DNA of 42,724 nt from Octopus bimaculoides (lineage: Eukaryota). Positions 1 to 42,724 of this stretch are shown piece after piece. The number at the start of each line of letters is the position of its first letter. Position 1 is the first letter of the stretch. Below the pieces are notes generated by a model. That model saw nothing but the letters and a program-made list of their open reading frames with translations, searched no databases and was not told where the DNA came from. The stretch is from contig NC_068990.1 in the NCBI RefSeq assembly GCF_001194135.2, forward strand, positions 46,249,020 to 46,291,743. The letters run 5' to 3'. The position numbers and the translations under genes were made by a program.

Positions 1-165
1 GGTGTGTTTGCGTCCCCGTCCGTAATCTAGCGGTTCAGCAAAAGAGACCGATAGAATAAGTACTAGGCTTACAAAGAATAAGTCTTGGGGTCGATTTGCT
101 CGACTAAAGGCGGTGCTCCAGCATGACCACAGTCAAATGAGTGAAACAAATAAAAGAGTAAAAGA
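1..165 (+). mobile_element. tRNA-derived SINE family A (octopus OR/CORE-type), 3' half truncated by the window start
   Basis: Near-identical to 33950-34110 (tgtttacgtccccgtaacttagcggttcggcaaaagagaccgatag...ggcggtgctccagca...agtaaaagagtaaaag) and to the 3' halves at 22.2 kb, 29.4 kb and 31.0 kb. Confidence 0.9.
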
Positions 166-194
166 CTATACTCCCAAAGGAAAAAATATATACA

Positions 195-675
195 TATGCA
201 TGTATAGGTGTGTGTGCGTGTGTGTGTAATCAATTTTCCTACTTTTTGTAAGGAAGTATTTCAACCACACTTTCTGAATTGAATCGCATACGCAGACACA
301 TACAACGGCAGATATGTATGTATGTATGCATGTATGTATGTATGTATGTATGCATGTATGTATGTATGTATGTATCTATGTGTGTATGTATGCATGTATG
401 CATGTATGTGTGTGTATGTATGTATGTGTGTGTGTATGTATGTATGTATGTATGTATATGTGTGTGTGTATGTATGTGTCGGTGTGTGTGCGTGTATTGA
501 CAATATCACACGTTGTTACTTAAAATATCGTCAATTTCACTGTATCAACATTCTTTAAGTACAATATTATGTGTATATTTTGTCTGGTATTAATGCAAAT
601 ATGTACGTATGCGTGCATTTATAGATATGTATCTGTATGCATATACGTGTGTGTGTGTGTGTGCGTGTGTGTGCG

Positions 676-773
<98 letters not shown>

Positions 774-798
774 TGTGTGTGTGTGTTTGTGTGTGTGT
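195..798. repeat. Compound microsatellites (TATG)n and (TG)n
   Basis: Direct inspection; these repeats produce the HTY/VC/MYV ORFs in the track. Confidence 0.97.
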
Positions 799-801
799 TA
801 C

Positions 802-857
802 TAGCGACATCAGTTCGCCATCTGCATCAAGTTCTGAAACTGCGTTAATTGTTGCCT
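802..857 (-). other. Candidate 56-nt internal exon (EATINAVSELDADGELMSL)
   Basis: Minus strand gtttgttttcgaattag|AG GCA ACA ... TCG CTA|gtaaca; open frame between a pyrimidine-rich acceptor and a GT donor. No homology recognised. Confidence 0.2.
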
Positions 858-3200
858 CTAATTCGAAAACAAACAGTCACCGTCGTAAAATACCATGATG
901 ATGATGATATCAATAATGACAACTGCAACCAACTCAGCAACAACAACAACAACATGATATATTACTATTATTATTTTAGGCGAACAAACTTGTTTCCTTT
1001 AACTAAATAGTAAAAAGCATTGAATCCAGCACTAAAACGTTTTAGATTTGTTAATTTATTGATAAAAATATAAATATTTAGGAAAGATAAAATAGTCAAC
1101 AGATAAATTTGGTTTCGGTTTCCATTTTCTTTATTTTTAAAAATATTTTTGTTTTCACTTTATCAACGGAAATAACTCAAGAAGCTCGTAAATGTTCAGT
1201 GGGTTGAGACTCTGAAACTACCATACACCATCACGAAATCCAATCACCTAATCCTTCGATCAGACGAGAGCCCAAAGAAGTCTAATGCGTTGAAGCGTTG
1301 CAAATGCCACAGATTACACTGATCTTCCACAAACATGAGTAATCTCTCCACTCCCACAAAATATAGAAAATGTGAAGATCGAAAGACTCATACTGTAGCG
1401 TTCCCCAAAAGACGTCTATTTCCTGTTCAAGTAAAGTCTGTCAGGCCACTTCCTGTCTTACCTTGACAACTTCATGGGCTCAAGAATGGAGGAGATATTT
1501 ATTCTGCAAGAGATTGTTTTAAAAATATATTCATCTCAGTACGTCAAACGAAGCGGCCTATATTCAGCCGACACAACAACCCTGCTGAACCAAGGAACTC
1601 GCTACATCAATAACCCATTCACTTAAATAAATATGTCAATATTGACTCTAAAAGCAATGGAGATGCAGAGCTTGTTCAGGCCAAGTAAGTTATCAATGTT
1701 CGTCCCAATCTAATTCCGAGAAAATTTCACACTCGCGGAAAGTAAGTGGCATCTTGAACATTGATCGAATTATTCGAAAAGAGAGCAAAAAATATGTATG
1801 TTGCCCCAAAATCTTTACATCGAACTTTCCTAATCCGGGACTTAAAACAAAGCAAAACAAAAGTCTCCACAACTGGAGAGATTCATTCACCTCTCTGTTG
1901 GAACAAGTCCAAGTTGAAGAGCAGATAATGTTACTTAACCTATGCGGAGCAAAGTAGAAGAAAGAAAATATGGGAGAGATAAAGAGCATTTGGGCAAAGC
2001 AGGTTCCGAATCAAATTTTACATTGGCTAAACTAACAATTTTCTTGAAGGAAAAGCTACTTGTTCGATAAAACTCTTCATGGGAGACTAAACCTAAAATC
2101 AGAAATTAACCTTGACATTAATAAATAATTGAGAATAAAAATAAAACTCCTGCTGGAGCCCGATTAAACCTATGACTCTCAAGTAGTTTGGGATTCTGTA
2201 TTTTGAAGAGAAAGGTAAGCAGAATGGCAAAGTTGAAGATTAGAGCTCCAAAGGAAAACTACGCTAATGACGGAGGATTGGTTCTCAGAGAAAATATTCA
2301 GTAAACAAATCCAATGTGATTTGATGTTACGAATATGAGTAGCTGAATAACTAGCTTCACATTTAGAACCATTCACTTGAAAAGCCTCTGTCATCAGGTT
2401 CCTCAACCATCAACTGCGCCGTAGCAAGAACCTTCTCGCATTGGAACATCCAGTTAAGCTTGCATCATTAAATTAGCAGACATTTAAATGCAAGTCTGGA
2501 TCCGATCTAGTAGTATTATCAATACCCATTGTTAGTAATACAGGATCGATAAGGCTACCTTACTGAACTTCCGTGAAGAAATTATATACTGATCTACAAA
2601 AGTTAGATTTTATTATTCCCAATATGTCTGCCAAATGAAATTGTAGAGCTGTGGATCCCTCTCTTTTTATGAGCCTTACTAAATTAAAGATTCTTTTTTA
2701 GGTCCAGTTTAGAAACCGATCTTGGCCTGTCAGATTGAGCACTCACACTCATGAATATCATAGTGGCGTGAACAGCTGCTTCACTGCCTAGCTTAGTATC
2801 AATCCCAAGCTAAACGGATGCGAATATCGAAGAGAGACAACGAAAGACCAATGACAAGTTTGCTTTCAACATAAGACTTCTCGAGGTTCATCCGACTACT
2901 ATGGAACATCAATCACCTTTAGGCTAAAGGAGATCAAACAGATTATCCCTACTCGAAAAGAAAAAAAATGGATATATAAAGGGGAGGATTCATTCGCAAG
3001 AAAATGTATTCACTAACTCTCCAAAAGTTCCAAGCCTGCCTCTCTGACCGAAACAGAAATACTATCTTTAAGATTTGTTGAACACATACGGGCACTTCTT
3101 GGAGCAAAGATTATTGGGAAGAACGTGGTTGCGTGCTTGCTTTTTTTTATATATCAGCTTGAGTAAAAGATCATTGCAGATAAACTGGTAGTTCCAGCAC

Positions 3201-3745
3201 GCGAAATTTTTTTTCCACGCGAGTTCCGGACCCCAGTTATGAACTCATTTGCATACAGCCTATCAGAGCTCAACTATCAAACTAATTTATAAGCGCATAA
3301 CAAGTGATGGGCGATAAGATAAGGTCACTTGGGTAAGGAATGACCATGCTTCTTTTCTTTCTTAAGAACGCTTGTTGCTCTTGTTCCTGTTTCAACCATG
3401 GCTGCCTCTGCGTAGTTATTTGTGTTGTTGTTTACTTTGTAAAGTAGTAAGGAGAGAAGGTTGCTAGCACATCACCCTCTACCCACATTTCCCCCCATCC
3501 ACATCTTTACCATATGGGGCCCTAACAGAATCCGATAATAAGTATAGATGCAAATCTATCTAATTACTCGTCTCCTAAAATCAGGCATAACTTGACGATC
3601 GGTCGACTTACAACACCGTTCTTCATCTTGAGTTTACTTGGTAAAGTGTGTTTGTTAAATTGACAACAAGGTCAAGTGAGCTCTGATTAGCTGTATGCAA
3701 ATGAGTTCATTACTGGCGTCCGGAACTCTCGTGGGAAAATATCGC
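3201..3745. mobile_element. MITE-like non-autonomous DNA element with ~70-bp inverted arms
   Basis: 3201-3272 (ttttccacgcgagttccggaccccagttatgaactcatttgcatacagcctatcagagctca) is the near-perfect reverse complement of 3677-3745. Non-coding interior. No TSD resolved. Confidence 0.7.
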
Positions 3746-3964
3746 TTCCGGCTCTGTAAACTATAGTCCCCAATTGCGAGATTTCTTGAAAATAGGACAC
3801 CGTTTGGCATTTGTTTTGGAAACGTTTGCATTTGACCCTAACTTGAGATGGGGAGAAGTGAGCGACGAGGTTACGAATGATTCAAATTGCTGTTTCAAAG
3901 ATGTGAGCGAAGCAGGTACACACTTTCACACACATACGTACGTTTATACATATGGCTGGTAAAC

Positions 3965-3968
3965 AGAA

Positions 3969-4030
<62 letters not shown>

Positions 4031-4075
4031 ATGTACGTATATATATATATATATGTGTGTGTGCGTATGTATGTG
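3965..4075. repeat. (TCTA)n plus (TA)n/(TG)n microsatellites
   Basis: Direct inspection. Confidence 0.95.
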
Positions 4076-4474
4076 TATGTAATTATCTATGTATGTATAA
4101 GCATATCTATATACTTTTCCCTGTTTATTAACCACAAACACCTATCATTCCTGAGAAGGCCGAAATCATATTTTGGCACAATCATACCTTTCTCAGCAAA
4201 GTATGTGAAGGGAGGTGTAGAAGTATGACATACCATGTAAAAAATTATTGGTTTTACCGTTGTCGTAACAGACTAGCAGAAATAGAAATTTGCTGCCTTC
4301 ATGCCTTGGCTAAAATTAATTAGCAGCATAAACCAAATTAAATATTTCATAATAGGGATTGAACCTAGATTGCAGGGGTTCAGTTCCTTCACAGCTTACA
4401 ACCCTCCCTTGCCTCATTGTTGTAGGTGTTGATTTTTAACATTGAGGTTACAATTTTTTTTGTGGATAAAGTGT

Positions 4475-4635
4475 TATCGATTAAATCAACCCCAGTAATA
4501 TTTAATTGATAAACGAAAGATGAAAAACAAAACCCCTACGGACAGAATTTCAACTCAGAACTTAAAAGGGACATAACTAAATACCGCAAGATATTTTTAT
4601 CCGATATTCTGCCGAGTTAGCTAATCTACCGCCCT
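4475..4635 (-). mobile_element. Degraded tRNA-SINE family N (Nin/Deu-like central domain)
   Basis: Reverse complement reads agggcggtagattagc...ttctgagttgaaattc...tttcatctttcg...actggggttgatttaatcga, matching the copies at 24538 and 37781. Confidence 0.7.
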
Positions 4636-5029
4636 GTCATTACTATAAATATTAAACATTAATAATTCATATGTACTTTTACTATTATTAATGTTGTAGT
4701 TGTGGTTGTTTAACAACTTCGATCGATTCTTGATCATGTTCCAACTTCCTGTAACATGTTAACTGAATATATTTTCTTTTTTCTTTCTTTCAGTTTTTTA
4801 TTTATATATTTACTTATTTATTTACTTTATTCAAGTTGCCGATCGTTAAATTTCCAGTTATTCCGTCTTGACTTCCTCTCTTATTCGATGATTTTAAGCT
4901 GGTCAGGGTTACTGGAGTCATCGATATTTTATCGTATTTGATAACTCACTCTCCCCCCACAATGCGGTACAATCACAAAAGGACATAGTAGTATAGAGAC
5001 TTGGAAACAACTTGCTAGTACAAGTGCAG

Positions 5030-5475
5030 TCAGTCAAAAACTCCGCATATTGCACGCCAGTAGTTTCAGGGGTCATCAGGAGAGAATGCGCATCGTTTCG
5101 GGGCCTTCTTCTTGACGGCCTCCCTCACTGATGCCACCGTCCACCCTCACTGATGCCACCGGCCTCCCTCACTGATGTGAGCCCCCACCTACTGTTTTAA
5201 CTGACTAGTATTCGGTCTCAAGTCCATTTCTGGATCATTACTTCTCCAGCCATGTTCCATCATTCCTTTTCAGCTATATCCAATGACTGACCACCTCGGC
5301 TGTCACCTAGATCTCCTTCAAGATGGTGTTTGCTTGCCGATGTTGCACACCAAATGATAGCAGCCACCATCTCAGTCTGGTCCTAATAAAACCCATACAT
5401 CCAACTTCTATAGGAAAGTGTACTGCATTCCAACCAGCATCTATACAGTCTTCCAGTAGAATCTCATGATGCTTG
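5030..5475 (-). mobile_element. 5'-truncated restriction-like-endonuclease non-LTR retrotransposon (HERO/NeSL-like): ORF C-terminus plus probable 3' UTR
   Basis: Minus strand 5475-5238 translates KHHEILLEDCIDAGWNAVHFPIEVGCMGFIRTRLRWWLLSFGVQHRQANTILKEI*VTAEVVSHWI*LKRNDGTWLEK*. The GW..FPxEVGCxGF and terminal W-rich motifs are typical of this group. The 3' UTR extent is inferred. Confidence 0.75.
5117..5182. repeat. Three-copy 22-bp minisatellite (ggcctccctcactgatgccacc)
   Basis: Units at 5117-5138, 5139-5160 and 5161-5182. Confidence 0.9.
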
Positions 5476-5618
5476 TTTTTTTCATAAGCGACGGGTTCTT
5501 TACTTTATCGAACCCAGAAGTTATGAAAGAAAAAAACTAACCTCGGTGCGATTTTAATTCAGCGCGTAATGAACCGGACTATATGTTTCTTTCACTTTCT
5601 GTTTCCCTTTTACTCTGT

Positions 5619-5644
<26 letters not shown>

Positions 5645-5649
<5 letters not shown>

Positions 5650-5725
5650 GGAATGGTCACGTTTGAAACACCTTTGATCATAGATTTGCTCGACTAGGGT
5701 TACTCTAGAGCTAAGCACCAACAGC
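5645..5725 (-). repeat. Headless interspersed repeat family X, fragment
   Basis: ggaatggtcacgtttgaaacacctttgatcatagatttgctcgactagggttactctagagctaagcac followed by (AAC/GAC)n. Strand for family X is given relative to the orientation that begins gttgtttagccccaggtcagc. Confidence 0.7.
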
Positions 5726-5753
5726 AACAGCAACAGCAATAGCAACAACAACA

Positions 5754-5785
<32 letters not shown>

Positions 5786-5956
5786 AACAACAACAACAAA
5801 AACAACAACAACAACAACTCTCTAAAGAGTATTTTTGCATTACACAAATATGTGTGGGGGGGAATCAGTAACTTTGTAAGAAACATTTTCTTGTGTGTAT
5901 ATTTTGTATAAATTGATTAGATTCTCTGGACCTAATTTACGAAACATAATTAGTGT

Positions 5957-6625
5957 NNNNNNNNNNNNNNNNNNNNNNNNNNNNNNNNNNNNNNNNNNNN
6001 NNNNNNNNNNNNNNNNNNNNNNNNNNNNNNNNNNNNNNNNNNNNNNNNNNNNNNNNNNNNNNNNNNNNNNNNNNNNNNNNNNNNNNNNNNNNNNNNNNNN
6101 NNNNNNNNNNNNNNNNNNNNNNNNNNNNNNNNNNNNNNNNNNNNNNNNNNNNNNNNNNNNNNNNNNNNNNNNNNNNNNNNNNNNNNNNNNNNNNNNNNNN
6201 NNNNNNNNNNNNNNNNNNNNNNNNNNNNNNNNNNNNNNNNNNNNNNNNNNNNNNNNNNNNNNNNNNNNNNNNNNNNNNNNNNNNNNNNNNNNNNNNNNNN
6301 NNNNNNNNNNNNNNNNNNNNNNNNNNNNNNNNNNNNNNNNNNNNNNNNNNNNNNNNNNNNNNNNNNNNNNNNNNNNNNNNNNNNNNNNNNNNNNNNNNNN
6401 NNNNNNNNNNNNNNNNNNNNNNNNNNNNNNNNNNNNNNNNNNNNNNNNNNNNNNNNNNNNNNNNNNNNNNNNNNNNNNNNNNNNNNNNNNNNNNNNNNNN
6501 NNNNNNNNNNNNNNNNNNNNNNNNNNNNNNNNNNNNNNNNNNNNNNNNNNNNNNNNNNNNNNNNNNNNNNNNNNNNNNNNNNNNNNNNNNNNNNNNNNNN
6601 NNNNNNNNNNNNNNNNNNNNNNNNN
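5957..6625. other. Assembly gap (N run). Other gaps: 14140-14149, 15428-16348, 21607-22038, 23444-23878, 29402-29411, 30634-30643, 33679-33885, 38170-38576, 41212-42103
   Basis: Runs of n, mostly bounded by microsatellites or repeats. Confidence 0.99.
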
Positions 6626-6656
6626 ATATGTATATATATATACGTGTATGTGTGTA

Positions 6657-6752
6657 TTATTCTTTTAAGAGAACAGTGTTGACTGCGACTTCGAAGTTTT
6701 TTCCGACGAAAGCCAAGCGGGCAAAAACGTCGAAGTCACTGTCAGTATTATT
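6657..6752 (-). other. Candidate exon or decayed ORF piece (NNTDSDFDVFARLAFVGKNFEVAVNTVLLKE*)
   Basis: Strong acceptor ttattcttttaccag then an open frame. The same frame extends upstream (MKVTLLIRNPKLTRWRYNLYRLYKKIAQYFL*STYSLFFYQ) with a single stop, so an old TE is equally possible. Confidence 0.2.
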
Positions 6753-7220
6753 CTGGTAAAAGAATAATGAATATGTACTCTACAAAAAGTATTGGGCAAT
6801 TTTTTTATAAAAGTCGGTATAAATTATATCTCCAGCGAGTTAACTTAGGATTCCTTATCAACAATGTAACCTTCATTTAACTAAGGTATCTTCGGCCTGA
6901 TGATTAGCTTGTGGAGTACCCCTCGTTGAGTAATTATAGCTTCCAAGGATCTGCTAGCTAGGAAACATATATAGCCTGGCTTTTACCGGCTCCATTCCCT
7001 CAACTTAGATTTTTGTTCGTATTCATAGCAACCCTAGTTGCTAGCCATCAACTATAAAATAAAAAAAAACATTTTCCAGCTTATCGAACTTCGATATGGG
7101 AAAAACCTACAACCTTCTACGCCAATAAACTACTATTGTTCCTGAACATTGTTTTTTATACTTGCCACGGACCGCTCGACGCTTATTAACTTCCTACATC
7201 TAGACCCTTGAGTCTTATAA

Positions 7221-7294
<74 letters not shown>

Positions 7295-7645
7295 GCACAT
7301 ATACATGTATATATATATGTATACATATACTTAAAAATTATTATACATATACTTATATATATACAAATACATACATACATATGTGTGTGTGTGTATGATG
7401 ATTGTAATATCTTCACAAATGATTGTTGTGTCCTCGTGCTATCTCATTGTCAATGTCATCTCTGAACTTCCATCCATGACGTATCTGATGACTACTCAGT
7501 CTCGTTGCCGATCTACGTTGTTTGAAGCATAGGTGACAGACGAAAGTTGTAACTTACTTTGGGAATCCAGCTGGTTAGGTCTGCATCTCTTGCCATTCTT
7601 CTATCGCTATACGACTTTCAATAGGTGGGATGACAAATTAGGCCA

Positions 7646-7689
<44 letters not shown>

Positions 7690-7690
<1 letters not shown>

Positions 7691-8440
7691 GCAACTCATT
7701 TTTTACTTGACTTTTTAACCCAAGAACAGAAGTTGTGCAGTATATGCGGTCGTTTACATCTCATATCATCAACATTGATTTTCGTCGTTAACTTGTCCAG
7801 CTTCTTTACTATTTTACGTAATTTTTCTGTTTCGATTCCTCTCAAACTTGGCACTCGTTCTTTCACTAGTTCATCTCTCTTTCAGCCAATGTAGTAAGCT
7901 CTTTCCCTCCTCTTTAACATCGTCTCATTCCACGAATCAAAAGTTGTTATTATCCTGGCTATTATTTCTCTCCTAATGATTTATTGAATTTTCTGCCATT
8001 TCTTGTTCGATTTCTTCTGTATAGTTTTGTTCTTCATCTTTCACTATGTTGGAAATCTCCTCCAGCTCCAACTAGGATAGCCAGAGTCTTCTCAAGATTA
8101 GATATTTTTGATCTAGAAGGCTTTATTCTGTGAAAGAATTGCGTTTTTCTCTGACAATATTTTATAGACCCTTTTCCTGTGTCCTATTTTGGTAGGCTGG
8201 TTTCTGTGTTAGCAGTCCTATTGTCGTTAGAGATCGCTTCCTTCTAATTTTTGGATGACGACCAGGCCCAGTCTACTGCTTAGCGAGACCCTTGCTGTGC
8301 GAGAGACTTGTACTTATGGATCCGGTCTCATTTACAGAGTTGTTATAATATAATAATTTTTAAATGGCATTTCACCCATAAAGGCTACTGCGGTGTTAAG
8401 TTGTTACAACCACCAGTATTTTTATCAAGATACCATCTCT
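7690..8440 (-). mobile_element. R4/Dong-like non-LTR retrotransposon, N-terminal part of the ORF (decayed)
   Basis: Minus-strand pieces GPGRHPKIRRK, QPTKIGHRKRVYKIL.EKN, E*SLLDQKYLILRRLWLS*LELEEISN and KERVPSLRGIETEKLRKIVKKLDKL match the R4/Dong N-terminal pattern P...GYRKRM..IW / EQRL.DQ...I....WLS..ELEEI. Confidence 0.75.
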
Positions 8441-8887
8441 TGCGGGCTGCCAACCAAATTTAAAGAATCCGTCCTTCCTTTGTCGTAGACAAGAGCGACT
8501 TCGACGGAGTTATGATGTTAGCACGTGCTAAATAAGACCCCCTCATAACTTTTTCCGAATTTTCACAAACTTTTTTCGATTTTGTCTTCTGCAAAATGTA
8601 ATTTATACGATTATGCCAAAAAAAAAAAATGTTTTTAAAATTTCTCCTATCCCCCAAAACTTTCCACTGTTTTTCTATTTCTTGTTTTAACTCCCGGTTT
8701 TAAAATACGGACAATCCGATTCTGCCATTTGTTTCTCTTTATACATAATTTCCGCATAGTTTTTTAAATACTTCAAAATCAGAATTGAAAAAGTCTTAAA
8801 CAATCGCGCATGCGCGTGTAAGAGAAAAATCATTTACTAACAGAAAATTATGTTAATAAAATAAAGTATCTGTAACATACCTTTAAA

Positions 8888-9470
8888 TTATTGCGGATAA
8901 ACTTCCGCTATGTGCTTTATAACCATATTGTAATTCTCCCAAGAATTGTTTACATTTCATACCATAATAATCCCTATAGATCGACATTCGACCGGAGCAT
9001 ATATCTCCACTAGATCCACATATATATTTCAGTCTCAGGTTAATTCGTGCCCGTCTGGATAGATTTTTATAGCTGGGCCACATATCCGTAAAAATAGTGG
9101 ACCCTATTATTATTTTCAATAATGACCGCTTCTAGTGTCGCTGCTTTTCGGCCAGGAACAAGTTGCAGGTAACCCTTCATTACCGTGTTATATATTCCAA
9201 GTATCCAAAACTTCTTCACCACTTTTCCAACTTCATTTTCCCTCTTAAAAGAAGGCTTTCGTCTACTTGGACTATATGATTCGAGCCACCTAATTTCTTC
9301 TTGTCTTTCAATAATTTTGGCGTACGTATTTCTCTGCAATATTCGTACCACTGGACGGCTGTCTGCTAATATTGTTCAAGGACATGCAGCTTGTCACTGG
9401 CATTTCACATATGAAGTCAAGGATTATGTGAAAAAGTGTGAATACCGTCAATTGACTTTTTTCCACAGAC
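8888..9470 (-). pseudogene. Merlin transposase remnant (DDE region and C-terminus), frameshifted and internally deleted
   Basis: With frameshifts: SVEKSQLTVFTLFHIILDFICEMPVTSCMSLNNISRQ / AVQWYEYCREI..KLLKDKKKLGGSNHIVQVDESL / KRENEVGKVVKKFWILGIYN..KGYLQLVPGRKAATLEAVII / GSTIFTDMWPSYKNL / ARINLRLKYICG / WENYNMVIKHIAEVYPQ*. Confidence 0.9.
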
Positions 9471-9480
9471 GAAAGCCTTC

Positions 9481-9653
9481 TCGTCTCATTTTGTAGATCC
9501 CGTGTCTGATGTGTTTACAAACAACGTGGAACCATACTGAGCACGAATTAAACGGTGACTGAAGAATGTATGTGGATTTTGTGGAGATATGAGACAATTC
9601 TTGAGAGAATTACAGTGTTTATAAAGCACTTAGCGGAAATTTATCTGCAATAA
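9481..9653 (+). pseudogene. Second, oppositely oriented Merlin transposase C-terminal remnant
   Basis: SHFVDPVSDVFTNNVEPY*ARIKR*LKNVCG...ENYSV/IKHLAEIYLQ*. It contains the FVDP..TNxVE motif that the left arm lacks. Confidence 0.85.
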
Positions 9654-10464
9654 TTTAAAGGTATGTTACAGATACTTTATTTTAATAACATAATTTTCTG
9701 TTAGTAAATGAATTTCTCTTATGCGCGCATGCGCGATTGTTTAAGACTTTTTCAATTCGGATTTCGATGAATTCAAAAAAAAAATATTTGGAAATTATAA
9801 AGAGAAACGAATAGTAGAATCGGACTGTCCGTATTTTAAGAAAAAAATAATAGAAAAACTGGGGGGTATGGGGGCGAGCAATTAAAAATAATTTTTTTTT
9901 TTTTTTGCATAATCGTATTAATTCCATTATGGAGAAGACAGAATCGAAAATCTTTTGTGAAAATTAGTAAATATAAAAAAGCTATGAGGAATTTTAGCAC
10001 GTTTTAGCATCATAACTCCGCTGCGACTTCTGTTGCTTCTGGTCTCCGGGTACGCATTATCATCCTTACTTCTATCATGAGCTAGTAATGCTGTGTACAA
10101 AGTTATGATAATAGAAGCAGTAGAGTGACCGAATAATTGCCTGGTTGTATTTCATTTCATCCCTTTCCTTTCGGTTGGTTCCTTAAAAAGCTTAAAATTC
10201 AAATAGTCTGCGGGTCGACTTTGCCATTTTATCGTTTGACAGCAGAAGGATTATATTCTGGAGGGAGAGGTTGTTCAGTCTGCTGGGAATAGTTTCCAAA
10301 TCTCTCTCAAATCGCACCTTAATTTACCATCGCAAATTAAGATTACAATGAGGGAACGGTCACAGTTGGAACGCCATTAATTGTAGGTTTAATTGGTATT
10401 CAGTTAGGATCCAGTGCTCAGATGGAGCCGACAAGGAGCTAAACGGTTGTACAGCGGCAATGTC

Positions 10465-10465
10465 C

Positions 10466-10517
<52 letters not shown>

Positions 10518-10518
10518 G

Positions 10519-10554
<36 letters not shown>

Positions 10555-22959: not shown

Positions 22960-23340
22960 CAAGAAAAATATAGCAATGAGATTTCCCCAATTGAGGGGAT
23001 GACCACCCAGGGTTGGCTCAGGCACCCCACCAATCCTGAACCGCTCGACGCATTGAGGGTACTCGGAAAGGGTACACCTCAACTCCTCAAATTCACCAGC
23101 CTACAGGCGCATTGTCAGAGTAGGTCCACTCACAGGGGCCACTTCCGCTACATTCATCCACCTTTCAGCAAATGTACTGGGAAGCAGCACTCACACCTCT
23201 CCCTCCACCCTCATCTTCCTTTCCAGCTGATGGGGGATCGGCCGAAGAGAGAAGCGTCTGTTTTCAGTCCTTTCAACCTGGTGCACCATACAACCTCTTA
23301 CGCTACTGCTACCAGACAGAGGAAAACTGCCTGTCCTATA
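22960..23340 (-). mobile_element. LINE 3' end (Tx1/L1-like ORF2 C-terminus plus 3' UTR)
   Basis: Minus strand with frameshifts: AVFLCLVAVA*EVVWCTRLKGLKTD...QLERKMRVEGEV...STFAERWMNVAEVAPVSGPTLTMRL* (stop at 23101-23103). Clade assignment is from recall. Confidence 0.6.
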
Positions 23341-23392
23341 CATCTCTTTATTGACCACAAGGAATGCAAAAATATATAGGGTAATGTTATAT

Positions 23393-23443
<51 letters not shown>

Positions 23444-23966
23444 NNNNNNNNNNNNNNNNNNNNNNNNNNNNNNNNNNNNNNNNNNNNNNNNNNNNNNNNN
23501 NNNNNNNNNNNNNNNNNNNNNNNNNNNNNNNNNNNNNNNNNNNNNNNNNNNNNNNNNNNNNNNNNNNNNNNNNNNNNNNNNNNNNNNNNNNNNNNNNNNN
23601 NNNNNNNNNNNNNNNNNNNNNNNNNNNNNNNNNNNNNNNNNNNNNNNNNNNNNNNNNNNNNNNNNNNNNNNNNNNNNNNNNNNNNNNNNNNNNNNNNNNN
23701 NNNNNNNNNNNNNNNNNNNNNNNNNNNNNNNNNNNNNNNNNNNNNNNNNNNNNNNNNNNNNNNNNNNNNNNNNNNNNNNNNNNNNNNNNNNNNNNNNNNN
23801 NNNNNNNNNNNNNNNNNNNNNNNNNNNNNNNNNNNNNNNNNNNNNNNNNNNNNNNNNNNNNNNNNNNNNNNNNNNNNNNATATATACACACAGTAGAGCG
23901 TGCATCTGGTAGTATTTGACTTAATGCGCTCTTATACTAACCTGTTGCACAGTATAAGCACCGGTT

Positions 23967-23978
23967 TTACTACTACTG

Positions 23979-24030
<52 letters not shown>

Positions 24031-24113
24031 CTCTTCTTCTTCTTCTTCTTCTTCTTCTTCTTCTTCTTCTTCTTCTTCTTCTTCTTCTTCTTCTTCTTCT
24101 TCTTCTTCTTCTT
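23967..24113. repeat. (ACT)n switching to (TCT)n
   Basis: Direct inspection. Confidence 0.97.
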
Positions 24114-24377
24114 GTGCAGCAGCTACTAGTATGACCTAGTGACTAAATAATTATATTTTTCTCTTATTAAAAAAAAGCATTATTTGGATGTCAGATACAT
24201 TTCTTTTGGAAATGATGTAGCCCCAATGTTTTCTTAATTTCTCAAAAATTTCGAGTTTCATATGCTGTTTTCGTATCGTATTTGATTTAAAAGTCCGCAG
24301 TCTTTTACAGTACAGTATGTCTTTCTAATATTAACCACTCCACAATATCCGTCACCCTTATGCCAATAAAAGAAATT

Positions 24378-24500
24378 ATTATTCGGCCGAGATCAACTTT
24401 GCCTTTCATCCTTTCCGGTTGGATAAAAGACGTACCAGTTGAGCACTGAGGTCGATGGTAATCGACTTGCCCTCTCTCCCAAATTTATGCCTATATTAGG
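24378..24500 (+). mobile_element. SINE family N, partial
   Basis: tcggccgagatcaactttgcctttcatcctttccggttggataaaagacgtaccagttgagcactgaggtcgatgg. Confidence 0.8.
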
Positions 24501-24537
24501 ATGTATTGTTATTGTTGTTGATGTTGTTGTTGATAGC

Positions 24538-24775
24538 AAGGCGACGAACTGGCGGAATCGTTTCCACATCGGACAGAATGCTAAGCGGTATTTTTTCCGG
24601 CTTTTTACCTTTTGAGTTCAAATTCTACAGAGGTTGACTTTGTCTTTCACATTTTCGGGGTTGATAAAATAAGTATTAGTTGAGTACTGGGGTCGATGTA
24701 ATTAACTTGCCCCTTCTCCCCAAAATTTCAGGCCTTGTGCCTATAGTAGAAAAGATTACTATTATTCTTATTCTT
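24538..24775 (+). mobile_element. SINE family N, full length with (TAT)n tail
   Basis: A-box-like tggcggaatcg, B-box-like gagttcaaattc, central tttcacattttcggggttgataaaataagta, and 3' ggccttgtgcctatagtagaaaagattac. Confidence 0.88.
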
Positions 24776-24777
24776 AT

Positions 24778-25037
24778 TATTGAAGCAAAGCTCAGGTTCG
24801 GTCTTATTCCTGGTAGGATTTATGTGGTAACCGGTTACTACCTGAAACCTTAGGTATCTACATGTTTTCAGCAGTCTTTCAAGTGCTTAGAACCCTCCTG
24901 ATAATCTTTACTGTCCCTAAAAGGCAAACTTTCCGTAAGAGCTCTACCGGGCATTCTATTTCAATCTCCTTCAGCCATTTGTCTATATCTTGGCTTACTG
25001 TTCCCAACGCACCCACCAATTATTATAGGCATTGCCA

Positions 25038-25040
<3 letters not shown>
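24778..25040 (-). mobile_element. Second R4/Dong-like family, extreme 3' end, embedded between (TAT)n arrays
   Basis: Minus strand MPIII/GALGTVSQDIDKWLKEIEIECPVELLRKVCLLGTVKIIRRVLST* (stop at 24879-24881), a short 3' UTR and an (AAT)-type tail. Confidence 0.85.
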
Positions 25041-25042
<2 letters not shown>

Positions 25043-25118
<76 letters not shown>

Positions 25119-25160
25119 GTTATTGTTATTGTTATTGCTATTATTATTATTATTATTATA
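25043..25160. repeat. (ATT)n microsatellite
   Basis: Direct inspection. Confidence 0.97.
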
Positions 25161-26794
25161 ATTTCGCACTTATATTTTCATTACGCGCTTTCACTGCAGA
25201 ATCGGACGCAGCTCCATGCACGTTGTCTAGTATTTTACTTTTGATTTGTTGTATCTATTTTATCGCTACTGTTTATATATTGTGCATATGTGTGAAACCT
25301 GTGGTGTGAGACATGTATTTGTCTGCGAGGGTCATTCCCAAGGTATGTTTTATCACAAGGATTCTTTCTAGTTGCAACTCACACAGGACAAGGTGCTTAC
25401 TGTATTTGCTCAGGCTCTATACATTCTGAGTTCGAACCCCACTGTGTCCTATATGAGAGGTAGAGTAAATCCGTCACCCTGTCCAGAAGTTGTTTTTGTT
25501 GTTGTTGTTATCCTCACTAGCATCACCACCACCACCGCCGCCGCCGCCGCCGCCACCACTTCCTCCATAACCGAAGACTAAGACGTTAGTAGATTCCATA
25601 ATTTAACTGGAGTAAATGAATGACAAAAATAAGCAAACTAACAAATTAATAAATAAATAATAAAAATGGTATGAAGAAGACCTTTTAAGTGTGGGTCTCA
25701 GCTGTGAGTATCCGCAATATATGAATGCAGATATGTAAATAGTAAGACAGACAGATTTGTAAATAGGTAGATAGATAGATACATAAATAGATATAGAAAG
25801 ACAGCTAGACAGCTAGAGAGATGATTGAATATAAAGGCAGACAGCTCGATAGATGGATAACTAGACAGGCGGACAGATAGGTATATAAAAGATCAGACAG
25901 ATCAGCACAGTTTCTAATTAGATCGATAAGAGCGATAAAACGATTTTATTTCTCCTATTTTCGTGTCTCTTCATCTGTCTTTATTTCCTTCTATCGTCTG
26001 TCTGTTGCCGTCTCCACGATTACAAAAATATAAAAAAAGAATGCCCTACAAATTGACTTCTTTCGATTAAGATCGAAGGGTGCGGCAGGAATGTGTATAT
26101 TTGACTGAATCAATCTTATGTATTACTGGTACTTAATTTTATAAACCCTCGGCGGAACTTGGGCAGAGACGAGATGATATTTTAAAACATGGGAATTTGG
26201 CTCTCGACTGTGTCGGCCATATTTGCATAGTGGTAGTAGTAGTAGTAATGGTGGTGGTGGTGGTGGAGGTAACAGTCGTAGTAATTGTGGTTGTAGCTGT
26301 AATTTCTTATATAGAGATATGTAATCTCGAATTCAAAGGGAGAAGGAATGTGACATTCATGAGTTTTTCCAAGGACATAAATAAAAGTAACTCTTGGTCG
26401 AGACCGGGTCTCGATAAAGAAGAAGAGCTTGGCATAATGCGGCTGTAACAATGGTTAGTAGTAGAGACGATCTATTTACTGGATGTAAAATAAACACTTC
26501 TACGCCATGTCTTCTTTTATAAGAAGACAGGAAATATGTCATGCCTTGAATCAGTAACACAAATGACATGTTTTAAGCTTTCGTAGGTTTTCTGATTTAA
26601 TTGTTTGTCATACCATCTTTCCCCAGCTGACTGACAGCTGTAGTAGCAGTCCTAGTTTTTCTATTTGTGAAACAACTCCTATCCAACATTGGAAAAATGT
26701 TAACGATAGTTACCGAATTTAGTCAACTCGAGACTGTACACCATTTGTTGGCATCATTAACCAAAGTTGTATTTAGCATTAGATTTAATAATTT

Positions 26795-27110
26795 TTCTCT
26801 TACATTTCCGTCTAAATATCTTCATTAGAAGAAAAGAAAAAAATTCAATCCAACACTTTCCGTCTAACATTTTTTAATCAGATAACTTTTATGAAATGCT
26901 TTTGCCATTTTAAGCTCAATATTTTCGATCAAACATTTTCTGTCTATCATTTCTGTCAGTCATTTACTATCGAATATATTCTATCAGATGTTCTAAATCA
27001 AAAATTTACAATCAAATATTTTTAACACGACATTTTCTATCAGGCATCTTTATCCAGAACGTTTTTTTAAAATTTTACTTAATATTTCCAAATCAAGCAT
27101 TTTGTTATCT
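26795..27110. repeat. Degenerate AT-rich minisatellite with a ~16-17-bp unit (approximately ACATTTTCTATCAAAC)
   Basis: Recurring tttccgtctaa, ttttcgatcaaac, attttctgtcta, tattctatcaga and acattttctatcagg motifs. Confidence 0.55.
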
Positions 27111-27529
27111 TTATAAGAGGAAAATTTTGAAAGAAATAACTTAAATAAAATATTTTCTAACATTTTCACTCAAATATTAATTAACCTGTAGTAGCCCATT
27201 ATTAATCTATTATAGTAGCCTATTATTAATTTGACATATTAAACCAAATTTATAAAATCGAATTTTTCCGGTCATTTTAATCTGTAAATTGTAATTTCTG
27301 TAATATCCTAGCATTTCCTCGAGACGTAGCATTAAAAAATTATCTGATTGTTGTTGTTGTTGTTGTTTAGTGCCTGGTGAGCCATCATTCGGCAGACAGA
27401 TAATCAAAATCATTCAATTCATGACAGTCTCTTTTGTTTTTAGGTACAGTATATCTTAGGCTAAATTGTCCAATGTGTATTTTGAGGGTGATTTGAATGC
27501 TATATCTAGAAAGTCAAAGAAGTCAATGT

Positions 27530-27820
27530 TCATTGTTGTTTAATCCCAGGTCGGCCATTCCATCCATGATCATCGCATCCATTTTTCACATTAAAATCTT
27601 CATTCTCCAACATTTATCTTTCTCAAGATGTTAGTGTGTGTAATTTGAAGATTTGGCTATTATGTGTAGTATGTCAAACATCGACCAGGTAAGGACTTCC
27701 TCGTTGGTTCGTAACCTATGTTCATCATTAAAGTTGCTTAGCCCAGGTCAACCTGGTCACGATCCATAATCCAGGTCATTCCAAACGTTACCATCCCATC
27801 TTTTTTAAGGGGAAAACAGA
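27530..27820 (+). repeat. Two family X copies
   Basis: gttgtttaatcccaggtcggccattccatccatgatc...gtgtgtaatttgaagatttggcta and ttagcccaggtcaacctggtc...ttaccatcccatcttttttaag. Confidence 0.75.
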
Positions 27821-27884
27821 TTTTGTGTCGTAGAATGTTACGCTAAATTTTCTGGAATATGAGGCGTCCACGATGCAAAAGATA

Positions 27885-27949
<65 letters not shown>

Positions 27950-27976
27950 GCGTGTGCGTGCGTGAGTAAATATGTT

Positions 27977-28298
27977 AAGGCGCATAGTTAAGGGGTTAGG
28001 GTATTCGGCTTACAATCATACGGTCTTGAGCTGGATACCGGGCAGCGTGATGTGATCTTGAGCATGACGTTTTATTTCACTTTGCACCAGTTCACTCAAC
28101 TGGCAAAAATGAGTATTACCTGTATTTCAAAGGGCCACTCTTATCCCACTCTGTGTCACGCTGAATCTCCCTGAGAACTACGTTAAAGGGCACGCGTGTC
28201 TGTTGAGTGCTCAGCCACTTACACGTTAATTTCAGGAGCAGGCTGTTCCTTCGATCGGATCAACAGGAGCTATCGTCGTTGTAACCAACAGAGTGTCA
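27977..28298 (+). mobile_element. SINE family C: tRNA-like head, CORE/Meta-like middle, and a 3' module shared with family B
   Basis: aaggcgcatagttaaggggttagggtattcggc...gtgatcttgagcatgacgttttatttcac...cctgtatttcaaagggcc...gtgtcacgctgaatctccctgagaactacgtt...gtaaccaacagagtgtca. Confidence 0.85.
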
Positions 28299-28364
28299 GT
28301 CTTTTTTTTAAAATCCTGTCTTTTTAGGGAGATATCTGATTACATTATGTAATATATACTCGTT

Positions 28365-28520
28365 ATTGTTGTTTAGCCCCGAGTCAAAGCTATTGCAGTC
28401 ATGACCATCCCATTTTCCTAGCATATTTAAAATCCATTTGGTCAATGTGTCCTTCCTTTCTTAGATGACAGGAGGATTTTAAAGGGAATTGATTTGACTA
28501 CTTTCTTCAGCAGATCGATC
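28365..28520 (+). repeat. Family X copy
   Basis: ttgttgtttagccccgagtca...catgaccatcccatt...aatgtgtccttcctt...cagcagatcgatc. Confidence 0.75.
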
Positions 28521-29059
28521 AATTACATATAAGCCTTTCTCACTGGAAAATCTCAAAGTAAATAATATTTGGGGAAGACAAATATATCAATATTTCTGAC
28601 TAAATTTAGACTTGATATCATAAGCTATTCATTTATCTTATTGTTTAAACATCGATGTTAATTTATGTAAATTTCTGAGTAACATTTCCCATGGCTTCTT
28701 CTATAGACCTGACGTAGATCAATTTCATGTAGCTTACTAAAAAGTTAGTTTCGTTTTGCCTAAAAAGAAGTCAGATGGACTTAAATATTTTTTTCTTCGT
28801 GAGGGAATCATGAGGGAGGATATGTTCCATGGAACTTTTAAGGCCTCCGATACTGAAGGGAGAGAGGAAGAGAGGGAAGGGAAGAAATATACTGAAACCG
28901 GAGTGGACGTCTTTGATAATGATACCTAAAAAAATAGTGGTTTTCAACCGAATGACAGTACCAGTTTATCATCTAAATAAGCACCAGAAGGATTTGAACT
29001 CAGAATAGAAAACAGCCAGAAAAATGACTTAACAATACTACAAGTCTACTGCTCTAGAA

Positions 29060-29195
29060 TGGTACCTTAATTTATCGACCCCTGGATGAGAAATGGAAAA
29101 GTTGATTTCGACGTGATTTGAAATCAGAACGCAAGGCGCCAGAATAGATACGACAAGGCTTTTTGTCCGCCGCTGTAACGACTCTGCCATGTCTT
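29060..29195 (-). mobile_element. SINE family N, degraded
   Basis: ggtaccttaatttatcgacccc...gatttgaaatcagaacg...gtaacgactctgcca is the reverse complement of the head plus central domain. Confidence 0.7.
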
Positions 29196-29269
29196 CGTCT
29201 ATATTGACCTACCTCATTTTTCTCTCCACCTCTCGTTACACTTAATGTTTGCACCCTAACCCACTCCTC

Positions 29270-29369
29270 TATCCCTGCGTGACACCTTGGGCAAATGTCT
29301 TCAACTATAGCCCCGATCAACCAATGCCTTGTGAGTGAATCGGTGAACGGAAACTGTGTGGAAGCCCAC

Positions 29370-29401
<32 letters not shown>

Positions 29402-29595
29402 NNNNNNNNNNGAAGGGTTTGGTCCTCATCATCGCTTGACAACCGATATCAGTTTGTTTAAATCCCCGTTACTTTGTGGCTCGGCAAAAGAAACCAGGAG
29501 GATAAATACCAAACTTAAAAAATCAGTACTAGAATCGATTTGTTTGACTAAACCCTTCAAGGATGGCCGCAGTCCAATGACTGAAACAGATTAAA
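29270..29595 (+). mobile_element. SINE family A, degraded, spanning a 10-N gap
   Basis: gcgtgacaccttgggcaaatgtcttcaactatagcccc...catcgcttgacaaccgat...ggccgcagtccaatgactgaaac. Confidence 0.8.
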
Positions 29596-30184
29596 TTCTA
29601 TTAAAAGACAACGGATCTCGAAATACTCCAGAAATTTTCCGCTGTACCCTGGGGTACCTTGAAACTCATTTACGCAAATACTGTTTCTATCGATCAATTA
29701 GTTGTTAGATAGCAAACAAAACAAGAGCACAATCTTGTCCATCTCATGTAACGATTAAACGGCAACAGTCGGCAGATTCGGTGGATTATTCCATTCACAC
29801 TGGAATTTCATTGTAATAATCCTTCCATCGCGATATTATTTCGTTGCCATGGGCTTTATTTTTATTTCTATTTGTATCTTTCTATATTTCTCGTTCTTAT
29901 ATTTTTTTGTAGTTTCGTTACCATAGTTACAGCGACTAATGATTAATGGCGGCTATTCAGCTGAGAAATCTATTTTATCTCCTTCAATGATATCTTAAAA
30001 TACTCGAACAATAGCTTTGTCTAATCAATTCTTTCTATGAATGATACTTTCTTTGCACTCTTGCAAAGCGTCTGTCTACTAGCAACATCCATAATGACGG
30101 CTACAGCATAGCTGTAGGCGCCTCTTCTCAGTCGCACGACATGCTTGAATTAGTAACCAAATCTCACTCAAACCACATTCTAGT

Positions 30185-30325
30185 GTCTTAAAAAAGCGAG
30201 TAAAAGAGAGAGAAGGACACATTGGATAATGTAATCGCTGATATACGATTAATTGAGATAGTCTCGACTGGAACGTCCTTCATAAGTCTGCTTGCCCAGA
30301 GGCGATCTGGATCTAAATAACATTT
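30185..30325 (-). repeat. Family X copy
   Basis: gaaggacacattggataatgtaatc...gactggaacgtccttcataagtctgcttg...ggatctaaataac. Confidence 0.65.
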
Positions 30326-30587
30326 GCTGTGGCATATTTTGGTCGGGGACACACTCATATTCACACATTCATATGCACACACTATTACATATTTTTTTAC
30401 TCGTTTCAGCCAGCCATATTCAAAGGTTTTCACCTATCATAGCCACCTCTGTGCTAATGTCAGGCTGGCACTTACTTTATTCTTTTCGTTTCGTTGAACT
30501 GTTTCGCTAAGGAACACTACATGAACTGCATTATTTTTTAAACTTAGAGCAAGCATAAATACAAACATAGACAAAGAACACCCTTAC

Positions 30588-30633
<46 letters not shown>

Positions 30634-30643
30634 NNNNNNNNNN

Positions 30644-30685
<42 letters not shown>

Positions 30686-30859
30686 ATTTCCCATTACCTG
30701 AAAGCTAGTACTGGGTTGTTTACGTACCCATAACTTTGAGGTTCGACAAGGGGCTATATATATTCATGACTTTAGCAGTCTCTTCAAGACTGCTGAGGTC
30801 GTTGATGTTATTTTGGAACAACCGTAGGGCCGTAGGCACGAATGTGTGATTAAAAAATT

Positions 30860-31215
30860 TGCTTTGCAGCCACGTAGTTTCGAGTTCAGTTCCACTACAT
30901 GGCACCTTAAGTAAATATCTTCCACTATATCTCCTGACTGACCAGTACCTCGTGGGAAAGTTTGGTGAACTGAAACTGCGGAGACCCGTTGTATGTATGT
31001 GAGTATGTACATGTCATGTGTTCAGATTTGTTTCCTATTGCTTTACAATCTATACGTCCCCGTAACTTAATGGTTTGCCAAAAACTAAATGATAAAATAT
31101 GTACGAAACTTAAAATAAATAACGGGGTCGATTTAATCGATTAAATCGTTCAATGCCGTGCTCCAGCATGACCGCAGTTCAATGATGAGTACAAGTAAAC
31201 GTGTAAAGAGTAAAA
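30860..31215 (+). mobile_element. SINE family A, old degraded copy
   Basis: gagttcagttccactacatggcacctt...gaaactgcggagaccc...acgtccccgtaacttaatggttt...gtgctccagcatgaccgcagt. Confidence 0.75.
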
Positions 31216-31382
31216 GGGCTGCAAGTTGCTGGCTTGAAAAAAATAAACGTGTAGAAAGGAAATTTCAGATGGATAACACAACGGGGGAAATGGCTAGTTA
31301 GGATGGATAGTGTGGGGCTTTGGGATAGAGGAGGGACATGTGCATGCGCGCGCGTGAGCGTATGTATGTATGTGTGTGTGGT

Positions 31383-31769
31383 GGAGGCGGAATGGCCCAG
31401 TGGTTAGGGCAGCGGACTCGCGGTCATAGGATCGCGGCTTCGATTCCCAGACCGGGCGTTGTGAGTGTTTATTGAGCGAAAACACCTAAAGCTCCACGAG
31501 GCTCCGGCAGGGGATGGTGGCGAACCCTGCTGTACTCTTTCACCACAACTTTCTCTTACTCTTTCTTCCTGTTTCTGTTGTGCCTGTAATTCAAAGGGTC
31601 AGCCTTGTCACACTGTGTCACGCTGAATATCTCCGAGAACTACGTTAAGGGTAAACGTGTCTGTGGAGTGCTCAGCCACTTGCACGTTAATTTCACGAGC
31701 AGGCTGTTCCGTTGATCGGATCAACTGGAACCCTCGTCGTTGTAAGCGACGGAGTGCCAACAACAACAA
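31383..31769 (+). mobile_element. SINE family B (tRNA-derived, octopus OR-type), full length and well preserved, with (AAC)n tail
   Basis: A-box tggcccagtgg (31392-31402), B-box-like ggcttcgattccc (31436-31448); near-identical to 40825-41150. Confidence 0.92.
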
Positions 31770-32156
31770 TGTGTGTGTGTACGTGTGAGTGGGTGTATTC
31801 TACAAATCGTCTCCATTCAGTCAATAAAACAATCAGTACAGGTTTTTAGACTTGGTGTTGACACCTAAGCTTTCTAATATCATGGAAGTCTTTTCTTCAA
31901 AAAAATTACACCAGAAGGTTTCACAAAAATTGAAAGTATCTCTGCCTTTTAATTATTTTGAGACCCCTGTAGATTGTAAGGCTCTAAACTGCAGCTTTTT
32001 TATCTCTTGTCTAAACATGGCACTAGCGTCAAGGAATTAACTCGAACAGCATGGTGCCTATTTTTTTTTCTATTAAAGAGTTGGCAATATGTTGGTGGAT
32101 TAGTAGAATTGGTAGGGAAGCGGATATATTCCTATGCGATATTTAGCTATATCCTT

Positions 32157-32295
32157 TTATAACATTCTGATTTCAGACCCCGCTGAGGCCGACTTTGTCT
32201 TCCGTCTTTTGTTATCATCATCATATTCAACTGCAATCGCAGACAGTCGCAGTTTCTCTTCATTCATTGCAACTTTCACGACCAATTGTGGTTCC
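32157..32295 (-). other. Candidate terminal coding exon (EPQLVVKVAMNEEKLRLSAIAVEYDDDNKRRKTKSASAGSEIRML*)
   Basis: Acceptor ttttgtatctgaattctatcag|G GAA CCA...; 45 open codons, while the other two frames close within 12 codons. No homology recognised. Confidence 0.3.
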
Positions 32296-32389
32296 CTGAT
32301 AGAATTCAGATACAAAATGAAAGCTGGACTCAAAACGCAAGGAGCCGGAATAGATAATGCAAAACATCTAGTCTGACTCTCTAACACTC

Positions 32390-32500
32390 CTTGGCTGGTA
32401 CTTTATTTATCGACTCTAAAAAGGGTTATGTAGACGGTGGCAGGATTTGAACTCAGAACGCAGAGAATCAGAATAAATACTGAAAAGTGCTTTCTCAAAC
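32390..32500 (-). mobile_element. SINE family N fragment
   Basis: ctggtactttatttatcgac...ggatttgaactcagaacg. Confidence 0.65.
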
Positions 32501-32574
32501 ACTCTAATTTGTGGTCACCAGTCAAGTACTGAGTTCGAGCTAATCCCCACCACCCCAAAACGTGAGTCGGGCAA

Positions 32575-32767
32575 AGTACTTAGCGGTATTTCGTTCGACT
32601 TTACTTTCTAAGTTCAAATTCCGGCGAGGTCGACTTTACCTTTCATCCTTTCGGGGTCGATAAAATAAGTACCAGTTGAACACAGGGGTCAATGTATTCG
32701 ACTCATCCCCACCTCCCCCAAGCTGCCCTTGTGGCAAAAATTTGAAATGATAATAATAATAATAATA

Positions 32768-32800
<33 letters not shown>
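32575..32800 (+). mobile_element. SINE family N, 5'-truncated, with (AAT)/(ATT) tail
   Basis: cttagcggtatttcg...agttcaaattccggcgaggtcgactttacctttcatcctttcggggtcgataaaataagtaccagttg. Confidence 0.88.
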
Positions 32801-33207
32801 ATACTATATAACACTCGTCATGTTCTGGGGTTGATTTAATCTACTAACCCCTACGTGCTAAACTTGCGGCTTTGTACTTTCGTTAGAAACGATTATTATG
32901 ATTTTATTTTTCTTAATACTGCAGTTTCACCGAAGAGTGTGTCTTCGGATTCGCTTGCAGTCACATTTTTGGCAATCCCATCTGTTAATTCTTCGTTTCA
33001 GGCGTTACTTTAACTGCACTTTAGCCCAGCGAGTAGGAAGAGGTGGATTTGTGGTGAAATATATTTTCACTTTAGTCAGAATATGAAAATGTCATTGCAA
33101 ATGAGAGATATTAACTGACACAACCGACCTGTTTTCAGTGTTCCACCCAAATTTATACTGACTGGTAAAATCTTGTTCAACCAACTATTACTATTACAAA
33201 TAATGTG

Positions 33208-33480
33208 AAGGGGCGTGGCTAAGTAGTTAGGATATTCAGCTCACGAGTGTTCTCGAGCGTGACATTTTATTTCATGTTACTCCAGTTCATTCTGCTGGCG
33301 AAAACGAGTTGTGCCTGCATTACAGAGGGCCAGCTTTGTCACATCCTGTGAAATGCTAAATTCCCCAAGGGTACGCGTGTCTGTGGAGTGCTCAGCCACT
33401 TGAACGTCAATTTCATGAGCCGGCTGTTTTATGGGTCGGATCAACTGGAACCCACGTCGTCATAACCGATAGAGAGCCAC
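33208..33480 (+). mobile_element. SINE family C, degraded with internal deletions
   Basis: aaggggcgtggctaagtagttaggatattc...gacattttatttcatgttactccag...gtgtctgtggagtgctcagccactt...ggatcaactggaaccc. Confidence 0.8.
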
Positions 33481-33525
33481 ATTAAAAAAAAAAATACATC
33501 TAATATTATTACAACTATTACTAAA

Positions 33526-34110
33526 GGAGTGGCTGTGTGGTAAGTAGCTTGCTTACGAACCACATGGTTCCGGGTTCAGTCTCACTGCATGGCACCTTGG
33601 GCAAGTGTCTTCTACTATAGCCTCGGGCCGACCAAAGCCTTATGAGTGGATTTGGTAGATGGTAACTGAAAGAAGCCCNNNNNNNNNNNNNNNNNNNNNN
33701 NNNNNNNNNNNNNNNNNNNNNNNNNNNNNNNNNNNNNNNNNNNNNNNNNNNNNNNNNNNNNNNNNNNNNNNNNNNNNNNNNNNNNNNNNNNNNNNNNNNN
33801 NNNNNNNNNNNNNNNNNNNNNNNNNNNNNNNNNNNNNNNNNNNNNNNNNNNNNNNNNNNNNNNNNNNNNNNNNNNNNNNNNNNNNTGTGTGTGTGTGTAT
33901 GTTTCTATGTCTGTGTTTGTCCCCCAACATCGCTTGACAACCGATGCTGGTGTGTTTACGTCCCCGTAACTTAGCGGTTCGGCAAAAGAGACCGATAGAT
34001 TAAGTACTAGGCTTACAAAGAATAAGTCCTGGGGTCGATTTGCTCGACTAAAGGCGGTGCTCCAGCACGGCCGCAGTCAAATCACTGAAACAAGTAAAAG
34101 AGTAAAAGAG
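33526..34110 (+). mobile_element. SINE family A, full length and young, with its internal microsatellite collapsed into a gap
   Basis: Head ggagtggctgtgtggtaag (A-box-like), gggttcagtctc (B-box-like), CORE-like tggcaccttgggcaagtgtcttc; complete 3' half after the gap. Confidence 0.92.
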
Positions 34111-34479
34111 TATACATATTGTTTCATTGTTTATCGAAACTTTTAACTGCTTGTGTTTTGTCATGATCATTACGCTATGACTATGGTCCGAACAGCTTAT
34201 TTCAAACGATACATGTCTATTAGTCACACTAAATAAACATCATAGAAAGAATATGGCTGGGGGTGGGGCAACAACAACTCACCTCAGTCTAAGTAGTGAC
34301 AGGTTACGAACCCGAGTTCAACTTCTCATGCTGAAACTGGGGAGAAGGTGGATTCTCTTTCAGTTTTCAGTCGAGGCTCCACGATGACGACGACGACGAC
34401 CATCACCACCACCTCCAGCACCACTGCCATCGCCACCGCCATCACCACCACAACATCACTGCCATTACCAACAATGTTA

Positions 34480-34660
34480 AAAATAGCAGTCGAGGCTCCA
34501 TCAAATCACACCCTGCCATCTTAACCTTGGATAATGTTGTACTCGCAACACAAGTCTTAAAAAAAAAAGAATGAAAGACCAAAAAAGTGACGTTGCTATG
34601 AAAGGTAGAAAAATGTTTTGATCAGAAGTCAGGGCCATAAGAACTGACCTGGAGCTGAAC
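34480..34660 (-). repeat. Family X copy (further fragments at ~35400-35570 and ~35830-35895)
   Basis: aaatagcagtcgaggctccatcaaatcacaccctgccatctt...actgacctggagctgaacagc; gggttgacctggggtgagg; cctgcctggagctaaacagc. Confidence 0.65.
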
Positions 34661-36726
34661 AGCACAACACCATCGCAACTATATATATATATGTCTGACA
34701 TTTCTTTCCAGTATTTTGATTTGCTTCAACGATTCGATTAGGAATTTTCTACTCTTCACTCTGTTTGTTTCTGTTTCTGTCTTTCACTCTGCCTGATTGT
34801 CTGTCTGTCTGTCTGTCTGTCTCACTCTCTCTTCCTCCCTCATCCTCTCTCTTTTTGTCTCTCTTCCTCTCTCACTGAGGTTTTTTTTTATCTCTTTGGA
34901 CAAGCTTTACTGATTCCTTCTTTGATCATAAAAATGTCACAGTAGTCTTTCAAGATCATTGGTCACTGACTATGAGCAAAGGAAATGTATTTGTGTGTGT
35001 ATGTATGTATATGTGTATGCATGTGTGTATGTACAGGTGTGTATGTGTGTTTTATATGCGTTTATGCATTTTTCCGTGTTTACCGTATGTATGTGTTCAT
35101 GTTCATGCGTATGTGCGTGAATACATGTATGCGTGCATATGTGAGCTCGCCTGTTTGTGCGTGGGTGGGCAGGAGGTGTTCGGGCGTAGATTGAAAGCAA
35201 GCTTTCTCGAGTAGAAGTAATATCGAACTAGCAACTCACAGGTGTAAAGTTCAAATCTGTGCTATTTTCCCAACACTTTATTCTGCATGGCTTCAACGAC
35301 TTAAACTAGATCATCTGGGAAAATATGAACTGCTTGTAGATCTGTGTCGAAACTAGGAAGTGTTGTACCTTCCATACATTTAAGTCTATGGGACCAGTGC
35401 AAGCGGATCCTTATGTGATCGCTTAACTCATGAAAAATTTCAACTAAAACACCTTCAAATTACAGGAGACATTGGACAATTTAGGACCCATTTTATACAA
35501 AAAGATAGAACCTGCATCATTGGATCACACATAGGTTAGCTTGAGCAGGGTTGACCTGGGGTGAGGCAAGAACAAAAGAGAGCTGGTGGGTTAGGTGGCA
35601 TGGGTCTATGATTTTAAGGGGTCTCAATCTCCTTGTCAAAGGCAGTGTGTGAGCCTTTGGTAAAGAATGATTTATTTATAAATCGTTCTAGTCCCTGTAT
35701 TCTTTTCTGTTACTTGTTATGTACATCACGTATATTACATGTAGAAACCCATAACATGTGCAAGGCCGTCATTATAAGTATTTAGCAGTGATTACTAGCA
35801 TGCATAATGAGAAATTTGAAATATGGTCTATAATTTAAATCTAGCTGGGGCCTGTTACCAGCTTTGCACAGACCTGCCTGGAGCTAAACAGCGGCGACGA
35901 CGGCGGCGACGACAACGACAATAACAATGACATTGGGTGGCGTTAAAAATCTGTAAAGTAAGAGTTAATATATTCAATCTGGCGACCAAGAAACTTTAAT
36001 TAAGACGTCAGCTGCACTCAGGAATTGTGAACACTGGACGAATGGTTAAATCTGTCCAAGACAGGGGTGGGGTGATAACACCGAAGTTCAGTTGATTAAA
36101 TTTGGGAATAAGCATACGGTGAAGGGAAATGTTGGGCTTTAGATACACATACTTATTTGTTTTCCTTATAATACATCACACAGTCATAGGGCGGTGATGT
36201 GCACAGCCGTCTAAAAGGGTCAAAAGATCAGTTGGAAAATGGCATTCCTCTAACAAGTTTTAAAATGAAATTTGCAACGAAATACAGAAAATATAGAAAA
36301 ATGTTAAATTAAGAATAGATGAAAATGTAAGATGTTGAAATATTTTAGCTTATTTACGATTATTTTTCAATTCTATTTATATTGACTTTTACTTTCCCCA
36401 TCATTTAAATTACAATATCCTTCTGTATACACATTTGAATACGGAATAATGTGAAGCTTATGAGTTGAAGGTTTGTATTAATATACTGTGAGCTGTTTAA
36501 TATCTAATATGATGGCCACAGTCCTTAAGTAACAATAGATTAATATATAATATATTAATTAGAAGCCCTAAGCAGTGATTTATATAAACTTGATGTGTTT
36601 ACGTCCTTTTGTCTACAGCTAAAATTATCCTCCATGACAAAATGCAATGAATGGCCTTCTTAAGGGTTCATTATGTCTCAAATCTATTTGAACTGATAAA
36701 AAGTTTATATTTATATATAATATAAA

Positions 36727-37300
36727 TCATAATAATATTCTCCTGTTGGGTATGTGCTTGAAAATGCTTATTGCTTTTCATTATCAACGGGGATGTCTTT
36801 CTCGATGTTTAGTAGCTTGAGATCAAGTAATCTATCTTCACACTGTCTCTGCAATTTATAGCTTTACCTTGAACTTGGAAAAGGAGTACTCTACAGTTGC
36901 TATTGTTACTGGAAGCGTTGCATGAATTTTAAGCAACTCATACGTAATTGAGAATACAAGATAAACATAAGTTTTGTTGAGGCAACTGAAGGTGGTGTTC
37001 AGATAACTTTGAGGCTGTAAATAGTCTTGTTAAAGTGTGTTGTTCTCGATATAAAACTTGTGGCGAGTATTTAGATCTTGGAATTTGTCAAATCTGTACC
37101 TGCCTTCCAGTTTATTAGTGCAATTAGCTCGCCTTCAGAATTTTTTCTAGCTCATTTTAATCCTTTAAATTAGATTTTCTAATATCTCACTTTTCTAATA
37201 TGTCACTTTTCTCGATCAGCTCTTATCAGGAATTTTCTCTGGCGTACAACTAGACAATCAATGAGTGAATTTAGAATAATCGATATTTATAATCCACGCA
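36727..37300 (-). mobile_element. hAT-superfamily transposase remnant (C-terminal dimerisation domain)
   Basis: Minus strand with frameshifts: ISIILNSLIDCLVVR...YELLKIHATLPVTIATVEYSFSKFKVKL*...EDRLLDLKLLNIEKDIPVDNEK...TYPNRRILL*, matching the hAT motif LPVT.A..ERSFS.LK...RL..L.LL.I. Confidence 0.85.
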
Positions 37301-37504
37301 GCCCACAAGCCTCTACACTTATCATTTATAGGCATTAGTCGAACGGAATTTTTCGAGGCGGATTTTTTTACGGTGGAGAGCCCTTCCTACCACCATCCCT
37401 CGTCTGTTTCAAGCAAAGTAATATTTGTCAATAACCAGACATACTTTCACAATTTTGGAAACGAAGGACACCGCTTTCATTACGGTGACACTTGTTTACA
37501 GCTA

Positions 37505-37538
<34 letters not shown>

Positions 37539-37549
37539 TATATATTCAT

Positions 37550-37705
37550 GCGATGGGATCTTTCAGTTTCCGTCTACCAAATCCACTCACAAGGCTTTAG
37601 TCGGTCCGGGACTATAGTAGAAGACTCTTGCTCAAGGAGCCATACAATGGGATTGAACGTGGAACCATGTGGTTGGGAAGCAAACATCTACTCACACAGT
37701 CAGAA
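37550..37705 (-). mobile_element. SINE family A, head plus CORE-like half only, ending in (TG)n
   Basis: Reverse complement of accacatggttccacgttcaatccc...gagcaagagtcttctactatagtcccggaccgactaaagccttgtgagtggatttggtagacggaaactgaaaga. Confidence 0.88.
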
Positions 37706-37780
37706 TAATGCCATTCTTTAAAAACATTTGAATGAAACACATTTAACATTCGGTACAGGAAAATATTTTTCAGCCTTTCT

Positions 37781-38098
37781 AAGGCGGCGAGCTGGCGGAA
37801 TCGTTAGCGCACCGGTCGAAATGCTTACCAGCATTTGGTCCTTCATTTACATTCTGAGTTCAAATTCCGCCGGGGTCGATAGAATAAGTTCTTAGAACTT
37901 AGAAGAGCAAGCTATAGAACTAGGCATATTAAATTATGCACTTAGTCATCTCTTCTGCTCTTCGTAATTTGAGGTCAATTATGATCTGACCTACATCTCA
38001 TTCATATATAATAAGTTCCAGTTGGTTATTGGGGTCGATGTAATCAACTTAACGTCTCCCCCAAAATTGCTGGCTTTGTTCCAAACTTTGAAATCAAT
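37781..38098 (+). mobile_element. SINE family N carrying a 118-bp insertion (37892-38009)
   Basis: Head aaggcggcgagctggcggaatcgttagc, B-box gagttcaaattcc. The SINE resumes at aataagttccagttgg...ggggtcgatgtaatc after the insert. Confidence 0.88.
37895..38006. repeat. Perfect 112-bp inverted repeat of 39115-39226
   Basis: Base-by-base comparison found no mismatch over 112 bp. Confidence 0.95.
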
Positions 38099-38854
38099 AC
38101 TCTTCAGTTTTTGTTTACAGTAAATGTTGCATTGTGGCCCTTATCTATGCCTACGGTTTATTGTATATCNNNNNNNNNNNNNNNNNNNNNNNNNNNNNNN
38201 NNNNNNNNNNNNNNNNNNNNNNNNNNNNNNNNNNNNNNNNNNNNNNNNNNNNNNNNNNNNNNNNNNNNNNNNNNNNNNNNNNNNNNNNNNNNNNNNNNNN
38301 NNNNNNNNNNNNNNNNNNNNNNNNNNNNNNNNNNNNNNNNNNNNNNNNNNNNNNNNNNNNNNNNNNNNNNNNNNNNNNNNNNNNNNNNNNNNNNNNNNNN
38401 NNNNNNNNNNNNNNNNNNNNNNNNNNNNNNNNNNNNNNNNNNNNNNNNNNNNNNNNNNNNNNNNNNNNNNNNNNNNNNNNNNNNNNNNNNNNNNNNNNNN
38501 NNNNNNNNNNNNNNNNNNNNNNNNNNNNNNNNNNNNNNNNNNNNNNNNNNNNNNNNNNNNNNNNNNNNNNNNNNNNAGAGAGAGAGAGAGAGAGAGAGAG
38601 AGAACTTCGTTCACAACGAGAAGGAAAACAGTACTCAGTATTGTTTGTTACACTTCTGTTATTCCATTTCAAGTTAGTAAACAGATTCTGCCCAACTCCA
38701 TCGATAATCTAATTTGGGTGGCGCTTTGCTGAAATAGGGGTCTACAGATGTATAACGTCATATAAATCTAACCTTGCTGCTTTAAAGATGCCCTCCCCAC
38801 TCTTTTCCTTTTATTAGTGTTGTTCCCACGGGAAAAGATCGCTTGACATTGTAT

Positions 38855-38945
38855 CGTCTTTTGGTTTCACCTCACAGTTCTCCCTTCTCTCCTCCCACTC
38901 TTCCCTTGGACGCGTTACATTCCGTGTCTTCTTGTCTGAGAGAAT
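38855..38945 (+). mobile_element. Probable Penelope-like terminal-repeat remnant
   Basis: cctcacagttctcccttctctcctcccactcttcccttggacgcgttac resembles the pyrimidine-rich terminal region of octopus Penelope-like repeats (recall only). Confidence 0.35.
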
Positions 38946-40544
38946 CACTGATTTGATGGATCTTGAATGAGTTGAACGCAACTACCGGATGACACTCATC
39001 GGAGCAAAGATTTATGTATAGTCCCTGACGCTGAATACCGTCAAAGCCGTCTGATCTTATAGTAAGTGGTATATCAGAAGTTTGGCGGTAAATATATCGT
39101 AGTAGCTTCTACATTATGAATGAGATGTAGGTCAGATCATAATTGACCTCAAATTACGAAGAGCAGAAGAGATGACTAAGTGCATAATTTAATATGCCTA
39201 GTTCTATAGCTTGCTCTTCTAAGTTCAAATTACGCAAGTTACTTTTTGTCTTTTATACTTTTGCATTTAGATAAAGTGAGTCAAATAATATATAAAATTA
39301 CTTGGGTAGTTATGATTGTCTAACATCTCTGCTCTGCAAAAACTAGCACTGTCAAGTCAAAATAGTTGTATGTTAAATCAGTTATATAGCGTATTATTCT
39401 TTGCCGACATTGTATATGATATATATATGTAAGGTAACGACATATCGAGTGTCACGAAAGAAAAACAAATATGAGCATTATATATATAATAGCAAAACAT
39501 ATTCCATGTCTCAATAAATATTTCTTTCTTCCCTTTCTCTCTCCCTGCTCTCAGTGTATGTGTGCGTGTGCGTGTGTGTAGGTGTGTGTAGGTGTGTGTG
39601 TGTAAGAAAAAGGTGGATACGTAGACAGGTTCTCATATACATAACGTAGTGAGTTGAAAATCATTGATAAACTGAAATTATCTGTGCAATTAATGAACAA
39701 AAACATCCTCTACGGTTACTTAAAGGGTAAATAAGAACAAAAACAAGGGGTATAAAACCAATCGGATCAGTTGACTGAAATGGCCGCAGCTCTCGAGCTG
39801 AAACTAGTTAAAGAGTTGTATATATACTCACATATGTGAGTATATATGTGTGTGTGTGTGTGTGTCTATGCACATAGATACATTTACAGTGGGGGGGGGG
39901 GAATAAATATTCGTACATGTCAAAATTATTTATTTATTTAATTTCTAATGAACATAAATGGGATATACCAATACTATATTTGCATACACATGCATAAACT
40001 AAGAATATGCAAAAGAAAATAATGCGATGCGTAAAATGTCGCTATTTCAGGTTTTAATTTCGCGCATGCGCATTGTTTGTTTTTGATTTGATCGATTACA
40101 CAGTATCGTAGGGTCAGCTGGCCACCACCTATGAGAAAAACAGCACCATGACGCAATTCACTCTGCCAGAAATCTGGAAACGACATGCTGTACTTCATGG
40201 GAGAGTGTTTGGGTATCAATTTGAAGAAAGTGCAATCTGAGGACATGTACCGATTATATATATTGGGTTGACAGAAACTATATAGATGCCCAAGTGGGTG
40301 GATTGTATCCATTCGCTCAAAGGTACAGCTTAGTTACAGAATATCTGACAATTACTGATTCTATCTGACAATTACGTTAAGGCGTCTTGTATCTGTGGAA
40401 TGGCTAGCCACTTTCATGCTAATTCAAGAAGCAGATAATCCTCATCATATACATATATATATATATTATACACACACACACACACACACACACATATGTA
40501 TAACATATATATTTATACTTTTCGGCCATTTAACGATGCACGTT

Positions 40545-40690
40545 CTTTTCTCCGGACTATGTAGTCCTTCCACCTTTTCCTCCTCTCTAGAATTTTCCCA
40601 CTTTCCGACGAAGAGCTGCGCTCGAAATCTTATTTCCACTCCTATTCTTCCAACAAAAACTTTCATTGGGCGTCACTCTAATGTATTCAC
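40545..40690 (+). mobile_element. Penelope-like terminal-repeat remnant with a degenerate hammerhead core (40605-40627)
   Basis: ccgacga-a-gagc-tgc-gctc-gaaa matches the PLE signature CTGANGA(A)G..C..GCTCGAAA. Confidence 0.5.
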
Positions 40691-40824
40691 CGTATACGTC
40701 TAATTGACCTTTGTTGTGGCTTCCAGTTTTACAAAATTTATTTGCCTATATATAAACATAACATATATGTATGTGTGTTTGTATCTTTCTATTTATGTAT
40801 CTAATCTATCTACGTATATGTGGT

Positions 40825-41150
40825 GGAAGCACAATGGCCCAGTAGTAAGGGCAGCGGACTCGCGGTCGTAGGGTCGCGGTTTCGATTCCCTGATCGGGCG
40901 TTGTGAGTGTCTATTGAGCGAAAACACCTAAAGCTCCACGAGGCTCCGGCAGGGGGTGGTGGCTAACCCTGCTGTATTCTTTCACCACAACTTTCTCTCA
41001 CTCTTTCTTCCTGTTTTTGTTGTACCTGTATTTTAAAGGGCCAGCCTTGTCACGCACTGTGTCACGCTGAATCTCCCGAGAACTACGTTAAGGCTGTTCC
41101 GTTGATCGGATCAACTGGAACCCTCATCGTCGTAACCGACGGAGTGCCAC
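40825..41150 (+). mobile_element. SINE family B with a ~53-nt internal deletion
   Basis: Near-identical to 31383-31769 but reads aactacgttaagg|ctgttcc; the missing segment is bounded by an AGG microhomology. Confidence 0.92.
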
Positions 41151-42134
41151 GACATATATATGACTAACTGCAGGTGGAAATTCTGAAGACTCGGGCTTAA
41201 CATGCTTAATANNNNNNNNNNNNNNNNNNNNNNNNNNNNNNNNNNNNNNNNNNNNNNNNNNNNNNNNNNNNNNNNNNNNNNNNNNNNNNNNNNNNNNNNN
41301 NNNNNNNNNNNNNNNNNNNNNNNNNNNNNNNNNNNNNNNNNNNNNNNNNNNNNNNNNNNNNNNNNNNNNNNNNNNNNNNNNNNNNNNNNNNNNNNNNNNN
41401 NNNNNNNNNNNNNNNNNNNNNNNNNNNNNNNNNNNNNNNNNNNNNNNNNNNNNNNNNNNNNNNNNNNNNNNNNNNNNNNNNNNNNNNNNNNNNNNNNNNN
41501 NNNNNNNNNNNNNNNNNNNNNNNNNNNNNNNNNNNNNNNNNNNNNNNNNNNNNNNNNNNNNNNNNNNNNNNNNNNNNNNNNNNNNNNNNNNNNNNNNNNN
41601 NNNNNNNNNNNNNNNNNNNNNNNNNNNNNNNNNNNNNNNNNNNNNNNNNNNNNNNNNNNNNNNNNNNNNNNNNNNNNNNNNNNNNNNNNNNNNNNNNNNN
41701 NNNNNNNNNNNNNNNNNNNNNNNNNNNNNNNNNNNNNNNNNNNNNNNNNNNNNNNNNNNNNNNNNNNNNNNNNNNNNNNNNNNNNNNNNNNNNNNNNNNN
41801 NNNNNNNNNNNNNNNNNNNNNNNNNNNNNNNNNNNNNNNNNNNNNNNNNNNNNNNNNNNNNNNNNNNNNNNNNNNNNNNNNNNNNNNNNNNNNNNNNNNN
41901 NNNNNNNNNNNNNNNNNNNNNNNNNNNNNNNNNNNNNNNNNNNNNNNNNNNNNNNNNNNNNNNNNNNNNNNNNNNNNNNNNNNNNNNNNNNNNNNNNNNN
42001 NNNNNNNNNNNNNNNNNNNNNNNNNNNNNNNNNNNNNNNNNNNNNNNNNNNNNNNNNNNNNNNNNNNNNNNNNNNNNNNNNNNNNNNNNNNNNNNNNNNN
42101 NNNAAACAATAAACTACTGCAGTCTATGTTTTAA

Positions 42135-42320
42135 ATACTTCTGTGGAACGTAACTTCATACATACATACATACATACATACATACATACATACGTACAAA
42201 CAAAAGTACCTTGTTGGTGTTGAAATTTTAATGAAGGAGCCTTGGATCTAGGTTAGAAACCAACTCCTCTATTGGCAAGAAATCTTGAAATAAAATTGAA
42301 TGACATACATACATACTTAC
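42135..42320 (+). mobile_element. 3' UTR-only copy of the 18.9-kb R4/Dong family, ending in a (CATA)n tail
   Basis: ccttgttggtgttgaaattttaatgaaggagccttggatctaggttagaaacc...ctattggcaagaaatcttgaaataaaa aligns to 19661-19755. Confidence 0.85.
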
Positions 42321-42661
42321 ATATATGCATCTATATATGTATGTGTGTGTGTGTGTTGATGGATAGAAATTGTATGAGGGTGATGTGTAATCTATCGTGA
42401 TGATGACTATAAAGGCAATGATTTCGAATACCAATTGCATCACTCGTGCTTTTACTGACGACTAAAGACGATAAATCCATGACATACAAACGGTTATAGA
42501 TCATTACGGAATGTGTGTTCATGCAGTAGGAATCTATTTGTGTCAGGGGAATATTTTGATGATTCACTATATCCATAATCTGTTCATGATAGCTTTCATA
42601 ACGACGTCGTGGTTAGAGGATAATCTTTTAATCCAGACTGACAACAGAACAAGGTATAAAT

Positions 42662-42663
<2 letters not shown>

Positions 42664-42724
<61 letters not shown>
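42664..42724. repeat. (CA)n microsatellite
   Basis: Direct inspection. Confidence 0.98.

What the first reader, a model, noticed from the sequence alone, without database searches (positions are those of the whole stretch)
8495..10030. Fold-back Merlin transposon made of two inverted transposase 3' ends that apparently moved as one unit
Seen: the ~550-bp inverted arms are not just TIRs. Each arm carries the transposase C-terminus and its stop codon (IKHIAEVYPQ* on minus, IKHLAEIYLQ* on plus), followed by the same downstream end. The arms are complementary in their deletions: the left has LGG..IVQVDES, WILG and TDMWPSY but lacks FVDP..TNNVE, which only the right has. A perfect 8-bp direct repeat GCGACTTC flanks the whole unit. 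Known: Merlin elements make 8-9-bp TSDs and normally have short TIRs around one ORF. Inference: a head-to-head rearrangement produced an element with two 'right' ends that was still mobilised in trans. This would show that Merlin ends are interchangeable, and the element could make a long hairpin RNA if transcribed.
Basis: partly seen in the sequence, partly recalled or inferred. Interest (0 to 1): 0.72.

Follow-up and report, generated by a model that had tools for sequence, protein, structure and literature searches.

The report
Decayed fold-back Merlin transposon remnant
A dead 1.5-kb Merlin DNA transposon has lost its front end, which is replaced by a flipped partial copy of its own back end; derivatives built this way are already described for other transposons, and this single copy cannot show that it ever jumped in this form.

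Summary
A perfect 8-bp direct repeat, GCGACTTC, sits at 8495-8502 and 10023-10030. It brackets a 1520-bp unit whose outer ~550 bp are inverted repeats (87% identical in aligned columns, 13 indels). Both arms run from a Merlin/IS1595-type transposase C-terminus and stop codon out to the same element end. The minus-strand copy covers about aa 65-295 of the closest intact-looking relatives (Octopus bimaculoides proteins) and lacks aa ~211-241. The plus-strand copy covers only about aa 217-295. The N-terminal 64 aa and any 5' end are absent.

Two canonical relatives with accessible DNA are compact: about 1.2 kb, TIRs of 27-46 bp, GG termini.

This "both arms from one end" structure was described for the Goblin/Ozma Tc1-mariner element. 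There it was explained by template switching between TIRs during gap repair at the donor site. That route keeps the progenitor's TSD, so the TSD does not prove that the fold-back moved as a unit.

No other copy is in the window. The source genome could not be searched, so copy number, an empty site and small RNAs remain untested.

Verdict: a real feature, a new member of a known kind. The mobilisation claim is unproven. Interest is modest.

The parts
8495..8502 (.). Left copy of the 8-bp target-site duplication, GCGACTTC
   Evidence: Exact match to 10023-10030. The 8-mer occurs 3 times in the window against 0.43 expected.
8503..9050 (-). Left inverted arm: the element's 3' terminus, its subterminal/3'-untranslated region and the C-terminal coding part. 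It pairs with 10022-9541.
   Evidence: Global alignment: 467 aligned columns, 12.8% substitutions, 13 indels. BLASTN E=2e-91.
8503..8532 (.). Left terminal inverted repeat, GACGGAGTTATGATGTTAGCACGTGCTAAA. The first GG is at 8506-8507, 3 nt inside the TSD boundary.
   Evidence: 25/28 match to the reverse complement of 9993-10020. The sequence was read.
8781..8893 (.). Best-conserved block of the arms (4.5% diverged against about 16% elsewhere), just downstream of the stop codon. It contains the palindrome CGCGCATGCGCG.
   Evidence: Segment statistics with Fisher p=0.005, a post-hoc segmentation. Perfect complementary runs of 35, 26 and 38 bp start at 8782, 8830 and 8857.
8888..9481 (-). Minus-strand Merlin transposase pseudogene. 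It covers about aa 65-295 of the octopus relatives, spread over three reading frames with stop codons. The stop is at 8888-8890, the first catalytic D (VQVDES) at 9261-9263 and the second D (TDMWPSY) at 9084-9086. About aa 211-241, which include the catalytic E block, are deleted.
   Evidence: tblastn of the octopus consensus and of database proteins P0001-P0007, P0010 and P0018. Homology search E=2e-17 to a PF12762 protein.
9464..9487 (.). Head-to-head junction zone between the two transposase fragments. It contains the 15-mer AGACGAAAGCCTTCT (9467-9481), a perfect inverted copy of the VDESLL codons at 9250-9264.
   Evidence: The minus-strand hit ends at 9481 and the plus-strand hits start at 9442-9487. 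The 15-mer occurs twice in the window against 0.01 expected.
9482..9653 (+). Plus-strand Merlin transposase fragment covering about aa 217-295. It carries SSHFVDPVSDVFTNNVE (catalytic E codon 9529-9531), ARIKR*LKNVCGFCGDM and FIKHLAEIYLQ, with the stop at 9651-9653. It has internal stops and a deletion of about 48 nt relative to the left arm.
   Evidence: tblastn hits 9442/9481-9594 and 9603-9644. Six-frame translation. Arm alignment.
9541..10022 (+). Right inverted arm: the C-terminal coding part, the subterminal region and a second 3' terminus. The terminal repeat ends ...TTTAGCATCATAACTCCGCT, with CC at 10018-10019.
10023..10030 (.). Right copy of the 8-bp target-site duplication, GCGACTTC

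Best explanation
This is an old, dead, non-autonomous Merlin (IS1595-like DDE) transposon. Its 5' end and the first ~64 codons have been replaced by an inverted partial copy of its own 3' part: codons ~217-295, the 3' subterminal region and the 3' TIR.

The most likely origin is a template switch during repair synthesis, either gap repair by SDSA after excision or a stalled fork:
1. A nascent strand copied one short TIR.
2. It re-annealed to the identical TIR at the other end.
3. It copied the 3' region inward.
4. It was then joined to the strand coming from the true 3' end, at about 9464-9487.

After that, both arms decayed neutrally, each acquiring its own deletions. The 8-bp repeat is a genuine Merlin target-site duplication. 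It may belong to the normal progenitor, in which case the fold-back was born here. It may instead belong to the fold-back itself, in which case it transposed here. I put these at roughly 55:45, and nothing available here decides between them.

Shown: the architecture, the transposase homology, the TSD, the neutral decay and the hairpin potential. Inferred: the template-switch origin. Unknown: whether the fold-back ever moved.
For: - Architecture: the minus copy covers aa 65-295 and the plus copy aa ~217-295. No trace of aa 1-64 is found anywhere in the window.
- One 8/8 direct repeat brackets the whole unit.
- Canonical relatives with DNA are compact. The T. szidati element is about 1.16 kb with a 27-bp TIR. 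The ENA metagenome element is about 1.25 kb with 38-46-bp TIRs. Both have GG ends and 8-9-bp TSDs, and neither has subterminal inverted homology. Short, near-identical TIRs are the homology that the switch needs.
- A published precedent has the same geometry and this model. In Goblin, both subterminal arms come from the right end of Ozma, with different lengths, and this is explained by the newly made left TIR switching to the right TIR during SDSA (PMC3814204). Template switching in TIR-element gap filling is documented across metazoans (PMC8277862).
- A 15-nt perfect inverted copy of the VDESLL codons sits exactly at the junction (0.01 expected). This is typical of multi-step switching, or it marks the original inner end of the right arm.
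- Arm-to-arm coding substitutions fall 8/4/4 on codon positions 1/2/3, with no third-position excess. The arms therefore diverged as pseudogenes after formation.
Against: - No progenitor sequence from the same genome was available, so the 5' end, the exact breakpoints and any microhomology cannot be defined.
- Divergence along the arms is uneven: 4.5% in 8781-8893 against about 16% elsewhere (p=0.005, post hoc). Pure neutral decay does not predict this. It could mean gene conversion between the arms, or arms taken from two different copies.
- The element termini are atypical. GG lies 3 nt inside the 8-bp repeat at both ends, and the outermost 2 nt of the two ends are not complementary.
- There is one copy only.
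Confidence: 0.6

Rival explanations
1. One reading: the fold-back formed elsewhere, was recognised through its two 3' TIRs by a transposase supplied in trans, and integrated here as one unit, creating the GCGACTTC duplication.
For: - A perfect 8-bp TSD brackets the composite exactly.
- Both ends carry the same terminal repeat.
- In canonical relatives the two TIRs are near-identical, so a 3'/3' element should be a substrate.
- Goblin-type fold-backs did amplify in Aedes (PMC3814204).
- From my own knowledge, not checked here: a mariner Mos1 construct with two 3' ends transposes better than the natural configuration.
Against: - Birth of the fold-back at the donor site of a normal progenitor leaves exactly the same TSD, so the TSD does not discriminate.
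- There is no second copy in 42.7 kb, even with a profile search.
- No near-identical ORFs turned up in the protein collection (20 candidates, 1 hit).
Confidence: 0.4
2. The family's normal architecture includes very long TIRs that contain the inverted 3' coding region, and this copy is an ordinary internal-deletion derivative.
For: Merlin TIRs of 24-462 bp have been reported (PMC8101967, citing Feschotte 2004).
Against: - The right arm runs colinearly about 540-560 bp from the terminus (10022 back to about 9467-9487), and about 600 bp or more once its deletions are restored. That takes it into the catalytic core, through the E block and the VDESLL 15-mer. This is longer than any reported Merlin TIR.
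- Two relatives have 27-46-bp TIRs only.
- The octopus proteins show a normal N-terminus.
Confidence: 0.07
3. Two independent Merlin insertions landed side by side or nested in opposite orientation and then lost their 5' parts. The flanking 8-mer match is coincidence.
For: - The arms are 13% diverged with many indels, and the divergence is uneven.
- Each arm has its own deletions.
Against: - An 8/8 match placed symmetrically at both outer boundaries has a chance probability of about 1e-4.
- Nested insertion would leave one 5' end and one 3' end on the outside, not two 3' ends.
- There is no internal TSD.
- The codon-position pattern fits post-formation decay.
Confidence: 0.03
4. Assembly artefact: a chimeric contig joined two Merlin copies from different loci at about 9470.
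For: The window is a gap-rich scaffold with 10 runs of N, which suggests a short-read assembly. Inverted repeats are hard to assemble.
Against: - There are no Ns between 6626 and 14139.
- The arms are too diverged (87%) to be collapsed or confused.
- Only 15 nt are shared at the junction.
- A chimera would not give matching 8-bp flanks.
Confidence: 0.03

Closest known systems
Goblin, a Stowaway-like MITE derived from the Tc1/mariner element Ozma in Aedes aegypti (Yang et al. 2013, PMC3814204)
   Same: - Both subterminal arms derive from the same (right) end of the progenitor, with different lengths.
- The arms meet head to head.
- The progenitor class has short TIRs.
- The proposed origin is a template switch between TIRs during gap repair.
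   Different: - The superfamily is different: Merlin/IS1595 with an 8-bp TSD, against Tc1/mariner with a TA TSD.
- The window element is 1.5 kb and still carries recognisable transposase coding sequence in both arms.
- Neither a progenitor nor any other copy is documented here.
Canonical Merlin elements (Feschotte 2004; PMC8101967). Examples read here: the T. szidati element in L001 and the ENA metagenome element in L002-L004.
   Same: - An IS1595-type DDE transposase, with the D (VDES), D (TDxW) and NxxE blocks.
- An 8-bp TSD.
- A GG near the termini.
   Different: - Canonical elements are about 1.2 kb with one intact ORF of about 291-295 aa between 27-46-bp TIRs, GG at the very end, and distinct 5' and 3' subterminal regions.
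- The window element has two 3' ends, no 5' end, no N-terminus and about 550-bp arms.
Palindromic or hairpin MITEs with long TIRs (for example C. elegans PALTA/Cele families, Tc7, Arabidopsis Hairpin), as listed in PMC3814204
   Same: The whole element is essentially a fold-back, although the related autonomous elements have short TIRs.
   Different: Those families are short, have high copy numbers and have lost coding traces. This element is long, is single in the window, and its origin can be read from its coding remnants.
Drosophila Foldback (FB) and Galileo long-TIR elements
   Same: Long inverted arms and hairpin potential.
   Different: FB and Galileo arms are built from tandem subrepeats or are part of the family's regular structure. 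They belong to other superfamilies. Here the arms are unique transposase-derived sequence.

Membership tests
Merlin superfamily (eukaryotic IS1595/IS1016-like DDE transposons) | Transposase with a DDE_Tnp_IS1595 (PF12762) domain | tested here: met
   The evidence is indirect but strong. A stitched minus-copy translation hits an O. bimaculoides PF12762 protein at E=2e-17. Nine PF12762 proteins, including T. szidati P0006, hit both strands by tblastn. A direct Pfam scan of the degraded fragments gave no hit.
Merlin superfamily (eukaryotic IS1595/IS1016-like DDE transposons) | 8- or 9-bp target-site duplication | tested here: met
   GCGACTTC is 8/8 identical at 8495-8502 and 10023-10030.
Merlin superfamily (eukaryotic IS1595/IS1016-like DDE transposons) | TIRs with a conserved terminal 5'-GG-3' (PMC8101967) | tested here: inconclusive
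   GG is at 8506-8507 and CC at 10018-10019, which is 3 nt inside the 8-bp repeat on both sides (GAC|GG ... CC|GCT). In relatives L001 and L002 the GG directly abuts the TSD. If the ends are placed at the GG, the alternative TSD ACTTCGAC/GCTGCGAC matches only 6/8.
Merlin superfamily (eukaryotic IS1595/IS1016-like DDE transposons) | Single transposase ORF between short TIRs, with a complete DDE triad | tested here: not met
   There is no intact ORF. The minus copy has both D blocks but lacks the E block. The plus copy has only the E block and the C-terminus. Codons 1-64 are absent. It is a non-autonomous derivative, not a canonical member.
One-ended fold-back derivatives made by TIR-to-TIR template switching (Goblin type) | Both arms colinear with the same end of the progenitor, with unequal lengths, joined head to head | tested here: met
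   Both arms run from the C-terminus and stop codon out to the terminus. The inner ends are at aa ~65 (left) and aa ~217 (right).
One-ended fold-back derivatives made by TIR-to-TIR template switching (Goblin type) | A progenitor in the same genome with short TIRs and a distinct other end | not testable with these tools
   The source genome could not be reached. Only distant relatives could be read, and they do have short TIRs.
One-ended fold-back derivatives made by TIR-to-TIR template switching (Goblin type) | Microhomology or filler at the junction, in inverted orientation on the progenitor | tested here: inconclusive
   A 15-nt perfect inverted repeat (9250-9264 / 9467-9481) lies at the junction, with 0.01 expected. 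Without the progenitor sequence it cannot be classed as microhomology, filler or the inner end of the arm.
One-ended fold-back derivatives made by TIR-to-TIR template switching (Goblin type) | Amplified family: several copies with the same junction and different TSDs | not testable with these tools
   The window holds no second copy, and no genome search was possible.
Drosophila Foldback (FB) family | Arms composed of tandem subrepeats | tested here: not met
   The arms are unique sequence derived from the transposase and its 3' region. No tandem families were reported in 8503-10022.

The most novel reading that the evidence does not exclude
The unit is one member of an amplified fold-back Merlin family in a cephalopod-like genome. 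It would be mobilised through two 3' ends, and its transcripts would form a hairpin of about 500 bp that feeds small-RNA silencing of the autonomous Merlin. The unusually conserved 112-bp block next to the stop codon would then be a functional site.
Probability: 0.1. Interest if true: 0.55.

Novelty: new member of a known kind. Interest (0 to 1): 0.3.

Why it matters
Most long-TIR or hairpin MITEs have lost all trace of how they arose. This element keeps transposase coding sequence in both arms, so its one-ended fold-back origin can be read directly. It would extend a mechanism documented for Tc1/mariner to the Merlin superfamily. If other copies exist, it would also be a clean natural test of whether two identical ends are enough for Merlin transposition, and a candidate source of hairpin small RNAs. 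As a single decayed copy it is mainly a good annotation case: repeat annotators could mis-call it as two Merlin fragments.

Tried and rejected
- A Pfam scan of the degraded translations gave no hit. Homology had to come from protein searches.
- A 32-mer that is perfectly conserved in both arms was searched in the metagenome, viral and prokaryotic genome collections. All three gave 0 hits.
- The look-up of encoding contigs found nothing on record for octopus protein P0001 or for two ORFs of the element.
- The flanks were searched against the rest of the window to rebuild an empty site from paralogous repeats. Only microsatellite matches came back.
- A profile (nhmmer) search of the arms against the window found the two arms only.
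- The third protein search used a retrotransposon RT fragment to try to identify the organism. It returned only unnamed ENA proteins at 58-75% identity.
- Feschotte 2004 is not held in the paper library.
- I considered and rejected an alternative TSD directly abutting the GG termini (ACTTCGAC/GCTGCGAC, 6/8). The 8/8 repeat is much less likely to be chance.
- I considered that the arms came from two actively evolving copies. The 8/4/4 codon-position pattern argues against it, but it rests on only 16 substitutions.

Full report
**Observation**

The region was read directly. The 8-mer GCGACTTC is present at 8495-8502 and again at 10023-10030. It occurs three times in the 42.7-kb window against 0.43 expected from shuffles. 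An exact 8/8 match placed symmetrically at both boundaries of an inverted repeat has a chance probability of roughly 1e-4 (my estimate).

Between the two copies lie 1520 bp. Their outer parts are inverted repeats: 8503-9050 pairs with 10022-9541 (BLASTN E=2e-91). A global alignment gives 467 aligned columns, 60 substitutions (12.8%, K2P 0.14) and 13 indel events.

Six-frame translation shows 'VIKHIAEVYPQ*' on the minus strand (stop 8888-8890) and 'FIKHLAEIYLQ*' on the plus strand (stop 9651-9653). Each is followed outward by the same ~385-bp subterminal sequence and the same terminal repeat.

**What the coding remnants are**

A Pfam scan of the degraded translations found nothing. A stitched translation of the minus copy hit an Octopus bimaculoides 'ISXO2-like transposase domain' protein carrying PF12762 (DDE_Tnp_IS1595) at E=2e-17. 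A second search returned seven more O. bimaculoides fragments, a 295-aa Trichobilharzia szidati protein and several metagenomic Merlin-type proteins, nearly all with PF12762.

I ran tblastn with a consensus of the octopus fragments and with the database proteins themselves. Both map the element as follows:

- The minus strand, 9481 down to 8894, covers aa ~65-295 in three frames with stop codons.
  - It has the first catalytic D in VQVDES (9261-9263) and the second in TDMWPSY (9084-9086).
  - It lacks aa ~211-241, the 'NHS.FVDP..HTN.IE' block that holds the catalytic E.
- The plus strand, about 9482-9653, covers aa ~217-295.
  - It includes SSHFVDPVSDVFTNNVE (E codon at 9529-9531).
  - It lacks about 48 nt that the left arm retains.
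- No match to aa 1-64 exists anywhere in the window.

The unit is therefore [3' end]-[transposase aa 295 to 65, minus strand]-junction-[aa 217 to 295, plus strand]-[3' end]. It has two right ends, no left end, and cannot be autonomous.

The closest proteins point to a cephalopod-like host. I could not name the organism.

**The junction**

The two fragments meet between about 9464 and 9487. Exactly there lies AGACGAAAGCCTTCT (9467-9481). It is a perfect inverted copy of the VDESLL codons of the minus copy (9250-9264), with two occurrences in the window against 0.01 expected.

There are two readings. The right arm may once have reached inward to aa ~137 and later lost aa 143-216. Alternatively the 15-mer is filler or homology from an extra template switch. 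Without a progenitor sequence I cannot decide.

**Comparison with canonical Merlin**

According to PMC8101967 (summarising Feschotte 2004), Merlin elements have TIRs of 24-462 bp with a terminal 5'-GG and TSDs of 8-9 bp. I fetched two relatives with accessible DNA:

- The T. szidati element (L001) is about 1.16 kb, with 27-bp TIRs starting GG and a 7/8 8-bp TSD.
- A metagenomic element present in three contigs (L002-L004) is about 1.25 kb, with 38-46-bp perfect TIRs starting GG and an 8-9-bp TSD.

Neither has inverted homology beyond the TIR. The window element is therefore not the normal architecture of its relatives.

One oddity remains. In the window the GG lies 3 nt inside the 8-bp repeat at both ends (GAC|GG...CC|GCT), and the two outermost nucleotides of the ends are not complementary.

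**How it arose**

The same geometry has been published. In Goblin, both subterminal arms derive from the right end of the progenitor, with unequal lengths. Yang et al. 2013 (PMC3814204) explain it as follows:

1. After excision, gap repair copies the element from the sister chromatid.
2. The newly made left TIR switches to the right TIR of the template.
3. The right subterminal region is then copied in inverted orientation.
4. The released ends are joined.

The authors suggest this is how long-TIR and hairpin MITEs arise in general. Template switching during gap filling in TIR elements is also documented across metazoans (PMC8277862). The short, near-identical TIRs of canonical Merlins provide the homology this switch needs.

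This process happens at the donor locus, so the product sits between the progenitor's own TSD. The GCGACTTC repeat therefore proves that a Merlin integration happened here. It does not prove that the fold-back was what integrated.

**Decay**

Substitutions between the arms in the shared coding part fall 8/4/4 on codon positions 1/2/3 (16 sites). There is no third-position excess, which fits neutral divergence of two pseudogene arms after formation rather than arms taken from two separately evolving active copies.

With 13% arm divergence, an intact 8/8 TSD is unremarkable: 0.87^8 is about 0.33 (my estimate).

One observation does not fit simple neutral decay. The 113 bp next to the stop codon (8781-8893), which contain the palindrome CGCGCATGCGCG, are 4.5% diverged against about 16% in the distal arm (Fisher p=0.005, post-hoc segmentation). 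Gene conversion between the arms, a mutational cold spot or chance could explain this.

**Hairpin potential**

Folded as RNA, 8503-10022 has an MFE of -646 kcal/mol against -310 +/- 13 for 20 shuffles. There are 419 arm-to-arm base pairs and perfect duplex runs of 35, 26 and 38 bp. Whether it is transcribed or processed could not be tested.

**Rivals**

- Trans-mobilisation as a unit remains quite possible (about 0.4). It needs other copies, and none is in the window.
- A family with intrinsically very long TIRs is unlikely. The right arm runs well into the catalytic core, further than any reported Merlin TIR, and relatives have short TIRs.
- Two independent insertions would require the 8/8 flank match to be chance and would not place two 3' ends on the outside.
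- An assembly chimera would not give matching flanks. The arms are too diverged to be confused, and there are no Ns between 6626 and 14139.

**Verdict**

The feature is real and correctly described. It is a decayed, one-ended fold-back derivative of a Merlin transposon. This is a known kind of product, apparently not yet described for Merlin as far as the papers I could read go. The claim that it moved as one unit is untested.

The decisive step is to search the source genome for the junction and for the autonomous consensus. That was not possible with the tools offered for this window.

Noticed in passing
window 10431-11000: Long imperfect trinucleotide arrays: CAT/GAT-type repeats on one side and the complementary TGG/TGA type on the other. 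They form mutual inverted repeats (for example 10464-10536 against 10847-10919, 75-82% complementary) and start about 400 bp to the right of the element. They translate as His/Asp runs but look like microsatellite, not a gene.
   Followed up: no
window 20060-21514: Remnants of an LTR-type retrotransposon: a reverse-transcriptase fragment ('LKSAYLQLHVSEKLW...FGLSSAPK') and an integrase-like 'HHMGVDRT' piece. The closest proteins are unnamed ENA sequences, several with PF00078, at 58-75% identity.
   Followed up: partly
window 8781-8893 and 9648-9760: The block just outside the stop codon is much better conserved between the arms (4.5% against about 16% divergence). It contains the 12-bp palindrome CGCGCATGCGCG and an AG|GTATGT splice-donor-like motif right after the stop. 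It could be a functional subterminal site or a gene-conversion patch.
   Followed up: partly
window 8503-8507 and 10018-10022: The conserved Merlin terminal GG lies 3 nt inside the TSD boundary at both ends (GACGG / AGCGG), and the outermost 2 nt are not complementary. In two canonical relatives the GG abuts the TSD.
   Followed up: partly
whole window: There are ten runs of N (for example 5957-6625, 15428-16348, 41212-42103), abundant (CA)n, (TC)n and other microsatellites, and no convincing host exon. It is a gap-rich, repeat-rich scaffold of about 35% GC.
   Followed up: no
L002-L004 (ENA metagenome contigs): An apparently intact, recently active Merlin element: 99.5-99.7% identical copies in three contigs, a 291-aa ORF, 38-46-bp perfect TIRs and an 8-9-bp TSD. 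The host is unknown.
   Followed up: partly
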